Virus record (IMG/VR): IMGVR_UViG_3300045988_121070 | Source: a virus | DNA: 64,000 nt | Strand: one strand, 5' to 3' | Shown: in pieces, positions 1 through 64,000 of the stretch | Position numbering within the stretch: the stretch's first letter is position 1 | How the letters are laid out: each line of letters begins with the position of its first letter | The notes under the pieces: model-generated | Databases searched by the model: none | Seen by the model: only the letters and a program-made list of their open reading frames with translations | What the model was told of the DNA's origin: nothing | Position numbers and translations under genes: made by a program

Positions 1-56
1 CCCATGACGGCGGCAGCGCCTGCTAACATAGCAGACATGAGACTTTTCTTTTTCAT
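1..56 (-). CDS. partial CDS, N-terminal end only (MKKKSLMSAMLAGAAAVMG..., signal-peptide-like); the rest lies beyond the window start
   Basis: ATG at 56-54 on the minus strand; basic n-region followed by an Ala/Leu-rich stretch; truncated by the window edge. Confidence 0.3.
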   Translation of the reverse strand, partial: MKKKSLMSAMLAGAAAVM

Positions 57-77
57 TGTTATTTGGCGTTTTTAGGA

Positions 78-148
78 CCCAGCGGAAAACCGCTGGGCAC
101 GTTGGTTATTTATGACGGCGATGCAATCGCCTAACAATTAACGAAACA
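78..148 (+). repeat. composite palindromic element (hairpin B 78-97, hairpin A 117-131, tail TAACAATTAACGAAACA)
   Basis: cccagcgg-aaaa-ccgctggg and ggcgat-gca-atcgcc stems; same family as more than 40 other loci in the window. Confidence 0.85.
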
Positions 149-153
149 GAGAC

Positions 154-1356
154 CTAAGCCTTTTTTGAGGCATCCTTTTTTGCAGCCTTCTTAGCTGCTT
201 TCTTTTCGGCTTTCTTAGCCTCGCGAGCGGCACGTTCAGCCTCCAATTTCGGTTTGATGTTCTTTTCGCAATCCTCTTTGGCAGCTTCGAGGATGGGGAG
301 GTAAGTCTTTGCTTCCTCTTCACCAATCAGTTCTACCAATTCCTGATAGCGAGCCGTCATCGTCTCGATGCGCTTAGGCGTGTTATCCTTATCTTTACGC
401 TGGAGGTATTTCACGATATCATCGACAGCCTTTTTCTTAGCTTCCGCCTTTTCGCGAGCCTCCTTCTGTACGGGGTCAGACTCTTTAATCATTTCGATAA
501 CCTTAGCCTTGAAAGCCTCCTGGTTCTCCACCTTATCCCAATAGGGTCGAAGCGTAGTGCGGAGCGCCTTTGGATCGACCTTCTGAGCCTCGATAGACGC
601 ACGGAAAGCCGTGTCCTCCTTCAGGCGCACATATACCGTGGCCATTTCGTTGTCAACACGCTCATAAATGCCCTCCACCTGTTTAGTGAGGCGGATAGCT
701 TCTTCCGCATACGGAGCCACCTCCTGTTCAGGTTTGCCGGCGAGAGCCAGAGCCTTAGCCGTAGCGTCGGCATCCTCCTGACGAGTGCGCAAGTCGCGAA
801 TCGTCTCGATAGCATTAGCGAGGTCTGGTGACATCAGCCACTTCAGCTGGTCGAGGTGCAGCATAGTACCACCACCCATAGAGCCAGCCACTGTCTCAGG
901 AGCGGCAGCGTCGATGGTTGGGATGTCCGCCTTTTTACCGAAAAGCGTATCTTCGGCAGCCTCACGTTCCTGGCGTTCCTTTTCGGCAGCGAGGGCACGA
1001 GCAGCAGCTTCCTCCTTAGTGGGGCGGCCCACATGCGATGCGAGGAGAGCAGGGTCGGTGAGATCCACGGCAGGCACCGATGTCTTCAAGTCAGCGGTAA
1101 TCTTATCCGCATAGCGGCGGATGAGTTTCTTACGAGAAGCGTAGTCTTTGAAGCGCAGCGCCTCATTGACGAAAGCACGGCAGAAGGGGAAAGCAGCCAT
1201 GAGGTTCAGTCCCTTCTCGATCTGTTCACGTATGCCGGACGTGATGTTTCCCGCCTTTTCGATGACCGGCAGGTGTTCGGCATACCAGTTCTGGTAATCA
1301 GCGAGCCACGCCTTGCGTTCCTCTGCTGACATCTGGGTGAAATTTTTTGTATTCAT
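154..1356 (-). CDS. hypothetical protein, coiled-coil rich, with Lys/Ala-rich C-terminal tail (AKKAEKKAAKKAAKKDASKKA)
   Basis: 400-aa ORF co-oriented with the head genes; the tail resembles histone-H1-like DNA-binding repeats. Confidence 0.6.
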   Translation of the reverse strand: MNTKNFTQMSAEERKAWLADYQNWYAEHLPVIEKAGNITSGIREQIEKGLNLMAAFPFCRAFVNEALRFKDYASRKKLIRRYADKITADLKTSVPAVDLTDPALLASHVGRPTKEEAAARALAAEKERQEREAAEDTLFGKKADIPTIDAAAPETVAGSMGGGTMLHLDQLKWLMSPDLANAIETIRDLRTRQEDADATAKALALAGKPEQEVAPYAEEAIRLTKQVEGIYERVDNEMATVYVRLKEDTAFRASIEAQKVDPKALRTTLRPYWDKVENQEAFKAKVIEMIKESDPVQKEAREKAEAKKKAVDDIVKYLQRKDKDNTPKRIETMTARYQELVELIGEEEAKTYLPILEAAKEDCEKNIKPKLEAERAAREAKKAEKKAAKKAAKKDASKKA

Positions 1357-1522
1357 ACTACCTTTGTTTTTAGGCTGCTGTGCTGCAGCAGCATACTAAA
1401 CATTTAACACGATGCAAAAATAGGGGAAAATTTTTTGGAGGTGGGGACAAAAAAAAGGGATGGCGATACAATCGCCTTACAAAAGAGGGGACGAAAACCC
1501 AGCGGGGGGAATCGTTGGGCGC

Positions 1523-1558
1523 AAAAAAAAGTCCTACCGATTGCGGTAGGACCTTTTT
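1523..1558. terminator. bidirectional intrinsic terminator (A8, 9-bp stem, 4-nt loop, T5)
   Basis: gtcctaccg (1531-1539) pairs with cggtaggac (1544-1552), flanked by A8 and T5; lies just downstream of the 1581..2156 gene. Confidence 0.7.
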
Positions 1559-1580
1559 ATGAGGTGAAAACCCTAAATAA

Positions 1581-2156
1581 TTAAGGGTTCTGTGTTTGAG
1601 CAGGATTAGCAGAAGCCAGGAGTGAATCCCAACCATCGTCAGGAGCAGTGACATAGAGGTTGTCATACAATACACCATTGAGGTGGAACTCCAGTGTAGT
1701 CTGACGGTCATCAGAAGTAGCAGCGCCCGTGTCGGACTTAATACCACCCTGTTCAGCCTTTACGCGGCGGTTAGGATCGTACATAATCTGCGTGTCGCCG
1801 GTGTTGCCATCAGGAACGATGATACCGATATTCAGATTGTTCAATGCACGAGACAGCTCAGAGGTCTTCTTATTGACCGCCTCGATGATAGCATTGTAGG
1901 TGAGGTTATAGCCACCGTTGGGACCCTGGCTCTCACCTTGGATCTGCTGGCTCTCATCCTTCAGGTCGAACTTATAGAGACCCTTACCTGACTTGAACGT
2001 AGGCACAGAGTAAGTATTACCCGTCAATTTGAGTGGTGTGAGGAGGTCAGACTTCACGAAGTAGTAAGCCACCGCAGAGGTACCACCGATATTCTCCAGG
2101 CAATTTTCCTCGTTCAGGTAGTTGTCGAGGTTAGGGCATGTTACTGTATCAGCCAT
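1581..2156 (-). CDS. putative virion structural protein (gene immediately after the capsid gene)
   Basis: 191-aa ORF; position between the capsid gene and a strong terminator. Confidence 0.5.
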   Translation of the reverse strand: MADTVTCPNLDNYLNEENCLENIGGTSAVAYYFVKSDLLTPLKLTGNTYSVPTFKSGKGLYKFDLKDESQQIQGESQGPNGGYNLTYNAIIEAVNKKTSELSRALNNLNIGIIVPDGNTGDTQIMYDPNRRVKAEQGGIKSDTGAATSDDRQTTLEFHLNGVLYDNLYVTAPDDGWDSLLASANPAQTQNP

Positions 2157-2235
2157 AATCTTGAAATTTTAATATTTGACGTTTAGTGTTTATAAGTACC
2201 CAGCCGAGAGCGGCTGGGCACTATGAGAGAGGAGA

Positions 2236-3513
2236 TTACGCGTTAGGAGCGAAGAATGCGGTGATAGCCATCGGCATACCTGTTGCTGTGATAGAGATCT
2301 CAGTGTCAGTCTTGCCGTTGCTCCAAGAGACAAACTTCTGGTTATCGCCAGGAACAGCCTTCAGCGTTACGATAGCGTTAGGAGCGAAGTCCAGAGGAGT
2401 ATTGTAAGCCTCTCCGTTGACCTGTACGGTACCCGTACCATCGATGCTTACCACGAGCTTAGAGTTCTCGTAGTCGCCATTGATGACGTTCTCAGCAATC
2501 GAGCCGTCGCTGATAGCGAAGACAGAAGCCAATGGGTTGAAGATACGAGTGCCCTGAATAGACTGAATCTGGAAGATTACATCCTGAGCATCCTCGTCGC
2601 TACCGAACTGTACCTTAACAAAAGTCTGATTGTTTTCAGAGTCAACTCCATACTGGAGGTTGTTAGGAATAGTTGCCATGAGGCGAGTTCCTACACCCCA
2701 AGCATCAGACGGACAGAACTCTACGCGAGGCATCTCAGGCACGGTGAAGTTGCCGTTAGGCAGGTAAGTCACCTTAGAGTTTCCGTGATACTTGTTAGAG
2801 TAGCCCTGTGCGATGTAGATACCACGCAGGATGTCACAGTGGAGCTTCACTACCTTCTGCTGGCGCAGACGAGCATCCCACTTCGTGTACCATTCAAGAA
2901 CGGTGTCGAAAGGAGTAGAGTCGTGAGCGTCGGTAGGAACACCGATAGCGTCGCAAGGAATGAGGTTGCCGTTGGTCTCGCTGATGATACCATCTGCGAT
3001 GTCGTGAGCGATGTCGGTGTGGAAACCGTCATAGAGCGAGAGCTTCTGCTTTGCCTCGTCAGGATCATCCTCATACTCCATGTTACCGAAGAAGAGGTTA
3101 GACTTCAGATCCTCGGCATAAGACTTCAGGATGGCCTCACATGCGACAGTAGAGAGAGGATAGTCGCCACCGGCCTTGCCATCGGTACCAAAGACAGTCT
3201 CAACATAGTTGTCGATATTGTCACGGTAACGGTTCCAAGTCAGCTTTGCGACCAGGGTGCGCTCCTTCAAGAAACCAATCTTGTTCTCCACAGGTGTACC
3301 CACCTTCTTACGACGGGTAGTGCCACCCTTACGGACGAGCAGATGGTCAGTTTTCTTGTACTGAACGCCAGAAATTACCTGAATGCCGAGGCGGTCGAGC
3401 AACTCAGGATCTTCGTAGGCAGGACCCATAACGATCTGCTTACCTACTTGCTCGGCTACGTGAGTCAGTGCCTCACGTCCGATGAACTCAGGTGCGTTGT
3501 TGTTGTTAGGCAT
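2236..3513 (-). CDS. putative major capsid protein with C-terminal Ig-like decoration domain
   Basis: 425-aa ORF directly downstream of the protease-scaffold gene; the C-terminal ~75 aa (VTLKAVPGDNQKFVSWSNG...ITAFF) look like an InlB-B-repeat/Ig-like module. Confidence 0.55.
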   Translation of the reverse strand: MPNNNNAPEFIGREALTHVAEQVGKQIVMGPAYEDPELLDRLGIQVISGVQYKKTDHLLVRKGGTTRRKKVGTPVENKIGFLKERTLVAKLTWNRYRDNIDNYVETVFGTDGKAGGDYPLSTVACEAILKSYAEDLKSNLFFGNMEYEDDPDEAKQKLSLYDGFHTDIAHDIADGIISETNGNLIPCDAIGVPTDAHDSTPFDTVLEWYTKWDARLRQQKVVKLHCDILRGIYIAQGYSNKYHGNSKVTYLPNGNFTVPEMPRVEFCPSDAWGVGTRLMATIPNNLQYGVDSENNQTFVKVQFGSDEDAQDVIFQIQSIQGTRIFNPLASVFAISDGSIAENVINGDYENSKLVVSIDGTGTVQVNGEAYNTPLDFAPNAIVTLKAVPGDNQKFVSWSNGKTDTEISITATGMPMAITAFFAPNA

Positions 3514-3550
3514 AACTTTGATTTTTTAAAGGGTTAATAATTTGGAAATT

Positions 3551-5188
3551 TTACGCATTGATTTTTGCCATGTACTCCTTGCGGATGCGGGCATTCTCCA
3601 GAGGTGACTTTGTGTGGTCGTAAGCAGGCATACCACCCTCGGCCTTCTGTTCCTCGGCACCCTGGCCGTTGTTAGCAGGAGAGCCAGCAGGTACAGCAGC
3701 AGCAGCCGTTGTCAGTTGCTCAATCTGTCCCTTCTGGTCGGTGATGGTCTGATTAGCGGCGGCCAGTTGGTCCTTAACCTCCTTCAGTTCCTTTTCAGCC
3801 TTCTCGCGAGCAGCAATCTCAGCATTGAGTGCAGTGGTGTGCTCCTCTTTGAGCGTGTTGACAGCTTGCTCGTGTGCATCGTTCAATTCCTTCTCACGAG
3901 CAGAGACGGCATCTTTCTTAGTAGTCTCGGCCTGGCTGACTTGTGTCTTCAGACCCTCGATCAGTTTCAGAGCATCCGCCTTTTCAGTGGCGTTAGTCTC
4001 AAGTGTCTGGTTGAGTGCTTCGAGCATGTCGGGCACGAAGTGAGCGCCCTCAGCGTCCACTACCAGCTCAGGTACACCGCAAGCGGTGGCAATTTTTTCA
4101 TACTGTTTCATATTCTCATTGTTTAAGGGGTTGTTCTTTTCTCCCTCGGTGGCAGAACCACCGAGCACAGTGGCATCCGTGGCAGGAGTGGCAGCGGTGG
4201 CAGCTTCGGCTGCTGGTGCAGGTTCCTGTTCGGGTACATCATCTTCAGGAGCAACGGGAGCCACACGTTCGATAGGCTGTGCGGTGCCGTTGGCTACCTC
4301 GAAAGCACGGGTGATAACCTCTCCGAGTGTCATCTGGCCATCGCAGAGGATGCCCTTGACCTTTTCAGCCTCGAAGACCTTACCATGGATATGCTCATCC
4401 TTAGCAGCAGGAAAAGCCTTTTGGATGTCCGAGCGGAACTGTACGCCATCCTCCTTCAGTTCGTCGATGAGCACCTTATCATTCTTCGGGTCATCGGCGA
4501 GGTCACGATACCATTTGTTTTTGTCGTAGGACTCTGGATCGTAAAGTTCGTGGAACGTCTCGTTGGTGTATTTGTTGGTCGTACCGTTCTTTTCTGTGTA
4601 GAACACAGCCATGACACCGATAGAGCCAAACATGTCTTTGGGGTGCATGTAATACACCTCGTCACACTGAGAAGCCAGGTACATGGCAGCAGAGGCACAG
4701 AGACCATCGACGAAAGCATACACTTTCTGTCCGCGTTCGTGTGCATAGTCGATAGCCTGCTTAAAGTCGTTGATAGCCCAAGCGGAGCCACCAGGCGAGT
4801 TAATGACAAAGACATGTGCCTTACAGAACTCGTTATTAGCAGCCTCCATGAGCCAGTCGCGCAGATCCATCGAGCCATAGGAGCAGGCACCACCTTCGCG
4901 GGTGATAGGACCGGCCACCGGCATGACATTGACGAAAGGCGCATCCATGTCCTCCATCCACCAGCGGCTTTCTACCTTGCCTTGCTCAGTCACCTGGTAC
5001 TCCTTGATTTCGGGAGCGGCATCCTCGGCAGACTTGATGAGCTGCATGGCGTATGGCTTTTTCTTTTTGTCGAACTCCAAAGCGACGTGACCATTCAGGT
5101 TCTGTTCCCACATGGTACGAGAACCATGCACGTATTCCGGCATGATCATCCACTTCTTCGTTGACAGGATTTCTAATAGTCCATTCAT
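3551..5188 (-). CDS. prohead protease (S49/SppA-ClpP family) fused to a coiled-coil scaffold region
   Basis: VINSPGGSAWAINDF and GLCASAAMYLAS...GSIGV motifs; Ala/Pro linker followed by a long coiled-coil C-terminus, as in lambda gpC/Nu3. Confidence 0.8.
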   Translation of the reverse strand: MNGLLEILSTKKWMIMPEYVHGSRTMWEQNLNGHVALEFDKKKKPYAMQLIKSAEDAAPEIKEYQVTEQGKVESRWWMEDMDAPFVNVMPVAGPITREGGACSYGSMDLRDWLMEAANNEFCKAHVFVINSPGGSAWAINDFKQAIDYAHERGQKVYAFVDGLCASAAMYLASQCDEVYYMHPKDMFGSIGVMAVFYTEKNGTTNKYTNETFHELYDPESYDKNKWYRDLADDPKNDKVLIDELKEDGVQFRSDIQKAFPAAKDEHIHGKVFEAEKVKGILCDGQMTLGEVITRAFEVANGTAQPIERVAPVAPEDDVPEQEPAPAAEAATAATPATDATVLGGSATEGEKNNPLNNENMKQYEKIATACGVPELVVDAEGAHFVPDMLEALNQTLETNATEKADALKLIEGLKTQVSQAETTKKDAVSAREKELNDAHEQAVNTLKEEHTTALNAEIAAREKAEKELKEVKDQLAAANQTITDQKGQIEQLTTAAAAVPAGSPANNGQGAEEQKAEGGMPAYDHTKSPLENARIRKEYMAKINA

Positions 5189-5212
5189 ACTTTTGCGAAT
5201 TAAATTCTACGG

Positions 5213-5220
5213 CAAAGGTA
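5213..5220 (-). promoter_or_regulatory. Bacteroidota-type -7 box TACCTTTG
   Basis: plus-strand caaaggta, 25 nt upstream of the ATG at 5188. Confidence 0.5.
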
Positions 5221-5283
5221 TTGAATGCGTGTGATGAGAATGGGTGTGTTTTTCGAGGTGAAATGAGCGTTTTAGGGGAGGAC

Positions 5284-5427
5284 GGCGATAAAATCGCCTA
5301 ACAATAAACGAAACAAGGGCGGAGAGGCCCAGCACTAAAGTGCGGAGAACGAGAACGAAAAAGCCCCACCGAAAACGGCGGGGCGGGGTGGTAGGAGCGG
5401 GAATGGTCAACGGGCGAACCGCTGGGC
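5284..5427 (+). repeat. composite palindromic element cluster (hairpin A 5284-5298, tail, three B-type hairpins including 5364-5383)
   Basis: ggcgataaaatcgcc + taacaataaacgaaaca; ccccaccgaaaacggcgggg has an A.C mismatch on the plus strand that becomes a G.U wobble in minus-strand RNA. Confidence 0.8.
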
Positions 5428-5448
5428 ACCCTATACATTATATATATA

Positions 5449-5940
5449 TTAAGAGGTAGTGAGGGTGACGGGGTGAGACATCGAGAGCACCTTCACTTTC
5501 AGGAGGACGGACGAATTGGCTGACAGCTGTTCGTCGAGATCGATAGTGCTGCTGTTTGGCAATGCGTAGGACATATCCCTTGTGCCATCAGCATGAGTGT
5601 AAACACAGTGGAAGTCATGGCCTTGTAGTGCGTCAACAGCCCTTTCTGCAAGGGTTTTGTCATTTTTCATCGGGATTTGGAGGTCGTGCTTATAGACCGT
5701 TCCTGCCTGTTGGCGAGCCGTTGTCACCTTCAGGTTCGGGTTGTCGGATAATTCCGCCTCGTTATCGTCAGCAACAGACAGCGCCACCGACAGTGCCGGT
5801 GTGCCAGAGAAGAAGTTGTTTTCCACCAGCGACTGAATGTTGATGTTTGGCGGAATGGGAATAGAACATTGTGATGCCGGATAGATGTCGATGCGAACGA
5901 TATCATCCAGGCGCGACTCGCGGCAATTTTTTTCGTTCAT
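5449..5940 (-). CDS. hypothetical protein
   Basis: 163-aa ORF, co-oriented, bounded by repeat elements. Confidence 0.5.
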   Translation of the reverse strand: MNEKNCRESRLDDIVRIDIYPASQCSIPIPPNINIQSLVENNFFSGTPALSVALSVADDNEAELSDNPNLKVTTARQQAGTVYKHDLQIPMKNDKTLAERAVDALQGHDFHCVYTHADGTRDMSYALPNSSTIDLDEQLSANSSVLLKVKVLSMSHPVTLTTS

Positions 5941-6075
5941 ACTTTTACTTTTTTTATGGGGTTATAACTCATCTGCAAGAGAACGTGACACGTTGTCAAC
6001 ATAAAAAACACGAAAATAGGGTTGTTTTTAATATTTTTTGTTGTATGATTTTGACATTTTTTACATTGAAAATTC

Positions 6076-6816
6076 TTATTTCTCATCATCATATTTAGGC
6101 AGTCCACCATAGCGCTCGTGTTTGTCGATGCGAGTAATGAGATCGTTGCCGATGATGGTAGGGTCCTGGACCAATCTCTTAGCCTCCTGTTTCCAGCGGT
6201 AGGACAGGCGGCGCAAGCCCTCGCGTTCGTTCTGGTTGTGCGACACAGGTATGTCGTATTCCATGAGAAAGCGCTCCAGTATTTCTACATTCGAGCGTTC
6301 GATATGATTTGCCTTTGCAAAAATCTCATTTTTTTCCACAAAGTCCATGTAACGGCGGATGAAGTTATTACGCAATATCTGGCGCAGTTGGTTAGCCGCA
6401 CGAGTATCGAGCGTGTAGGACTTGCTGATGCGTTGCACCCGTCCATCGATGAACACCTCACGCGGAACAGAGATACACAGGAACTCGTAAGCCTCCGTCT
6501 TTGTTTTGTTGGGCAGGCGTTCGAGGGTGCATATCTCGGCATAGGTTAGATAGTCGTCAGGATTGCGATTGATGATTGGTTTGCCACCGTTAGGCAGTCG
6601 GCCACGGAGCATGTTCTGCCATGAAGACTGAGAGTAACAAGAGGCACGATGCTGTTGTGCTTCAGGCACGATACGCAGTCCATTGGTGAGCACCACATAT
6701 TCCTCAGTATATTGTGAAAACTCGATAGGTGTGGTCATCGGTAGCGACTGACCATCGCCGACAGAGCGCATGAAAGCAGCGACATATTTAGATGTGCGCA
6801 GGTAGATGTTTGCCAT
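6076..6816 (-). CDS. hypothetical protein
   Basis: ORF trimmed to the ATG at 6816 (MANIYL...); the track start at 6837 is TTG and overlaps the -7 box caaaggta at 6835-6842. Confidence 0.55.
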   Translation of the reverse strand: MANIYLRTSKYVAAFMRSVGDGQSLPMTTPIEFSQYTEEYVVLTNGLRIVPEAQQHRASCYSQSSWQNMLRGRLPNGGKPIINRNPDDYLTYAEICTLERLPNKTKTEAYEFLCISVPREVFIDGRVQRISKSYTLDTRAANQLRQILRNNFIRRYMDFVEKNEIFAKANHIERSNVEILERFLMEYDIPVSHNQNEREGLRRLSYRWKQEAKRLVQDPTIIGNDLITRIDKHERYGGLPKYDDEK

Positions 6817-6870
6817 AATTCCAATTTTATAATGCAAAGGTAAGACCCGCTGACCAAATCAGCGGGCACC

Positions 6871-7710
6871 CTATTCTTCTTCTTCGATTTTCAGTTTCAG
6901 TTCGTCACGGGTGATGTATTCGTTGCAGACAGCAGCAGGGAGGTAGGTATGGACGGTGAACGGATTAGCAGCCACGATGACCAATGTCTCACGGTTGTTA
7001 GCGCCCACCTCAGTCTGTGTGTCTTTCTTGATCCATGCGGTGACGATAGAACGAGCATCCTTGATGTCGTGTGCCCAGCAGACAAACTTACGTTTCTTGA
7101 CCCAGGCTTCTTTATTGTTGGTACCATCCACCCACATGTCAGCACGGGCATAGGTAGCCTGTACCTTGAACGGCATCTTTACAGGTGCATCCTTATCCTT
7201 TTCCAATGCCTCCTTTTCAGCCTGGATGTCAGCAGCTGTACGTCCGATGAAGGTGAGGTTGTCGAGCATTTCCACATCAAGGATATGGAATGAGGAAACA
7301 TGTTCGCCAAAGACCTCTTCTGTGGCACCCTCGGTGTAGTCGGTGGCAAGGTCGATAGCCTGGCGCATAGACTCCGCACGGCAGATAACCACACCCGTCT
7401 TAGAGCCGGATGACTTCATGGTGACTTTGACATGCACGAGGCGATAGAACTGGCGCAGTTCCTCGGCGCGTCCTGGAGTATTGGTGACGACGATTTCCTT
7501 GATGCCGTACTCCTCGATGTCCTTTACCATTTCAGAGTCCACGCGGGAGTCACGGTCATAGAGCACCTGGCTACGTTCGATGCTGATGATTTCCTGTGTG
7601 TCTTCATCCACAAAGTCCTCCATCCATTTCTTGCAGACATGTTCTGCGAGGAACATACCGATGCCGTCCTTTGGTGCGACGGTCTTTTTGAGATAATCTT
7701 TTCTGAGCAT
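6871..7710 (-). CDS. hypothetical protein
   Basis: 279-aa ORF followed by a B-type hairpin. Confidence 0.55.
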   Translation of the reverse strand: MLRKDYLKKTVAPKDGIGMFLAEHVCKKWMEDFVDEDTQEIISIERSQVLYDRDSRVDSEMVKDIEEYGIKEIVVTNTPGRAEELRQFYRLVHVKVTMKSSGSKTGVVICRAESMRQAIDLATDYTEGATEEVFGEHVSSFHILDVEMLDNLTFIGRTAADIQAEKEALEKDKDAPVKMPFKVQATYARADMWVDGTNNKEAWVKKRKFVCWAHDIKDARSIVTAWIKKDTQTEVGANNRETLVIVAANPFTVHTYLPAAVCNEYITRDELKLKIEEEE

Positions 7711-7755
7711 AACTGTTATTATTAGGACCCAGCCGAGAACGGCTGGGAGGGGTTG

Positions 7756-7917
7756 CTATTCCTTGTTGCGGTGGCAGAATGCCTCACACCACATACGGCG
7801 GTTGACTGTTTCGCCCGTTGTGGGGCAGAAATAGCCACGCGGTTTTTTCGGTTCGCTGTTGGCGCATGTGGTGCAGTTGGTCGTTTCGGACCATCCATTG
7901 ACTATTGTTTCATTCAT
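7756..7917 (-). CDS. small Cys-rich (zinc-finger-like) protein, 53 aa
   Basis: MNETIVNGWSETTNCTTCANSEPKKPRGYFCPTTGETVNRRMWCEAFCHRNKE; its ATG overlaps the stop of the upstream gene (ATGAATGA). Confidence 0.4.
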   Translation of the reverse strand: MNETIVNGWSETTNCTTCANSEPKKPRGYFCPTTGETVNRRMWCEAFCHRNKE

Positions 7918-8299
7918 AGAGTTTCTTCATTGCGTTACCCAATTCCTGTATGGCGGAAATGGTTTTTGTTATGGGTTTCTCGTTGGGAGAATCAGCGAGC
8001 ACTATTTTTTTCTGACAGAAGTCGGCAACGGCTTTTTCGAGACATGCGCCACGCGAAGTTTCGTAGTCTTTCATCAGATAGATAGCCTTGCAGAAGAATG
8101 CGAGGATCATGCAGTCGATGAATACCTGGAAACGATAAGGCATGATAGAGAAGAGCGGCTGGAACCAGCCGAACATCGTGGTAGGATTGACGGGTGTGTA
8201 GCCCAAGCAAAACACGATGTATTCTGCCATTCCAAAGCGATCCAGATAGTCGGTAGTGCCGGTGATGGGACCTGAGATATAGATACGGGGACGTTTCAT
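7910..8299 (-). CDS. DUF4406-like (nucleoside 2-deoxyribosyltransferase-like) protein
   Basis: N-terminal RIYISGPITG... and later ETSRGACLE resemble the IYIAGPmtG / S.Ga..E pattern of that family. Confidence 0.45.
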   Translation of the reverse strand: MKRPRIYISGPITGTTDYLDRFGMAEYIVFCLGYTPVNPTTMFGWFQPLFSIMPYRFQVFIDCMILAFFCKAIYLMKDYETSRGACLEKAVADFCQKKIVLADSPNEKPITKTISAIQELGNAMKKLYE

Positions 8300-8694
8300 A
8301 GAGACATATCTTTAGACATTAACATAGAGAGACCAGCAACAATATCAAGAGCAGCTTCCATCATCTGTACGCCACCATGCAGGATTTGTGTGTAATAGGA
8401 AAGTTCCTTAAACTCTGGTGTATCTTTATCCATTGTTTTCAGTTTCTCAGCCATCTGCTTCAATGCAGTTGTAAGGAAACTTTTAGGCACTGATATATCC
8501 TTTAGGCATAGACTCAGTTGGCAGACATACATCAAGTAATCTGGCTTTGGCATAGAGACTGCAGGCTGCTGTTCTTTCAGCCGTTTGTAGTCTTGCAGCC
8601 AGGAGGCGAGTTGAGCATGGTCTAAGCCACACTCAGAGTCGGCGAGGATGTCGGCTTCGTCTATGCAGTGTTGTATTGCTTCGTCGAGTGTCAT
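8296..8694 (-). CDS. hypothetical protein
   Basis: 132-aa ORF with a 4-nt overlap to the next gene. Confidence 0.5.
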   Translation of the reverse strand: MTLDEAIQHCIDEADILADSECGLDHAQLASWLQDYKRLKEQQPAVSMPKPDYLMYVCQLSLCLKDISVPKSFLTTALKQMAEKLKTMDKDTPEFKELSYYTQILHGGVQMMEAALDIVAGLSMLMSKDMSL

Positions 8695-8701
8695 TGTTAT
8701 C

Positions 8702-8929
8702 TTATTTAGGGCAGCGATAGTATCGCTGCATACGGGACAATATTTTGTTTGTTTCTATCTCCAGTAGGTTAGCGACAGCCTGGTCACGAGTGGTAGCATA
8801 GCGAAAACGCTGTTTGCATCGCGAGCACTCGTAAAAGTGCTGTGTCTTTTTGTCGTAGTGGTGTACTTCGATAGGATGCAGCTTGTGACCGAGGATGATA
8901 CAGAGAACACGATGCCAATTCATATCCAT
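8702..8929 (-). CDS. small Cys/His protein; its 3' end runs into a palindromic element
   Basis: 75-aa ORF; hairpin A + CATACGGGACA at 8711-8741 encodes the last residues (RMQRYYRCPK). Confidence 0.45.
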   Translation of the reverse strand: MDMNWHRVLCIILGHKLHPIEVHHYDKKTQHFYECSRCKQRFRYATTRDQAVANLLEIETNKILSRMQRYYRCPK

Positions 8930-9072
8930 GTATGACCATTAAAAGTTCTCGTAAAAACATGCGCGACACCATCAGGGTCGTAATAAAGTTTATACATCAC
9001 ATCGCCTTTTTGTGGCTTTGATGGCAGAACAGGTACATGGTACCCAGCAGGAGTCGTTACAAAATTACACAT
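8920..9072 (-). CDS. small hypothetical protein, 50 aa
   Basis: ATG at 9072 (MCNFVTTPAGYHVP...), fills the gap between neighbouring genes. Confidence 0.3.
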   Translation of the reverse strand: MCNFVTTPAGYHVPVLPSKPQKGDVMYKLYYDPDGVAHVFTRTFNGHTWI

Positions 9073-9073
9073 A

Positions 9074-9397
9074 TTATCTTATTTTTATACCTAAGTTACA
9101 TTCACCTGTAAAGATGCTGTTGACGCTGTTGTGCGAACATTCGGAACACATGGCACCATCGTCGTCTGGGAACGGACAGCCGAGAGAGGCGAGGTCTTTG
9201 CGCTCGATACCAGCATAAGGGTCGAAGCCCTTGCTGTTAATGCAGTGCTGAGTAGCGGGGTCGTCAGCGATTTCTTTGTCAGCACAGTGTGAACAGAGTT
9301 CGTGCGTATCATCGACCCACCAGCAATTACCATGTGTCGGGTTGTGACAGGGGTCGGTGTCTGTGCATCCGCATATTTTACATACTCCGTATGGCAT
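9074..9397 (-). CDS. Cys-rich hypothetical protein
   Basis: 107-aa ORF with multiple CxxC/CxC clusters. Confidence 0.5.
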   Translation of the reverse strand: MPYGVCKICGCTDTDPCHNPTHGNCWWVDDTHELCSHCADKEIADDPATQHCINSKGFDPYAGIERKDLASLGCPFPDDDGAMCSECSHNSVNSIFTGECNLGIKIR

Positions 9398-9400
9398 ATT

Positions 9401-9890
9401 TTATCGATTTAGAATTAGATATTTACCTTGTATCGAGGATTGGCACAGGCGAGCGTCTGCTTCATAGCCGAAGGCGACGAGGACAGAACCGAAGAATGGG
9501 GAGCCGGTGGTGCCGTCTGGCTGAATGAACCTGATGCGGTGGCGCATGAAGATCAGCGACTTTGCCTTGGGGAAGATGACTTCCTGAAAGAGTAGGTTAT
9601 CAACCTGGTTCTTCAGTAAGGCGATACCATTGTTATGCTCTGCCAACTTCTCAACGAATGGACGCAGTAGGGAGCGGCTATATGGCGGGTTCATAAAGAC
9701 CAGTGCCGAGGAAGGCCATTCCTGAGCAAGCCCGTTTTGCTCCTTATTATACGATAGTGGCGCTATCTGATAGGGGGGGGGTAATTGGCGAACATGGGTC
9801 CAAATCAAATGGCCCCAACTCATCGATAACCCACTTTGGTGTGTACCACTCATCGGAACTTACTACGGGATTGCGCTGTGTCTTGTTCAT
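9401..9890 (-). CDS. phage Dam-family N6-adenine DNA methyltransferase, frameshifted at a 9-nt homopolymer
   Basis: MNKTQRNPVVSSDEWYTPKWVIDELGPFDLDPCSPI... in one frame and ...NGLAQEWPSSALVFMNPPYSR in the next; the frames join if the run at 9773-9781 (G9 on plus) is 8 nt. Confidence 0.75.
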
Positions 9891-9893
9891 TGC

Positions 9894-10115
9894 TTATCTT
9901 GAATTATAAAGTGTGAAAGTATCTGGAATAAAGTGGCAGAAGACCACTTGTTTTTTCTCGTCACAGCCGCCATAAAACGGGCAATCGTACTCCAACCACG
10001 AGCCGACATGAACTAAAGTCGGTCCTATTTTGCAGGTGTCACAAGTAGCCTTCATCCCATGCGGACAGGGAGTCTTACTACTTTTAGATTTCATCTTAAA
10101 CTTTATCTCCTCCAT
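9894..10115 (-). CDS. small Cys-rich protein
   Basis: 73-aa ORF. Confidence 0.45.
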   Translation of the reverse strand: MEEIKFKMKSKSSKTPCPHGMKATCDTCKIGPTLVHVGSWLEYDCPFYGGCDEKKQVVFCHFIPDTFTLYNSR

Positions 10116-10350
10116 TCTCTTTTACTTCATCAGGATTGTAGGGTTGGCCACAGAAAGGGCAATACTTCGGATAGAGGTTAATGTCCTTTGGGTTCTTCGC
10201 ACGAGAGCCATCCCTTTTGCTGGGATAGTAATAACCAGTAACGACCATACGAGCGGTGCCGTCACTCATCAGCGCATAGTTAGCAAGAGCAGAGTCATTG
10301 AATTTCTCCTTCAGTTGCTTATTCCAGTTGTTAATACAATTACATGCCAT
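10096..10350 (-). CDS. small zinc-ribbon-like protein
   Basis: 84-aa ORF with CNC...CPFC. Confidence 0.45.
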   Translation of the reverse strand: MACNCINNWNKQLKEKFNDSALANYALMSDGTARMVVTGYYYPSKRDGSRAKNPKDINLYPKYCPFCGQPYNPDEVKENGGDKV

Positions 10351-10597
10351 AATTTTTGCGTAAAAATTTGTCTAAGGATGCGAGAGAATTTTCTATTATA
10401 ATGATAACGATAGCCAATGCGCCAAAAAGACTGATGAAAGGAAGACAGGCAATCATCCAATCTCTCATATATGAAGAATGGAGGCGCTGACCATTTTTAA
10501 CCAGGCGAGAAATCTTCACAAGCTGGAATACTGATACTATAAGCATCGGTATCAAACAGCCGTAGAAGAGAATATCAAAAAACAAATCTTTCGTCAT
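10340..10597 (-). CDS. small membrane protein (2 predicted TM helices)
   Basis: two hydrophobic stretches, FFDILFYGCLIPMLIVSVFQLV and MIACLPFISLFGALAIVIIII. Confidence 0.5.
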   Translation of the reverse strand: MTKDLFFDILFYGCLIPMLIVSVFQLVKISRLVKNGQRLHSSYMRDWMIACLPFISLFGALAIVIIIIENSLASLDKFLRKNYGM

Positions 10598-11186
10598 TTT
10601 TACTTAGGAGTTTGAAGGTGTAGGCCACGACTGTAGGGTTGCTTTCCCAGGTGCCTTTGCCACAGATACTGTTGAACATGTCGGCGAATGCTTCGCGGGG
10701 GTTACAGTGGACGTAGTGGAAGATATGGACGTGGTACTTACCGTTAGCGAGACGCTTACGTTTGATGTCTATCCAGGTATAGTCGCCCTCTTCGCCCGTT
10801 TCGAGGTTCCGGCATGGAACGTCACCATGAACGATACCCTCACGCATGATGTCGGCATCAGATATATCCTGAAGGAGCTGGTTGCGCTTCTCGATGATTT
10901 CTATACGATGCTGCATCAGTTCTGGACGCACGTAGAGTTTGTTTTCCCAGCCAGGGTGACGGGTAGGGTCTTCACAATCGAGTTCACGTTTTAGGCGATT
11001 GAGGTAGGCTTGTTTCTCTACATCAGGAAGACCGCGATAGATGAAACCGTAGGCTTCGGAAATAGCCAGGACTTCGCCCACGTCATACTGGCGATCTGTA
11101 GTCAGTCGGCGTGTGTTGTCCTTCAGTCCCTCAATGATAAGTTGGGTGAGAGCCTGACGGAAACGGATAGAGCGTAACTTATTCAT
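10575..11186 (-). CDS. hypothetical protein
   Basis: 203-aa ORF. Confidence 0.5.
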   Translation of the reverse strand: MNKLRSIRFRQALTQLIIEGLKDNTRRLTTDRQYDVGEVLAISEAYGFIYRGLPDVEKQAYLNRLKRELDCEDPTRHPGWENKLYVRPELMQHRIEIIEKRNQLLQDISDADIMREGIVHGDVPCRNLETGEEGDYTWIDIKRKRLANGKYHVHIFHYVHCNPREAFADMFNSICGKGTWESNPTVVAYTFKLLSKNDERFVF

Positions 11187-11746
11187 TGCTTTATCTTTTG
11201 CAGGCGTTCGTCAATAAATTCGAGGTCATCATCATGGTATGTCATACCATTCTCGGTGTTGTGCCACATATTATAGTATGTGGTGTGGAAGAAGTCGATG
11301 GGGTGATCATCGACCAGCACTTCCTCGTCGGTATCGATGACACGGGCACGGATTTTGGGCCAATCCTTTTTATGTGCCATGCGACGCATCCAGTCCTCGT
11401 GTTTCTGACGGATAGACTCAGGATTGCGCCACTTGCATTCGTCGCAGCGGTAGTGGCCCATTCCGTCGCAAGAGCCTTCAGGCGTACCTTTTTCGTAATC
11501 GTCACAGTCGAAGTCATCGGCAGGCGATGCCAGTACCCGCTGGTTATCTTTGCCAAAAGAGGGCTGCTGAATAATCATTACCTTGGGAGCCAGTTTGCTC
11601 ATGCCTTGCATGAAGCTGGTCATTACAGGCATAGGGCATGGTTCATTAGACATCCGTCGGATGTTGACCATAGCAAGGCTTTTGCCTTCGTCCTCTGTCA
11701 CAAGGTCGAGCGCTATATAGACGCGATAGTTTTTCTTGTTTGCCAT
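11183..11746 (-). CDS. hypothetical protein
   Basis: 187-aa ORF with a 4-nt overlap downstream. Confidence 0.5.
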   Translation of the reverse strand: MANKKNYRVYIALDLVTEDEGKSLAMVNIRRMSNEPCPMPVMTSFMQGMSKLAPKVMIIQQPSFGKDNQRVLASPADDFDCDDYEKGTPEGSCDGMGHYRCDECKWRNPESIRQKHEDWMRRMAHKKDWPKIRARVIDTDEEVLVDDHPIDFFHTTYYNMWHNTENGMTYHDDDLEFIDERLQKIKQ

Positions 11747-11748
11747 TG

Positions 11749-11994
11749 TTAATTCTTTAATATGAGCCGGAGAGCGAAAAGGGCGTTACCAGCATCGCCT
11801 ACACGGACTACTTCGTTATATACTCGTTCAAGACTTCGAGGATTGACCTCTTTAAACTTGTTCATTTCAGGGACGGTCAGTTTGTGACCTGCAATCGTAG
11901 CGATTTTGAAGATCATGGCGGTGCGGCTGAGACCGTTGCCTGCAAAGGGTGATTTTGCCCCCCCCTGATGCTTGGATGTTTGAAATATATTCAT
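11749..11994 (-). CDS. hypothetical protein carrying an in-frame 8-nt homopolymer
   Basis: 81-aa ORF; C8 at 11958-11965 (sense G8-CAAAA) encodes QGGA. Confidence 0.45.
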   Translation of the reverse strand: MNIFQTSKHQGGAKSPFAGNGLSRTAMIFKIATIAGHKLTVPEMNKFKEVNPRSLERVYNEVVRVGDAGNALFALRLILKN

Positions 11995-12049
11995 GGGATT
12001 TTGAGGTTTTAAAGTCGCGATAAAATCGCGACATACAAGAAACGGGACA

Positions 12050-12412
12050 TTATTCGACTGGAATTACATTGGTAATGTCGTAGGCTTCACCACCTTTGCC
12101 AAAATCAACAGAGACACAACGGTCAGGACCACACCAGAAAACACCTGTATCGGCGAGAGTACCACGTTGTTTGCCAACCATGACCTTTTGACCTTTGCTT
12201 AACTTGCCGAACCATCGCTGTTGGAGAGTTTTACTCCAGATGACTTCAAGGCGTTTGCCGCTATGGTCGTAGTGTACTGCCATGCCACCGAAGGTTGGTT
12301 CAAGAGCTTCTACCTTTTCGACGATCTGACGTTTAGAGAGGACAACATCAAAGTCCAGTTTTGCCAGTAGTGCATCTGGCAGTTTTTTACGAATTGCTGT
12401 TATAGGTTCCAT
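12050..12412 (-). CDS. hypothetical protein
   Basis: 120-aa ORF. Confidence 0.5.
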   Translation of the reverse strand: MEPITAIRKKLPDALLAKLDFDVVLSKRQIVEKVEALEPTFGGMAVHYDHSGKRLEVIWSKTLQQRWFGKLSKGQKVMVGKQRGTLADTGVFWCGPDRCVSVDFGKGGEAYDITNVIPVE

Positions 12413-12413
12413 A

Positions 12414-13181
12414 TTAAAATAATGTTTGTTGTGATAATTCTATTTTGATATTCTTCTCAGCCATTGCGAAATACTCAGGATGAATTTCAAAGCCAATGTA
12501 ATGGCTTTTCTCCTTGATAGCTGCTATGGCTGTTGTTCCGCTACCTATGAAAGGGTCGAGAATTACCCCCCCCCGTGGCACGAAAAAATGTATGAGCGTC
12601 TGAGGTAAAAGAAGCGGGAATGCTGCCCGATGCTTACCTTTGTGGTTCTTTCCAATTCTCAACACATTGGATAGTTTACCACGTTCAGCGTTCAATAGAG
12701 GAAACTGGCGGCCTTTACAGTCGTGCTTATCGAAAGCGATGATAAATTCATACTCACAGTTGAGCACTCCTGAGTGCATGGCCGGTTCAGACGATTTCTT
12801 ATCCCAGATAAGGATATCACGGATGCGGTCAGCATAGTGGCCAAAGATTTTCATCAGAGCCACCTTATTACCTGTTATCATCATTATGTTATAGAAGACA
12901 GGTCCATTGCTGACACGTAACATTTCGTCGATACACTGACATTGCCAGTTGAAATAGTCATCCATTGACATTGCATCATTCACACGGTTGTCGTAACGAT
13001 TAGCAGGGAGGCCGGTATAACCAAACGTCTCTCCTTTCGTCCATTTGGTATATTTACCAGAATGGATGCGTAGGCCGAAGTTATAAGGCGGTGAAGTGAT
13101 AACAGCATTTACGCTGTTATCCTCCATCTGCCTCATTCCTTCGAGACAATCCATGTTGTATATGGTGTCAATGTTCATCAT
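12414..13181 (-). CDS. beta-class N4/N6 DNA methyltransferase (SPPY motif, possibly N4-cytosine)
   Basis: VITSPPYNFG (motif IV) then PRGGVILDPFIGSGTT (motif I); start trimmed to MMNIDTIYNMDC at 13181; C9 run at 12566-12574 is in frame and encodes RGGV. Confidence 0.85.
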   Translation of the reverse strand: MMNIDTIYNMDCLEGMRQMEDNSVNAVITSPPYNFGLRIHSGKYTKWTKGETFGYTGLPANRYDNRVNDAMSMDDYFNWQCQCIDEMLRVSNGPVFYNIMMITGNKVALMKIFGHYADRIRDILIWDKKSSEPAMHSGVLNCEYEFIIAFDKHDCKGRQFPLLNAERGKLSNVLRIGKNHKGKHRAAFPLLLPQTLIHFFVPRGGVILDPFIGSGTTAIAAIKEKSHYIGFEIHPEYFAMAEKNIKIELSQQTLF

Positions 13182-13182
13182 A

Positions 13183-14010
13183 TTACTTCTGCTCTTCAGG
13201 AATTGGTTTGAAGACCAGGGCCGACCATAGCGCAGCGAATTGGCGACCAGCGTATTTCGCAAGTTCGCTCGATTTGAAGGCCAGGCGAGCGCCGAAGCAC
13301 GCGTTCGAGCGCGAGAAACCGAGACTCGAGTCCGCAGCCGAAAGACCGCAGCGCGCACCGCTAGCCGCGAGACCCCCGACGATCAGCAGCTGTGCCTTAT
13401 CATCCTCACTCATTTCGTCTATCTCCTTCTGGGTATAGAGGTAGAAGTAAGGATAGTAGCGATATTCATCCTCAGTGAATTGTGGCACCCATCCTTCATT
13501 GAGGGCATAGGTGATGATGCGGAGCTGGATGTAAGCAAGCAGGTCAGGTGTACGTGGCGAATTAAACCAGAGGTCTATCATCAGTTCGTTAGCCAGTTTG
13601 TCGCCAGCCTGAGCACGGCGATTGAGGTCATTGCAAGCATCCTCAAAGGTCTTGATGCGTTCTGTGACGGGGCGGTTGTCTGGAGTTTCTGTTTCATCCG
13701 CAGGTATGATGCAAGACCAATCCTCTGCCAAAATATCCTCCCATGAGGGAATGTAGTAGGTGGCAGAAGCCGGTGTTTTACCGTCGTCTGTGAAGGTAAT
13801 CATAATCACCTGGTCGTGGTAGGATATTTCGCCACTTCCAACGGTGCTAATCTTTGGTTTGATAGATGCTGGCAGGGATGTCATCTTTGGCACCACATCC
13901 TTTGCTATACATTGGGGGATCTGCATGACGATTTCCTGATTGTCATGCCACGTAGAACGGGAGGCATGGCCACCCTTTTTCAGACATTCAATAACTGCTG
14001 GAAAATTCAT
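13183..14010 (-). CDS. DUF2829 (Tad2-like) N-terminal domain fused to an unknown C-terminal domain
   Basis: MNFPAVIECLKKGGHASRSTWHDNQ...YYIPSWEDILAEDWSCI fits the DUF2829 pattern; start trimmed to the ATG at 14010 because the upstream codons translate a hairpin element. Confidence 0.5.
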   Translation of the reverse strand: MNFPAVIECLKKGGHASRSTWHDNQEIVMQIPQCIAKDVVPKMTSLPASIKPKISTVGSGEISYHDQVIMITFTDDGKTPASATYYIPSWEDILAEDWSCIIPADETETPDNRPVTERIKTFEDACNDLNRRAQAGDKLANELMIDLWFNSPRTPDLLAYIQLRIITYALNEGWVPQFTEDEYRYYPYFYLYTQKEIDEMSEDDKAQLLIVGGLAASGARCGLSAADSSLGFSRSNACFGARLAFKSSELAKYAGRQFAALWSALVFKPIPEEQK

Positions 14011-14029
14011 ATTACTTTTGGTTATTAGA

Positions 14030-14085
14030 CCCCGCCGTTCTCGGCGGGGCATGGGTTATTGTTTTGTATCGGCGACAGAATCGCC
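14030..14085 (-). repeat. composite palindromic element, the only clearly inverted copy
   Basis: ccccgccg-ttct-cggcgggg (14030-14049) and ggcgacagaatcgcc (14071-14085); the latter lies inside the 3' end of the radical-SAM gene (LGDSVADTKQ). Confidence 0.7.
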
Positions 14086-14886
14086 GAGCACACTGTTATG
14101 TAGATCGGGACAGATAGACCAATCACGGCAGAAGCGGCGGATAGACTCTTTCCAAAGGATGCGGAAGTTGTGCTCTTTGGAGAGGCGCTGCACTTCACGG
14201 ATGAAGCGCTCGCACTGGGCGGAGTCGTAGCGTTTCTTGCTGTAAGGAGAGAGTAGGCCAATGCGGAACTCCTGGCAGTCGGAGGCAATGGTGCGGATGA
14301 TTGCCAGTGAGGAAACGAAGTCGATGACCGGCTCCATGCTGGCAAAGGTGCGGAACTGCATCTTTGAGAGATAGATAAGTGCTGTCTGACGCGATACGTT
14401 AGCCGGAGCACCAGGTTCGAGTTCGTCGTGGCCGGTGAGTGTGAAGCCGATGGTGAGGAGGTCACGGTGTGCATAGAGTGTGCCCATTACCCAATCCTCA
14501 CGTACCCACCATGTAGCCTTGGTGAGGATGATGACGGGCACCTGTTGGCTGAAGGCATATTCTATGCAGCTCAGGGTGAGCGTGATTTCCTCACGCAGCA
14601 TCGGGTCTGTTGAGAAAGAAAAGAACAGCCCGCCATCGGCGGTAATCTGGTCACGATATTTATCAAGTTCTTGGCAGAAAAGATGATACGCTTTCTTAGG
14701 ATCACCACCGAGTAGGGCCTTAATCTCTGGCACATCCTTACCGAGAGTATGGCCAAACACACCACGCTTACAGTAGCAGTAGGTACAGGAATGAGAGCAG
14801 CCGTTGTAGAGGTTGCAAGCCCATGTGCTGTATTCTGCAGCAGCACCGTTAGGGCGGTAGATGGCGAGGTTCTTTGTTTTACTCAT
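14056..14886 (-). CDS. radical SAM protein (SplB/DNA-photolyase-like class)
   Basis: ACNLYNGCSHSCTYCYCK contains the CxxxCxxC cluster motif. Confidence 0.75.
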   Translation of the reverse strand: MSKTKNLAIYRPNGAAAEYSTWACNLYNGCSHSCTYCYCKRGVFGHTLGKDVPEIKALLGGDPKKAYHLFCQELDKYRDQITADGGLFFSFSTDPMLREEITLTLSCIEYAFSQQVPVIILTKATWWVREDWVMGTLYAHRDLLTIGFTLTGHDELEPGAPANVSRQTALIYLSKMQFRTFASMEPVIDFVSSLAIIRTIASDCQEFRIGLLSPYSKKRYDSAQCERFIREVQRLSKEHNFRILWKESIRRFCRDWSICPDLHNSVLGDSVADTKQ

Positions 14887-14934
14887 TTATCATAATTATT
14901 ATTATATTGCAGTGGATATAACGCATCCATATAC

Positions 14935-15394
14935 TTAACTTTCGGCGGTTTGGCGAGCCTTTTCGCAGACGAAAATCAGTGCTTGTTTGAGGACACCTGT
15001 TGCTGTTTCCCACTGACGTTGCAGTGCGTTGATAGCCACTTTCTTCTCGTGTTTGAGGTCATAGATTTTCTTCTGCATATTGATGTCATTAAGTTGCATC
15101 TGATGATCGAGATTGTGCATTTCCTGACGCAGTGCTAATGCTTTTTCGCGCTCATCGGGTGTGCCACCAGAGGGCAGTTGTGACCGTTTGAGGTCGATAA
15201 GGCAGATGATGCGGTTGCGTTCTACCTGCTGTTCGGTACGGACGTTGAACACGTCATTGTCGCACTTGGTGCGGATCTGCATGATAGCTTCATCACGGTA
15301 GGTATTGACTTTACCAAACCATGCTCGTACTTCTTCCTCGGAGAGCTGTTTCAGGTCTTCCAGGGGGGGGGTAATTTACGAAATTTTGTTCCAT
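14935..15394 (-). CDS. hypothetical coiled-coil protein, frameshifted at a 9-nt homopolymer
   Basis: MEQNFVNYPP (ATG at 15394) joins LEDLKQLSEEEVRAWFGKVNTYRDEAIMQIRTK... only if the run at 15363-15371 (G9 on plus) is 8 nt. Confidence 0.55.
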
Positions 15395-15453
15395 TGTTGT
15401 AAGATATTAAGAAATTGATACTATTGAGAGCCAGCCGAGAGCGGCTGGGCACT

Positions 15454-16386
15454 CTATACAAGCGTAGCTGCTTCTCCGGCATAGATGCGCATGGCCGGAA
15501 GAATGGCATCGTGAATGAGTTGAGCAGCGATGTGGGCATTAGGATGCGGTTTGCCTGTCTCTCCAGTAAGACGGAGGCGCATGATGTTACGCCACTCGAA
15601 GACGTTATAGGTGTAGGCGACGCGTGTTCCAGCGTCGAGTACCAGAAATCCTCGTGCATCCTGAGCAGGAAGACCGAGTAAAAGGGCGAGTTTATAGGCC
15701 CATTCGCTACACTTCCACATGACACGGGCCAACAGTCGCTTAGACCAGTGAGCGCACTGGAACCAATGCGGCAGACAGATGGTAATACCACCCTTTTTGC
15801 CGAAGTTGACATAGCGGGTAGATTGTTCTGCGATGTTGTTGGGCGATGTGCGGTTTAGTTCACGGCTGGTAGATATCTGCGTGGTGACGCAAACCGTATA
15901 ACGCACCAGGTTCATAGCTGCTGGGAAATTATCAGACGTAGCGTGTTCGACGAACTGCTGGAGTGTCACCTCGTATGGACGCAGCTTTTCTTCGATGCTG
16001 GGACTATCCATGAGATACTGGATGTTGGTGCTGATATAATAGCAGCGTGTCTTTGCCTTTTTATCCTTATGATAGCGGATGCCCACATAGGGTGTGTTTG
16101 TGAGGACCGTAAAGAGCCAAAGCGGTGGTTGAGAGGACGCTTTCTTACCACCATTGCTGGGTGTAGCGTTAGTCAGTTCTGAAGGAACAACATCAGAAAT
16201 AATGAAGTAACGTGATCCATGTCTGAACATCGACAGATGGTTACGTTTCTTCAACATTTCGCAGAACTCTTCTGCGGTTTTCTTGCCGCCTTCAGAGGCA
16301 TAGCAGAGACGGGCAGCCCGTGCTACCTGTTCGTGCCAGTCTTCAGGAGCCGGCCAAAGTTCGACTGATGGTTTGATGAGATACAT
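15454..16386 (-). CDS. thyX: ThyX-like flavin-dependent thymidylate synthase
   Basis: ARLCYAS...NHLSMFRHGSRYF and STSRELNRTSPNNIAEQSTRY resemble the ThyX core and its RHR-type motif region; divergent. Confidence 0.6.
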   Translation of the reverse strand: MYLIKPSVELWPAPEDWHEQVARAARLCYASEGGKKTAEEFCEMLKKRNHLSMFRHGSRYFIISDVVPSELTNATPSNGGKKASSQPPLWLFTVLTNTPYVGIRYHKDKKAKTRCYYISTNIQYLMDSPSIEEKLRPYEVTLQQFVEHATSDNFPAAMNLVRYTVCVTTQISTSRELNRTSPNNIAEQSTRYVNFGKKGGITICLPHWFQCAHWSKRLLARVMWKCSEWAYKLALLLGLPAQDARGFLVLDAGTRVAYTYNVFEWRNIMRLRLTGETGKPHPNAHIAAQLIHDAILPAMRIYAGEAATLV

Positions 16387-16393
16387 ATTTTAT

Positions 16394-17386
16394 TTATCTG
16401 AGAGTTATGCCCACTTCCTTACACCTGGCAAAGAAATAGTTGATGGTGATGGTTGTGGGATTGTTGTTGTAATCGAATTTGCGCTGACAGTCGGTAGCGT
16501 TATACTTAGAGCTGATGGCAGACACACGATGGAAGAACTTACTACCCCATGGTTCAGGGAGTGTGGCCAGTGACATGCCGAGACGAATCCATACGTCGTA
16601 ATCGTTGGTGATATCGGTGTGTGTCAGTTCCAGTTTCTGCACCAGGCGCTCCACCTTATTGATAAGATCATCGTCCGTCTCGATGCGCTGTGTATAGACA
16701 GCAGCTTTCGGTGCCAACATCTGTTCGCCGAGGTCCACTCCAGAGTACGGAATGGCGTTGACGTTGATGTATGGCTTATCGTCGTAGGAGGCGAAGCGGA
16801 TGCGCGTGGTGTCAGCACATTTGCGGTCGAGTGTGATGCCGAGAGCACCATATTCGCGGATGAGTGCGGCAAACTGTTGGCGATGGTATTGCGGGTATGC
16901 CAGCGGTATGAGAGCGAAATAGCCCGTTCCTGAGCATGACTTCATCAGCAGTGCCACCTCTGGGCGGTGTCGGAGTGTGCGCAGGATAACCTTCATGTCA
17001 GCGAGCGACTGGTTATCCTGGTGATCGATGTCGATGCAAAGGAAGCCTGTGTGTTGCTGCAGATGAGCCTGGCGGCGCGACACATTCTCATAGCGCTGGT
17101 ATTTCTCATTCCACACCTCGCGAAGTTCAAAGAGGCCGGACAATGTGGCTCCAGGCAGGAGCGTCTTCGTCTGGCGGTAGTCATCCCGTGCCTTTGCCTC
17201 CTTTTCGCCATACTGAGCCACCATCGCCCTCAGTTTTTCGACCACAGGTTTCCAGCGGTCCGTCAGACAGAACTCGCGGATGGTCATCTGCTGGATGATC
17301 TCGCCAGTTTCCATGTCAACGAATCGCCCATAGTTGTCATGGGCATCAGTATAGACAGAGCAGAGAACGTCGAACGGGTCAGTCAT
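16394..17386 (-). CDS. BT4734/VirE-N-like (primase-associated) domain protein
   Basis: LCIDIDHQDN...SCSGTGYFALIP...DRKCADTTRIRFASYD pattern. Confidence 0.4.
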   Translation of the reverse strand: MTDPFDVLCSVYTDAHDNYGRFVDMETGEIIQQMTIREFCLTDRWKPVVEKLRAMVAQYGEKEAKARDDYRQTKTLLPGATLSGLFELREVWNEKYQRYENVSRRQAHLQQHTGFLCIDIDHQDNQSLADMKVILRTLRHRPEVALLMKSCSGTGYFALIPLAYPQYHRQQFAALIREYGALGITLDRKCADTTRIRFASYDDKPYINVNAIPYSGVDLGEQMLAPKAAVYTQRIETDDDLINKVERLVQKLELTHTDITNDYDVWIRLGMSLATLPEPWGSKFFHRVSAISSKYNATDCQRKFDYNNNPTTITINYFFARCKEVGITLR

Positions 17387-17389
17387 ACC

Positions 17390-17776
17390 TTATTTATTTT
17401 TATAATAGCGGTGGGTTAAAGCCCAGAACCATTCTACGGTGATATTGAGGAACCATGCTCCGAATAAGCCGGTACCAAAGAGCCAGAACGAGCGCCAGAA
17501 CATGAACGAGAGGCCGAAGGCGGTAGCAGCCATCAGCAGCTGTAAGCAGAACTCGGTAAAGTAGTCCTTTGCGAAATAACTGTGTCGCCAGCGCCATTCC
17601 TTTTCGTTGGAGGGGTCTTTGGCGAACTGAATCGTGATGCAGCCCACTGTTGAGAATGCTCCGAGGATGAGTCCGACAATGAATGAAGCACCCTGGATGA
17701 ATGGATGTTGCCATAGGAATATACCGATGATGGCGGAGAGGAATACCCAGTTGAGTAGGATGAGATAATGTTTCAT
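17390..17776 (-). CDS. membrane protein (about 4 TM helices)
   Basis: 128-aa hydrophobic ORF; -7 box TAATTTTG (plus-strand caaaatta, 17805-17812) 29 nt upstream. Confidence 0.55.
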   Translation of the reverse strand: MKHYLILLNWVFLSAIIGIFLWQHPFIQGASFIVGLILGAFSTVGCITIQFAKDPSNEKEWRWRHSYFAKDYFTEFCLQLLMAATAFGLSFMFWRSFWLFGTGLFGAWFLNITVEWFWALTHRYYKNK

Positions 17777-18549
17777 ATCTAAGATTATATTTGTTATTTT
17801 GGCGCAAAATTAAAGATAAACTTTGATTTTACAAAATAAAATACCAATTATTTTCTGATTTGATATAAGTTTTAACACTTCCGAGGGAGATTTTTCCCTG
17901 AACGAGGAGATTTTCTTCCTTGAACTATCAAAATAACTTTTTGCAGCCCCATCCATCGGAACATGCAAGGTTGAAATTCGGGTAAAAAGTCGTGGAGAGT
18001 TACGGAAAGTTGTCAAAAAGACGTTTTGTTTTTCGTGTAAGTCGCTGATATTCATAGTGTTATTATGGTAAAAGTTATTTTACCACCTTTTTCTTCAAAC
18101 TTTAGCGCATACAGGAGAAAAATAGAAATTCAGAAATAACACTGAAAAGGAGCAAAACACGCCGCTTAACTGCTAACCCCGTTCCCCCACAACTTATTGA
18201 TACTCAAAGGAGAAAGCGGAGCTTTCGCTTTATTGCTCAATCACTTTTAGGGTGCGGGATTTTATTTTTTCTCCAAAAGAATTTTTCGCAAAATTAGGAT
18301 GAGGTATGCCAAAATAATGTCATTTTGACTTTTTGGAGGGAGAAAATGGGCGCGAGGTGCGGTAGATAGGGAGAAGTGAGGGAGAATGATGCCATCCTTG
18401 AAATTACTTTTGCCGTCACTGAGGGGTGCGGGGTGGATAGATAGACCCAGCCGAGAACGGCTGGGAGTGGCTGAAGAGTCCTGGCCGCTATGACATAGCG
18501 ACATACAGAACGGGAGCGGGAAAATAATTAGAAAATAGTGGCGAGAAAG

Positions 18550-18581
18550 TTTGCGTATGTCGCGGAAAATGATTATCTTTG
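18550..18581 (+). promoter_or_regulatory. Bacteroidota-type promoter (TTTG at 18550-18553, 20-nt spacer, TATCTTTG at 18574-18581)
   Basis: matches the -33 TTTG / -7 TAnnTTTG consensus and spacing. Confidence 0.45.
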
Positions 18582-18587
18582 CACCAT

Positions 18588-18727
18588 AGATTAAATTGGG
18601 GTAATATGCGCCTTTTGTCGCTATATGGAAGATAGCGGCGTTGCCGCTATGAATGATACCACCGTAGGTGCCCGCCAGTGACACCGACACTGACACAGCG
18701 CCCAGCCGAGAACGGCTGGGCTTTTTG
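18588..18727 (+). ncRNA. candidate small RNA (~140 nt) between the promoter and a hairpin-plus-T-run terminator
   Basis: no ORF longer than 9 codons; internal hairpin gtcgctat/atagcggc with a G.U pair; terminator cccagccgagaacggctggg + cttttt at 18701-18726. Confidence 0.35.
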
Positions 18728-18975
18728 ATTAGTAACGAGCCACAGGGAGAGTACGGAGAGGATATTACCAACAGAGCGCGGAGGTGGCGATACAATCGCC
18801 ACACAATAGACGAAACGGGGAGAGAGAATAATTGTAAAGAACGCCAGAAAGGGCGCGAGAGAGAATATTACCAACGGAGCGCAAGAGAGGATATTAGTAA
18901 AGGCGGTGGCCGTGCTTCACAGCACAGCCACCGAACGAAAGAATTACCGACAGAGCGGTAGTACAAGATGTATCT

Positions 18976-20229
18976 CTACTTAAAGCGGGAGAGGAGCAGG
19001 GTACTATTGGTACCACCGAAGCCGAAGGCGTTGCAGAGAATGGTCTGTAACGGGGTGATGGTTGGCGCTGTTGGAATGCGCAGAGCTGCTGCCGTCTCGT
19101 CAGGGTGCTGGAGGTTGATGTGAGGCGTTACGAATCCGCCTTGCATCTGTATCAGGGCATATACTACCTGGGACACGCCGGACATCCAGCATTCGTGGCC
19201 GGTGAGGGCCTTTGTGCTGATGACAAAGGGACGGCTATCACCATTTGCAGCGGCATAGCCACTACCTACGGAAAAGAGGCGGCGGATGGCTTCTGCCTCG
19301 GCGCGGTCGCCATCTGGGGTCGATGTGGCGTGAGCCATGATAGCGGAGATACCAGGACCCAGCGGAGAACCGCTGGGCACAGTGGCGGCAGACAGAGCGG
19401 CGAGCATAGAGCGGTAGATAGCATCAGCGGAGGGTGTTGCGAGGTCGGGACTGGTGGTGAAGCCGTAGCCTTTGACCGTGGCCAAGGGTTTGCGATTGCC
19501 CATAGCGGCATGGGCTGCTGTTTCGAGAATGACGCAGGCAGCACCACCAGAAGGCACGAGGCCGTCGCGGTCGCGGTCGAATGGTCGTGATGCAGCGGTG
19601 GGGTTGTCGGTGCGGTGACTGAAGATGCCGAGCGCATCAAAGGAGGTATAGGCATGTAGGCCCACTTCCTGAGCGCCCACCACTATGCAGCAGTCGAGTT
19701 TGCCGGACTGGATAAGCGAATGAGCGAGACCGATAGCATGACCGCCACCGGCGCAGGCTGCAGAGACGGTAAAGGAGAGACCACCGATGCCAAAGATAGA
19801 AGCCAGCGACATAGAGACCGAGCTGTTGAGTGTGCGGAACACCATGCCGGCACCGAGTCGGCGCGAGTCATGGTATTCAGCCATGATAGCCTCTGTCTCA
19901 GCGAGGGCACCAGCGGTGCTGTCATTGCTAACAATAAGTCCGCAGCGGTAGAGGTCGGCCACTGGAGCCATAGCAAGCGCTTCCTTCATGGCCATGTAGC
20001 CATATTCGCCTGGTTCGGAGAGAGTGATGCGCTGTGAGCGTCGCAATCCCTGAGCTTTGATGTCAGGACGCGGGACGATACCCGTGAGGGGTGACTGGTA
20101 GCCGTAGGCGGTACGCTCAGGATCGATGCCGATGCCACTCTTTCCGAGACGGAGAGACTGAGCCACCTCCTGAACGGACTGGCCGATGCAGGACCAGATG
20201 CCCATGCCCGTGATTACTGTGCGTCGCAT
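18976..20229 (-). CDS. fabF: beta-ketoacyl-ACP synthase I/II (FabF/FabB-like, Cys-His-His triad)
   Basis: VSAACAGGGHAIG (Cys), AHATSTPDGD (His), TKALTGHECW (His), NAFGFGGTNSTLL; in-frame hairpin element at 19358-19377 encodes PSGSPLG. Confidence 0.85.
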   Translation of the reverse strand: MRRTVITGMGIWSCIGQSVQEVAQSLRLGKSGIGIDPERTAYGYQSPLTGIVPRPDIKAQGLRRSQRITLSEPGEYGYMAMKEALAMAPVADLYRCGLIVSNDSTAGALAETEAIMAEYHDSRRLGAGMVFRTLNSSVSMSLASIFGIGGLSFTVSAACAGGGHAIGLAHSLIQSGKLDCCIVVGAQEVGLHAYTSFDALGIFSHRTDNPTAASRPFDRDRDGLVPSGGAACVILETAAHAAMGNRKPLATVKGYGFTTSPDLATPSADAIYRSMLAALSAATVPSGSPLGPGISAIMAHATSTPDGDRAEAEAIRRLFSVGSGYAAANGDSRPFVISTKALTGHECWMSGVSQVVYALIQMQGGFVTPHINLQHPDETAAALRIPTAPTITPLQTILCNAFGFGGTNSTLLLSRFK

Positions 20230-20477
20230 AGGCTGGGTTTTTGTTCGATGATAGAACGGATGAGGTCACGCAAGGTATGCGTGTTCTTTGCATTCGTCAT
20301 ATCGAGTTTGACGTTAAAGTTTGTTTCGCACATCATAATGAAGTCCACGATGTCGATAGAGTCGAGGTTGAGATCTTCGTGAAGATTGTCGTCGAGGTGA
20401 ATATCCTCGGCGGGAGGCATGTTGTCGAAATGGGCTGTCAGGAGCGCCACGATGCGAGGGAAAAGTTTTTCTTCCAT
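20214..20477 (-). CDS. acpP: acyl carrier protein
   Basis: 87 aa, acidic, LNLDSIDIVDFIMMCE (DSxD phosphopantetheine-Ser motif); 16-nt overlap with the ketosynthase start. Confidence 0.75.
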   Translation of the reverse strand: MEEKLFPRIVALLTAHFDNMPPAEDIHLDDNLHEDLNLDSIDIVDFIMMCETNFNVKLDMTNAKNTHTLRDLIRSIIEQKPSLCDAQ

Positions 20478-20508
20478 GATTTGATGAATTTATGAATTTA
20501 TGAATGAC

Positions 20509-20571
20509 GGCGATTAAATCGCCTGGCAATAGACGAAACAGAGCAGCGAGACCCAGCCGATAACGGCTGGG
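20509..20571 (+). repeat. composite palindromic element (A 20509-20523, tail CAATAGACGAAACA, B 20552-20571)
   Basis: ggcgattaaatcgcc ... cccagccgataacggctggg. Confidence 0.85.
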
Positions 20572-20578
20572 CATGTGG

Positions 20579-23500
20579 CTAACCTTTCCAGAGGCGGTCG
20601 CCGGAGTTGCGGCGCATGAAGTTAGCGCCATCCTGAGACTCCTGCGTGATGCCACCACGTCCGTATTTATTGACATGGAGGCCGTTGCGCTTGATAGCCA
20701 GCATGACGGCGGTAAACTCGGAGAGCGTAGAACGGAGGCCGTCGATATCCTCTTTGGTGATGGTGTTGTCCGACGGAGAACCGTCGGGAGTGGTGGTGCC
20801 ATCAGTGCCGAGGAAATCAGAGAGGTTGCCTTCGTCGTAGGTGCGGTAGGCATGGCCATTTGAGTAGTTTTTGTCGAACTTCACGATAGCCGCGAGGAGG
20901 TCGGGACGAGCCATCTGCATGGCAGCCGTCGTTTCGCGTCCAATCACCATTTCTGGGCCACGTTCTCCGACGAGAGACGGTTGACCGTTGACCATGGTCG
21001 CTATGGGCGATGTGACGAGACCCGTCTGCAGTTGTGGTACCTGGCGAGCCTGATAGACATAGCCATCCGTACCGAGGACGGGTGTGCGGTCGCCACCATA
21101 GCCAGCGGGCGAACCGCTGGAAGCGGGTGTAGCAGAGGGAGAGTAGCCGGATGGAGAGGGACTTCCGGCGGAAGAACCGCCGGACACACTCTGGACGTTA
21201 CCACTGTCATAGGTGAGCATACCAGTGGCGAGTTTGACGTTAGGAGTTGCAGCATCAGCGCCACCACTCTCGTCACCACCAAAGGCGAGTCCGATAGCCC
21301 ATGATAGCAATCCCATCAACAAGGCGGTGATGACACCGATGAGCGGAATACCCCACCATCCGAGGGTGCCAATGATCTTAGCAGCACCACCAGCGATACC
21401 GAGACCCACCTTACCAGTGGTAGCCCCCGCTTCCTCTGCCAGTTCGGTAGCATTCGAGGTAGAGTGCTGTGTGAGGCGGGCAGCATCGCCCGTTGCCTGA
21501 GCCGTGAGCATCAGCGTCTGGTAGAGTTGCTGTATCTGCAACATCGTAGCCTGGTGCATGGTCTCGTCGGCTTCTTCCTGACGATAGTAGAGCTGCTTAG
21601 TGACGCGACGTGTGAGGTCTTGTGCGATGAGTTGCAGAGACATCTTCACATACGACTTCAGCATATCCTTCAGGAGGTCTTTGAATTTGACATCCGACTG
21701 TTCGGTGTCGTAGATCATATTACCCAGCGACTCCCCTACCCCTTCAGCGAACGTGTTAAGCGGTTCAGAGAAGTTTTGGAGGAGAGACACGCGCTCTTGG
21801 AACTTACGTGCCACCGAGTCGGCCATTTCAGACTGAGCCTCCATCATCTGACGTTTAGCATCCGTCAGCTGCTGTTCAGAGATTTTATCCTGTTCACGCA
21901 GACGCGCCATATCCTCATAATAGAGACGGGCGCGTTCAGCCAGCAGGCGATAGCGCAAGATTTCAGGGTCAGAATCCATATTCCAGGACATGCCCATCTG
22001 CTGTCCCACGTTCTTATCCGACTCGAAGCGTTGCGTATCGCTGTTGATGGTTGACAGCTGCTGTGTCGATTTGTCGATACTCTGAATGGTAGGATTGTTA
22101 TTGAAAACAAAATCCGCACGGCGCTTTGCCTCGTCGTAGGCTTTCTTCTGAGCATCCGTATAAGCATCCGAGTATTCAATCAGTTTCTGGTAGAACACCT
22201 TGAACTGGTCGGCAGACATGTTGAGCAGCGAAGAAAGGCCCGTACCAGCGAGATATGACTTATACTCTTTACCGAAGAGGATGGTAAGCACCTTATCCGG
22301 CGCATCCTCACTATTCGCATCGACAGAGAGCAGTTCCACGATGTTTTCGCGAGTAGCGGTGAAAGCCTTTTGCCACTGAGCGGTGCGGTCGTCGATGAAC
22401 TGCTGGATAGCCTCGTTATTACCCTTCTGCGACCACCCCATCATCTGAGCGATCTGTTCGGAAGTCAATTCGGCGACACCAAACTGTTCCATCTGGTTCT
22501 CGTAGTCGAGGTTGACCTTCCCCGTATAGTTCTTTTCCAGGAGCACCTTCTGACGGTCCTGGTAAGCCTTATTCTGCTGGTTGGCGTTTTTCAATTCGTT
22601 TTCTGTAGCCTTACGCCATATCTGATCGAGCAATACAGAACCATTCTGTCCCAACTCCTTAGAAAGCGTGGTAATCATGTCCTTCAGTTTCTCGACATCA
22701 TTATGGATAATGTTATCGAGCAGCTGCGTGGACTGATTTGTGCCGTCAGCAGACAGCGGTTCGTAGAGGTCGTTAAGCATCGACTGGCGGAACTGTGCCC
22801 AATCGTTCTCAGTACCCGCAATCGCCTGACGGACGTTAGCCAGTGCATTGTTCATGCGGATTGTCATGCCGTCCACCAGTTTCTTCTGGAGTTCAGAATC
22901 CATGCCCGTCTTTGTCGCCATTTCCGTGATGGCAGCAATCTGACGCTCGTAGTAATTCTTGACGTTATCGACAATCGCCTGAGCCTTGCCCTGTTCCTCT
23001 CTCATTTCCTGACGGAGCGCCTTGCGACGGGCTGCCTCTTCCGCCTTACGGCGACGTTCTGCCTCCTTATCGGGTGCATCGTTATCAAGAGCACCAGGAG
23101 ACTCGTCTTCGGTGGCGGTAACGAGATCGTCTTCAAACGGCTTCCACTTTTTGTTGACGCGGTTCATGGCGTTGGTAGCCGAGTAAGCCTGCGTAGCATA
23201 ACGGGTGGCAGCATAAAGCATCCGTTCGGCCTGGGTAAGGGCGCGGGTGTTGTTGGCACGGACCTCATTTGGTGTAAGTGTGCTTTCAGGACCGCTATTC
23301 ATTCGCATGTCGCGAACATAGCCATGCACATCGAACCATTCCGTCGGTGACTTGCTGGAACGAGACTTGTAAGCATCAGCGGCTATTTCGCCATTGACAC
23401 CCAGTTTCCTTGCCAGGTCCTTGTTGATTTCTTCAACAGACTTGCCGGCTTTCTGCATATCATCGACATAGGCTTTGAGCCATGTGCCGTTGTAGGGAGA

Positions 23501-26395
23501 GCCACCCGCCACGTTATCGTATTCCGTGAGGCGGTCGGCAGACCATCCGACACGAGGAGCCACCTGAGAGGTAATGTCCTTTTCCTTCATCTGAAGGGCG
23601 ATCTTCGCACGGAGTTGCTTCACCACCTCCTTGTAAGCCTTTGCTACATCATAGGCAGTAGATTTTTCGGTGAGCATCTTCGAGAGATACTGGCCATACT
23701 CCTTGTTAAAGTTACGAATAGCAGCCGCACGTTGACGTGAGCCGTTGGCTGCTTCGTCGATAGCCTTCTTAAAGCGTTTCAGACGGTCATCAGCGATGGC
23801 AAACTCACGGTTGAAGTCAGACATCGTGCTATTGAAGCCCTGCATCCATGTAGTAGCCTTTTGTCCGCTCTTAATGACAGAACCGATAGCAATAGCGAGG
23901 CCCGTCAGAAGCGAGATACAGAGACCGATGACATTCATCTTCTGAGCCGTGTTCAGAGCGTGCCATGCAGCCACAAGTCCCTTAGTCTGGAGCGTGGCCA
24001 ATACCGAAGCCTTACCCATGAGACCGATAGACGATGCCAAACCGATGATAGCCACCGAAGCACCCTTGAAGAGCAATCCCGTAAGAATAGCCGGCAGGAG
24101 TGCGAGGAGTATCTTCAATTCAGCAGCAATCAGTCCGAGGAGGTTTTTCATTATCCACATGGAAGCCTCGTTGGAAGTCATGGACTTTGAGAGGTCGTAC
24201 CATGCCTGGGCCATCTGTTTTACCATATCGACACCCTCTGGGTTGGTGAAAGCCTTTGCCCAGAGGTTATTACCCTTTTCGAGGATAGCGTTAGCAGTGT
24301 CCTGTTTCAGAGCATACTCATTGGTGAGAGACGTTGCCTCTGCGAAAGCCTCGTTAGACTCTTCGACATGCGCACGGACCGTATCGACATTCTTAGACAT
24401 GGTAGCCATGACACCGATAAGGCGCTGACCTTCAGAGCCGAGGTCTTTCCAGATGTTGCCGAGGGCATTCATGTTACCCTTTTCACGCATCTTTTCCATT
24501 ATCTGAAGAATGGCCTCCATTGCCTTACCCTGTTGGAAAAGGTTATTGATTGTGCCCTTCTCCATGTTCAACTGCTGTTCGATGAGATTATGGTTGGTTT
24601 GCAGCGACGTGAAGAGTTTACCGAATGCCGTGGCCGCTACTTCAGGAGCCTGGCCGAGCGCATCGGCAGCAGAGCCGAGTGCCAGCAGTTCTGGCGTAGT
24701 GATGCCCGTGATGCGGGAAAGACCCGTGAGGCGTTTAGCGAAGTCAACGATATGTGTTCCTGATGCAGTAGAAGTGGCCGACAGTTGGTTGATAGCCGAG
24801 CCGACAGACAGCATGGAGCGTTCGACACCCAGTTTGGGGATAAGTCCCATGGTATCGACGAGTTTGGAAATTTGCAAGAGGCTGTCATCGCCGAGGTCGT
24901 CGGAGAGCGCCACCTTTACCTGGTCGGCAGCACGGACGAAAGCCGACATACCTTCGACACCATACTGTCCAAAGCCCATTTTACCACCCTGGTAGGCGAG
25001 GTCGGCGAGATCCTGCACCGTAGAGCGCGTGTTTATCTTAGCCAGGCTTTCAGACAATTCGTTGACCTCCTTGGTGGCGAGGCCCGTCACCTTACGGATG
25101 TCTGCGAGTTGGTCAGAATAAGCCAGGTTGCTTTGCAGCATCCCCTGCAGTTTCTGCTGGGCGATAGAAAACAGTTGGAAGACACCGAAGTACATGGAGA
25201 TATTGCGAAACGTCGTTTTCCATGCAGACCCCTGACGGTTGATAGCGCCGGTGGTACGTTCTATTTCCCCACGTATGGCTGCCAGCTGCTTCTGTTTGTC
25301 GATATACTGCTGTTGGTCGCGGTTGAGTTTAGCCATTTCCGTCTCTAACTGCTTTGCCGCCTTTTGGAGTGTTTCGAGCGGAGCCTTGCGGAGGTTAGCC
25401 GGCTGGAGGAGGTTGCCGATATCAACCAGTTCGTGATCAACACCCGCGAGGATGTTTTGCAGCTGCTTCATCTGTTCGTTGAGTTTCTTGCGGGCCGTAT
25501 CGCCTGTGCCGAGGTTGCTCAACTTACGCTGTATCTCATCGATGGCAGCTTTTATTTCCTTTGGTGAGAACTTTTTAGGATCGAGGATGATATTGTCAGC
25601 CTTCTGCTGGAGTTGGTCGGTGGTGAGTTCTATCTGTTTCTCCTTACCCGCGATAGCATCCAGTTGGTCGTCACACTTCTTCAGTTCAGCATTGATGCGC
25701 TCGATCTCAGCAGCCACGTTGCCGGAAGCGGGGAGGATGCCACCTTTGCCCAACTGGTCACGATAACTGGCGAGGTTGGCACGAGCAGAGCGGAGCGCAT
25801 CAGCAGAAGCCCCACCACCACTGATTGTAGCGACAGCGCGGCGAGCCTGTTCGTTTTGCAGTTGATGAAGGATATTGACCTGCGACTGATAGGCGCTGCT
25901 GGTTTTCTGTGTAGAAGCCACCAACTGCTTCTGCTGATTGATGGCGCGTTGCAACCAGGAATCCGTCTGTGTGGAGAGTTCGCCCATGTGCTTTTTGATG
26001 TTCAGCATTTCGCCCTGCATGACCTTGATTTGGTCGGTGATAGCCTTATATTTCTGGCGCAGTTCTTCGAGTTTAGGGCTACTCTCGCTGGTGCGTGACA
26101 TTTCCTTTTTGACCTGACGAAGCGCCTGGTTCAGTTGAGACAGCGACGCATTAGAGAGGTTGGTAATGACCTTCTCCACCTTTTTCATGTCCGCCTCCTG
26201 CTGTTTGATGAGCGCACGGAGGTCGGCCATTTCCTTTTGCAGTTTCTGGGCACGTTGTGCGCCCGTTGCTGTGGAAGTGTTGATGGCATTATACGCCTTT
26301 TCCAGGCGCGACAGTTCGTTGCGCATGGCTTTGACGGCTGCTACTGGTTGTGCGGAGTCCGCACTGATCTTGATGTATATCTGTTTATCGGCCAT
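20579..26395 (-). CDS. tail tape measure protein
   Basis: 1938 aa; long N-terminal coiled coils, TP901-type TMP core (LADIRKVTGLATKEVNELSESL...QISKLVDTMG), internal TM segments, Gly-rich C-terminal part; hairpin-element-like segment near 21100-21125 (SSGSPAG). Confidence 0.9.
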   Translation of the reverse strand: MADKQIYIKISADSAQPVAAVKAMRNELSRLEKAYNAINTSTATGAQRAQKLQKEMADLRALIKQQEADMKKVEKVITNLSNASLSQLNQALRQVKKEMSRTSESSPKLEELRQKYKAITDQIKVMQGEMLNIKKHMGELSTQTDSWLQRAINQQKQLVASTQKTSSAYQSQVNILHQLQNEQARRAVATISGGGASADALRSARANLASYRDQLGKGGILPASGNVAAEIERINAELKKCDDQLDAIAGKEKQIELTTDQLQQKADNIILDPKKFSPKEIKAAIDEIQRKLSNLGTGDTARKKLNEQMKQLQNILAGVDHELVDIGNLLQPANLRKAPLETLQKAAKQLETEMAKLNRDQQQYIDKQKQLAAIRGEIERTTGAINRQGSAWKTTFRNISMYFGVFQLFSIAQQKLQGMLQSNLAYSDQLADIRKVTGLATKEVNELSESLAKINTRSTVQDLADLAYQGGKMGFGQYGVEGMSAFVRAADQVKVALSDDLGDDSLLQISKLVDTMGLIPKLGVERSMLSVGSAINQLSATSTASGTHIVDFAKRLTGLSRITGITTPELLALGSAADALGQAPEVAATAFGKLFTSLQTNHNLIEQQLNMEKGTINNLFQQGKAMEAILQIMEKMREKGNMNALGNIWKDLGSEGQRLIGVMATMSKNVDTVRAHVEESNEAFAEATSLTNEYALKQDTANAILEKGNNLWAKAFTNPEGVDMVKQMAQAWYDLSKSMTSNEASMWIMKNLLGLIAAELKILLALLPAILTGLLFKGASVAIIGLASSIGLMGKASVLATLQTKGLVAAWHALNTAQKMNVIGLCISLLTGLAIAIGSVIKSGQKATTWMQGFNSTMSDFNREFAIADDRLKRFKKAIDEAANGSRQRAAAIRNFNKEYGQYLSKMLTEKSTAYDVAKAYKEVVKQLRAKIALQMKEKDITSQVAPRVGWSADRLTEYDNVAGGSPYNGTWLKAYVDDMQKAGKSVEEINKDLARKLGVNGEIAADAYKSRSSKSPTEWFDVHGYVRDMRMNSGPESTLTPNEVRANNTRALTQAERMLYAATRYATQAYSATNAMNRVNKKWKPFEDDLVTATEDESPGALDNDAPDKEAERRRKAEEAARRKALRQEMREEQGKAQAIVDNVKNYYERQIAAITEMATKTGMDSELQKKLVDGMTIRMNNALANVRQAIAGTENDWAQFRQSMLNDLYEPLSADGTNQSTQLLDNIIHNDVEKLKDMITTLSKELGQNGSVLLDQIWRKATENELKNANQQNKAYQDRQKVLLEKNYTGKVNLDYENQMEQFGVAELTSEQIAQMMGWSQKGNNEAIQQFIDDRTAQWQKAFTATRENIVELLSVDANSEDAPDKVLTILFGKEYKSYLAGTGLSSLLNMSADQFKVFYQKLIEYSDAYTDAQKKAYDEAKRRADFVFNNNPTIQSIDKSTQQLSTINSDTQRFESDKNVGQQMGMSWNMDSDPEILRYRLLAERARLYYEDMARLREQDKISEQQLTDAKRQMMEAQSEMADSVARKFQERVSLLQNFSEPLNTFAEGVGESLGNMIYDTEQSDVKFKDLLKDMLKSYVKMSLQLIAQDLTRRVTKQLYYRQEEADETMHQATMLQIQQLYQTLMLTAQATGDAARLTQHSTSNATELAEEAGATTGKVGLGIAGGAAKIIGTLGWWGIPLIGVITALLMGLLSWAIGLAFGGDESGGADAATPNVKLATGMLTYDSGNVQSVSGGSSAGSPSPSGYSPSATPASSGSPAGYGGDRTPVLGTDGYVYQARQVPQLQTGLVTSPIATMVNGQPSLVGERGPEMVIGRETTAAMQMARPDLLAAIVKFDKNYSNGHAYRTYDEGNLSDFLGTDGTTTPDGSPSDNTITKEDIDGLRSTLSEFTAVMLAIKRNGLHVNKYGRGGITQESQDGANFMRRNSGDRLWKG

Positions 26396-26407
26396 AGGAG
26401 GTAGATA

Positions 26408-26932
26408 TTAGAATTGGAACACGAGTGGTGGCAGGTCTTCAATATCACGGAACACCTCTACGGAGAGTTCGCGTCCGTAGAAGTCTTCGTAATAGCGCTG
26501 CATACGAGAGGCGACATGACGTGCCTCCATCATTATTGAGGGTCGGCTTGTTTCGCCCATAACGGCGAGCCACTGGCGCACATAGCGGCGGTTGTGGCGA
26601 GCCTTGCGGTCGCGGCGTACCACGTCGAGCGGTCGGCCACCGACAGTACCCATATCGACAAAGCGGAGGTAGTCACGGAAACCGAGGCTGATTGCTTCGT
26701 GGCCAGGGGTGGCATCGATGCGCGAGGTGAACGAGCGAGCACCTTTGCCGGTGGCATACCATCCGCCATGGTCTTTGCGGTACTCGTTGACCTTACGGAA
26801 GCCAGGGTAGATTTCCGTTGGGAAGACGTGCTGTGTCTGCATGTTCGCCTGGAGTGCTTGCACGGCATCCATGGCAAAGCGGCGCAGAACCACGTTCGGG
26901 CGACGCATTGGTTTTTCGAGTTGTGCTGCCAT
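26408..26932 (-). CDS. hypothetical protein in the tail-assembly-chaperone position
   Basis: 174-aa ORF directly upstream of the tape measure gene; -7 box TATCTTTG (plus-strand caaagata, 26951-26958) 19 nt upstream. Confidence 0.45.
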   Translation of the reverse strand: MAAQLEKPMRRPNVVLRRFAMDAVQALQANMQTQHVFPTEIYPGFRKVNEYRKDHGGWYATGKGARSFTSRIDATPGHEAISLGFRDYLRFVDMGTVGGRPLDVVRRDRKARHNRRYVRQWLAVMGETSRPSIMMEARHVASRMQRYYEDFYGRELSVEVFRDIEDLPPLVFQF

Positions 26933-27064
26933 ATAATGCTTATTTTGTTACAAAGATACAAAGAAGCGGCAGCGAGGACGGGACAAAGAGACTTTGGAGG
27001 GACGGTGATAAAATCGCCTTGCAATAGACGGAACAAAAAACCGCTGGCAGAACCAGCGGGAACA

Positions 27065-27307
27065 CTAAAAGAAGTATTCGATAAGGAGGACGGTTTTGGG
27101 GTAGTGAGCGAGAGAGAGGATGTCTTCAGGCAGCTGCATGGCATCGTAGCGGGTGTTTAGGGTGCAAGCGACACCTCCTGATGCTACGTTGACGGGGACT
27201 ATTTGCCCCCCCCCCCTAAACAGCCTTGGAGGTGCGGAGGTAGTTTGGGAAAGCGGGAGAGCTGTCATGCTATGACAGCATACGGAACGACTTTTCTTAT
27301 AGGTCAT
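27065..27307 (-). CDS. TRD-like cassette M12 (intact as sequenced)
   Basis: MTYKKSRSVCCHSMTALPLSQ..RGGGQIVPVNVASGGVACTLNTRYDA...LLIEYFF; C11 at 27206-27216 is in frame; hairpin element 27261-27290 embedded; paralog of M3. Confidence 0.55.
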   Translation of the reverse strand: MTYKKSRSVCCHSMTALPLSQTTSAPPRLFRGGGQIVPVNVASGGVACTLNTRYDAMQLPEDILSLAHYPKTVLLIEYFF

Positions 27308-27550
27308 ATTCAATAAATACACATTGGGATGTTTCGCCGGCCATTAGAGCAGAAGCGACACGGCCATCCTCCTTGACACGAGCACGGCGGAGTTTGGAGG
27401 TAGGGTAAGCCATATCGAAGACCCCATTGGGGAGGCATTCGATATATCCGCTTTCGGTGGCCTGGCGGACTTGGAGCACGATTTGCCCCCCCTATTGGCG
27501 ATGGTAAGGAACGGGCGACGCAGTTCATAGTGATGGACGTTAGAACTCAT
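27297..27550 (-). CDS. TRD-like cassette M11 (broken; needs an 8-nt run)
   Basis: MSSNVHHYELRRPFLTIANRGG | QIVLQVRQATESGYIECLPNG...GRVASALMAGETSQCVFIEYDL; C7 at 27486-27492. Confidence 0.5.
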
Positions 27551-27715
27551 ATTCAATCAAGACATAAGGAGTGGTGTTATACATGCCTGTATCGGAATCT
27601 TTGCCAATACCCCCCCTGAAAACGAGGTAATGGTGTTGCAGATCTGCTTCAAGTTGTAACGGAGAACCAGACCTTTCGTATCACGAATCCAGCCGATGAA
27701 GTTATAGGTTGTCAT
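27540..27715 (-). CDS. TRD-like cassette M10 (broken; needs an 8-nt run)
   Basis: MTTYNFIGWIRDTKGLVLRYNLKQICNTITSFSGG | GIGKDSDTGMYNTTPYVLIEYEF; C7 at 27610-27616. Confidence 0.5.
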
Positions 27716-27848
27716 ATTCTATCAGGAGGCAATGAGGACATTTATAATCAGTAGCACGAAGTGCCGGAGAGACCAAAAGCCATTTGCCCCCCCCTGACTT
27801 CCATTCAAAAGCGTGGGATAAAGGATGAACGCCTACCTTATAAATCAT
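27702..27848 (-). CDS. TRD-like cassette M9 (intact as sequenced, 48 aa)
   Basis: MIYKVGVHPLSHAFEWKSGGGKWLLVSPALRATDYKCPHCLLIEYDNL; C8 at 27787-27794 is in frame (translated codon by codon). Confidence 0.5.
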   Translation of the reverse strand: MIYKVGVHPLSHAFEWKSGGGKWLLVSPALRATDYKCPHCLLIEYDNL

Positions 27849-27991
27849 ATTCTATCAGGATATACCCCCCCCCCATTTGCGGCCAACACCGTTTGGACGA
27901 TGCCGGCAGTACCTTGAACATTACCATCAAAACCATTACGGAAGGTATCGTAATATAGGTTCCCAATACGAAGGATGTTGCTATAAATCAT
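27838..27991 (-). CDS. TRD-like cassette M8 (broken; needs a 9-nt run)
   Basis: MIYSNILRIGNLYYDTFRNGFDGNVQGTAGIVQTVLAANGGG | YILIEYDL; C10 at 27865-27874. Confidence 0.5.
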
Positions 27992-28282
27992 ATTCGATAA
28001 TTACATTATTGACGTGAGCGGTGATGATTGTAGCAGAGGGGTTACGAAAATAATTACAGACGAGTTCGGGCACCCCCCCATCTTAGCATCCTGACGGTAG
28101 AAACGGAGGTCGCCATTCGGGAGCCAGTGAGCAGCGATGATATCACGGCGAGAAAGACCAAGCCGAGAACGGCTGGGAGTGGTGGCGGAGGAACCAGCGG
28201 GGGAACCGCTGGACGCTGTGGAATTGGGGGCTGCGATAGTATCGCAGCATACGGGACAATCTACAATTCTCTTTCTATCCAT
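27981..28282 (-). CDS. TRD-like cassette M7 (broken; needs an 8-nt run)
   Basis: MDRKRIVD[CPVCCDTIAA..PSRSRLGL]SRRDIIAAHWLPNGDLRFYRQDAKMGG | VPELVCNYFRNPSATIITAHVNNVIIEYDL; C7 at 28073-28079; palindromic element 28158-28260 embedded in frame. Confidence 0.5.
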
Positions 28283-28556
28283 ACGAGGTTATCTTTTTGC
28301 ACGGAGGTGATGGTGTTTGTGACTTGGGCGGAACCGAGTTCGATAACTTGGTGAAAGTTGCGGTCAGCATGAGCACCACGGAATGAGAGGCAGTCGAGGT
28401 CACGATTAACCTGCGAACATATACGGACAGAAGCGGCACGGCTGTCTGGGTCTCGGTCGTAGAGGTAGGTCATGGTTTGCCCCCCCTACCTCGGCTTGCT
28501 GAGATACGGACTTTGGCCATGTCTGCGGACGGTTCAGTATCTTTAATCAAGAGCAT
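28261..28556 (-). CDS. TRD-like cassette M6 (broken; needs an 8-nt run)
   Basis: MLLIKDTEPSADMAKVRISASRGRGG | QTMTYLYDRDPDS...GSAQVTNTITSVQKDNLVWIEREL; C7 at 28480-28486; paralog of M5. Confidence 0.5.
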
Positions 28557-28722
28557 ATTCTACTAATAAGAGGTTATCTTTCTGAATGCCAGTGATAGTG
28601 TTAGAGCAGCCATCGGTTGCAGGGAGCAAAAAACGGTCGGAGAAACGGCAATGCCCCCCCCTATCTCCGTAGATACGGCGCACGGCTTTTGCGTGAGCGG
28701 TGCGGACAGCACGGAGGATAGA
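28543..28722 (-). CDS. TRD-like cassette M5 (in frame but with no start codon of its own)
   Basis: ...ILRAVRTAHAKAVRRIYGDRGGHCRFSDRFLLPATDGCSNTITGIQKDNLLLVEYALD; C8 at 28654-28661 is in frame; separated from the core ORF by two hairpin elements (28725-28779) and a frame change. Confidence 0.4.
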   Translation of the reverse strand, partial: SILRAVRTAHAKAVRRIYGDRGGHCRFSDRFLLPATDGCSNTITGIQKDNLLLVEYALD

Positions 28723-28783
28723 AGCCCCACCGAAAACGGCGGGGAGTGACGGCTTAGACCCGCTGGGAGAACCAGCGGGCACA

Positions 28784-30465
28784 CTAACCTTTGGCACGGA
28801 TGGCTGCGATTTCTTCATCAGAGAGTTTGTGATCGGTGACGGTGTAGTAAATCTTAGCGGCAGCATCCGTCTCGTTTTTGGAGAGGAACTTTATCACGCT
28901 GTCCGGCTTCAGGAAGAACTTTTCACTAACCTCCTCTTCGAGAATGTCAGCGATGCAGGTGGTGAGTTCAAAGGGACGCGGGAACTCATACTGCGTATCG
29001 CCGAGGATATCCTGACGGATGGAGATCATATAGACCCGTTCGCGGTTCTGAGCTACGCCATAGTGTTTGCTGTTCAGAATGCCAAACTTCGTTTTCTTCT
29101 CACGTTTCTCTTTGCCCCAGGGGTAAGGGAATGACGGTGCGAGGAAGTTGACATAGCCATGTTTCTCCAGTAGGGCGCACCATTCTTTGAAGTCGGGCAT
29201 GTTGACGCTGTTAATGAGGGCAGAGACATTTTCCTGAAGGAGGATTTTCGGGCGCATCTGTTCAACAGCCTTTTCGGTGTACCAAAGGACTGCAGAGCGG
29301 GTGTCAGAGCCTTTTTTGATGCCCGCACGTTTTCCCGCCTGACTGATGGACTGACAGGGCGTGGAGTAAGTCAAGAAATCGATGTCAGCATCCGAGAGGT
29401 CGCTCCAGTCACATTTGGTCATGTCGCCCCTATTGAGGGAGGCATACTGCGGGAAGAGCAAGTTATGAGCAACCACGGCAGGCTGTTCATTGATTGGCCT
29501 TTTGCTTTCGGGGTCGAACTCAGCCCATGCCACGAGTTCATAGGCGAAATCAGGATAACGCTCACGGAGCATGTCAAAGGCTATGCACTGGGAGTCATAG
29601 CCAGAGCAAAGCGTAACCACCTTCAGAGGCTGTTCGCAGAAATTGCGAGACATCTGGAAAGTGGGTAGCGCAAACATATCCTGCACTTCACCAGGTATGC
29701 GGCGGTCGGTGGGGAATAAAAAAGCCTCGTAGATATACATGAGGACATCGCAGACGATTGAATTGCCAGCGAGCTTGTAGTGGTTGGAGTTGGAGATTAT
29801 CTGCACGGGGCCAAAACGCTCTTCGGTTTTGGCGGCCTTGATTTTTTCGTAAGCAAGGGTGTAGTTCTGACGGAGGAGTTCTATTTCCTCGGCATCATCA
29901 TCCTCTTCATCCCCAGCGACGGAATCACTGGGCACAGTATCTGGAGCATCTGCAGGTGCTTCGTTTTCTTCATCTGAGGGAGGTGTTTCGAGGCTTTCCA
30001 AAGAATCGCGGAAGGCTTCTTCTACTTCTTTCATTGTTGCCGAGGGTTCCAAACCGAACACGCTTAACTCATTATCGACATCAACGAAAGCGGTGTATGA
30101 CTTTTGTTCAGTAGCCATCAACTGAGAAATCTGGCGTTCAGGAACGCCCATTAGCCTATAGCATTCGGGGGGGGGTAAGTTTTCGGATGTCGAAGTACCT
30201 CACGGGGTGCTTCGGATCCTTTTTGCCCTGGAGGTCAGGGTGGTTGTCGGGATAAATTTTTGCAATCATACGCTCTTTATGTTTAATATCAAATCTTTCT
30301 TCACAAACAAAATAATGATTACGGGCAGAGATACCCGCCAGAATCGTTACAGCGATGCCATGATGCGACCGCTGATTATAGGTGTCGAGCATTTCGCCGT
30401 GAAAGTTCGGTCGCCATTGCCCCCCCCCTAATCATGGCATTCAGCCGAGAATTAAAATGGTTCAT
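28784..30465 (-). CDS. circularly permuted DNA (cytosine-5) methyltransferase with order TRD(M4)-IX-acidic linker-X-I..VIII; broken by two 1-nt frameshifts
   Basis: MNHFNSRLNAMIRGG | QW..SHHGIAVTILAG..VRYFDIRKLTPP | ECYRLMG (IX), HYKLAGNSIV (X), VTLCSGYDS (I), AEFD (II), YSTPCQSISQAG (IV), LLQENV (VI), QNRERV (VIII). The runs C9 at 30420-30428 and G9 (plus) at 30167-30175 must each be 8 nt for a single ~559-aa product. The intact ORF 28784..30151 alone lacks the TRD and the first half of motif IX. Confidence 0.8.
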
Positions 30466-30650
30466 AAGTCATATTCTATTAAAACGACAGTCATTGGGAA
30501 GTGTGCAAGCGTCAGGATATTCGTAGGTCCGACAGCATCGTAACGAGTGGTAAGGGTAGCAGCGCAGCCGTCGGCTGTGACATTGACAGGAGCGATTTGC
30601 CCCCCCCTGGTAGTGCGGAATGCACCGATGTTTGTTATCTTACAGATCAT
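30462..30650 (-). CDS. TRD-like cassette M3 (intact as sequenced)
   Basis: MICKITNIGAFRTTRGGQIAPVNVTADGCAATLTTRYDAVGPTNILTLAHFPMTVVLIEYDL; C8 at 30600-30607 is in frame. Confidence 0.55.
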   Translation of the reverse strand: MICKITNIGAFRTTRGGQIAPVNVTADGCAATLTTRYDAVGPTNILTLAHFPMTVVLIEYDL

Positions 30651-30849
30651 ATTCAATCAATACGCCAGTGGCACCACGAGTGGTTTTTAGAAGAAAATTA
30701 GCGACACTACTTTTCTGATACTGAGCTTTGATGGTTCGACATACCCCCCCCTGATAAGCGTTAATAAGCCCCAGCCGAGAACGGCTGGGAGTGGTGTTTT
30801 TTTGAGCTGCGATGGTATCGCAGCATACGGGACACTTTTCATAGGTCAT
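30640..30849 (-). CDS. TRD-like cassette M2 (intact as sequenced)
   Basis: MTYEK[CPVCCDTIAAQKNTTPSRSRLGL]INAYQGGVCRTIKAQYQKSSVANFLLKTTRGATGVLIEYDL; C8 at 30744-30751 is in frame; palindromic element 30770-30834 embedded. Confidence 0.55.
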   Translation of the reverse strand: MTYEKCPVCCDTIAAQKNTTPSRSRLGLINAYQGGVCRTIKAQYQKSSVANFLLKTTRGATGVLIEYDL

Positions 30850-30987
30850 ACTCGATGAGAATTTTGGGTTTGTCTGTATCGTGGCCATTGCCCCCCCTGC
30901 GAGACAGAGGGCGATACCTTTTGGGGACACCACTATGCCGTTTTGGGAAGGGCTATAACGACCGAGGATGATAGGACGTGTGACCAT
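30839..30987 (-). CDS. TRD-like cassette M1 (the run length decides between a separate cassette and an M1-M2 fusion)
   Basis: MVTRPIILGRYSPSQNGIVVSPKGIALCLAGG...; with the C7 at 30891-30897 as sequenced it reads through into the M2 frame (115-aa ORF 30640..30987); with 8 nt it ends GGGNGHDTDKPKILIEYDL + TGA. Confidence 0.5.
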
Positions 30988-30988
30988 A

Positions 30989-31177
30989 TTACAAGAGTAG
31001 GATGATGACGATAATCAACAGCACGGCAAAGGTGCGAGAACGACGGGGGCGGATGTCGCCACGGATGTAGGACTTTGTGGAGATCCTGGTGGGTGACGGG
31101 AGTGGACGCTTGATGTCGTAGGGATCGATGCGTTCGAGTCGTCGGGGGTCGTGGTTCTTTTTCTTCTGATGCTTCAT
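30989..31177 (-). CDS. small basic protein with a C-terminal hydrophobic tail
   Basis: 62-aa ORF, ...RSRTFAVLLIIVIILLL. Confidence 0.35.
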   Translation of the reverse strand: MKHQKKKNHDPRRLERIDPYDIKRPLPSPTRISTKSYIRGDIRPRRSRTFAVLLIIVIILLL

Positions 31178-31590
31178 TCGTGATTGGACTGGGTGGCGGA
31201 CCAGCGGAGGTTAGAGAAATGATTATTGGTGCGGTTGCCATCGATGTGGATGACGTGGGGAAGGTTGTCGGGGTTAGGGACAAAGGCTTCTGCCACGAGG
31301 CGATGCACCTTAAAGTTCTTACCAGCGAGACGGACACGGCGATAGCCTTTGCCGTTGAAAGATGCTATCTCCTTGCAGAGAGCGCCAGGACTCGATGGAG
31401 AACCATCGAGCACGTTGGCTGTAGGAGCTGATAGGACACGGCCATCTTTCGCAATGAAATAGGATGTGCGGCCATGCTGGAAGAAGCAGGCCACCTCTAT
31501 ACGGTGAGTAACACCAGGACAGTTGGTGACACAGCCCTCATCAGCAACAAGTGACTTTGCGATAAAATCACAGTTATACATCTTATCCAT
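31174..31590 (-). CDS. HNH homing-endonuclease-like protein
   Basis: HRLVAEAFVPNPDNLPHVIHIDGNRTNNHFSNLRW (HNH_3-type); its ATG overlaps the dUTPase stop (TAATG). Confidence 0.75.
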   Translation of the reverse strand: MDKMYNCDFIAKSLVADEGCVTNCPGVTHRIEVACFFQHGRTSYFIAKDGRVLSAPTANVLDGSPSSPGALCKEIASFNGKGYRRVRLAGKNFKVHRLVAEAFVPNPDNLPHVIHIDGNRTNNHFSNLRWSATQSNHE

Positions 31591-32024
31591 TACTTTGTGC
31601 CGGTATGTCCGTAACCGCCATCGCCACGTTCGGTATCGTCGAGGACTGTCACGGGGTTCCACTCTGCCTGTTCGTAGGATGCGATAACCAGTTGGGCAAT
31701 GCGTTCGCCGTCGGCAATCTCGAAGGGGATGTTGCTTAGATTGATGAGCAGCACACCGATTTCACCACGATAGTCGGCATCGATCGTGCCTGGTGCGTTG
31801 AGCACGGTGATACCATGTTTGAGAGCGAGGCCGGAGCGTGGGCGCACCTGAGCCTCGTAGCCTGCAGGGAGTGCGATATACAGGCCGGTGGGGACTAACA
31901 CACGCTCCATGGGTTGCAGGACGATAGGCTCTGTGATGTTCGCACGAAGATCCATGCCGGCAGACTGAGCTGTGGCATATTCGGGAAGTGGGTGGTGGGA
32001 GTTGTTGATGATATCTATTTTCAT
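31590..32024 (-). CDS. dut: dUTP diphosphatase
   Basis: [36 protein letters not shown] and a GGYGHTG tail: the five canonical dUTPase motifs; start trimmed to MKIDIINN. Confidence 0.92.
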
Positions 32025-32070
32025 AATTTTTGCGGTTAGGACCCAACGGGGAAACCGCTGGGCACAGTGG

Positions 32071-33219
32071 TTATTCCAGGGACATGGGCATACAGAGTTC
32101 GAGGAGAACGGAGTTGTCGGCATCCTCTTTGAGGAGGAGTGGGCGGTTAGGTGCTGACAGTTCTACGCGCACGTTATCGGTGCTGATGTTGCCGAGTAGG
32201 TTCATCAGTTGCGAAGCCTTGATGCCTATGGCGAAGTTATCGGGTAGTGTCAGCGGGTTCTCCACCTCGGCGAGTGTCAGGTTCTCGGAAGCGGACTTTG
32301 AGAAGTCGATGTCGGCAGCAGATAGGTTGACAAACATGCCATCCTTAGAGAACTTAACCATGTTGGATGCGTCGGAAGCCATGAGTTGCACACGTTTGAG
32401 GGCACCCATGAATGAGGCCACCGGCAGGACGGCATGGTAGGGATTTTCCTTGGGGATGACTGAGTTGTAATTAGGATAACGCTGTTCGATGTCGCGGATG
32501 GTGAATGATATATCGCCGGCACGTAGGCATACATGCTTACGGTCGAACAGCACTTCAATCTCCTCTACGCCGAGGAATGGAGTCTGCAGAGAGCCGACGA
32601 TGGTGTTTGGAATAAGGATGACCGCCTTTTCGCCCGTGAGGAACGGTACACCATGGAAGTATTCATACTTATAGAGCGAGTGTCCGTCAGATCCGACGAA
32701 TACCACCTTATCGTCGAGCACGTCGAGTGCCACAGCAGCCATCTGAGGACGCAGTGTGTCATTGAACGAAGTACATCCGCTTGCAGCCTTGACTGCAGGA
32801 AAAAAAATGTTAGCAGGTACGACAAACGATGTTGTTGGGTCGGTGACATCCGCCACCTTGGGGAACTCGGCAGACTCCTCGATAGGTACAGACACCTGTC
32901 CGCTCTGATAGATGACTGTGGCGAGGTGGCGCTCCAGGTCGATGTCGAACGTCACGGGCTGTTCAGGCAGAGAGCCGAGCAGTGGGATGATGTCGGCAGC
33001 AGGCAGGCAGAACGGATGGAACATATCGCCGGACTCCATGAGGATGCCCACCGGCATGGTGAGGGCGTTTTCCTGTGAGGAGCCAGTGATGAAGAACTTA
33101 TCACCCACCTGTGTAAAGAGGTGGTTGGTGAGGATGGGAAGGCTACATTTGCGCTGGATGACTGAGCCGGTAGCCTTCAGGATGCGGAGCAGTTCGCGGG
33201 ATGATACGTTGAATTTCAT
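32071..33219 (-). CDS. dnaN: DNA polymerase III beta sliding clamp
   Basis: 382 aa; [35 protein letters not shown]... is a typical DnaN N-terminus with three-domain length. Confidence 0.8.
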
Positions 33220-33236
33220 AATCTTTTTTATTAGGG

Positions 33237-33333
33237 CAGCGATGGAATCGCTGCATACAAGAAACGGGACATTGGGGACCCCGCCGAGAACGGCGGGGGG
33301 GGGTGGCTATAGCCCAGCGGTTTCCCCGCTGGG
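33237..33333 (+). repeat. composite palindromic element (A 33237-33255, tail CATACAAGAAACGGGACA, B 33279-33298 extended to a G9 run at 33295-33303, reversed B-type hairpin 33313-33333)
   Basis: direct reading of stems and loops. Confidence 0.8.
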
Positions 33334-33341
33334 CGCTGGTT

Positions 33342-33941
33342 TTAGAAGGGGAGGTCTTCGTCGGTGGCAGCGCCAGAGAACGGGTCGTAGTCGGACGATG
33401 CCGGAGCCGAGTAGCCTGCTACTCCCTGCGAGACAGGTGCGGAGCTGTTGCGTGGCTGTTGGCTGTTCTGGTCTTCGACGAGGTAAGAGTCGCCCATCTG
33501 GTAAGGCATAAGCATCGAGATAGCACGGGAGAGGTCGGTGCCCTGTGTATCGGATTGGTCTTTCCATTCAGGATGTTCGCTGATGACACGCGCTTTGAGT
33601 GCGGCGCGGATCTTGGTGCGCTTCTCTTCGGGGAGCGTGTAAGCCACCTGATAGGCAGGTACATTGTAGAGCGTGATATCTTCGCCTTTGCGCATGAGTG
33701 ACTGTTTCACTGCATCGATGTACTTACCATTGCACGAGCGCTGGATGAAGTTGAGGAAAGCACGGATGCCAGAAGCATTGCGCTTGCCCTCGTCGCGGTT
33801 ATCCTGCTGCACCTCTATGCCGTTGATGCCGGCAGGGATGAAGATGCCAGGGATGGGTTTGCCACCCTCGGTGAGTGTGAGGTTTAGAAACCTGGCACCG
33901 ATGAAGGTGCCGATGTCAACTGAAAATCTGTAACGAGCCAT
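33342..33941 (-). CDS. ssb: putative SSB-like protein with a canonical acidic C-terminal tip (DEDLPF)
   Basis: 199 aa; disordered Gln/Ser-rich linker followed by ...SGAATDEDLPF; sits between the clamp and primase genes; the N-terminal fold is not recognisable by eye. Confidence 0.5.
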   Translation of the reverse strand: MARYRFSVDIGTFIGARFLNLTLTEGGKPIPGIFIPAGINGIEVQQDNRDEGKRNASGIRAFLNFIQRSCNGKYIDAVKQSLMRKGEDITLYNVPAYQVAYTLPEEKRTKIRAALKARVISEHPEWKDQSDTQGTDLSRAISMLMPYQMGDSYLVEDQNSQQPRNSSAPVSQGVAGYSAPASSDYDPFSGAATDEDLPF

Positions 33942-33967
33942 AATTTCACTTTTAAGTTAATATTTAA

Positions 33968-36900
33968 TTAAAATGGTAAATCCTCTTCGGGTTGCTGGGT
34001 GCTGGCAGCAGAACTGCCAGCCACAGTGGTAGCGGTGGCTGCGGAGGTGGTGCGCTTACGCTGACGGCCATCGAGGTAAGAGCGCCAGCGCTGCTGTTCC
34101 TCTTCGGTGAGTACAACCACGTTGCCGTTGTCGTCGGTGATTGGTGCTGGGTCGGGCTTAGACAAGAATGCCTCGTAGTCCTTCATCAGTTCATCGTTGT
34201 TGGCGGGGATAGTATCTTTGCCGGAGCGGTAGAAATATACCGCATGTTCGGTGCGTACCAATTCGCGGATCTGCTTTGGAGCAATCGTTGCATCCTCCTC
34301 CCACTCGCGTCCCTCGAAGTAGCGGCGCGTACACCATGCCTGGTGCGCGAAGTAGTTGGTCTGTTCCGCCTTTTTGAGTACCTTGCCATCCGCTTTCTTG
34401 AAGAGCTGTGGCGGGTTCATCAGAATGCCGGCAGTCTCGCAGTAGTCGAGTATGCGGCGCTTGAAAGCCTTGGGAGAGAACGAGTCCGTCTTATTCTTTG
34501 ATGCCTCGGCAAAGTCGGACTTGTATTCTTCCAGCATCGAATCGAGATCGACGGGAACACCATAGACATGTTCCTGAGCGAAGAACACACGAGCGAAACG
34601 CAGGAACGCCTCTCCGAGTGACTGTGTGAGGGTACGCTGTTCCATGTACTTTTTCTGAGCATCTACCTTCTCATCGTAGCGCATGACAAACTGCACGGCG
34701 AGGGCGCATATCATGGCAATCTGGTTACGGGAGGTGGCAGAGAGTTTTTCGGGAGAAACAGCGTTGAAGTCCGGCATGATGTCGGAGATATAGCGAGCCG
34801 CTTTGTTCTTCATTATGTTTTGTCCGCAAAAGCGGTGTGAGAAACCACCGAGACAGACACGGCGCATGGTAGAGTCGTCGAGGTCGTGAAGCGGATAGTT
34901 AGACGTGACTACATGGCCAGGACCCTCAGACAAAGGAATAGTGATGCGGTCCTTATACATATAGCGCACGGAGAAATCGCCGGTTGTGAGGTTGTAGAGC
35001 TTACCGAAGTCGAGTGAGGCATCCACATCCTCCCAATGGACGATGCGGTGCTTGTGGTGTTGATACTCAGCCAGGTTAGCCGAGAACTCCTTATTACTAA
35101 TGAGGTCGCGTCCGTTGATGTTCAGGATATGCGCTGCACAGCCCGCGAAGATACGCACGAAGGTTGACTTACCAGAGCCACCCTCGGCACGGTTGGCAGC
35201 CGACACCACATTCTCGATGAGATAAGAGATACAGTTAGACTTCGAGTCGCGGTAGCGCCATAACATACGACCGAGGCAGAAGATGAGATTAGCAAAGCGG
35301 CAGTCCAATTCCATCTGTTCCTCAGACGAGAACTGCTTACCATCGTGGATGAGACGCTGTTCCTGTTCCCATTCCTCGTTTGCGAAACCACGGATGACAC
35401 GCAGTGTAGGCCACATTTCATCCTCATGCTTACCCTTCCAATCGACGAGCCAGCGATGCGACTGTGCCCATAGCGCCAGGTCGTTTTTATCCTGTTCCAG
35501 TTGGGAGAGCGTATAGAGCGGTTTGCCGTTATCATCCTTTTCCGCCTCCTTATTCTTGATAACCTCTAAGCGACGGCGATATTCGGGGTTCTCCGAAATC
35601 TCGAAAGGCAGGTCTTTAAGCGGTGTGATATTCCAATGCAGCTTCTCTCCACGTTCCACATTGAAGTCTATCTGGTCGTAAGGGAGCAGCGTTATCTCGT
35701 TCTCCGTGATGCGGAGCGCACCATTCTCGTAGAAGAAATGTTCGATGTGGCGACCATAGCCCTCGTTATAGTTCATCTTAACAGCAGGCAGCGAGGCAAT
35801 CGTCTTCTCGTTGATCTCCTTGTTAGCACGGAGCACCGACTGCACCATCAACTCGTATTCATCAGGAAGTCCAGGACGCGCATCGTTGAGTTGACGGGCA
35901 TACTCCTTTAGGTGTTCGATGGTGGCCTGCACCATAGACTGCGGGTCCAGTTCGTCGGCAAACGGGCCATCGATATGCACATAGCGTCCTATTTTATCCG
36001 GCTCATCGGGTCGCACGTCGCGGGCATAGCCAGCAGAAGCCATGAACTCCCATAGCGTAGCCGGATTGATGGTATAGTACACCTCCTTCACCATGCCGTT
36101 CTTATCCCTTTTCTCTTTGCGCTCGAAGGGGTCGCTGCTGAGAGCCGACGTGATACATGATGAGAAGAGGCGGTTGATGTCCTCATCGTTCTGGAACGCC
36201 TCACGCGGCAGCATGTGATACGCCAGGAAGAAGTCGCGTACCGTCTGTACTGGGTGGCAGAAGAGGCGAGGGAAATAGAGGTGTGCCCTATCCGTCATCG
36301 TCTCTGGCAGTTGGGCACGAAGCACGTCACGGTAGCGACAGCTGATGTCGCGGGCGCGAAGCGTCTGTTTGGTGTCAGAGGCGAAGAGTGTGTAGATGTT
36401 GTCCGCGAAGCGGTGCATCTTATTATAGTGGATGCTGGAGAAAGGCACGTCGCCATAAGGGAAGCAGACGTGGTACCAGCGAGAACCGAACTGTTTGGGG
36501 TAAGTATGGCGCAATGCCGTGAGGTGGTAGTAAGTAGCGATGGCATCCTGAGCCGAGGTACAATAAATGATGGCACGAGCCTTGATGTCCTTATCGCGGA
36601 TAGGCACATCTGTCAGTTCCATTTTCGGGTTGCCGTTCTTATCGCTGGACTCCTGCCACTCCTGTTTTACCTCAGTAACCCGTTCGTTGGGGTCGAGTTC
36701 CTGAATGGCCTTACGGACACCCGTTGTGTCGGAGGTGCGCAGTTCGACAGCGCGGAGAAATACCTTATCGCCTGCCAGCCAACGGCTAACCTTAGCGGTG
36801 GTATGTTCCTCAGTAGTAGAGAACACCATAGGCGGTTGTTCCTCGATAGCCGGACGGAATATAGAGCCACAATCCTCGCGCTCATCATCAGCGAGAGCCA

Positions 36901-37615
36901 CAAAGATAGGGTTCCAGGGTGTAGATATCAGCACCTCAGACTGCGGTTCTCCCTGACGCGAGACAGCAGGCAGCGTAACCTTGCCGACCGCATAGACGTG
37001 GAAGTCCTGCTGTATCATTGACGGGTGGAAATGCCAGTCAGCATCCTTGTTTGCCGTGTCGAAGCCATACTGTTCGATGCCGTCACGCGAGAGCCATGTG
37101 GTGCAACCGAGAGCAGCGAGATCCTGCGGTGTAAAGTCCGTCTTAGGCTCGAACGTCAGTACCTCTTGTGGTCGTAAAGCCGTCTCGCGGTAGTCACGTT
37201 TCAGCAGCTGTGGCCATTTCTCCTGAATCTCCTCACGAGTATGTCCCATTTGTTCTGCCAGTCCGAGGCAGGCATGTCGGAGGTCTTCGCCCACACAGAT
37301 GAACGTCTGTGGAGCGTGAGCATCCTTACGCCACCAGTAACCGAGGCCCTTCATCGCTGCAAACAGTTCGATAGCCCCATAGCCACCCCGTCGTGTCTTG
37401 GTACAGAACCAGTATTCGACAGGTTTGCCATAGAGACCACCACGACGGCGGTGGTAGATGATGAAGTGCGGGGTGGATTTCCCGCTGGCAGGAGCACCCT
37501 TACAGAACGGACACCAGCAAGCCGTCTGTCCCTCCTCAGTCTGCTGGTCGGCAGGCTGTATGAGGAGGTTCAGCGGTAATGCTGCAAGTTCGTCTATGAG
37601 TGGGTCGTAGATCAT
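33968..37615 (-). CDS. DNA primase-helicase (zinc-finger primase N-terminus, P-loop SF3/D5-like helicase)
   Basis: CWCPFCKG...HFIIY zinc motif; Walker A NRAEGGSGKSTF; 1215 aa; C-terminus ...QQPEEDLPF. Confidence 0.75.
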   Translation of the reverse strand: MIYDPLIDELAALPLNLLIQPADQQTEEGQTACWCPFCKGAPASGKSTPHFIIYHRRRGGLYGKPVEYWFCTKTRRGGYGAIELFAAMKGLGYWWRKDAHAPQTFICVGEDLRHACLGLAEQMGHTREEIQEKWPQLLKRDYRETALRPQEVLTFEPKTDFTPQDLAALGCTTWLSRDGIEQYGFDTANKDADWHFHPSMIQQDFHVYAVGKVTLPAVSRQGEPQSEVLISTPWNPIFVALADDEREDCGSIFRPAIEEQPPMVFSTTEEHTTAKVSRWLAGDKVFLRAVELRTSDTTGVRKAIQELDPNERVTEVKQEWQESSDKNGNPKMELTDVPIRDKDIKARAIIYCTSAQDAIATYYHLTALRHTYPKQFGSRWYHVCFPYGDVPFSSIHYNKMHRFADNIYTLFASDTKQTLRARDISCRYRDVLRAQLPETMTDRAHLYFPRLFCHPVQTVRDFFLAYHMLPREAFQNDEDINRLFSSCITSALSSDPFERKEKRDKNGMVKEVYYTINPATLWEFMASAGYARDVRPDEPDKIGRYVHIDGPFADELDPQSMVQATIEHLKEYARQLNDARPGLPDEYELMVQSVLRANKEINEKTIASLPAVKMNYNEGYGRHIEHFFYENGALRITENEITLLPYDQIDFNVERGEKLHWNITPLKDLPFEISENPEYRRRLEVIKNKEAEKDDNGKPLYTLSQLEQDKNDLALWAQSHRWLVDWKGKHEDEMWPTLRVIRGFANEEWEQEQRLIHDGKQFSSEEQMELDCRFANLIFCLGRMLWRYRDSKSNCISYLIENVVSAANRAEGGSGKSTFVRIFAGCAAHILNINGRDLISNKEFSANLAEYQHHKHRIVHWEDVDASLDFGKLYNLTTGDFSVRYMYKDRITIPLSEGPGHVVTSNYPLHDLDDSTMRRVCLGGFSHRFCGQNIMKNKAARYISDIMPDFNAVSPEKLSATSRNQIAMICALAVQFVMRYDEKVDAQKKYMEQRTLTQSLGEAFLRFARVFFAQEHVYGVPVDLDSMLEEYKSDFAEASKNKTDSFSPKAFKRRILDYCETAGILMNPPQLFKKADGKVLKKAEQTNYFAHQAWCTRRYFEGREWEEDATIAPKQIRELVRTEHAVYFYRSGKDTIPANNDELMKDYEAFLSKPDPAPITDDNGNVVVLTEEEQQRWRSYLDGRQRKRTTSAATATTVAGSSAASTQQPEEDLPF

Positions 37616-37623
37616 ACCAAATA

Positions 37624-38262
37624 TTATGCGGGGTCAGGGAGAAGAGAGAAGCACTGCCATACAGACCAGGAGGTGCGGAGGCAGTCGTAAACGGCATTGT
37701 GGACGTTGCCATCGCCCGTATATTTAGGCAGGGCCTCGTAGATCTTAGAATGGTCGGCCAATGCCTCTTCGTTGGCAGCGAAATGGCTACCTATCTCGGC
37801 AATGAATGTACGAGCATCGCGATAGTTGTGGTATGGGACAGGGAAGCGCTCTTCGAGGTTGTAGGTGCGCAATATGGTGCGCAAAACGCTGATATCGAAG
37901 TCGGAGCCTTGTGCCCAGAGGCAGAGCATGTCAGACTGCGTGGCCGTTTTTACCTCGTTGAGCCATTCGATGAAGTTAGAAAACACCTCCTGCAGCGGAT
38001 AGCATTCGCCAGAGAGCACTTCGGCCTTTACCTCTTCCGGCTTTTCAGCCCACCACTTCACGGTAGATGGTGAGAAGTCGAACCCGTCGGCTACGCAAGA
38101 GCGGATATCCACCTTGCACTCGAACGGAGGGATATTGATGGGAAACAACTCGTCAGCAGAGGACGCATGGCGATTGAAAACAACAGCAGCTATCTGTACG
38201 ATGGCAGCATTGGAAGCCAATGACAGGCTTTCGAGGTCGAATGTAATATCAATCAGTTTCAT
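37624..38262 (-). CDS. DEDDh 3'-5' exonuclease
   Basis: ITFDLESLS (DxE), WAQGSDFDISVL, NVHNAVYDCL (H-x4-D). Confidence 0.7.
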   Translation of the reverse strand: MKLIDITFDLESLSLASNAAIVQIAAVVFNRHASSADELFPINIPPFECKVDIRSCVADGFDFSPSTVKWWAEKPEEVKAEVLSGECYPLQEVFSNFIEWLNEVKTATQSDMLCLWAQGSDFDISVLRTILRTYNLEERFPVPYHNYRDARTFIAEIGSHFAANEEALADHSKIYEALPKYTGDGNVHNAVYDCLRTSWSVWQCFSLLPDPA

Positions 38263-38305
38263 ATTTTTACTTTTAGTACCCAGCCGAGAACGGCTGGGAC
38301 GGTTG

Positions 38306-38695
38306 CTATACGTTTAGGAACTTATCAATGGTAAGCCAATGGACTGAGCAGGGATGATGACGATGGAACGCTGCATCGATAAGTATGCGCATATCGTCCA
38401 GGCTGCAGAAGTGGTAGTTTGGTTCACAGAGTTTCACTGCCATGCGCCAATACCCCTTACCATTACGTTTGATGGTGTCATGCTCTTCGGTGATGACCAC
38501 CTGACGGGCGATACCATTGCCATTGCCGATGAGGAAACGGAACACATCAGATAGCAGACGATGCGAAGCCCCACGAAAAAGGAAGAAAAGTTGTTCCTCG
38601 TTGGGACCCCGAAAGTCTGTTGTTGCCGCTATGATAAGATGTCTGCGACGGTCTTTCAGCGGTCTGCCTGGTTTCCTTCGACATGGTTGTCTCAT
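38306..38695 (-). CDS. hypothetical protein with a basic N-terminus (RRKPGRPLKDRRR)
   Basis: 129-aa ORF. Confidence 0.45.
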   Translation of the reverse strand: MRQPCRRKPGRPLKDRRRHLIIAATTDFRGPNEEQLFFLFRGASHRLLSDVFRFLIGNGNGIARQVVITEEHDTIKRNGKGYWRMAVKLCEPNYHFCSLDDMRILIDAAFHRHHPCSVHWLTIDKFLNV

Positions 38696-39165
38696 TATGT
38701 CTCACTTATGGCAGCTGCTTCACGTTCAAACTCCTGTAGGATGGTGAGTATTCCCACCCGTTCGTAGTCCGCCCAATCGTCGTTGGAGAACTTATTGATG
38801 ACGGAGTTTGACCCCATGCCGAGTGTGTTCATGTGTTCCATGAACAGTTTTTTCATGCCGATGGTCATGCCGAGCATACGATAGAACACGCCTTTTCCGT
38901 TGACCATATCATCGGGTGTAGGCTGAGACATATCCAGGTTGGGCGGAAAGATCTCCTCCTGATGTTGTGAGAGGAAGTCGCGCTTGATCTGGTCGATGCC
39001 TTTCAGTTCCCACTCCTTAAACCCAAAGCGGAAAAAGCGGTTGTAGGCCAGTCCCCACTTCATTTCATGGCGAAGCATGACCTCTGCCAACTGTTTTTTC
39101 TGAGTTGGTGTGAGGTCGTCGCACTGGAGGTGTGCCTCTGGCTGTTGTAACTTCTCAATAATCAT
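38695..39165 (-). CDS. hypothetical protein (first gene of the long minus-strand block)
   Basis: trimmed to the ATG at 39165 (MIIEKLQQ...) because the track TTG start overlaps the -7 box TACCTTTG (plus-strand caaaggta, 39199-39206). Confidence 0.5.
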   Translation of the reverse strand: MIIEKLQQPEAHLQCDDLTPTQKKQLAEVMLRHEMKWGLAYNRFFRFGFKEWELKGIDQIKRDFLSQHQEEIFPPNLDMSQPTPDDMVNGKGVFYRMLGMTIGMKKLFMEHMNTLGMGSNSVINKFSNDDWADYERVGILTILQEFEREAAAISET

Positions 39166-39371
39166 GTTGAACTTTGAAATATTTTTTGTAATTTTGCGCA
39201 AAGGTATAAATTTTAATTTGAAAAATCAAAGATTATATTAGTTTTTGTTAGAAATTTAACATTTTGATAAAATTTGATGTCAGTTTTTGGCGTTTATAAA
39301 TTAAAGATTATATAAGGTATGAATGACGTGTGAGACTACTTCTATTGTTAAATAAACATAAATAATTAGTT

Positions 39372-40166
39372 ATGGACTACAGTTTCAATTATGGTTTTCT
39401 GCGAGAGTTCAAAGAGGCCAACAAGTTATCGAAGAAAGACCTGTTAGAGGCATTAGGGAGTTCAGATTATACGGGTATCAACAGATGGCTGGACGGGAAG
39501 ACTCCTATCCATGTCACGGCGATGCTCAGGTTGTGTAACTACTATAACATACCGATGAGCGGTTTTTTCTTCGACGGTGACGGAAGAAGTGTGCTGACCA
39601 TTGAGCAGCCCACCAAGGATAGTCAGACGATGCCAACGGACGGTTACGGTATCGGCAGTGGTGCGGGAAAGAGCATCATTGAGACGCGGGTCACGGAGCG
39701 CCAGATAAGCAGCAGGGCACAGGCAAAAGCGGTGACGGCAGGGCTGGAGCGCAAGGAACGGCTGTTGAAGAGAAGAGTGCAGGAGGAGGGGGCTGTAGCA
39801 GCGGCAGAGCCACTGCCTGCGGAGAAGGCAGCACCTCAGCCGAGAACGGCTGGGAGTAGTGATGGTGGCGAAGCAATCACCCCACACGAAGCCCATGATG
39901 CAGACCATAGTAGCGAGAGTGAGAGCGAGGCTATACTGCGACTGCGTTTGGAGCATACCAGGGAGATTATCAAGTTGGAGCGTGAGCACCATGACCGCGA
40001 AGACCACATCAGGAGGGACTGTCAGGCGAGCATTGACGCGGAGCGCAATCGGCTGATGGATATTATAGAGCGGCAGAATGCCGAGTTGACGAAGTTCTAC
40101 CAAAGGAGTCACGGATGTGTGCCGATGATAGCGGCTGATAACGGGCCGGAGGGGAGCGAGAAGTAA
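39372..40166 (+). CDS. XRE/Cro-CI-type HTH regulator with a coiled-coil C-terminus
   Basis: LSKKDLLEALGSSDYTGINRWLDGKTPIHVTAMLRLCNYYNIP; divergent from the replication block across an AT-rich gap; palindromic element at 39835-39881 in frame (PQPRTAGSSDGGEAITP). Confidence 0.65.
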   Translation: MDYSFNYGFLREFKEANKLSKKDLLEALGSSDYTGINRWLDGKTPIHVTAMLRLCNYYNIPMSGFFFDGDGRSVLTIEQPTKDSQTMPTDGYGIGSGAGKSIIETRVTERQISSRAQAKAVTAGLERKERLLKRRVQEEGAVAAAEPLPAEKAAPQPRTAGSSDGGEAITPHEAHDADHSSESESEAILRLRLEHTREIIKLEREHHDREDHIRRDCQASIDAERNRLMDIIERQNAELTKFYQRSHGCVPMIAADNGPEGSEK

Positions 40167-40425
40167 CGGCGATGCAATCGCCTTGCAAAGGACGAGACAG
40201 AACCGCTGGAGAAACCAGCGGACACCCTGGTGGATAGAAAAACCGCCTGCTGTGTCATCGCGACAGGGCAGGCGGCAACCTTAAAATCTAATACCATGAA
40301 TTACATTCGATATTTAACCTTATGTCACAAAGTCACACTTGACGATGTTGCGGTATAAACTACTACTAAATACTAAAACAAATCATTTACTTAATAACTA
40401 AATTTTTAATCGTATGAGGTGAAGT

Positions 40426-41286
40426 TTAGTTGTCACGCTGGCGTTTGGCTGCATTCATGTTACAGATGAAATTTCCCTCGGTGGTGGGGTGCAGTCCCTC
40501 AGCATGGCAGGGGTACTCGGTACCAATGAAGAAAGTTTCACCATGCAGGAAGAATTGCGGAGTAACATTAAGCGTCACGCTGTGGCCGGTGGTAGCCGGT
40601 CGCATATCGAGCATCGCCATGAGGGGATAGATCTCTACGACGGGAAGAGCCTGGCGGTCTTTCTCAGCGCGGATAGCCTTGCGGAGCCACTGGGGGCAGT
40701 CGGCAGCGGTGTTGATGCGTGAACGACTGGGTGGCACAGCGGACTTTTTGCCAGCGGGAGAACCGCTGGGCGCACTATCATCGCCATAGAACTGAAGGAA
40801 AGAGACGAAGGTGTAGCGGGACATACGCTCATCGAGCGCATTCATGTCAGCCTTGCGGTCGCCGGTGCCTTTGAACTTAGCAATGGCAGCCCACTGGTCA
40901 AAGGTCTTCATCTGTTTAACTTCCTGCCAGGAGAGGTGCTTACGGGAGTAAGTCTTATCCCATGTATCGGATGGATGGAAGCGGTCATCGGGTATGATAA
41001 GCACGTCGGAGCGATACATGCAGTTAGGTTCGTAGAGATCGGTGCCCTCGGCATCCGTCAGTTTTTTACGCCACACACGAGTATCGGGTGTGCGGTCGAA
41101 GATGAGGTAATCTACCCCACCCTCAAAGTATTGCACAGGAGCCTCGTAAGACGAAGCGCCATACTTGCGAGCATAGTCATCAGCACGGGAAGCGGCACGG
41201 AGTACATTGTCCCAATATTTTTGGAGCTGCTTTCCGATGGTGCTATACATGTCGCACTGGTAGTAGTGTTTAATTTTTGACATCAT
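40426..41286 (-). CDS. hypothetical protein with embedded hairpin elements
   Basis: 286-aa ORF; SAPSGSPAGKKSAVPPSRSRI is encoded by B-type hairpins near 40700-40775. Confidence 0.5.
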   Translation of the reverse strand: MMSKIKHYYQCDMYSTIGKQLQKYWDNVLRAASRADDYARKYGASSYEAPVQYFEGGVDYLIFDRTPDTRVWRKKLTDAEGTDLYEPNCMYRSDVLIIPDDRFHPSDTWDKTYSRKHLSWQEVKQMKTFDQWAAIAKFKGTGDRKADMNALDERMSRYTFVSFLQFYGDDSAPSGSPAGKKSAVPPSRSRINTAADCPQWLRKAIRAEKDRQALPVVEIYPLMAMLDMRPATTGHSVTLNVTPQFFLHGETFFIGTEYPCHAEGLHPTTEGNFICNMNAAKRQRDN

Positions 41287-41355
41287 CTTAGTTTTTAGGG
41301 TTCTGCGATAGGAACACAGGATAAAAAAACGGTACTACTTTATTGTTTTCGGGGG

Positions 41356-41363
41356 CAAAGGTA
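41356..41363 (-). promoter_or_regulatory. -7 box TACCTTTG for the 40426..41286 gene
   Basis: plus-strand caaaggta; one half of a divergent promoter pair in an AT-rich gap. Confidence 0.45.
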
Positions 41364-41459
41364 CATAAAATTTTTGAGAAAAACGGATTTTATATTTGGG
41401 ATTTTCATAAAAATTACAAAATAAACCTTAGTTTTAATTTGTAATTATAAAATTATTTG

Positions 41460-41467
41460 TACCTTTG
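41460..41467 (+). promoter_or_regulatory. -7 box TACCTTTG (with a TTTG 18 nt upstream) for the plus-strand block
   Basis: 30 nt upstream of the ATG at 41497. Confidence 0.5.
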
Positions 41468-41496
41468 CCAAAGTTTATATAAGTTTTATCAACGAT

Positions 41497-41823
41497 ATGG
41501 GTAAGAAAAAGAAAGATGTTTTTGAAGAAGCCAAGGAAGAGGGCGCGTCGTTAGAGGATTTTGTCATCCCCCAGAAGATTGATGCGTTCGTGGATGCCTT
41601 TCAGCCAGTGGAAGAAGAGTCGGTGGCTACGCTATTCTTTGACGAGACGAAGTTGCGAACTTTCTTCAAAGCCTACCCCACAAAGTTAGGAGACCCGCTG
41701 ACGATTTATCTGAGCCGTCTGGAGGACAAAGGGTTTGTGATGCGCGTGGGCATGATGAATGAGCCTGCCATCTTTGTGACGGAGCGAGCTGTGGGCGGCG
41801 TAGCGCTGATAGACTCTATATAA
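41497..41823 (+). CDS. hypothetical protein
   Basis: 108-aa ORF, first in the plus block. Confidence 0.5.
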   Translation: MGKKKKDVFEEAKEEGASLEDFVIPQKIDAFVDAFQPVEEESVATLFFDETKLRTFFKAYPTKLGDPLTIYLSRLEDKGFVMRVGMMNEPAIFVTERAVGGVALIDSI

Positions 41824-41905
41824 TATAAACAAGGTGGCGATGCAATCGCCACATACAATTAAAAAAGAGCTGCCATGACGTAGCAGCACAAAGAACGGAA
41901 GACAG

Positions 41906-42343
41906 ATGGTAGTACACCGATTTATGAGTAATGAAGAGTGGCGACGGTTGCAAGCCGGACAGCTGCTGGTGAATGAGAGCAAGCACAGAGGCTTTCGTTC
42001 AGAGAGTCGTGGTTTTTGTTTTACAACGGATGATCCGAAAGAAGCCATCCACTACCTGAGCGGCAATGTCGATACGGATGTATGTGTAACGATGGAGGTG
42101 CCGGAGGGGATGCTTCGTAAAACAAAGGCCATTTACCGTGACCATAAGCAAGACATAAACATGATGGCGCTGCCTACCTGTCTGGATGACGTACCCCACC
42201 TGACGAAGACGGAATACTGCTGTACGCGGTACTCGCTGAAAAAAGTCAAGGTGATAGCATCGACGACAGAGTTTGCCGGTGTGCCTGGTATTAAAGAGAC
42301 GGCTGCCATGATGCGGGCGTTAGGGTACAGGAGAAACGGATAG
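41906..42343 (+). CDS. hypothetical protein
   Basis: 145-aa ORF. Confidence 0.5.
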   Translation: MVVHRFMSNEEWRRLQAGQLLVNESKHRGFRSESRGFCFTTDDPKEAIHYLSGNVDTDVCVTMEVPEGMLRKTKAIYRDHKQDINMMALPTCLDDVPHLTKTEYCCTRYSLKKVKVIASTTEFAGVPGIKETAAMMRALGYRRNG

Positions 42344-42410
42344 GAACGGCGAGGCAATCGCCGAACAATAAACGAAACAAGACCCAGCGCTGAAGCGCGG
42401 ACACAGAACG

Positions 42411-43226
42411 ATGATGACACTCAAAGAGGCATACGAACAATGGGGAAAACTGAAGGAACGGCAGACGCTCTATATCAAGACGCGGAATGCCTTTATGCAG
42501 GTGTGGAAGAAGTTGGACTTTTCCATTCCTTGTAAGGAGGTGACGCTGGCGGTGCTGAGAGAGGCCCTGGCAAAACGCGGACCTGTCTATGCAGAAGATA
42601 AAGTACGGGCGGCGAGCGTGATGGTGCATGTGCTGACCTTTGCCCATCAAGAGCAACCGCAAGAATGCCCCATGCCGAGGTTCGACTATAGTGCGCTACT
42701 GAAAGATGCAGAGACGATGCCTCTGCCTGCGGAAAAGGAGCAGAAAGAACGGAAAGCGTTAAAATTGGAACAGAAAAAGCCGAAATTGGAACGAAAAGTG
42801 TTAAAATCAGAACAAAATACGCCAGATATGGAACAAAGGAAACAAACACGGGTGACACCGAAGATACCCTACCAGGGTGAGCGAGACACGTTAGGAAGAA
42901 GTAAGAACCGAGCCAAGCGCAAGGTGGCACAGATAGATCCCTCGACGCTGAAGATTGTCAGGGTGTGGGACTCCATGGGTGCTGCAGAGAACGGGCTGGG
43001 CATCAGGAACGTCACCAGAGCTATTGATAAGAAGCGCATGGCTGGAGGGTTCTACTGGTGTGATGAAAAGGATGCTGCCACCTTTGAGCCGAGAGAAGAC
43101 ATGAGAGGGCGTAAGAGCGGACCGCTGAGAAACCAGCAGGAGCAGCGACAGAGCCACTGCCTACGGAACAAAAGACCAGCAAGGATGACGAAGACGTGGC
43201 GAATGCGCCAGAAGCCGAGGACATAG
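42411..43226 (+). CDS. hypothetical protein with a NUMOD-like HTH segment; its 3' end is possibly disrupted
   Basis: VAQIDPSTLKIVRVWDSMGAAENGLGIRNVTRAIDKKRMAGGFYWCDE resembles homing-endonuclease DNA-binding modules; the frame changes inside a repeat-derived segment near 43100-43150. Confidence 0.45.
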   Translation: MMTLKEAYEQWGKLKERQTLYIKTRNAFMQVWKKLDFSIPCKEVTLAVLREALAKRGPVYAEDKVRAASVMVHVLTFAHQEQPQECPMPRFDYSALLKDAETMPLPAEKEQKERKALKLEQKKPKLERKVLKSEQNTPDMEQRKQTRVTPKIPYQGERDTLGRSKNRAKRKVAQIDPSTLKIVRVWDSMGAAENGLGIRNVTRAIDKKRMAGGFYWCDEKDAATFEPREDMRGRKSGPLRNQQEQRQSHCLRNKRPARMTKTWRMRQKPRT

Positions 43227-43423
43227 CAAACGCTGTGGAGAGAGACATTGACGATTTTATCGGCGGGTTCGGACATGGGGCTGTGCAGCCTGGAAAAACG
43301 GCTGTTGCCCCTACCCTTTCGGAGTTTACGGATAAGGAGCTGATAGACGAAGTACAGAGACGTGGCTGGAAGGGTGACGTGACACTGAAGGTAGATAACG
43401 TAGAAGTAAAGATTACACTATAA
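43196..43423 (+). CDS. hypothetical protein, or the C-terminal continuation of 42411..43226
   Basis: the frame is open from about 43100 (ERTAEKPAGAATEPLPTEQK...); the GTG start in the track is doubtful. Confidence 0.35.
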   Translation: MANAPEAEDIANAVERDIDDFIGGFGHGAVQPGKTAVAPTLSEFTDKELIDEVQRRGWKGDVTLKVDNVEVKITL

Positions 43424-43437
43424 CTATCAATAGCGAT

Positions 43438-45171
43438 ATGGGAGGACTACATGACATCAAGAAAAAGGACTGGGAGCGGCTGTTGAAAAAGAACGGCTTT
43501 GTGCTCGACAGGACTAACAAGCACCATGTGTGGAAGCACCCTGACGGGCGAACGATACCCGTGGCCAACAGTGGGGTAAATCCGTGCATCGCCAGGAGAA
43601 TGGTCAAAGAGTTCCATTTGGAGGGTGCGCCCTTTGGATGGAGTGACCGCATAGAGAACACCGAGTCTGAGACCAAAGCGAAACCTACGACGCAGTGGCA
43701 GGATCAGTTGCAAAAGGCTCAGGTGGCTCTTGCTGAAAAGGAGGAGAAGAGCCTACGCGACTGGGAGCAGCAGGCGCTGGAAGCATCGAAACGCTACGAG
43801 GAACAGCAGCGGGAGGAGAAACCCGCCGGAGAACCGACGGGAGTGGTAGCGAGCAAGGCGACAGCTACCAGCGGTGGAACCGCTGGACGCAGTGAGAACG
43901 AGGAAGCAGCGGCAGAGCCACTGCCTACGGAGAAGAGCAGCCGAGAGACTCCAGCAATGAAACGCGGAGAGGCTGCGATGGTATCAAAGCATACGGGACA
44001 GAATAACGACTTTACCTTAGAAAACTTATATATGAATGATCAGAGACTAAAGAAATTCCACGAGTACCTTTGTGCGGTTGTGGAGTATTATCAGCAGAAC
44101 AAATCGCTGAAGAATTTTTCGGCACTGGCAAAACAGTACCAAGTGAAAGCCATTACGCAGGAGCAGTTCTACCAGAGTAAGTTGGATGAATTGAAGCCTG
44201 GTCAGAAACCCGACCGTCAGACATCGGATAAGATACGCATGATGATGGCGGAGGAGGACTTAAAGCGCCGGCAGAACATGTTGGCATCGTTCCTGAAGGC
44301 TCAGGAAGAACAGGATGCCGAGGGTGGTGTGATAGAAGCTGCTGAGGTAAAGATGCCTACGTTGGCAGAACGCATAGACACCTTCGAGGCACGGTTTGAC
44401 TTGTTAGGTCCTGTGTTCTCCACTATCATCGGTGAGGTGTATGACCGTTTCCGCAAGGAGTTTGGTGAGTCAACGAGTGACCTATTAGGCAGAGACAGTG
44501 CATCGGTGCGTCTGGATCCATGGCCATACATGAAAGACTGGGCCGAGTGTGTGGAATTTGACCTGACAAAGATGGTCTTTGACAAAGCAGAGCCGGAAGA
44601 GGTCAAAGCACTGTTGCCTACATGGAATGAGAAGATACTGCATGGTTATCTGACCTGGTTGTATGGCGGCAAAGACGGAAGACAGTTGAAGTTGCACTTT
44701 GACGAGCGTGGCAATGATGGTGGCGACAATGAGCAGCTGATAGAGTTGCTGCGTGACCAGGGCCTGCTGGAGAACATGCTCTTTGTGAAGTTAGAGTCGT
44801 GGAAAGGTGTTGCGCTGTGTGCTGCTATCTATCAGGATGCACCCGACGTGCTGATGGTTATCAATGAGGACACGGTGAAGTTCTATACCATAGAGGATAA
44901 CATCTGGTATTCGGCAGGAGGTGACACTATTATCAATCCTGAAAACAACTTAGGCTTTGGCGGTTATGGCACCCGTACCATCGTGGGTAAGTGTCTGCGT
45001 CAGATGCTGAATGATGAGAACCACAAGGCGGCACTCATGGAGCAGAAGAACGTGACGAAGCCGATGCGTGGTAAGCTGATGAATGACATCAACCATTACC
45101 GTGACATCTGGAACATGTATCACGAGGAATGGGAGAAGAAACGTAACAGTACGATGCTGGACTTTGGATAA
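43438..45171 (+). CDS. HicA-like N-terminal domain fused to a ~500-aa unknown region
   Basis: DWERLLKKNGFVLDRTNKHHVWKHPDGRTIPVANSGVNPCIARRMVKEF fits the HicA/YcfA pattern; repeat-derived low-complexity insert at 43810-44000. Confidence 0.5.
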   Translation: MGGLHDIKKKDWERLLKKNGFVLDRTNKHHVWKHPDGRTIPVANSGVNPCIARRMVKEFHLEGAPFGWSDRIENTESETKAKPTTQWQDQLQKAQVALAEKEEKSLRDWEQQALEASKRYEEQQREEKPAGEPTGVVASKATATSGGTAGRSENEEAAAEPLPTEKSSRETPAMKRGEAAMVSKHTGQNNDFTLENLYMNDQRLKKFHEYLCAVVEYYQQNKSLKNFSALAKQYQVKAITQEQFYQSKLDELKPGQKPDRQTSDKIRMMMAEEDLKRRQNMLASFLKAQEEQDAEGGVIEAAEVKMPTLAERIDTFEARFDLLGPVFSTIIGEVYDRFRKEFGESTSDLLGRDSASVRLDPWPYMKDWAECVEFDLTKMVFDKAEPEEVKALLPTWNEKILHGYLTWLYGGKDGRQLKLHFDERGNDGGDNEQLIELLRDQGLLENMLFVKLESWKGVALCAAIYQDAPDVLMVINEDTVKFYTIEDNIWYSAGGDTIINPENNLGFGGYGTRTIVGKCLRQMLNDENHKAALMEQKNVTKPMRGKLMNDINHYRDIWNMYHEEWEKKRNSTMLDFG

Positions 45172-45190
45172 ACCCTATAATACCTATAAT

Positions 45191-45325
45191 ATGAATAAGA
45201 CTATTGAGAACCAGATTATCTCTCTGCATAAAGAGGGCTGGAAAGTAGAGAACATCGCGAGCCTTGCCAAGGTGAAGCCGGCGAGAGTGAAAGCCATTCT
45301 TAGAGAGAAAAACCTGTTGATGTGA
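45191..45325 (+). CDS. small HTH-like protein, 44 aa
   Basis: MNKTIENQIISLHKEGWKVENIASLAKVKPARVKAILREKNLLM. Confidence 0.4.
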   Translation: MNKTIENQIISLHKEGWKVENIASLAKVKPARVKAILREKNLLM

Positions 45326-45923
45326 TGAGCGAGAATAAAGACTGGGTAGGTGGCAGAGCTTCGGTGTTCAAGACATTGGGGGCGAGTAACCACACGGACC
45401 ATGAACGTGCGTGGGGTGACTATTATGCCACCGAACCCAAAGCGACGGAATGGCTGCTGAAGTTGGAGCAGTTTGACGGTCCCATTCTGGAACCGGCATG
45501 TGGCGAGGGACATATCTCGAAAGTGCTGATTAGGGGGGGCAAAACGTCACTTCGCGAGACATCATCGACAGAGGCTATGGCGAGGTGGCCGACTTCCTGG
45601 CCATCGACAACCAGGAATGGAACGGGAACATCGTCACCAATCCGCCATACGCCTATGCTCAGGAGTTTGTGGAGAAGGCGCTGCAGATTATCCCAGACGG
45701 GAAAAAGGTGTGTATGTTTTTGAAGCTAACCTTTTTGGAGGGGAAGCAGAGAAAGCACCTTTTCAGGACCCAGCCACCTGCAAGGGTATGGGTGAGTTCG
45801 TCGAGACTGCTATGTGCCATGAATGGTGAGTTTGATAAGATCAGCGGGAGCGCTACGGCCTATGCCTGGTTTGTGTGGGTAAAGGGCTATAAGGGCGAGA
45901 CGGTGATTAAGTGGTTTAACTGA
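45325..45923 (+). CDS. N6-adenine DNA methyltransferase (motif I then NPPY), frameshifted at a G7 run
   Basis: EPACGEGHISKVLIRGG | QNVTSRDIIDRGYGEVADFLAIDNQEWNGNIVTNPPYAYAQEF; the frames join if the G7 at 45533-45539 is G8. Confidence 0.8.
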
Positions 45924-45968
45924 GGACGGCGATGCAATCGCCTTGCAACAAACGAAACATTGAGAGCT

Positions 45969-46136
45969 ATGGAAAATTTGATGTTACTCTGTCATGGGGA
46001 GCGCTGCCTGTTGAAGCAGAGCTGTGAGCGCTTTCAGCAGGCGACGGCATTCTGTCCGCAAAGGGCAAAAGACGATGAACCGACATTCGTTGACCACTGC
46101 GACGAAGAGGAGCGGGAGTTATATGTGACAAAATAA
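45969..46136 (+). CDS. small Cys-rich protein, 55 aa
   Basis: MENLMLLCHGERCLLKQSCERFQQATAFCPQRAKDDEPTFVDHCDEEERELYVTK. Confidence 0.35.
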   Translation: MENLMLLCHGERCLLKQSCERFQQATAFCPQRAKDDEPTFVDHCDEEERELYVTK

Positions 46137-46215
46137 GGCGGTTGAAAACTGCTTAATTTGACAAAAATGTAAAAATAAGACGGTTGAAAAGTGCTTAATA
46201 TGCCAAACAAAAAGG

Positions 46216-46398
46216 ATGAATAATAACGAGACGAGGATGCAGCGACTGGTGAGATTAACGACAATGGCAGGGAAACTCTATATGAGGGACCTGGTGGAGG
46301 TTTCGACGGTGAGCAACATCCATCTGAACAGATACCGGCAGCTGGCAACGGCAGCACGGGAGGAATGGAACAAGAATAAGAGAAGGAAGGCATGTTAG
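46216..46398 (+). CDS. small hypothetical protein
   Basis: 60-aa ORF overlapping the next start. Confidence 0.4.
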   Translation: MNNNETRMQRLVRLTTMAGKLYMRDLVEVSTVSNIHLNRYRQLATAAREEWNKNKRRKAC

Positions 46399-47201
46399 AA
46401 GTGAACCATATCTATGAGGGTGACTGCCTGGAACTGATGGCAGAAATAGCGGATGAGAGCGTGGATGCTATCATCTGCGATTTGCCTTACCAGGTGCTGC
46501 ATAAGGATAACCCGAATGCGCAATGGGACAGAATGATACCGTTTGAGCCTCTTTGGGCGCACTATGAGCGTATCATTAAGCCGAGGGGTGTGATTGTGCT
46601 CTTCGGGCAGGGAATGTTTACCAGCGACCTGATGCAGAGCAACAGGAAGTTGTGGAGATATAACCTGATATGGTACAAAGGACGCGGAACGGGGTTCCTG
46701 AATGCGAATAGGATGCCGATGCGCTGCCATGAGGACATCTGTGTATTCTATAAGCACCTGCCAGTGTATAACCCTCAGATGGGCATTGGTGAGCCGAACC
46801 ACTCGCAAGGGCGATGTGAGCAGCCGAGGAAGAACAGCTGCTATGGGAAGTTCAAGACGGGCAGGACGTATGACTATGATAAGCAGATCAGGAAGGTAGC
46901 CCCTACCCGACCGAACGAGAAATTTCCCCAGTCGATTATCTACATTCAGAAGGAGCACGAGACGACGGTGTATCATCCAACACAGAAGCCCGTGGATCTG
47001 CTTCGCTATCTGATTAGGACTTATACCAATTCGGGGGGGGTAATTTTAGACAATACGATGGGCAGCGGTACGACATGTGTTGCTGCCATCATGGAGAAAC
47101 GGAGGTACATAGGGATAGAGAAAGACCCGAAGTATTTTGCCGTGGCCGAGAAGAGAATAAAAGAAGCGGGGCGGTGGATGACGCTGGACTTCGAGGAATA
47201 A
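46392..47201 (+). CDS. beta-class N6-adenine DNA methyltransferase (DLPY)
   Basis: AIICDLPYQV (motif IV), HPTQKPVDLL, NSGGVILDNTMGSGTT (motif I); G8 at 47033-47040 is in frame and encodes SGGV. Confidence 0.85.
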   Translation: MLEVNHIYEGDCLELMAEIADESVDAIICDLPYQVLHKDNPNAQWDRMIPFEPLWAHYERIIKPRGVIVLFGQGMFTSDLMQSNRKLWRYNLIWYKGRGTGFLNANRMPMRCHEDICVFYKHLPVYNPQMGIGEPNHSQGRCEQPRKNSCYGKFKTGRTYDYDKQIRKVAPTRPNEKFPQSIIYIQKEHETTVYHPTQKPVDLLRYLIRTYTNSGGVILDNTMGSGTTCVAAIMEKRRYIGIEKDPKYFAVAEKRIKEAGRWMTLDFEE

Positions 47202-47248
47202 GACGATACCATCGTCTGACAATGGACGAAACATTAAATAATTGAAAA

Positions 47249-48076
47249 ATGAAAGAAGAGTACATGTATTGCCATCAGTGGTGGGTGGAGTCGGTGATAT
47301 GGAGGCTGGAATGCCAGGAAAGCGGTTTCGGTCCCGTTAGGGGACTGACAGTAGAGGAGTATGAGAAACTGAAGCCAGCAGTAGAGAAACTGACGGTGGA
47401 AGACTTCTGCATTATAAAGAAGCCTGGGCTGCATATAGCGGAACCCACGAAAGAAGATATACAGAAGCAGATTACCTATCTGAAGGAGCGGTTCAAGGAT
47501 TTGGAGGCGCATCCAGAGAAGTTGGGTAAGACAGCAAGGGATATCACCTATAAGGAAGAGGACTGGTGGCGACCGGCGAAGCCTGGTGATAAAAAGCCTT
47601 TCTTCGGGCGTGAAGGTTTATGGGGAAAACTATGGGAAATACCTACTGGTTTTTCTTACCTGAGCGCTGGCATCGATGGATGTGCCGGTCCGTCTGCCTT
47701 GGGCAGTATTCCTGGCAGGGTGATACAAGTGCCGGAGTATCTGAGGAAGGAATGGGCAGAAAGAATAAACGGATTAAAATGCACATTCATGGAAACGCAA
47801 GAAATAGACGATGAGAAGCTGATGGAGAATGCCATCGGGCTATGGGCTAAGACTGACGAACAGCTGGCGAGGGAGCATAAGATGCCGAAGACGCTGAAGG
47901 TAGAGATAGAACTGACGTACCCTGCTGGTGACTACTACTCTGCTAAGGATGCAGCGGAGTTTGTGAAAGAGAATATCCAGGACTGGCTGAATGCGAACCT
48001 GAGTGACGGGGACGATAGGCTGAGACTAATAAGAACAAGAGTGGAGAGTGAGAACTTTACGATAGAGTTGCGATAG
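47249..48076 (+). CDS. hypothetical protein
   Basis: 275-aa ORF. Confidence 0.5.
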   Translation: MKEEYMYCHQWWVESVIWRLECQESGFGPVRGLTVEEYEKLKPAVEKLTVEDFCIIKKPGLHIAEPTKEDIQKQITYLKERFKDLEAHPEKLGKTARDITYKEEDWWRPAKPGDKKPFFGREGLWGKLWEIPTGFSYLSAGIDGCAGPSALGSIPGRVIQVPEYLRKEWAERINGLKCTFMETQEIDDEKLMENAIGLWAKTDEQLAREHKMPKTLKVEIELTYPAGDYYSAKDAAEFVKENIQDWLNANLSDGDDRLRLIRTRVESENFTIELR

Positions 48077-48110
48077 ACGAAACAAGAATAATTCATAAAT
48101 TCATTAAGTT

Positions 48111-48557
48111 ATGGTACAGTTTACATTAAAAGAAGTGCAGGAGAAGACCTGCCAGGCTATTGAGCAACAAGAATGGGTGAAGAACCTATTGAAGCAGGTA
48201 GAAGCTGCTGCTGACGATGGTAAAACGAGAGTAGAACTGAACTTCAAGGGGACACCTGCTGAAAATTTGGGTGATGATTACCTGATGCTCATCGACTACT
48301 TTAACATGCGTGGTTTTGGTGTGAATGACGACAGCAAAGAAAACGTACTTACAGTAGTATGGGACCCTCGTCATCTTAGAGTGATCCATCCAATAGACCG
48401 TTTGGTTGCTGTGAATCAGAAGATGACGGAGGTGTTGTGTAACCTGACCAAGGCTATCTGTGAGGATGACGAGGAGAAGAAGGCTATACTCAAAGAGGAA
48501 ATGGATGCCATCATTGATAGTCTGCCTGAAGGATATAACTTTTTGGGGAGTTTTTAA
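48111..48557 (+). CDS. hypothetical protein
   Basis: 148-aa ORF preceded by ATTCATAA ATTCATTA leader repeats (48091-48106). Confidence 0.5.
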   Translation: MVQFTLKEVQEKTCQAIEQQEWVKNLLKQVEAAADDGKTRVELNFKGTPAENLGDDYLMLIDYFNMRGFGVNDDSKENVLTVVWDPRHLRVIHPIDRLVAVNQKMTEVLCNLTKAICEDDEEKKAILKEEMDAIIDSLPEGYNFLGSF

Positions 48558-48560
48558 GGG

Positions 48561-48953
48561 ATGAACACGAAACAAGAGGATAAAATCATCGAGCAGGCGC
48601 AGGAGATCCTGGAACGTAGGCAGGATGAGCGGGCGAGAATGTTTGCCGTTGAGCACGAGGTGAAAATCAGTGTGCAACGACTGGCCATGTATGCCTCCTA
48701 CTACCAGGGTGCCCGTGACATGGGGCAGAAGTTGATGGAGCGACTGATGACGGACTCTAAGCCCAAGGGTGAAGAGTGGGTGTATCTGGAAGCGGAATGG
48801 CGACTGTTTATGTCGTCGAAGCGTAACTGTCAGCTGTTCCTCGACGGCACGGATATAAGATACCGTAACCACGAGCGGGATAAAAAGGGTAAATTGATTA
48901 GGTGTGAGGCTTATTTCGTAGAACGTCATACAATATTTACTGAAGTTAAATAA
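48561..48953 (+). CDS. hypothetical protein
   Basis: 130-aa ORF. Confidence 0.5.
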   Translation: MNTKQEDKIIEQAQEILERRQDERARMFAVEHEVKISVQRLAMYASYYQGARDMGQKLMERLMTDSKPKGEEWVYLEAEWRLFMSSKRNCQLFLDGTDIRYRNHERDKKGKLIRCEAYFVERHTIFTEVK

Positions 48954-48967
48954 ATCATTTTAATTAT

Positions 48968-49540
48968 ATGATTATGGAACAGATATATCATCTTTACATC
49001 ACGCACAAATGCGGCCACAACTGCCCGCTATGTTGCAACAGACTCTATGATATAGACAAACTACCTGTAATTACCGTAGAGGATCTGAAACAAGCTCATA
49101 CGGTATGCCTCACTGGTGGCGACCCGTTCTACCTTCTGAGAGAGGAATTGATATCAATCGTTGACAGACTTCGCATCCACTATAAGAATATCCAAAAGAT
49201 ATACATCTATACCAGCGGAAAGATGCTGTGGATAGAAGGTGCATTTTCTCATTGGCACGAGCTGATGCAGACTGTCAGCGGTATCAATATAGCACCGAAA
49301 TACTATGGCGATTGGGACAGACTCGACTATCTTCTTCAACAGCCGAAATGGTTGGAAATGACGGCACAAACAGGCATGTCTAATCGCCTATACATCTTTG
49401 ATGACCAGTGGGACACATGGAACACCATCAGCAAGGATGTTACGCTACCGGCAACATGGCAGGTGATAGGGCGCAAATGGGATAAGGAGTTTAAGACTCC
49501 AGAGAATGAGCATTTTGTAAGACTACCTATATTATACTGA
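48968..49540 (+). CDS. small radical SAM protein (QueE/NrdG-sized)
   Basis: ITHKCGHNCPLCCN (CxxxCxxC) and CLTGGDPF. Confidence 0.7.
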   Translation: MIMEQIYHLYITHKCGHNCPLCCNRLYDIDKLPVITVEDLKQAHTVCLTGGDPFYLLREELISIVDRLRIHYKNIQKIYIYTSGKMLWIEGAFSHWHELMQTVSGINIAPKYYGDWDRLDYLLQQPKWLEMTAQTGMSNRLYIFDDQWDTWNTISKDVTLPATWQVIGRKWDKEFKTPENEHFVRLPILY

Positions 49541-49542
49541 TT

Positions 49543-49809
49543 ATGGGAAAGATAAATTTCAGTATCGCTATTGAGATACCAAACACGATAAGTCAGACTA
49601 TCTTTAACCTCGATGTGGTAGAAGCATGTCGAAAACTAAAAACAGGCGATGTGCTCTATGAACTGCGCGAGAAAAAACTACATCCTAATGGCGAACGTAG
49701 AAGCTGCAAGGGCGCTTTTGTAATGAGCGGTCAGATGCTTTGTCAGGACACAGATGGGTGGTGGCATAGACTAACAAAGGAACATTATCAAGAAATCATC
49801 AATTCATAG
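49543..49809 (+). CDS. hypothetical protein
   Basis: 88-aa ORF. Confidence 0.45.
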   Translation: MGKINFSIAIEIPNTISQTIFNLDVVEACRKLKTGDVLYELREKKLHPNGERRSCKGAFVMSGQMLCQDTDGWWHRLTKEHYQEIINS

Positions 49810-49816
49810 ATATATT

Positions 49817-50314
49817 ATGGTAGATTTTAAGAGACTGAGTAAGATTAACCAGGCTGCGGAGGAAGCGATAGCGGAAGAAGAGAAGCATCGCAGTCCGATG
49901 AGCAAGGATGAGAAGCGCGTAGCGCACTCTTTTTTCCATAGGGGTTCTATATGGGAGAGGAAGCAGAGTGAAGTAATTATCCACGAAAACCTTTGGTGGT
50001 GGGGTAAGTCGTTTACCATTATTGTCAATGGTGGTAAGGGTTCTGTGGTTCTGAGAATTGAGAATGAACGTCCTGATGCCGGTGGTATTTGTTCACTGAT
50101 AGTTCTGGAAGAGGAACGTCAGAAAGGCATGGGGACCAAGTTAATGAAGATGGTAGAGGAACTGGCAAAGAAGCAAGGATGTGAACAGATTTACCTCTGT
50201 GCCGCTAAGGGAACTTTCCTCATACCCTGGTATAGAAAGTTAGGGTTTGAGATTTACGACGAGAATCCTGAAGGTCAAGAGGGGTACGTGGTTAGTATGA
50301 ATAAAATGATATAA
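49817..50314 (+). CDS. GNAT-family N-acetyltransferase
   Basis: LIVLEEERQKGMGTKLMKMVEELAKKQGCEQIYL...WYRKLGFEI (Q/RxxGxG acetyl-CoA motif). Confidence 0.7.
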   Translation: MVDFKRLSKINQAAEEAIAEEEKHRSPMSKDEKRVAHSFFHRGSIWERKQSEVIIHENLWWWGKSFTIIVNGGKGSVVLRIENERPDAGGICSLIVLEEERQKGMGTKLMKMVEELAKKQGCEQIYLCAAKGTFLIPWYRKLGFEIYDENPEGQEGYVVSMNKMI

Positions 50315-50319
50315 AGGAT

Positions 50320-50703
50320 ATGAACGGATTTGCTTACTATAACCCCAATCCAAAAGGGCTTACAAACGCTTACGACTGTGTAGTACGAGCCTACACTTAC
50401 TTCTTTGGTGTTACATGGCACAAGGCTTTTTTCGATGCTATAAATTGGTGCGCCGAAAGAGGACTGGTAAGATGGAATTTTCCCAGCATCTACACACAAT
50501 ATCTGAAAGACAAAGGATATCAGCGTCACAGAGCGCCCAGAAAGGGCATAACGGTAGGACAATTCCGTGATGAGTTTGCAGACATAAATAAGACTTATAT
50601 CATATCAGGACCACATCATCTAACTATTATTGCCAAAAAGGACATTCTGGACTTAGGAGATTGCTCTGATATGGTGATGTTCGCATATTGGGAAAGACAA
50701 TAA
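50320..50703 (+). CDS. hypothetical protein (possible papain-like Cys-His fold)
   Basis: 127 aa; NAYDCVVRA ... GPHHLTII ... D pattern only. Confidence 0.4.
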   Translation: MNGFAYYNPNPKGLTNAYDCVVRAYTYFFGVTWHKAFFDAINWCAERGLVRWNFPSIYTQYLKDKGYQRHRAPRKGITVGQFRDEFADINKTYIISGPHHLTIIAKKDILDLGDCSDMVMFAYWERQ

Positions 50704-50722
50704 TTCATAAATTCATCAAATT

Positions 50723-50899
50723 ATGAGTAAGACGAAGATTTTAGCGCCTGGTGTGGAGGTGGCACAGGACACGGGAGAAGTGTTGCTGATGCGCTGTCCG
50801 AAATGCGGGAAAGAGAACTGGGCACCGAATGTGGCTCTGGGTATCTGTACGTGGTGCGGGTATGACGGGCACGAACTATTGAAGGAGGAAGACGTATGA
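50723..50899 (+). CDS. zinc-ribbon protein, 58 aa
   Basis: MSKTKILAPGVEVAQDTGEVLLMRCPKCGKENWAPNVALGICTWCGYDGHELLKEEDV; ATTCATAA ATTCATCA leader at 50703-50718; ATGA overlap with the next gene. Confidence 0.45.
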   Translation: MSKTKILAPGVEVAQDTGEVLLMRCPKCGKENWAPNVALGICTWCGYDGHELLKEEDV

Positions 50900-51255
50900 C
50901 GAAAGAAGAGAAAAAGGCGCTCATCGTTCAGATGAAGTTGGCAAAGAAAACTCCTGATGAACTGGCATCCATATATAAGGCGTGGGGCTATAAGTATAAG
51001 CCGGAATATTCGCTCTTTCTCCATGAAGTAGTGGTATCAAGTACAAAGCCGAGCTTTGTGGAGTACCTACTGGAAGTACGTGCCCAAGCATACTACACAC
51101 AGAGCCAGACTACATGTGATTATGCTTTTAAAGTGTTGGCATGTCTGATACATATTGCTGCCATCGAGCAGATAGAAACGCCCTTTGACCATGTGATCAG
51201 GAGTGATAAGGATTTTGAATGGAAGTTGAATAATTTACACTTTGAGAAGAAATGA
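50896..51255 (+). CDS. hypothetical protein
   Basis: 119-aa ORF. Confidence 0.5.
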   Translation: MTKEEKKALIVQMKLAKKTPDELASIYKAWGYKYKPEYSLFLHEVVVSSTKPSFVEYLLEVRAQAYYTQSQTTCDYAFKVLACLIHIAAIEQIETPFDHVIRSDKDFEWKLNNLHFEKK

Positions 51256-51743
51256 ATATATCAAAATTTAGAGGGAAAACGGCTGATGGCGAGTGGGTGT
51301 ATGGCTCACTCATCAAGGGTACAGCCACAAACGAAAAACATCCTGAAGGGTTTACCGTTGCCTTTATAGTGCCTGAATTACCATGTGCCAGTGAGCCATC
51401 GGACTTATGGACTGTCAAGATGTATCGCGTAGATCCTAACAGCGTGGGACAGTTTACCGGCTGTCTGGATAAGCATGGTAACGAAGTATATGAGGGGGAC
51501 ATTGTAGATGCCTGGAGTGCAGGAAGTCATTGTACGCATGGACTGGTACGGTTTGCAAGTTGCCATTTCTACATTCTGCTAAATGGCGAGAGCGGACCTA
51601 TTGGGCATTGGCATCTGGCACCCAGTCAATACACACAAAAAGATGAGCATCTGACGGTGGTTGGCAATGTAATAGACAATGCAGACATGGTAGCTGGATA
51701 TCTGAATTATTGCAAAGAACACCATCACGATTGGTTTGACTGA
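51252..51743 (+). CDS. YopX-family protein
   Basis: FRGKTADGEWVYG...SVGQFTGCLDKHGNEVYEGDIV...LTVVGNVIDN. Confidence 0.7.
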   Translation: MNISKFRGKTADGEWVYGSLIKGTATNEKHPEGFTVAFIVPELPCASEPSDLWTVKMYRVDPNSVGQFTGCLDKHGNEVYEGDIVDAWSAGSHCTHGLVRFASCHFYILLNGESGPIGHWHLAPSQYTQKDEHLTVVGNVIDNADMVAGYLNYCKEHHHDWFD

Positions 51744-51810
51744 TAGGGTTGCGATAGAATCGCAACATACAAGAAACGGAACATTCACCAATTCATTAAA
51801 ACATTAAATT

Positions 51811-52683
51811 ATGGGTATAAATAAATTCAAATGGGATGTAAACTGTTGTGATGGGATATATAACTCATTCGACGTACACTTTACATCAGCCTGCGACAAC
51901 CGATGTAGGCATTGCATTGATATGAAGTACCAGGGTAAAGGTATTATAAAACCAGACCCGAAAGCAATAGCACAAACTATCATCGACCATTCAAACGGTT
52001 TCGATGATGTGTTATTCCTCGGAGGTGAACCATGTTTATATCTGGATGAACTTTACGACTGCATCTGTAGAATTAAGGCAGCGACTAATCTAAAATGCTT
52101 TGTTACAACATCAGTTCCTAAGACATGCTATACAAATTATTCTGTATTTCTACGAATATTAGAAATATTGGACGGCATGAATCTATCAGTACAACACTAC
52201 CGAGAGGATGTTGCAGACGAAATACGTTGTGTAAAGTCAACCTTTGACAGACAAAAATTCTATTCAGAATTACCCATGAAAGGAAAGATGCGCATCAATC
52301 TAAACATTGTCAAACCGTATCTATATAAGCGTGAAGATCTGTTAGCCTGTCTAAAGCACTACGATGACATGGGTTATAGAGAAATAAAACTCTCAGAAAT
52401 CCAACACGGCACCGAGCACTTCGTATCTTTCGAGAAGACATTAGGCATGAAGATGAAATCACCATTTGCCTACGGCTGTCAACAATGGGTGGATATGCGC
52501 CCATACATACCTGGGTACAAAGGCCGTCTGCTACTTAAACGATCATGCTTCCTCTGCGAGGAGACCTTAAAAGCCAGTTTTATGGACGGCATGAAGGTTA
52601 TGCGCAAATATCTGTTACGGCCACAAAAAGGCCATTATGCAGTAGTATATGAAGATGGCTCACTTGCTAACGGGTGGGTATAA
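51811..52683 (+). CDS. radical SAM protein
   Basis: FTSACDNRCRHCID (CxxxCxxC), VLFLGGEPCL. Confidence 0.75.
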   Translation: MGINKFKWDVNCCDGIYNSFDVHFTSACDNRCRHCIDMKYQGKGIIKPDPKAIAQTIIDHSNGFDDVLFLGGEPCLYLDELYDCICRIKAATNLKCFVTTSVPKTCYTNYSVFLRILEILDGMNLSVQHYREDVADEIRCVKSTFDRQKFYSELPMKGKMRINLNIVKPYLYKREDLLACLKHYDDMGYREIKLSEIQHGTEHFVSFEKTLGMKMKSPFAYGCQQWVDMRPYIPGYKGRLLLKRSCFLCEETLKASFMDGMKVMRKYLLRPQKGHYAVVYEDGSLANGWV

Positions 52684-52707
52684 GTTTAACTTTTTAATTT
52701 CAAGATT

Positions 52708-52896
52708 ATGTGGACGAGATTGTTAAGAGACCTGATGCTTCAGGTGACGTTAAAAATGGGACATTGCAGTGATGGCGGCGGTGGCGGATGGGGTCATTGC
52801 GGCGGCAGCGAGACACTTTATCGCAAGATAGGCAGCGGCCATTGTGCCACCTATGAGCCTGTCAATCGAGGCGGACACACGGGACATTGTTATTAA
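52708..52896 (+). CDS. small Gly/His/Cys peptide with four GHC repeats (candidate radical-SAM substrate)
   Basis: MWTRLLRDLMLQVTLK-MGHCSDGGGGGWGHCGGSETLYRKIGSGHCATYEPVNRGGHTGHCY; starts 24 nt after the radical-SAM stop. Confidence 0.45.
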   Translation: MWTRLLRDLMLQVTLKMGHCSDGGGGGWGHCGGSETLYRKIGSGHCATYEPVNRGGHTGHCY

Positions 52897-52916
52897 ATTC
52901 TTATATCATTATAATT

Positions 52917-53060
52917 ATGGCTTTTTGCAAAAAACGTGGTGTGGAAATAAGCGGTCCGAACTGCATGGGATGTTACCAATGTAATGAAGAAAAATCAGAA
53001 ACTCTTAGAAACTTATATGCAAGTTGTATAAGAATAATGAACGAACCTGATAAACAATGA
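52917..53060 (+). CDS. small Cys-rich peptide, 47 aa
   Basis: MAFCKKRGVEISGPNCMGCYQCNEEKSETLRNLYASCIRIMNEPDKQ; ATGA overlap with the next ORF. Confidence 0.35.
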   Translation: MAFCKKRGVEISGPNCMGCYQCNEEKSETLRNLYASCIRIMNEPDKQ

Positions 53061-53284
53061 AAACAATACATGAAATGGCTGTAGAGTATGGGGAAAAACA
53101 CCAAGGCACCTGCAATATCGAGGATTTCGAGGCAGGAGCTTTGGCTGTGGTCCTTATTTTCTTCAAGATAGATCAAGAGTCTTTCGATGACAACGCTCTG
53201 TCTTGTGCCGTAGAAAATGCTATAGGAGATTTAACAATAGATTATTCGTATGAAGAACTTAAAGCCAGGAATGCTGACGTATGA
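53057..53284 (+). CDS. hypothetical protein
   Basis: 75-aa acidic ORF. Confidence 0.4.
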   Translation: MKTIHEMAVEYGEKHQGTCNIEDFEAGALAVVLIFFKIDQESFDDNALSCAVENAIGDLTIDYSYEELKARNADV

Positions 53285-53867
53285 TTTAGCAGACGTGCCG
53301 GCATTTGATACGACGAAGGTGTATCTAATTAAGCCGTCGATAGACCACCCTATTGTGCCTGGGCAGCCGGTGCCGATGTCGAACGTAATAGAGCTGCATA
53401 ACGTCAAGGTGACTCCTTCTGTCTTTATAGAGCCAGAAATGGTAGCGCCGAAAGTGGAGGTGCCAAAGGAGCCTTTTAGCATAAGCGTGAATGTGAAGCA
53501 CTACTTCAGTAAAGCGGATAAGAAGAGGATTAAGAGAATGTTCTTTAAAAAGGTGCGATTGCCGAGGAAGTTGAAGAAGGCGTATAGAAAGATGACTATC
53601 CGCGACATGGATCCACATGTGGAACTGGGAGGTGAAAAGAATGGTAACGACGTGAAAATTACCATGAGCAGTTATCTGGGCATGAAGCATGGCTATAAGC
53701 GCACGAAGTGGGTTAATAAGGCTTTCTGCCACTTTAAAAAGATGCACAAGGCATGGGAGGAGCGCACAACGAAGCAGATGCAGGAGTACATGAAGCAGCA
53801 GGCAGTGGAAATGGTTGTGACGAAAGAGCAACAGGTGCGGCTGGCGGACATGCTAAGGAAGAAATGA
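53250..53867 (+). CDS. hypothetical basic protein (start uncertain, alternative ATG at 53271)
   Basis: 205-aa Lys/Arg-rich ORF. Confidence 0.45.
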   Translation: MKNLKPGMLTYDLADVPAFDTTKVYLIKPSIDHPIVPGQPVPMSNVIELHNVKVTPSVFIEPEMVAPKVEVPKEPFSISVNVKHYFSKADKKRIKRMFFKKVRLPRKLKKAYRKMTIRDMDPHVELGGEKNGNDVKITMSSYLGMKHGYKRTKWVNKAFCHFKKMHKAWEERTTKQMQEYMKQQAVEMVVTKEQQVRLADMLRKK

Positions 53868-53914
53868 GGACGGCGATAAAATCGCCTGACAATAAACGAA
53901 ACAAAAATTGAGAC

Positions 53915-54916
53915 ATGCTGATAGGACTGGTGGACGTGGACGGACACGCCAAGAAAAAGAAATGGGGTGCAACGATATACCCCAACCTCGCACTCGCTAA
54001 GATAGCGAGGTACTGGAGAAATAGGGGGGGGCAAATTGAATGGGCCACTCCCATGAAGCATTACGACATCATATACATGTCAAAGGTGTTTAACTTTTCG
54101 CCTGACGATACCTATATATATAATGCCGACGAGATAGTGAAAGGCGGGACGGGCTATGACCCTACGAGCCAGTTGCCGGAGGAGATAGACCGTCTGCAGC
54201 CGGACTACTCGATATACCCCAACGTGCCGAAAGATACTGCCTACGGATTTCTGACGAGAGGATGCCCGAACAGGTGTAAGTGGTGTGTGGTGCCCAGAAA
54301 AGAGGGTGCCATACGTCCGTATATGGATGTAGATGAGATAGCCATTGAGGGCAGGCGAAAGTTGGTGCTGATGGATAACAACATCTTAGCGGCAGGCGAC
54401 TACTGCATGGAGCAGTTGGAGAAGATCATTGAGAGAGGGTATAGGGTGGACTTTAACCAGGCTCTCGATGCGCGACTGGTGACTGACGAGGTGGCACAGC
54501 TGCTGGCGAGGGTGAAATGGCTTGATAACAACCGCATCCGCTTTGGGTGTGACACGCACGGACAGATAGCGGAGTGTGAGCGGGCTATGGCGCTCATCAA
54601 CAAGTATGGCTTCACGGGGCAGTATTTCCTTTATACGATGCTGACGGATGACTTCAGGGAGTGTTACGAGCGGATAGTGTATTGGTGGCACAGAACGCAA
54701 GAGACGCGGGCCAATCATCATGGGAGGTACGTCTATCCCCATGCACAGCCCTACCGTGACCCGATGAATCCCAACCACCACATACCACAATGGCAAAAGG
54801 ACATGGCGGGATGGGTAAATAAGAAGGCGCACTTTGTGGCGCACTCGTTTGAGGACTTTGAGCCGAGGAAAGGGTTTAGGTGTAAGCAGTACCTGAGAGA
54901 GGCAGGGATAATATAG
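53915..54916 (+). CDS. radical SAM protein with an N-terminal extension, carrying an in-frame G8 run
   Basis: FLTRGCPNRCKWCVVPRKEG (CxxxCxxC); G8 at 54024-54031 encodes RGGQ. Confidence 0.7.
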   Translation: MLIGLVDVDGHAKKKKWGATIYPNLALAKIARYWRNRGGQIEWATPMKHYDIIYMSKVFNFSPDDTYIYNADEIVKGGTGYDPTSQLPEEIDRLQPDYSIYPNVPKDTAYGFLTRGCPNRCKWCVVPRKEGAIRPYMDVDEIAIEGRRKLVLMDNNILAAGDYCMEQLEKIIERGYRVDFNQALDARLVTDEVAQLLARVKWLDNNRIRFGCDTHGQIAECERAMALINKYGFTGQYFLYTMLTDDFRECYERIVYWWHRTQETRANHHGRYVYPHAQPYRDPMNPNHHIPQWQKDMAGWVNKKAHFVAHSFEDFEPRKGFRCKQYLREAGII

Positions 54917-54919
54917 GGC

Positions 54920-54985
54920 GGCGATGCAATCGCCGGACAATGGACGAAACAAACGAGAGGCCCAGCCGAGAACGGCTGGGCTTCT
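54920..54985 (+). terminator. composite palindromic element at the convergence point of the plus and minus blocks (A 54920-54934, tail, B 54961-54980 + cttctgtt)
   Basis: lies between convergent stops at 54916 and 54987; likely a bidirectional terminator. Confidence 0.55.
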
Positions 54986-54986
54986 G

Positions 54987-55604
54987 TTATTTGCATAGGA
55001 AGTAGCGGGCGACGAGGAAGATGAGGACACCGAGGATGCCAAAGAGGGCGATGTAACCCAGATGGAGGACTAAGCCATCCCACCACGACTGAATGCGGGA
55101 GGGCGCTGGTTCTTTATATGATTGCTGATTGAGGGAGTCGAGCCAGTTGACCTGTTGGAGCATGTAGAGGGCTTCTGAGAGGGAGTCGGTACGGGCCGTT
55201 TCCTGTGATAGCTGCTGTTGGAGAGCAGAGATCTGTTGCTCGTAGCGGAGTTCTGTCTGGCGGGAAAGGTTGCGGTCGATGGTGCGGTTTTCCTGACGTA
55301 CCTCACGGCCAAGGGAGTCGAGGTAGGTAGTGACGGACTCCTGAATGCGCTCAGTGGACTGTTCCTGTGTGGACTGCTGGGCGGTGATGCGAGCCTGCAT
55401 CTGGGAGAAGAGGGAGTCGTAGCGGGAGAGCTGCTGTAACATGGCTGCATACTGGACTTGCAAGGCACGGAGGCTGTCACCTTCGCTATGGGTGACAGTG
55501 GTGGTGGCGGTGCGAGACGTTGTGCAGGAGAGCACGGAGAAGACACAGAGGGCTGCTATCATATAGCAGCACACGAAACGAGGGAAGAGTGATTTTTTTG
55601 ACAT
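54987..55604 (-). CDS. candidate unimolecular spanin (N-terminal lipoprotein signal, coiled coil, C-terminal TM anchor)
   Basis: MSKKSLFPRFVCCYMIAALCVFSVLSC... lipobox-like LSC; Gln-rich coiled coil; ...LVLHLGYIALFGILGVLIFLVARYF; -7 box TACCTTTG (plus-strand caaaggta, 55631-55638). Confidence 0.4.
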   Translation of the reverse strand: MSKKSLFPRFVCCYMIAALCVFSVLSCTTSRTATTTVTHSEGDSLRALQVQYAAMLQQLSRYDSLFSQMQARITAQQSTQEQSTERIQESVTTYLDSLGREVRQENRTIDRNLSRQTELRYEQQISALQQQLSQETARTDSLSEALYMLQQVNWLDSLNQQSYKEPAPSRIQSWWDGLVLHLGYIALFGILGVLIFLVARYFLCK

Positions 55605-55834
55605 GGCTATAATTGCTTTGATTACTGAGGCAAAGGTAGGGAGAATGGGCGAGAACATGGGGACAAAGAAGGAGACGGCGATGGAATTGCCGAGCAAGAG
55701 ACGAAGCGAGACCCAGCGCTAAAGCGCGGGGCATAGAACGAAAAGCCCCACCGAGAACGGCGGGGAGTAGTGGAGGGGTTCATGGTCGCTATGGCATAGC
55801 GACATGCCAAACAAAGGGGTAAAAAAGCGTAACT

Positions 55835-57304
55835 TCAGGGCAGGCGGTACTGGATTTTAGAGCGGGGGAAGTATTTGCGCACAAGAGAAAACCAGAAGTC
55901 CTGATAGATGCCTTTGGCGATGGTGTTGCCCTGGTCGTCGGTGGTAGGTTCTATCTGGTCGAAGATTTCCTTGCCGGCGAGGGCGACGGTGAGTGTGTGA
56001 GTTTCTTCGTCGTAGCGCTCGATGTTGATCTGACGAGCGCGGAGAGGGGTCTGTGCGCTGAGTTCCTGCATCAGCGAACGCCACCTACTTTCTGCCTGCT
56101 GCTGGACGAAGAGGTCGTACTGACGTTTGCGCTCTACCTCCAAACGGCGAGCCTCGTTGGTCTTATTCTTGACCCATGTCTGCAGGAGGGTGAGGACATA
56201 TTCGGCTACATGGTCTGGCTGTGTCTTCTCCACCTGGCGGCGCACATCATCATAGGCATAGTTGCAGAAGTCGTCGAGCCAGTCGTCAGCAACATCTTTA
56301 GCCACTTCGAGGAGGTCATAGGCATGGAGGTCGGACCACTGACGAGTAAGGGCATTGATGAGTGCCTGTATCTGGTTGTGGCGCTTGCGTTCCTGTTCGC
56401 GTTCGATGCCGAGGGCACCAGGGACAATGACAAACTCGATATGGGTAGGATTTCCCTTTTTGCGCCCATCCTTATAGAGCGGTTCGTAGGTGAAAGAGAA
56501 GTCTATTTTGCGGTCAGCAGAGAACGTATCCATTTCGGCCTTAGAAGGATCGAGAATGAGTTTCTTGACCTTTGAAAACTTATGGAAAGGATTGTCGGTA
56601 GGTTTGACATCGGGCTTCTCGGCCTTATGAGTGGCGACATAGGTAGCATCGTCGATGCCGAGAAATTCGCAGAGTTCGGGGTACTCCACCTCGTTACGTC
56701 CTTTGTACTTGAAGGTGGAGAGATAGATATAGATGCGCGGTGTGCGCTGTTTCTTAGAGAACTGGGCTATGCGGGCGATATGGTCAGTATAGCCACGATC
56801 CATAGAGAGGAAATCGTTGACATTCTCCTTATCCATCTTGACACGGATTTTGCCGGTGCGCCAGCCATTATCAGAGGTAGGCATTTCGATGCGAGAGAAG
56901 AGCGAGGCGAAGACATAGACGGTCTTATTGCCCTTTTTCTTCGGGTAGCCTATCTTCATGCTTACGAGGTCGCCGAGTGCCTGAGCCAGTTCGGGATAGT
57001 GGCCAGGAGTAACACCCAGGTCACGAGCCTCGATCTCGAAGTCAACGGAGGTATTCATTTCCTCTGGTGCAAATAGAGGAAGCCAGAGCTGCTGGTTTTT
57101 TTGGTGTTCGGAGGCAGAATAGGCGATGCGGTCCTGCAACTTTTCGAGTACACCCATGAGGACGCGCTGGTGCATGAGGGAGAAGTCGCCTGCCACCTGA
57201 GCATAGACTTTTGGATTGTAGATCCATTTCTGGTCGCGGAGTTCGCGGATGATGCTATTGTCAGACTTGATGAGCTGCTGCATCTTATCAGTTTTCTTTG
57301 CCAT
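55835..57304 (-). CDS. plasmid-type replication initiator (Rep_3-like, two winged-helix halves)
   Basis: DFSLMHQRVLMGVLEKL ... FEIEARDLGVTPGHYPELAQALGDLVSMKI ... RIYIYLSTF...ELCEFLGI; iterons directly upstream. Confidence 0.6.
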   Translation of the reverse strand: MAKKTDKMQQLIKSDNSIIRELRDQKWIYNPKVYAQVAGDFSLMHQRVLMGVLEKLQDRIAYSASEHQKNQQLWLPLFAPEEMNTSVDFEIEARDLGVTPGHYPELAQALGDLVSMKIGYPKKKGNKTVYVFASLFSRIEMPTSDNGWRTGKIRVKMDKENVNDFLSMDRGYTDHIARIAQFSKKQRTPRIYIYLSTFKYKGRNEVEYPELCEFLGIDDATYVATHKAEKPDVKPTDNPFHKFSKVKKLILDPSKAEMDTFSADRKIDFSFTYEPLYKDGRKKGNPTHIEFVIVPGALGIEREQERKRHNQIQALINALTRQWSDLHAYDLLEVAKDVADDWLDDFCNYAYDDVRRQVEKTQPDHVAEYVLTLLQTWVKNKTNEARRLEVERKRQYDLFVQQQAESRWRSLMQELSAQTPLRARQINIERYDEETHTLTVALAGKEIFDQIEPTTDDQGNTIAKGIYQDFWFSLVRKYFPRSKIQYRLP

Positions 57305-57305
57305 A

Positions 57306-57747
57306 GTTACGAAGATTTACCCCTTAAATGACTGGTTGCTATGACACAGCAACATGCACGGACGGGGGAGAGTTACGGAAAATGACCCCTTACGGAAGAG
57401 TTGCGATGGTAGCACAACATAGAGAACAACTGGGAGAGAGTTACGGAAAATGACCCCTAACGAAGAGAGTGGCCGGAAATGCACCCCACCGTTACCAGGA
57501 ACAGCCCCAAGGTTACGGAGAATGCCACCGAAGGCTACGGAGAAATACCCCACCGAAACGGCAGAAAGCCAGTATTTACGGGGGTTGCGAGCCAATGGAG
57601 GGCGCAGGTAATTATATATTCTTATAATCATATAAAAGAAAATTTATCAATACTATATAATAAATAAAGATATATATCAAGTTTAGGGGTAAAAAAGCGT
57701 AACCCTATGGGGATAAGGAACGTAATTTAGGGGTAAAAAAGCGTAAC
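57306..57747. promoter_or_regulatory. iteron-type replication origin: five direct GTTACG-N7-ACCCC-like repeats, a 76-bp AT-rich block, two inverted copies
   Basis: direct copies at 57306, 57372, 57440, 57512, 57534; AT-rich 57608-57683; inverted ggggtaaaaaagcgtaac at 57686-57703 and 57730-57747; an eighth copy at 55816-55833. Confidence 0.6.
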
Positions 57748-57763
57748 CTATACCCCACCCCAC

Positions 57764-58108
57764 TCAGACGGGATGCCGTTCGCAATACTCCTGAATGGCC
57801 TGTGCCACGATGTCGCCGATGGAGGTACGCTGTCCGGCAAAATACTTCATGCGGTTCAGTTTCTCATAGATTGAGAGCGGTACACGCGTCTGGACGTTCT
57901 TCAGCGGTTCGGTGTTGAGCGTGGAGAAAACACCGACGGAGGTGCCCGATGCTGACGCAGTGGGAGCGGGGGCAGCGGGAGAACCACTTGGAGCGGGTTC
58001 GGCAGACTCAGCACGGACGGAGGACATGATCTGCTCGTGTTCCTCGATAGCGGGGGAACCGGCAACGATGGACTTCTTAGAAGTCTTTTTGAATGATTTG
58101 ACAGCCAT
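57764..58108 (-). CDS. ribbon-helix-helix (ParG/CopG-like) partition or repressor protein
   Basis: C-terminal ...RVPLSIYEKLNRMKYFAGQRTSIGDIVAQAIQEYCERH; disordered N-terminus partly encoded by a hairpin-element-like segment (PSGSPAAP); directly downstream of parA. Confidence 0.5.
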   Translation of the reverse strand: MAVKSFKKTSKKSIVAGSPAIEEHEQIMSSVRAESAEPAPSGSPAAPAPTASASGTSVGVFSTLNTEPLKNVQTRVPLSIYEKLNRMKYFAGQRTSIGDIVAQAIQEYCERHPV

Positions 58109-58110
58109 AA

Positions 58111-58974
58111 TTATTCGGGATTTTGGGTTTTGATGAGTTCGGAAACGAAGTCGCGGTAGTCGTGAGAGGCGGTACATTCGGGGGCATAGGTGAAGATATC
58201 CTCATGCTGGAACTGGCTTTCGCCTACCTTGACACACTGACGTATGCGCGTCTTAAAGATAGTGGTGTCGTACTGGTCGCGGAGGTAGTCGGTAGTCTCA
58301 CGAGCCAGTCGGGTGCGCTCGTCGGCCATGACAATGAGCAAGCCCCGCATATCGAGGTCGGCATTGAGTTTGCGCTTGACATTCTTGTAGGCTTCGACCA
58401 TGCGGCCAATGCCATCGACTGAGAGCGAGCCGAGCTGCACGGGGATGATGACACCAGAGGCGGCAGCGAGCGCGTTGAAGGTGAGTTCGGAGAGTGCGGG
58501 GGCACAATCGATAAGCACATAGTCGAAGGTGTCTTCAATGTATTCGCCATCGAGTGCCTTTGCACCGAGGTAGAGGTGGTCCATGTCGAAGATGTCATTG
58601 CCAAAGAGTGACGAGAGCACCAGCTTGGACTGCATCTGACGATGGAGGTCAGGGTCGATGTCGGACAGTCCAGCAGAGGCAGGGACATAATAGAGACCCT
58701 TGCGAGACTGATAGACAGGCAGGTGGTTGTTGTCGCCATCGCGGAGCGCATCGGCTACGGTGAGAGTGGTGAGGTTCTTAGCGTGGTACTCCTTCATCTT
58801 ATCGCGCCAGCCGAGGAGGGAAGAAAGATTGCCCTGCGGGTCGAGATCGATGCAGAGAATGCGCAGACGGCTGTTGCGCCGAAGAAGACCGGCAGCGACG
58901 TTCTGAACGGTGGTGGTTTTGGCTACCCCACCCTTGTTGTTGGCGAATGCCAGGATTTCTTTAATACGTGCCAT
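58111..58974 (-). CDS. parA: ParA/Soj-family partition ATPase
   Basis: deviant Walker A NNKGGVAKTTT, LLVLIDCAP-like DYVLIDCAPAL; -7 box TAACTTTG (plus-strand caaagtta, 59003-59010). Confidence 0.85.
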   Translation of the reverse strand: MARIKEILAFANNKGGVAKTTTVQNVAAGLLRRNSRLRILCIDLDPQGNLSSLLGWRDKMKEYHAKNLTTLTVADALRDGDNNHLPVYQSRKGLYYVPASAGLSDIDPDLHRQMQSKLVLSSLFGNDIFDMDHLYLGAKALDGEYIEDTFDYVLIDCAPALSELTFNALAAASGVIIPVQLGSLSVDGIGRMVEAYKNVKRKLNADLDMRGLLIVMADERTRLARETTDYLRDQYDTTIFKTRIRQCVKVGESQFQHEDIFTYAPECTASHDYRDFVSELIKTQNPE

Positions 58975-59050
58975 AATGATTTGTTTTTTAGTATTTCTGT
59001 TGCAAAGTTAATCTTTAATTTTGAATTGACAAAATAAAATTGTTATTATT

Positions 59051-59106
59051 TTATGAATTTATGAATATATGAATGTATGAATTGATGAAATTATGAAATT
59101 TTGTGA
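59051..59106. repeat. seven tandem 8-bp units (TTATGAAT-like) upstream of parA; candidate centromere or operator
   Basis: ttatgaat ttatgaat atatgaat gtatgaat tgatgaaa ttatgaaa ttttgtga. Confidence 0.6.
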
Positions 59107-59138
59107 TTTTTGAGGTGCTCTATAACGACATATAGGGG

Positions 59139-59957
59139 CTAACGGTGGCCATAGTCTTCGGGAGCTATACCCTGGGCGGCATTATTGGCGGTGGCCTCCT
59201 TGATGGTGCGTATCATGCCATAGTCGGCAGCGCCTTGTGGCGCTTTGGAGTGAAGCAGATCGGGGCGACGGCTGGGGTCAATGAAGGTATGACCGAGGCC
59301 ACGTTTGCGAGGCATCCAGGGACGGAGGTCGGGATCGTAAGGGTCAATCCAGGAATCGAGGGGTTGGATATCTGAGAACTGAGAGGCACGAGCACGACGA
59401 TCGGCGCGGTCGTAGATATTCTGTGCCCACTGCATCATGGAGTCGAGCGTGGCGAGGATGCCATTGTCGCCGAGCCATTCGGGATCTTCATCAGGAAGCG
59501 GCTGGAGGCAGCCTACGAGTTCGAGATAGACATTAAGACCAGGCACCTTGCAGACGATGCGCGGCTCATCGAGTTCTTCGTCATAGACACGTCCCTGCTG
59601 TTCGATGAGCTGACGGATGGTGATGTCCTGACGGTCGGCCTCGATACGATTGCGGAACGCCTGCTGGCGCTGCTGGAGGTATTCGACGCGGGACTGTTCC
59701 TCACGTTCGGCCATGGCCACCAGTTTAGGGTTGTCGGTGCGTCCGGCAGCTGCTGCTGTCTTGAAGCCGTGGATCTTGCAAGTGATATAAGGCGGACGGG
59801 TGCTGATGATGCAGTCGCCGAGGTCGGAACGCTGCTGATACTTAGTGACGATGAAGGGTGCATGGAACTGCATACCCGACATGAAGTGCTGACTATACTG
59901 TGAGAGTTCGCCATCCCAGATGGGGTTGGGCTGAACGGTGTTGAATTGATTTTCCAT
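59139..59957 (-). CDS. hypothetical protein
   Basis: 272-aa ORF. Confidence 0.5.
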   Translation of the reverse strand: MENQFNTVQPNPIWDGELSQYSQHFMSGMQFHAPFIVTKYQQRSDLGDCIISTRPPYITCKIHGFKTAAAAGRTDNPKLVAMAEREEQSRVEYLQQRQQAFRNRIEADRQDITIRQLIEQQGRVYDEELDEPRIVCKVPGLNVYLELVGCLQPLPDEDPEWLGDNGILATLDSMMQWAQNIYDRADRRARASQFSDIQPLDSWIDPYDPDLRPWMPRKRGLGHTFIDPSRRPDLLHSKAPQGAADYGMIRTIKEATANNAAQGIAPEDYGHR

Positions 59958-60005
59958 TGAATGATGATTTGATGAATTGATGAAATTTGTGATTTGGTAG
60001 GGTGG

Positions 60006-61640
60006 CTATACGCGGAGGGTGCCGGCTATGAGGGGCAGACAGAAGACGGCAGCACCCAGGACTACTGCACCAAAACAACAGAGGACTGCAGCACAGGCGA
60101 CAGTGGCGAGGACTGCGGCGGTGGTGCTATGGTGAGGAGTGGCGGGTTCCTCGGTGGGAGAACCACCGAGCGCTGTGGTAGGAGCGGCTTCTTCGTCAGA
60201 GGCGGCAGGGGTAGCGGGGGCGGGAGCTTCGTCGGAGAAGAGAGAGGGGGCGAGCCAGGCTTCTTCCTCTTCGTCATCGGTGGCGATAGTATCGCCACAT
60301 ACGGGACAATCGGCGGGGGCTTCGTCAGAGGCGGAAGATAAGGGGTTATTTTCCGTAACATTGTCCCCTACCCCAGCCGAGAGCGGCTGAGAGGGAGCGA
60401 CGGCAGAGCCATCGCCTACGGAGGAAACAGGAGCGCCGGCAGAGGCTATAACACGATAGACCTTGGGGGTAATGTCGTTTGACAGACCCACCTCGATGGT
60501 GGCACCTGGATAGATGCCGAGGTCGTTGGCTGTCTTCTCTGAATAGAGGGAGGCGGAATGTACTTCGCGGTAGAGGAGGGTCACAGAGTCGAAGTAGGCC
60601 ACGGGTGTACGCTTGCCACTCTTTCCGACCGTCACCTCTATGCGGCGGCAGGTGGTGATGGCCTTAGCGGGTGCGAACTTATAAGCGATAGAGCCGTGAG
60701 GATGGTGTGCGGTGGCACCGAGGGCGCGGAAATAGTCATCGTGCATGATGCGGAAGACGATACCATCAACGGGAAAGTCGAAAGCGGCACGTTCTGCCTC
60801 GCGTTTCTCCAGGAGCTGTTGAACATCGTCGAGGGTGTGGGCGGTCCATACTTCTGGACGGTGGATGAAGCAAAGGCGGTGGAGGAAGTCGAACTTATGC
60901 CAGGGGTAGCCGAGCGGGGTGCAAGAAAACTGAATCTGACTGCTGATAGCGTCGTCGATATAGGCATCCCAGGGGATGAAGTCGAGCATGGCGAGGTCGA
61001 TAGCGTCTGGTACAGACTGGTTGCAGAGAGCGGAAGCTGCTGTGCGGCAATCGGTGTAACGAGTGGAAAGGAGGTGGAGGTTGCGCTTGCTGCAGACAAT
61101 TTCGCCACGTACCTCGATACGACCGGCGAGGGAGTAGGTGGCACCCGTCTCGCGGAGCTGCTGAGGGATGGAGGGGATGCAGAGGGCATGGGCGGTGATG
61201 TCCTGCCCTACCCTACCATCGCCACGAGTGGCGGCGCTGATGAGTTGGCCATCCTGATATACGAGAGAGCATGAAATGCCGTCGTACTTCCACATGGCTA
61301 CGAGCTTGTAACCGCCAGTGTGGTTGTCGCCGGTGAGGGCGTTCATGCGCTGGTTGGTCTTGTTGATCCATGAAGCAACCTTCTGAATGTCCTGAGCCTT
61401 CTGACAGGAGAGCATGGGGGTGCGGTGAGCGATACGGCCATTGCCATTGAGGTCGGAGCCTACCTGCTGGGTGGGACTGTCTGGGAGGATGTGTGAGGGA
61501 TTGAGGCGTTCGTACTGCTCGATCTGAGCGACGAGGGCATCAAACTCGGCATCGCTCACAACGGGAGCGGATGCGACGTAGTACATGTGGGAGTAGTAGT
61601 TGGCGCGGCCAACGGCGTTGATGTAATCTGAATGTGTCAT
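60006..61640 (-). CDS. ligA: NAD-dependent DNA ligase (adenylation + OB domains) with a non-canonical low-complexity, hydrophobic C-terminus
   Basis: Ia domain YYVASAPVVSDAEFDALVAQIE, adenylation Lys in MWKYDGIS; no HhH/BRCT recognisable; palindromic element at 60279-60389 is in frame. Confidence 0.8.
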   Translation of the reverse strand: MTHSDYINAVGRANYYSHMYYVASAPVVSDAEFDALVAQIEQYERLNPSHILPDSPTQQVGSDLNGNGRIAHRTPMLSCQKAQDIQKVASWINKTNQRMNALTGDNHTGGYKLVAMWKYDGISCSLVYQDGQLISAATRGDGRVGQDITAHALCIPSIPQQLRETGATYSLAGRIEVRGEIVCSKRNLHLLSTRYTDCRTAASALCNQSVPDAIDLAMLDFIPWDAYIDDAISSQIQFSCTPLGYPWHKFDFLHRLCFIHRPEVWTAHTLDDVQQLLEKREAERAAFDFPVDGIVFRIMHDDYFRALGATAHHPHGSIAYKFAPAKAITTCRRIEVTVGKSGKRTPVAYFDSVTLLYREVHSASLYSEKTANDLGIYPGATIEVGLSNDITPKVYRVIASAGAPVSSVGDGSAVAPSQPLSAGVGDNVTENNPLSSASDEAPADCPVCGDTIATDDEEEEAWLAPSLFSDEAPAPATPAASDEEAAPTTALGGSPTEEPATPHHSTTAAVLATVACAAVLCCFGAVVLGAAVFCLPLIAGTLRV

Positions 61641-61697
61641 AATTGTTTTCTGTTTTTTAGTGAAACGGTGAATAACTGGGGGTGGTATAACGGGAGG

Positions 61698-62528
61698 TTA
61701 GTCGGAGATCATACAGTCGAGAGCGAGGGTGTAATTCCAAGTGTCGTATGAATAGTGAGAGACGTGGCGGTCTAACAGTTCGTAGTAGCTGATATCGTAA
61801 GTAGAAGTGCGGATAAACTCGTTATCGCCAACCTCTTTGTCTTCGATTTCCTTAACCTTCTCGAAGAGTGCATGGGCGGCCATGTCTTCAACCATTTCGT
61901 CAGATGCGGTCTCGCGGAGGAAGTCGGCATACTCTTTGAATGAGCCAAAGGTAAGGGCGTTGTCATCGCGATTTTCCAGGATATTCTGGAAGTCGTATAA
62001 CTCGTAGGCTGTGCCCTGAGACTCCCAGAGCTGCCAGCCATCCTTGCGACGGAGCGATACAACCTCTACGCCATAGAGTTCGGCCATACGTTCCATGCTC
62101 TCGAAGGTGGCATCCTTATCATTCAGGAGGACACAACCACGAAGGCCACGGGGATAGCCATTCATACCCTCTGTAATCTCGGCACACTCTAAATCGTAAT
62201 CGTCTGCAATCATGTCGCGGAGGTCGTAGCTGCTGGTGATGTAGTTGTCGGGGTCGATAGCCAGGCAAATGAAGTCATTACCACGGAAGAGCGTCCAGAT
62301 GTCACAGTCGGAGTGCTCAGAACGAAAATTCTGGTCGGCCACGTCTTCGTCATCGTCGGCGGTATTGTAAGCCAGAAGAGACAGGCGGAGTTCGCGGAAG
62401 TCGTCTTCAGAAGTATAGGCACCACCCTCGGAGCTGTTGGCTACCATGTAGTAAGGAACAGAACCACCCTGACGAATGGTATTCAAAACTGCGTTTACCA
62501 CTTTATAAAAATCTGCTGAATGTTTCAT
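61698..62528 (-). CDS. acidic hypothetical protein
   Basis: 276-aa ORF, Asp/Glu rich; ATGAAT-type leader repeats at 62541-62572. Confidence 0.5.
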   Translation of the reverse strand: MKHSADFYKVVNAVLNTIRQGGSVPYYMVANSSEGGAYTSEDDFRELRLSLLAYNTADDDEDVADQNFRSEHSDCDIWTLFRGNDFICLAIDPDNYITSSYDLRDMIADDYDLECAEITEGMNGYPRGLRGCVLLNDKDATFESMERMAELYGVEVVSLRRKDGWQLWESQGTAYELYDFQNILENRDDNALTFGSFKEYADFLRETASDEMVEDMAAHALFEKVKEIEDKEVGDNEFIRTSTYDISYYELLDRHVSHYSYDTWNYTLALDCMISD

Positions 62529-62578
62529 AGTTGTATGTTTTAATGAATTGATGATTTGATGAATGTATGAATGAATAA

Positions 62579-62995
62579 TTAGATTTGCCAGCGGTTTTCG
62601 AGGTAGTCCCAGATGGCTTTTGCATCGAGGTCAGTCAGTGACTGCCAGTTGCGGGCTGCATCCTGTTCGCGCTCAAAGTCGGCACGGTCATTCGCCAGGC
62701 ACTTGTTATAGGCTTCGAGGTCTTCGGGATCTGCATCGTCGCCAGGCTCATCGTCGGCCCATGAGCTAAACAGGTTCTCCCACTCATCGAAACTGGTAAC
62801 GTCTGTACCCAGCGTTACTAACGACAGAGCTGCATCGAGCAACAGTCGGGCGTAGTCTTCTTCTGTCTCAAAAGAGCACTCAGTATTGACTGCATCAGAT
62901 AGCACGAAGTGGCCACGTTCTAACGCTACGGTCATGGTGTCGCCCTGAACGGTGACTTCCAGTTGGTTGTTGAAATTGTCGATTGTTACTTTCAT
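62579..62995 (-). CDS. small highly acidic hypothetical protein
   Basis: 138-aa ORF; -7 box TATCTTTG (plus-strand caaagata, 63057-63064). Confidence 0.5.
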   Translation of the reverse strand: MKVTIDNFNNQLEVTVQGDTMTVALERGHFVLSDAVNTECSFETEEDYARLLLDAALSLVTLGTDVTSFDEWENLFSSWADDEPGDDADPEDLEAYNKCLANDRADFEREQDAARNWQSLTDLDAKAIWDYLENRWQI

Positions 62996-63232
62996 ATTCT
63001 TTGTTTATTTGTGAGGGCTGACCCTCGGTTATACATATTGTTTATGTTTTACGTTGCAAAGATACGAATATATTTTGATACTACCAAATATTTTTCGAGA
63101 AAAATTTGATTTTTGGCGAAAATTTTTTGTTTTAGGGGAAATTTCCCGCTATTTTCCGCTATTTTCCGCTACGGTCGCTATGACATAGCGACATACGGAA
63201 CAGGCCCAGCCGAGAACGGCTGGGAGTGGTGG

Positions 63233-63577
63233 CTACTGGGCAGGATGTGTGGCAGCCCAGTAGTCGGCAGCTGCTTGGAGGCAGTCGCGGAGAATGGCGG
63301 CGACATGCTGGTAGTTCTGGCGGGTGATGGGGATGGTGGGGTGCTCATCGGAACCACCACCGGCCTGAATAGCCACGAAGTCGGTGCGCCCTGAGACGGT
63401 GGCTACTCCCCCACCCCGCTTGTTGAGCGCTTCGAGAATGAGGGAGCGTTGAGAGTCGGGTGTGGGGATAATCTGGACGTTCATCCAGGGGTATTCGTTG
63501 GCGGTGAGCAACGGGTACTGATGGCCGTGGTCGCCGGTGGCTGTGGAGAGGGTGAATGTGTAGGGATAGTGTGACAT
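63233..63577 (-). CDS. hypothetical protein
   Basis: 114-aa ORF flanked by B-type hairpins (63205-63224, 63596-63615). Confidence 0.45.
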   Translation of the reverse strand: MSHYPYTFTLSTATGDHGHQYPLLTANEYPWMNVQIIPTPDSQRSLILEALNKRGGGVATVSGRTDFVAIQAGGGSDEHPTIPITRQNYQHVAAILRDCLQAAADYWAATHPAQ

Positions 63578-63632
63578 GATGTTTTCTGATTTAGTCCCAG
63601 CCGAAAGCGGCTGGGAGGTGTGGATATTATGA

Positions 63633-64000
63633 TTAGGCAGCCCAGGGAATGTCTGCCAACTTTTCGGGACAATAGTTTTTAATGAGTGCTAAGAACCAGC
63701 CTCGCTGTTTAGGGTCAGAGAGGAAGCCAGACCACCCTTCTTCTTTCGTCTGTGTGAAATAATCGATGTGGTCGATATCTTCACCATGGTAAAGACAGTT
63801 CGCCACGTTTTCTGCTTCATCGTTACCATCGTCTGTGTCTTCATCGTAAGGCTTCAGACCGGCATAGACATCCAGCAGGCGTGTCGCGGACTCGTCAGGT
63901 TCCCACTCGTCATACTCTGTGCCATCTTCATCGATGACCTGGCATAGCGTCTCAGCAAAGAAGAAAGTCAGCGGCTTGTCACTTAGGACCTCGATAGTGC
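63633..64000 (-). CDS. partial CDS (C-terminal part; the N-terminus lies beyond the window end), acidic
   Basis: frame open from the window edge to TAA at 63635-63633: ...PYDEDTDDGNDEAENV...QRGWFLALIKNYCPEKLADIPWAA. Confidence 0.45.
   Translation of the reverse strand, partial: TIEVLSDKPLTFFFAETLCQVIDEDGTEYDEWEPDESATRLLDVYAGLKPYDEDTDDGNDEAENVANCLYHGEDIDHIDYFTQTKEEGWSGFLSDPKQRGWFLALIKNYCPEKLADIPWAA

Follow-up and report, generated by a model that had tools for sequence, protein, structure and literature searches.

A compact phage radical SAM enzyme gene and its adjacent Gly-His-Cys peptide gene: a conserved pair and a candidate enzyme-substrate system

Peptides that have been modified by radical SAM enzymes rank among the major sources of new chemistry and of antibiotics, and to our knowledge almost all such systems described so far are bacterial and contain SPASM and RRE domains. 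In the borosins, the substrate core is either fused to the C-terminus of the enzyme (OphMA) or encoded by a separate adjacent gene (SonM/SonA), and the mycofactocin precursor MftA ends in the residues GVY. The C-terminal third of viperin, another radical SAM protein, forms its nucleotide-binding region. Outside this enzyme class, metal-binding tails fused to proteins are found in SlyD, HypB and UreE, and glycyl radical enzymes are marked by the motif RVxG[FWY]. For the thioether-forming maturases it has been described that the substrate Cys binds an auxiliary cluster (PMC10177961), and PapB is able to join a Cys thiol to the carbon beside the C-terminal carboxylate (PMC12373016). Here, we analyzed a stretch of 64,000 nucleotides from a gut phage, hereafter the window, which harbors a radical SAM gene followed by a gene for a short peptide with four Gly-His-Cys (GHC) motifs.

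Linkage, coding status and co-evolution of the two genes

The following features of the locus are relevant for the analysis:

51811..52683, plus strand: compact radical SAM enzyme gene, 290 aa, CDNRCRHC, with CX3CX2C and GGEP
52708..52896, plus strand: partner (precursor-like) peptide gene, 62-codon ORF, 62 aa, MWTRLLRDLMLQVTLKMGHCSDGGGGGWGHCGGSETLYRKIGSGHCATYEPVNRGGHTGHCY
52759..52767, plus strand: G-H-C motif 1 (G18 H19 C20), read from the sequence
52792..52800, plus strand: G-H-C motif 2 (G29 H30 C31), read from the sequence
52837..52845, plus strand: G-H-C motif 3 (G44 H45 C46), within a segment conserved in the four-repeat subclade
52882..52893, plus strand: terminal G-H-C-Y, last Cys one residue from the C-terminus
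52917..53060: Cys-rich 47-aa ORF with five Cys
53915..54916: second radical SAM ORF, CPNRCKWC

Re-reading of the sequence reproduced the ORFs, coordinates, sequences and four GHC motifs as described in a first-pass annotation of this DNA, including the 24-nt gap between the 290-aa radical SAM ORF and the 62-codon peptide ORF and the G8 run within the second radical SAM ORF at 54024–54031. The 62-aa peptide begins with leader-like residues 1–17 (MWTRLLRDLMLQVTLKM) and continues into a Gly-rich core, which carries the four G-H-C motifs and ends in GHCY. Since only 6 GHC tripeptides are found elsewhere in the six-frame translation of the 64-kb window, the occurrence of four of them within 62 residues is far above chance (Poisson P about 3e-12). 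When compared to its relatives, the peptide ORF displays a pN/pS of 0.12–0.52 at synonymous sites that are near saturation (pS 0.5–0.85), indicating that it is under purifying selection and conserved at the amino-acid level. A chance ORF was hence rejected on the basis of pN/pS and the GHC excess, and the reservation in the first-pass annotation that the small ORF might lack conservation or a coding signature in relatives no longer holds. The peptide matched no family in Pfam, NCBIfam, PHROGs or PADLOC. Its assignment to SCIFF or another named precursor family was rejected because no curated model was matched, which agrees with the initial impression that the GHC repeat is not a recognized class.

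The partner ORF is located directly downstream of the enzyme gene in 62 of the 64 related loci, with an offset of -13 to +72 nt relative to the stop codon of the enzyme gene, and often overlaps the enzyme gene by 4–13 nt. For the reverse direction, we scanned all of IMG/VR with an IUPAC DNA pattern for M[YFW]T[KR]...GHC...GHC and obtained 31 matches, 28 of them in-frame peptides, each of which (28/28) had the enzyme directly upstream. The co-occurrence of GHC ORFs with homologous maturases that had been proposed as a check was thus borne out. At one locus, two tandem peptide genes follow a single enzyme. As judged from these comparisons, the radical SAM gene at 51811–52683 and the peptide gene at 52708–52896 are a real, conserved two-gene unit.

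The N-terminal leader of the peptides follows the consensus M-[YFW]-T-[KR]-h-h-[RK] (h, hydrophobic). The core of the GHC peptides is hypervariable, with spacers of 3–14 residues and two to four GHC motifs; exactly two dyads are present in most of them, and in the peptides of the GGC clade the number of GGC motifs is at least four. Enzymes that remain 77–85% identical are accompanied by rapidly diverging peptides, and in the tree the type of partner tracks the enzyme clade: the GGC-long partner maps to one enzyme clade (SH-aLRT 100), and the four-repeat type represents a derived subclade (SH-aLRT 99), in which the segment around motif 3 is conserved as ETLYRKvGxGHCxTYEPVNrG. The loci (62/64 and 28/28) therefore show the general layout of RiPP genes, in which the enzyme gene is accompanied by a conserved precursor-like gene whose product joins a conserved leader to a variable core.

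In 34 of 36 GHC-type peptides the last Cys is positioned one residue from the C-terminus, and the terminal residue in the main clade is variable (Y, S, D, G, N, F). In distant branches, enzyme and partner form one protein: the enzyme continues at its C-terminus into a tail with Cys, which carries either G-C-H dyads or a single terminal G-C-x-Y. Of 71 complete ORFs, 34 end in G-C-x-Y, and in 15 the C-terminus is occupied by the last of two or more CH/HC dyads. A general end rule covers peptides and fused tails, namely a Cys in Gly context 0–2 residues from the C-terminus. The fused forms were confirmed at the DNA level by the metagenome scan; relatives of the fused proteins P0127 and P0251 were not found in IMG/VR. 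In a library of 50%-identity protein clusters, the enzyme family comprises 114 clusters at E<=1e-30, mainly on phage contigs (gut, rumen and sediment phages, including Lak megaphages). A description of the enzyme together with the GHC peptide was not found in the literature searched, which covers few of the subscription journals.

Sequence and predicted fold of the enzyme

The 290-aa enzyme contains the cluster motif CX3CX2C (C28, C32, C35) and the SAM-binding motif GGEP (residues 71–74), both invariant in the split and fused forms, which speaks for catalytic competence. Further Cys residues stand out in the conserved columns: apart from those of the SAM cluster, C223 and C246 are the only Cys invariant across the superfamily, in split and fused forms alike, C13 is nearly invariant, and for C249 near-invariance is limited to the main clade. 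Pfam recognized PF04055 (38 bits) and PF13353 (29 bits), and all NCBIfam matches were sub-threshold. Neither a SPASM domain (7-Cys motif, two auxiliary clusters) nor a PqqD-like RRE was found with Pfam and NCBIfam, and since the radical SAM core begins at about residue 19 in the AF2 model (pLDDT 93), there is no room for a winged-helix domain. NCBIfam models of SPASM maturases scored 13–21 bits against cutoffs of 340–550, and a SPASM maturase of the sactipeptide or ranthipeptide type was rejected on account of these scores and the missing SPASM match. The first-pass annotation had rightly found SPASM cysteines not obvious; the enzyme nevertheless holds the further conserved residues C223, C246 and C13.

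Fold searches against the PDB and viral structures returned only generic radical SAM folds with TM <= 0.63; the nearest are MoaA (top), viperin, DesII, SuiB and PFL-AE (TM 0.5–0.63). The best PDB sequence match is viperin (E about 2e-13), which extends over residues 12–193 only, of 285 profile positions. The pVip models of PADLOC reached 34 bits over the radical SAM core, and the viperin-family models of NCBIfam gave 31 bits against a cutoff of 180 (NF038283) and 13 against 450 (TIGR04278). An identity as viperin or pVip was thus rejected, as the scores lie far below the cutoffs and the C-terminal third does not align. HMM classification had been suggested as a test of whether the protein belongs to the nucleotide or tRNA enzymes, and with these viperin results it was not classed as such. 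A glycyl-radical-enzyme activase (PflA/NrdG) was rejected with 21 bits against 131 for TIGR02495; no glycyl radical enzyme gene is conserved near the pair among its loci, and the peptide, as read from its sequence, does not contain RVxG[FWY]. An assignment as HxsC of the His-Xaa-Ser system was also rejected (TIGR03977, 14 bits against a cutoff of 268), and the peptide lacks HXS repeats.

The peptide as candidate substrate and alternative readings

Since the pairing recurs in many phage and metagenome contigs and no described family was matched, it is probably a new enzyme-plus-substrate system. We estimate with a probability of roughly 0.6 that the radical SAM enzyme and the small ORF constitute a RiPP-like enzyme-substrate pair, in which the enzyme acts on its own cognate peptide. 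For the chemistry, we infer the following course. The peptide would first dock on the enzyme through its N-terminal helix (M-[YFW]-T-[KR]-h-h-[RK]), and the flexible Gly-rich core would carry the Cys (G-[H/G]-C or G-C-H, at or beside the free C-terminus) into the active site, where its thiolate may bind a putative auxiliary Fe-S site formed by C13, C223 and C246. The 5'-deoxyadenosyl radical would take a hydrogen atom from a nearby carbon, and a covalent change would result at each motif, with a thioether cross-link as the leading guess. Such a reaction would yield a cross-linked His/Cys peptide that possibly binds metal. It might exert its effect within the infected anaerobic host, or lysis might set it free.

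Several points count against the peptide being the substrate. The enzyme possesses neither SPASM nor a PqqD-like RRE, and its closest sequence relatives are viperins, which act on nucleotides. In a model of a read-through fusion of enzyme and peptide, judged by pLDDT and secondary structure, the leader is predicted to be helical (pLDDT about 73) and the core is predicted to be disordered (pLDDT 30–45) and not confidently docked. Moreover, a fused enzyme-tail protein would be limited to one turnover unless the tail were cleaved off.

It might hence be that the peptide or fused tail is an accessory metal- or Fe-S-binding module that supplies a fourth cluster ligand, resembles the tail of a metallochaperone or serves as a redox partner, and that the enzyme in fact converts another molecule, for instance a nucleotide like viperin and MoaA do. 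The viperin (E about 2e-13) and pVip (34 bits) matches and the top fold MoaA fit such a role, as do the exactly two dyads of most GHC peptides (a potential His2Cys2 site), the variable position of a fourth Cys near C246, and the fusion to the enzyme, which is common among metal-binding tails (SlyD, HypB, UreE). HC and CH dyads are good Zn/Fe/Ni ligands in either order, with comparable binding of Zn(II), Fe(II) and Ni(II) (PMC10221980). The GHC, GCH and GGC versions swap for one another across clades, and because HC and CH dyads are interchangeable in this way, a metal-binding role fits at least as well as regiospecific chemistry. We nonetheless regard an accessory module as unlikely. The viperin match is confined to the core at residues 12–193 and leaves the C-terminal third, the part corresponding to the nucleotide-binding region of viperin, unaligned and with invariant Cys instead, and the NCBIfam viperin score is 31 against 180. 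In addition, the tip of 34 fused forms (G-C-x-Y) offers just one Cys and lacks His, not enough to make up a metal site; since such a tail is hard to understand as a metal-binding module and easy to understand as a tethered substrate, it argues for the substrate reading. A structural subunit would likewise not be expected to keep its last Cys at a fixed distance from the C-terminus, to have a leader-like helix, to be encoded by tandem genes or to gain and lose repeats so quickly.

The position of the reactive residue, always at the flexible C-terminal tip, would also agree with a C-terminal Cys motif that serves as a sulfur donor used once per motif (THI4-type suicide) or as a scaffold on which a small molecule is built and then released (the logic of PEARL/3-thiaglutamate and mycofactocin). 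The number of repeats varies as if to allow more turnovers per peptide, fused single-motif forms would correspond to single-turnover enzymes, and many tips end in Tyr (GHCY, GCxY), recalling the GVY of MftA. Such a sacrificial or carrier function is quite improbable to us, as genes for an acceptor pathway, a peptidase, a tRNA-dependent ligase or an E1-like protein are not conserved beside the pair, the terminal residue of the main clade varies, and the segments between the motifs are conserved in the subclade of the source phage, suggesting that the whole peptide matters.

A multi-gene RiPP cluster, with the 47-aa ORF as second precursor and 53915–54916 as second maturase, draws on the proximity of these genes on one strand and the five Cys of the 47-aa ORF, and is close to refuted: the second radical SAM gene, like the 47-aa ORF and two small ORFs, is limited to near-identical copies of the source phage, none of the other loci with the pair contains any of these genes, and no third gene family, protease or exporter/transporter is conserved with the pair across its loci. 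The second radical SAM gene was assigned to phrog_9298 (E 5e-98); its homologues in cultured Phocaeicola and Bacteroides phages stand in other contexts without the pair, and its product has only the cluster-binding loop in common with the GHC enzyme family. As these neighbors are not co-conserved with the pair, the system consists of two genes, not six. Of the RiPP-like cluster proposed in the first-pass annotation, the functional, RiPP-like link between the first radical SAM gene and the GHC peptide is retained, and the wider gene set is abandoned.

In a wider sense, a substrate role of the peptide might point to compact radical SAM enzymes that form a superfamily carried mainly by phages and perform previously undescribed chemistry on Gly-x-Cys at the free C-terminus of a cognate peptide, either a separate leader-bearing product or a self-modified fused tail. 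The product could be a new cross-linked, metal-binding or redox-active peptide, or a cofactor, used by phages (~40-kb contigs to 550-kb megaphages) that infect anaerobes. We put this forward tentatively, with the odds somewhat against it in this full form.

Comparison with described systems

If the peptide is truly modified, the pair would represent a new enzyme class and a new modification, and the question would arise why phages of anaerobes carry the system so often; possible roles are host takeover, metal handling, counter-defence and the killing of competitors. With a size of two genes, the system is directly testable by co-expression.

The likeness to the His-Xaa-Ser system (HxsA with HxsB/HxsC), drawn in the first-pass annotation, lies in a His-containing repeat peptide beside radical SAM genes, whereas motif and gene set differ. 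With mycofactocin (MftA/MftB/MftC), the GHC system would share a radical SAM enzyme acting on the extreme C-terminus of a small peptide, and many GHC-family tips end in Tyr. However, MftC is a SPASM enzyme that needs the RRE protein MftB, the GVY tip of MftA has no essential Cys, and equivalents of MftD/E/F are not present in the GHC system. As in the borosins (OphMA fused, SonM/SonA split), the GHC family comprises both fused-core and separate adjacent-gene forms, but this likeness is only architectural, since borosin enzymes are SAM-dependent N-methyltransferases and not radical SAM enzymes. Viperin and pVip resemble the GHC enzyme in their compact size and provide its best PDB match over the radical SAM core; in contrast to them, the GHC enzyme has an unaligned C-terminal third with invariant Cys, has a Cys peptide as obligate partner or fused tail, and is phage-encoded rather than located in defence islands.

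The sactipeptide and ranthipeptide systems (AlbA/SboA, SkfB/SkfA, CteB/SCIFF, PapB/PapA), whose products are characterized by thioether bridges from Cys-S to C-alpha/beta/gamma, likewise place a radical SAM gene beside a short Cys peptide with leader and variable core. Cys is the likely reactive residue in both cases, the extra conserved Cys of the GHC enzyme could hold a thiolate-binding auxiliary cluster, and PapB, too, uses a free C-terminal carboxylate (PMC12373016). Unlike the enzymes of these systems, the GHC enzyme has only 290 aa and neither SPASM nor a PqqD-like RRE, the G-H-C/G-C-H/G-G-C motif and the 0–2-residue end rule of its family do not characterize these classes, and the system is mainly phage-borne, with fused enzyme-tail forms and no protease or transporter. 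What sets the GHC family apart is its mainly phage-borne distribution, its minimal enzyme, its new C-terminal Cys motif and the coexistence of split and fused forms.

A small gene tied to a radical SAM enzyme

The window belongs to a phage, and its genes include those for a head maturation protease, a sliding clamp, a primase-like protein and an NAD-dependent ligase. The first-pass annotation had proposed a RiPP-like cluster at 51811-54916, and we re-found its ORFs, their motifs, the spacing of 24 nt between the end of the enzyme ORF and a 62-codon ORF, and the G8 run as it had described them. The genes considered here are as follows.

Radical SAM genes and small ORFs of the window
48968-49540, + strand: third radical SAM-like gene, short (190 aa), CGHNCPLC
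51811-52683, + strand: radical SAM enzyme gene, 290 aa, motif CDNRCRHC
52708-52896, + strand: partner peptide gene, 62 codons, encoding MWTRLLRDLMLQVTLKMGHCSDGGGGGWGHCGGSETLYRKIGSGHCATYEPVNRGGHTGHCY
52917-53060, + strand: Cys-rich small ORF, 47 aa, five Cys, MAFCKKRGVEISGPNCMGCYQCNEEKSETLRNLYASCIRIMNEPDKQ
53915-54916, + strand: second radical SAM ORF, CPNRCKWC, with a G8 run at 54024-54031

Two further small ORFs lie between the 47-aa ORF and the second radical SAM ORF. The enzyme and its partner peptide are encoded outside the structural module, in a same-strand accessory block with DNA methylase, GNAT and YopX protein genes. Homopolymer runs of G or C, 8-11 bases long, occur fifteen times in the window (e.g. 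27206-27216 and 27865-27874), several of them within 27-31 kb.

Six-frame translation of the 64-kb window yields only six GHC tripeptides outside the peptide ORF, and the presence of four within one 62-residue ORF (Poisson P ~3e-12) is not due to chance. In comparisons of the window's peptide ORF with those of its four-repeat relatives, synonymous sites are almost saturated (pS 0.5-0.85) with a pN/pS of 0.12-0.52. A large protein collection contains over 950 members of the enzyme family, nearly all without a name. From 61 loci on viral contigs and 7 on MAG contigs, 64 were examined for linkage, and in a first pass a small ORF started at -13 to +72 nt from the enzyme stop in 58 of them, often with an overlap of 4-13 nt between the two genes. 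A partner does exist at four of the six exceptions, where it lies behind an inserted gene, overlaps the enzyme gene, carries SHC/THC motifs or is masked by a frame break (one each), bringing the total to 62/64; the remaining two loci, L066 and L067, lack one. In the reverse direction, all of IMG/VR was scanned at the DNA level for M[YFW]T[KR]...GHC...GHC with 31 matches, three of them due to chance and out of frame, and the enzyme is encoded immediately upstream of all 28 in-frame peptides. The small ORF is hence a real gene that is tied to the enzyme.

This linkage and the coding selection sustain the idea of a RiPP-like precursor for the enzyme/peptide pair, but the wider multi-gene cluster of the first-pass annotation has to be given up because its other members (the 47-aa ORF, ORF75, ORF205 and the gene of the second radical SAM protein) do not extend beyond phages nearly identical to this one. 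The 47-aa ORF is 96% identical in the copies carrying it; in L004, an 85%-identical relative, its place is taken by an unrelated Cys-rich ORF of 71 aa. The neighbourhoods of the collected loci share no third gene family, and a gp25-like gene lies near the pair in 15 of them. The second radical SAM protein belongs to phrog_9298 (E 5e-98), whose homologues occur in other contexts in the cultured Phocaeicola phage PV4-TP1 and in Bacteroides phages LoVEphage and BI-TP1. It has ~110 residues ahead of the cluster motif, shares the cluster loop alone with the GHC enzyme family and has no solved relative by sequence. In L001 and L009, both relatives with 98% identity, the G8 run inside its gene is equally long. 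The third radical SAM-like protein matches the GHC enzyme family in the N-terminal core only (hhalign probability 96%, 109 columns), and its best NCBIfam match, HxsC, is far under the cutoff (25.6 bits).

Partner peptides and fused tails

Among 38 distinct GHC-type and related peptides, the N-terminal consensus reads M-[YFW]-T-[KR]-h-h-[RK] (h, hydrophobic residue), and this part is mostly a basic amphipathic helix whose net charge is +5 and whose hydrophobic moment exceeds that of 95-99% of shuffled sequences; in the window's peptide, the leader is less basic (+2) and its amphipathicity is not significant. A model of a read-through fusion, with the stop read as Gly, predicts a helical leader (pLDDT ~73) and does not place the core. 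This core is Gly-rich, with G preceding HC in 78/85 motifs and spacers of 3 to 14 residues between motifs. Twenty-nine peptides carry two motifs, one carries three and six carry four, while the remaining two have GCH instead of HC; the last Cys is the penultimate residue in 34 of the 36 HC-bearing peptides. The window is a member of a derived four-repeat subclade, in which the inter-motif segment ETLYRKvGxGHCxTYEPVNrG is conserved and which is nested inside the two-repeat clade of the enzyme tree (SH-aLRT 99). At one locus (L026 3337-3541; same contig as L101 2702-2891), two tandem peptide genes differing in their core (MFTKTLRKIVVATRNANGHCSSTGHCS and MFTKLMRKILTRHSYGNGHCVPDKPDKPVGHCY) follow a single enzyme gene. 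A 30-aa peptide at L006 3896-3988 (MYTAFLRFVVGHIRKVCGHCAGGGGCGHCS), whose enzyme is 81% identical, bears two C-G-H-C motifs; CGHC is the active-site tetrapeptide of protein disulfide isomerase. At L063 2501-2956, the peptide is joined in frame, through a deletion, to the first ~131 enzyme residues (..INLVERYTRLLRKMDKFIQAMAGHCGGGTGHCSS), probably a decayed copy.

Other enzyme clades have other partners. A GGC-long partner of 90-157 aa, with a helical N-terminal part (..ISEAVTNAVDGITKKI..), at least four GGC(G) motifs and a Cys at the end, accompanies enzymes of 40-46% identity and also those of Lak megaphages (37%), all within a single clade (SH-aLRT 100). One other clade has a partner with four GGHCG motifs and another a partner with two GCH motifs. 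By eye, NadR-type nucleotidyltransferase-like and PnuC-type transporter-like genes were identified ahead of the enzyme in the GGC clade only (L041-L054, L062; 14-15 loci), which probably reflects lineage synteny and not a part of the system.

A profile search of the enzyme family over 1.84 billion representatives recovered 114 clusters at E<=1e-30, rising to 380 at E<=1e-10. Many distant members are a single protein in which the enzyme runs on into a Cys/His tail (...LGCHGPFSFFNSNGCH; ...GSHCGNLGGHCG; ...LELTKKLKE...HDCHSGRGSRTGHC). Scanning metagenomes with such fused sequences turned up 177 relatives, and 80 loci were retained. The 71 complete ORFs end in a single terminal G-C-x-Y after a ~50-aa helical linker and a Gly run (34/71), in at least two CH/HC dyads with the last at the extreme C-terminus (15/71), in Cys-bearing tails of other kinds (12/71) or without a terminal Cys (10/71). 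Sampled surroundings look phage-like, and ORFan neighbours are common. One fused-form gene is flanked by RtcB-type (phrog_1075) and Rnl-type (phrog_562) ligase genes (L174 2060-6335); another has a reverse transcriptase gene (phrog_1423) 1 kb downstream, with other PHROG families present (L120 6058-7971). The general rule for the superfamily is therefore that a Cys in Gly context lies 0-2 residues from a free C-terminus, whether on a peptide of its own or on a tail fused to the enzyme.

The enzyme and its likely relation to the peptide

Pfam matches of the enzyme are limited to Radical_SAM and Fer4_12, with no match to a SPASM or RRE domain, in agreement with the earlier remark that SPASM cysteines are not obvious. 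HMM classification, which the first-pass annotation had called for, assigned no family, all NCBIfam matches being far under the cutoff (best, the prokaryotic viperin model, 31 vs 180 bits); with the pVip model of PADLOC, the score is 34 bits. With the family profile, the best solved relatives are viperins (E ~2e-13, residues 12-193 only). Apart from Lak MAG records, no cultured phages carrying the enzyme were found. In split and fused forms alike, at 22-81% identity, C28/C32/C35, G71-G72-E73-P74, S126, E196, G222-C223 and C246 are invariant and N11 and C13 nearly so; the position of an additional Cys near C246 shifts from clade to clade. In the AF2 model (pLDDT 93, pTM 0.88), C223 is followed by a beta-hairpin (224-227, 239-243), C246 and C249, and a helix (257-268), an arrangement reminiscent of a 'twitch'-type auxiliary-cluster element.

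We consider that the enzyme acts on its partner peptide, with a probability of roughly 0.6, since this best fits the two-way linkage, co-evolution, fusions, conserved putative docking helix, hypervariable repeat core and tandem peptide genes. In the main alternative, the enzyme would have another substrate and the peptide or tail would serve it as an accessory that binds a metal or cluster, for HC and CH dyads are equally good binders of Zn, Fe and Ni (PMC10221980) and the closest relatives of the enzyme are nucleotide-acting; this appears unlikely, however, given the G-C-x-Y tips with a single Cys, the strict C-terminal end rule and the speed at which repeats turn over. That the peptide Cys acts as a carrier or sacrificial thiol is quite improbable.

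In the literature searched, which covered only a minority of subscription journals, we found no description of the enzyme/GHC-peptide system. The fold likeness of the enzyme model to MoaA, viperin, DesII, SuiB, PFL-AE and EpeE is only TM 0.5-0.63, and none of the viral structures searched is closer. For an enzyme that acts on its peptide, thioether formation at the peptide Cys would be the favoured chemistry, and this Cys may be bound to the putative auxiliary cluster during the reaction, by analogy with an auxiliary cluster shown to bind the Cys of a substrate (PMC10177961) and with PapB, which is able to join Cys to the carbon adjacent to the C-terminal carboxylate (PMC12373016).

Follow-up and report, generated by a model that had tools for sequence, protein, structure and literature searches.

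How does a tailed phage that carries both a plasmid-type initiator gene and a parA gene persist in its host? This question is raised by a 64,000-nt stretch of viral DNA (IMG/VR record IMGVR_UViG_3300045988_121070), referred to here as the window. An earlier sequence-only reading, whose coordinates were all re-derived correctly, had suggested that the element may persist as a low-copy plasmid prophage. The layout of the locus, an integrase search and an isolate contig support that suggestion, and from these we infer plasmid maintenance itself. We put the probability at roughly 0.7 that the element is a circular Prevotellaceae phage-plasmid of ~103 kb, with the segment from 55.7 to 60.4 kb as its plasmid-maintenance module. 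The features of this segment, together with a distant half-iteron, are as follows.

55746-55803, minus strand: palindrome GTCGCTATGGCATAGCGAC (55785-55803), then a terminator-like hairpin (55765-55746), closing the rep unit
55813-55835, minus strand: rep-distal iteron, directly after the rep stop codon
55835-57304, minus strand: rep, 489 aa, with WH1 and WH2, a long helical linker and a DnaA-domain-I-like C-terminus (about residues 406-489)
57304-57551, plus strand: rep-side iterons, three strong (57306, 57372, 57440) and two degenerate (57512, 57534)
57335-57353: palindrome GTTGCTATGACACAGCAAC, between iterons 1 and 2 and just upstream of rep; candidate operator
57608-57683: AT-rich block of 76 bp; candidate DNA-unwinding element
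57683-57749, minus strand: parA-side iterons, strong at 57686-57703 and 57730-57747, degenerate at 57709-57725
57764-58108, minus strand: gene of the ParA partner, 114 aa, downstream of parA in the operon
58111-58974, minus strand: parA, 287 aa, Soj-like, with a deviant Walker A box (KGGVAKT) and no N-terminal HTH domain
59003-59033, minus strand: parA-operon promoter of Bacteroidota type, TTTG-N19-TAACTTTG, 29 nt upstream of the parA ATG
59044-59106, minus strand: 8-bp array, 6-7 phased units reading (A/T)TTCATnA on this strand; candidate binding site of the partner, as operator or centromere
60339-60361 (core 60342-60359), minus strand: full iteron away from the origin, in the low-complexity 3' region of the NAD-ligase gene
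17995-18008, plus strand: half-iteron GAGAGTTACGGAAA, 14 nt, within a 1.2-kb non-coding region

The initiator and its iteron origin

Profile and structure searches of the 55835-57304 product, previously described as a Rep_3-like initiator, led to Rep_3/COG5527 and to no other family. By tblastn, Rep matched 'RepB family / replication initiation protein' genes of Prevotellaceae and Bacteroides plasmids (E ~1e-17), while Foldseek returned a Rep-protein WH1 domain (6h24; probability 0.99-1.0) and viral COG5527-type/replication-initiation proteins with E as low as 2e-19. Rep3_N was detected in 10 of 22 homologues, Rep3_C in 15 and DnaA_N in three; the window's own Rep matched Rep3_C at E = 0.005, which is under the Pfam threshold, and had no match in NCBIfam or PHROG. 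At the level of sequence profiles, its C-terminal domain resembles DnaA domain I (hmmsearch E = 9e-4 against 4tps_B; hhalign probability 91 %, E = 1e-6).

The iteron pattern GTTACGNNNNNNNMCCCC (GTTACG-N7-MCCCC), allowing at most one mismatch, has 10 matches in the window versus 1.25 ± 1.15 in shuffled sequence, and none of 100 shuffles reached 10. Seven strong iterons all lie within 55.8-60.4 kb and flank the AT-rich block beside the 489-aa gene. The five direct iterons reported on the rep side (57306-57551) were all recovered, those at 57306, 57372 and 57440 as exact plus-strand matches and those at 57512 and 57534 with one mismatch each; the first adjoins the rep start codon. Exact minus-strand matches at 57686, 57730 and 55816 correspond to the two inverted iterons and to the iteron just beyond the rep stop (55816-55833), the last of which is kept in lineages L002, L004, L009, L010, L012, L087 and L088. 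The two 23-bp copies at 57368-57390 and 57436-57458 are indeed identical (GAGAGTTACGGAAAATGACCCCT), 57682-57704 and 57726-57748 form a second identical pair, and the partial copy placed at 17993-18010 is the 14-nt half-iteron listed above. Two further sites had been overlooked, namely the degenerate iteron at 57709-57725 and the full minus-strand iteron at 60342-60359 in the ligase gene. The latter lies ~2.6 kb away from the origin, and across two lineages its 22-nt site differs at one position within indel-rich surroundings.

The low GC content expected of the 76-bp AT-rich block was borne out, the 100-nt interval that spans it (57600-57699) having a GC content of 23 % versus ~55 % around it, and ATATATAATTA is kept across lineages at its rep-side edge. 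Palindromes of the GCTATGNCATAGC family occur four times versus 0.2 expected, and the GTTGCTATGACACAGCAAC palindrome is maintained by paired changes in L001 and L007. No conserved DnaA box was found in the origins of eight lineages.

ParA, its partner and the TTCAT arrays

The parA assignment held: the deviant Walker A box lies in the context NNKGGVAKTT, and the protein matched AAA_31 (1.4e-36), CbiA, the PHROG ParA family phrog_164 (2e-49) and ParA_partition (5e-25), as well as the structures of Thermus thermophilus Soj (1wcv, 1e-33), delta (2oze) and ParF (4dzz, 8e-7). The small downstream gene, to which a ribbon-helix-helix (RHH)-like C-terminus had been ascribed, belongs to a family of 62 homologues with invariant blocks. 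These comprise a Lys-rich conserved N-terminal peptide (KKSIVAGSPA) and, after a variable disordered linker, a conserved C-terminal strand-helix-helix (KNVQTR...) modelled by AF2 with a pLDDT of 80-93. The RHH fold is weakly supported by the predicted secondary structure and by weak family matches to RHH_1 and ParG (Pfam ParG E = 0.18 in 1 of 29 members); neither a Foldseek search of solved structures nor hhalign against CopG gave a significant match.

The tandem 8-bp units first noted at 59051-59106 form an array that spans 59044-59106 and lies directly upstream of the parA promoter, which is itself kept in relatives and whose TTTG-N19-TAACTTTG pattern has seven matches in the window versus 0.56 expected. 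An array is found at the parA position also in L002, L004, L010 and L019. In L092 most boxes are inverted, with the 8-bp phase retained and the KNVQTR strand of the partner unchanged; L103 has ATGAAA units, again 8-bp phased, and more distant ParA modules likewise carry 8-bp phased arrays. The window holds about seven TTCAT arrays in all, and shorter ones also stand in front of other genes, 6-14 nt from the start codon; these all lie on the coding strand and mostly keep phase with the ATG. That such arrays are not unique to parA had previously been overlooked. Since they precede other genes, and since in L008 and L012 a short leader array of this kind is all that parA has, a dedicated centromere may not be what the boxes form. 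What remains of the proposed operator or centromere boxes is a conserved array for which a centromere role is plausible, but not exclusive.

Conservation, circular map and competing explanations

Dozens of independent assemblies share the layout of the module, and the order of iterons, AT-rich block, inverted iterons and rep is maintained from 98 % to 40 % Rep identity. Iteron sequence varies along with Rep (GTTACG-N7-ACCCC in the window, AGTTACCAYGTTTTACCAAAA in L092, TAGTTATAnnTTTTTACCCC in L091 and TAGTTGCnnnnTTTTACCCC in L090). No such change is seen in the TTCAT boxes or in the strand with which the partner is predicted to bind DNA. Close relatives joined end to end give a circular map of ~103.6 kb without host flanks; two contigs of ~102-104 kb are circular permutations of one another, and one of the two closes via a terminal repeat of ~80 nt. 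All contigs checked that carry the two end-of-window genes are 200 kb or shorter. No integrase had been visible in the window, and a search of the rest revealed no member of an integrase or recombinase family on the whole map. The anticipated stand-alone contig in a host assembly was found for a relative with 40 % Rep identity, not for this sequence: that relative makes up an entire contig of 90,283 nt in Prevotella sp. MGM1, a cultured isolate, and has parA, partner, ori and rep in the same order as the window, although a stand-alone contig in this draft assembly could also reflect a carrier-state infection. As a complete plasmid-style origin and a partition cassette coincide with no detectable integrase, this tailed phage (~103 kb) of gut and rumen Prevotella most likely persists as a low-copy plasmid rather than by chromosomal insertion.

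Many ORFs have no family assignment, including those for proteins of 871, 873, 842 and 642 aa, so that an unrecognised recombinase is conceivable. Integration by such an enzyme, or a linear N15-like plasmid, with Rep and Par being auxiliary in either case, is nevertheless very improbable, given that no contig among dozens of assemblies has host flanks, that assemblies are circularly permuted with one self-closing, and that resolvase and protelomerase families, like integrases, gave no match. We give even less credence to a passenger module, whether a captured plasmid fragment or a plasmid-phage misassembly, without part in the phage life cycle. The nearest annotated Rep relatives lie on Bacteroidales plasmids and Rep has no match among GenBank phages, as a passenger would predict, but more than 20 independent assemblies, obtained from human gut, rumen and an isolate, have a 272-aa gene, parA, partner, ori and rep in the same order among phage genes. 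Iterons also vary with Rep, outlying iterons are conserved within a phage gene, a search of 72,556 plasmids gave no match to the partner protein, and TTCAT boxes are common to the region upstream of parA and to other phage genes.

A strictly virulent or carrier-state phage, whose Rep-iteron locus would be the vegetative origin and whose ParA and partner would position replicating genomes or regulate early genes, is unlikely, but accounts for several observations. No CI/Cro-type switch or integrase was identified, the sole candidate for a repressor or immunity switch being an HTH_3 protein of 144 aa from a relative; the phage has its own helicase-primase (1215 aa), clamp and ligase, as originally noted, together with ThyX and dCTP deaminase; contig names from some samples give cov 151 and cov 74, consistent with active replication; and TTCAT boxes lie ahead of several genes, as for a regulator. 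However, a ParA/partner cassette under a host-type promoter is a hallmark of stable inheritance at low copy, the module is maintained in lineages with 40 to 98 % Rep identity, a relative is carried as a stand-alone contig in the genome of a cultured isolate, and outlying iterons typify copy-number restraint and would be superfluous for a lytic origin. We favour the phage-plasmid reading, and consider the element a new phage-plasmid lineage of Prevotellaceae, some parts of which are unusual.

Proposed mechanism and comparison with known systems

In such a phage-plasmid, Rep monomers would bind through WH1-WH2 to the oppositely oriented iterons around the AT-rich block, causing it to open, and the DnaA-domain-I-like C-terminus may directly recruit the replicative helicase, either host DnaB or the phage helicase-primase. 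Initiation would need no host DnaA boxes and would be followed by theta replication with host polymerase and the phage clamp and ligase. Copy number may be controlled by Rep occupying the iteron that adjoins its own start codon and coupling the origin iterons to the conserved outlying pair, at 55.8 and 60.3 kb, while a separate regulator may work at the GCTATGNCATAGC palindromes. For segregation, the Soj-like ParA would work with the 114-aa partner, whose C-terminal strand-helix-helix on the TTCAT boxes by the parA promoter would provide autoregulation and centromere function, and whose Lys-rich peptide at the N-terminus would stimulate ATP hydrolysis by ParA.

The element resembles P1 (known generally and from PMC10983915) in being a tailed phage of ~90-100 kb without an integrase, in having an iteron-binding initiator with iterons both beside and beyond rep (RepA, incC/incA in P1) and a ParA-driven partition cassette (ParA-ParB-parS in P1), and in its separate phage replication genes, which suggest a second replication mode. 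There is no sequence relationship, window DNA and Rep being unmatched in 50,697 phage records. Moreover, the window ParA is small and Soj-like with a 114-aa partner, whereas P1 has a type Ia ParA and an HTH ParB; the window has iterons of opposite orientation on the two sides of its AT-rich block, and its origin lacks DnaA boxes while its Rep has the DnaA-domain-I-like C-terminus. Bacteroidales plasmids encode Rep_3/COG5527 initiators, such as the 411-aa 'replication initiation protein' of Segatella copri plasmid NZ_CP137558.1, which share with the phage Rep the host family and WH1-WH2 homology (residues ~6-300; 25-29 % identity, E ~1e-17). Detected similarity ends at about residue 300-324, beyond which the phage Rep continues with its helical linker and DnaA-domain-I-like module.

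The partition cassette is arranged like the type Ib ParF-ParG-parH system of TP228, in that a small Walker ATPase precedes a small protein whose N-terminal tail is flexible and whose C-terminal part has a DNA-binding fold. PMC3130281 describes a centromere/operator 5' of the operon, a short degenerate box array with AT-rich spacers, to which the upstream array of short boxes is similar. Unlike TP228, the 287-aa window ParA is nearer to Soj (1e-33) than to ParF (8e-7), its partner has no significant similarity to ParG, and its boxes are TTCAT, with similar arrays ahead of other genes too. The delta-omega system of pSM19035 (Inc18) likewise has a Soj-like ParA of ~290 aa (delta, matched as 2oze). 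Its small RHH partner, omega, recognises short tandem repeats in several promoters and doubles as a centromere-binding protein and a global regulator, a model that the multiple TTCAT arrays of the window would suit. The repeat period is 8 bp rather than 7 bp, however, the partner has no sequence similarity to omega, and most secondary arrays lie in leaders in start-codon phase and in one orientation, which to our knowledge is not the case for omega sites.

Within Bacteroidota, crAssphage (Carjivirus communis) has been proposed as an extrachromosomal phage-plasmid with plasmid-like replication genes (PMC10983915; PMC7969092). It shares with the present phage its host phylum and the lack of an integrase, but is a different type of virus; the window phage is long-tailed, as judged by its 1938-aa tape-measure protein, has Prevotellaceae as its host family, and carries an explicit iteron origin and ParA cassette.

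Layout and conservation of the replication and partition module

The segment that a sequence-only reading had described as a plasmid-style maintenance module, at 55816-59106, very probably (about 0.9) represents a genuine plasmid-type replication and partition module, and the coordinates, iterons, AT-rich block and array reported for it were all confirmed. Every gene of the module lies on the minus strand, and its features are arranged in the following order.

Features of the module, in the direction of transcription
59106-59044, minus strand: 8-bp phased TTCAT array
59033-59003, minus strand: Bacteroidota-type promoter TTTG-N19-TAACTTTG for parA
58974-58111, minus strand: parA, 287 aa
58108-57764, minus strand: partner gene, 114 aa
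57749-57683: parA-side iterons, two identical 23-nt copies and one degenerate copy
57683-57608: AT-rich block of 76 bp; the enclosing 100-nt stretch is 23 % GC
57551-57304: rep-side iterons, three strong and two degenerate, in the orientation opposite to the parA-side set, the last abutting the rep ATG
57304-55835, minus strand: rep, 489 aa
55835-55813: rep-distal iteron, directly past the rep stop codon
past the rep-distal iteron, before the hairpin: 19-bp palindrome
55765-55746: terminator-like hairpin, after the 19-bp palindrome

The motif GTTACG-N7-MCCCC occurs at ten sites with at most one mismatch in the window versus 1.25 expected, and a position-weight scan returned seven sites scoring 28-31 bits, every one of them within 55.8-60.4 kb. 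The iterons listed earlier are real, including two pairs of identical 23-mers, but that inventory had overlooked the seventh strong site, a full iteron at 60342-60359 within the ligase gene, and what had been called a partial copy near 18.0 kb is present as a 14-nt half-site. Direct repeats of ~18-23 bp beside the initiator gene, together with an AT-rich stretch, are the arrangement that characterizes Rep_3-type iterons.

Comparison with twelve IMG/VR loci at 60-98 % Rep identity, and with loci from MAGs and isolates down to 40 %, revealed a common layout in which the partner stop codon is followed by 2-4 iterons, the AT-rich block, 3-6 inverted iterons and the rep ATG. The edge of the AT-rich block, ATATATAATTA, is conserved across relatives, the inverted rep-side iterons of relatives are frequently spaced 21-22 bp apart, and the iteron sequence itself varies in step with Rep divergence.

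Iteron forms among relatives
GTTACG-N7-ACCCC: lineage of the window, down to ~59 % Rep identity
AGTTACCAYGTTTTACCAAAA: L092, the phage contig of Prevotella sp. MGM1
TAGTTATAnnTTTTTACCCC: related locus L091
TAGTTGCnnnnTTTTACCCC: related locus L090

The rep-distal iteron is kept in seven loci from several diverged Rep lineages. The iteron inside the NAD-ligase gene (60339-60361, minus strand) sits in its low-complexity 3' part and differs at only 1 of 22 positions across two lineages, inside a stretch that is otherwise indel-rich and poorly conserved, a pattern that points to selection acting on the site as DNA. Outlying copies are what pairing-based copy-number control, as in P1, F and RK2, depends on, and the ligase-internal site possibly has a role in iteron pairing or copy control.

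Two further non-coding elements were observed in the window. The 13-bp palindrome GCTATGNCATAGC is present in four copies versus 0.2 expected, all intergenic (18487-18499, 55788-55800, 57338-57350 and 63177-63189), one copy separating the first and second iterons upstream of rep and another following closely after the rep-distal iteron; it is preserved by paired changes in the related loci L001 and L007, and is a candidate operator for a dimeric regulator. Separately, a non-coding region of ~1.2 kb (17800-18975) between a ketoacyl-synthase gene and a primase-related (PriCT_2) cluster contains two identical 20-nt hairpins CCCAGCCGAGAACGGCTGGG, three ATTACCAACAGAGCG repeats, two matches to the Bacteroidota-type promoter, one GCTATGACATAGC palindrome and two half-iterons. 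The region may serve as a second (lytic) origin or in control, and Rfam gave no match there or elsewhere in the window.

The Rep initiator and its C-terminal module

Searched on its own, Rep gave no Rep3_N match in Pfam, a match to Rep3_C (PF21205) below the 21.1-bit cut-off (E = 0.005, 17.5 bits), and nothing useful in PHROGs, NCBIfam or, using phmmer, the PDB. Its family was more informative: among 22 aligned homologues, Rep3_N (PF01051, WH1) was matched by 10 (best E = 7e-6) and Rep3_C (WH2) by 15 (best E = 1.7e-6). Rep also matched 38 Bacteroidales plasmids by tblastn (25-29 % identity, E ~1e-17) in genes annotated as RepB-family or replication initiation proteins, an example being a 411-aa protein from a Segatella copri plasmid. 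The AF2 model of Rep (mean pLDDT 81.5) found its best PDB match in the WH1 domain of the Rep protein 6h24 (probability 0.99-1.0) and matched DNA replication, replication-initiation and COG5527 proteins in the viral structure library BFVD with E-values down to 2e-19. Since the plasmid matches, the Pfam matches in homologues and both sets of structural matches agree, the N-terminal 300 residues of Rep belong with the WH1-WH2 iteron initiators of the Rep_3/COG5527 type, in line with the Rep_3-like initiator proposed from the sequence.

Past the winged-helix domains, Rep continues with a 50-residue helix and then a compact helix/strand module of ~80 residues (residues ~400-489; 55838-56107, minus strand). 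The Rep family profile matched domain I of B. subtilis DnaA (4tps_B, residues 9-84) with E = 9e-4, and hhalign aligned the C-terminal module to DnaA domain I with 91 % probability (E = 1e-6), the similarity extending over the whole length of the ~75-residue reference domain (Pfam DnaA_N, PF11638). DnaA_N was matched by 3 of the 22 homologues (best E = 4e-6), and the predicted order of helices and strands is compatible with DnaA domain I; single-sequence searches using the C-terminal domain alone were uninformative, with 1 and 3 matches. By these profile comparisons, the module resembles DnaA domain I. W408, which is nearly invariant in the Rep family, aligns with a tryptophan close to the N-terminal end of the B. 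subtilis domain. None of the papers covered by a limited literature search describes a protein with the Rep_3-DnaA_N architecture.

DnaA boxes in the origin are typical of the Rep_3/COG5527 family, without strictly defining it. The origin in the window contains one copy with one mismatch, which is part of a degenerate iteron; none was found in the origins of seven related lineages, such that no conserved box is present in any of the eight. The sequence TTATCCCCA at 57708 was rejected as a DnaA box because it belongs to a degenerate iteron and is missing in relatives. One mechanism we propose is that the DnaA-domain-I-like module of Rep would stand in for host DnaA in bringing the helicase to the origin.

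ParA, its partner protein and the TTCAT arrays

The 287-aa ParA carries the deviant Walker A box KGGVAKT at residues 14-20, as had been noted for parA, and has no extra N-terminal helix-turn-helix (HTH) domain. Its best solved relative is Thermus Soj (1wcv, 1e-33), and the delta protein of pSM19035 and ParF were also matched. A length of ~200-300 aa, a deviant Walker A box and the lack of an N-terminal HTH are the features of type Ib ParA proteins, and the partner gene lies directly downstream of parA, as expected for that type.

The partner protein has 62 homologues. Among them the N-terminal peptide, rich in Lys, is invariant (KKSIVAGSPA..EHE), the low-complexity linker in the middle varies, and the C-terminus is conserved (KNVQTRIPLS.YEKLNRMKY...SIGDIV.QAI.EY). 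The AF2 model of residues 70-111 consists of an extended segment and two helices (pLDDT 80-93), and the family gave weak Pfam matches to RHH_1 (E = 0.004 in 1 of 29 sequences), DUF6290 (3 of 29) and ParG (E = 0.18). The gene position agrees with the ribbon-helix-helix (RHH)-like small protein proposed earlier, and the homology searches give weak hints of that fold; Foldseek and profile searches against the PDB gave no significant match, and hhalign against CopG gave none. Nothing significant was found by tblastn against plasmids. An RHH fold of the C-terminus of the partner is a likely but putative assignment.

The array of 8-bp units that had been placed near the parA promoter is present at 59106-59044, immediately upstream of the -33 element of the host-type promoter, and an equivalent array occupies the same position at parA in four related loci (L002, L004, L010 and L019). 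Most boxes of the MGM1 phage contig are inverted, so that the coding strand reads ATGAA, yet they keep the 8-bp phase, the promoter stays in place and the partner retains an identical KNVQTR strand; phased units of the form ATGAAA occur in L103, a ParA module that is more distant. As the boxes can be flipped yet stay in phase with an unchanged KNVQTR strand, and phased units recur in L103, the comparison favours the parA array as a candidate DNA-level operator or centromere. TP228 parH is a comparable operator/centromere array (PMC3130281).

About six further genes of the window, and many in relatives including L004, L010, L012, L008 and L019, are preceded by a shorter array of 2-5 phased 8-nt units, (A/T)TTCATnA, at a distance of 6-14 nt from the start codon.

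Leader arrays in the window
20480-20505, minus strand
48091-48110, plus strand
49794-49816, plus strand
50703-50722, plus strand
59960-59990, minus strand
62530-62575, minus strand

These leader arrays are invariably on the coding strand (the antisense control gave 0), and the ATG usually keeps their phase, taking the place of the next TCAT core. The structural-gene loci L023 and L024 contain none, and in L008 and L012 parA carries a leader array only. As arrays were found at other gene starts, the notion of the parA array as a unique centromere was downgraded; a DNA-level role for the parA copy is still likely, given that in the MGM1 contig the array at the parA promoter is flipped and remains phased. 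The leader arrays may act on RNA, in translation, or they may be DNA-level operators that give the partner many sites, as the omega model would have it.

A circular phage genome in Prevotellaceae

Phage genes in the window include those for a prohead protease, a 1938-aa tape-measure protein, a clamp, a ligase and methyltransferases. Two contigs from close relatives, one of 101,861 nt and one of 103,711 nt, are circularly permuted versions of one another; the 103,711-nt contig has a terminal repeat of ~80 nt (79/80 identical), and its two ends map adjacent to each other on the 101,861-nt contig. The genome map is thus a circle of ~103.6 kb without host DNA. This circle further encodes a holin, an amidase, tail proteins, an HTH_3 protein and a diversity-generating-type reverse transcriptase. 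One replicon therefore carries both phage structural genes and genes for plasmid replication and partition, the combination by which phage-plasmids are recognized. An assembly chimera was rejected because the synteny repeats in many independent assemblies.

No integrase, resolvase, recombinase or protelomerase family was found in the precomputed Pfam assignments for the window genes or in PHROG and Pfam scans of the remaining circle, many ORFs of both being without a family; the earlier remark that no integrase is visible thus extends around the whole circle. Contigs bearing the two end-of-window genes are all at most 200 kb, and no host-flanked contig was seen among the assemblies with these genes or with Rep relatives. 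Rep relatives of at least 40 % identity come from Prevotellaceae MAGs and the cultured Prevotella sp. MGM1, on contigs of 90-104 kb in five of six cases and on a 25-kb fragment in the other. In the MGM1 draft genome (BEWV01) the relative occupies the whole of Contig204, 90,283 nt long, a record identical to an IMG/VR viral contig on which a homologue of the tail region is found too, and this contig carries the same Rep/Par cassette. The search of host assemblies suggested in the sequence-only reading thus yielded a stand-alone contig, which, though short of proof of plasmid maintenance, is the strongest indication so far that growing cells carry the element. Taken together, these data support the earlier interpretation of the module, and the phage probably persists as a plasmid prophage.

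Other genes of this phage group were also observed. A 144-aa HTH_3 (Cro/CI-type) protein encoded outside the window, downstream of the holin/lysis genes (related locus L064, 18159-18593), is the only candidate immunity regulator on the circular map. The 448-aa reverse transcriptase (phrog_1423, 2e-62; L023, 18791-20137) is encoded among tail-protein genes at a locus ~8 kb left of the window start in relatives, which suggests a diversity-generating retroelement whose target is a receptor-binding or tail gene. An unusual auxiliary gene pair directly follows the tape-measure gene downstream and encodes a ketoacyl synthase (18976-20229, minus strand) and an acyl-carrier-like protein (PP-binding; 20214-20477, minus strand), of which the latter has a 4-unit TTCAT leader array. 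A 577-aa protein (43438-45171, plus strand) is HicA-toxin-like over its first ~60 residues (phrog_353, 3e-7; weak Pfam HicA_toxin), is far longer than normal HicA proteins, and could have an addiction or defence function.

Significance and comparison with known systems

Prevotella and Segatella are dominant genera in the rumen and in many human guts, but to our knowledge little has been learned about their plasmids and temperate phages. If real, a conserved lineage of 100-kb phage-plasmids would explain how integrase-less phages persist in these genera. We also know of few replicative vectors for these hosts, for which rep, the iterons, parA, the partner gene and the array make up a compact candidate replicon of ~3.5-4.7 kb. 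A Rep-DnaA-domain-I fusion at a DnaA-box-free origin offers a handle on how iteron initiators recruit the helicase, and the module is relevant to biologists of both gut phages and plasmids.

Phage-plasmids are an established kind of element, and the concept is not new. In Bacteroidota, crAssphage has been proposed to be one (PMC10983915, PMC7969092), and Bacteroides-type phage-plasmid clades are probably under-detected (PMC7969092). What appears to be new is a ~100-kb long-tailed lineage in Prevotellaceae of the human gut and rumen, a Rep whose C-terminal module resembles DnaA domain I and whose origin is free of DnaA boxes, a family of partner proteins for which no curated model exists, and phased TTCAT arrays; a limited literature search found no published description of the lineage, the Rep fusion, the partner family or the arrays. 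Our joint reading, which is tentative and as a whole rather unlikely to hold in every part, is of a widespread, undescribed Prevotellaceae phage-plasmid family with a self-sufficient initiator and a dual-role partner. The initiator would consist of a Rep_3 winged-helix core fused to a DnaA-domain-I module that takes over helicase recruitment from host DnaA and makes DnaA boxes dispensable. The partner, for which omega of pSM19035 serves as the model, would be a global regulator reading TTCAT arrays at the parA promoter and at phage gene leaders, and would so couple partition to the control of phage gene expression. No sequence relative was found among known phage-plasmid groups, and GenBank phages gave no DNA or Rep-protein match. 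The likeness to the maintenance region of P1 is one of function, with different parts here: a Rep_3-type initiator, a type Ib-like ParA and a small partner protein.
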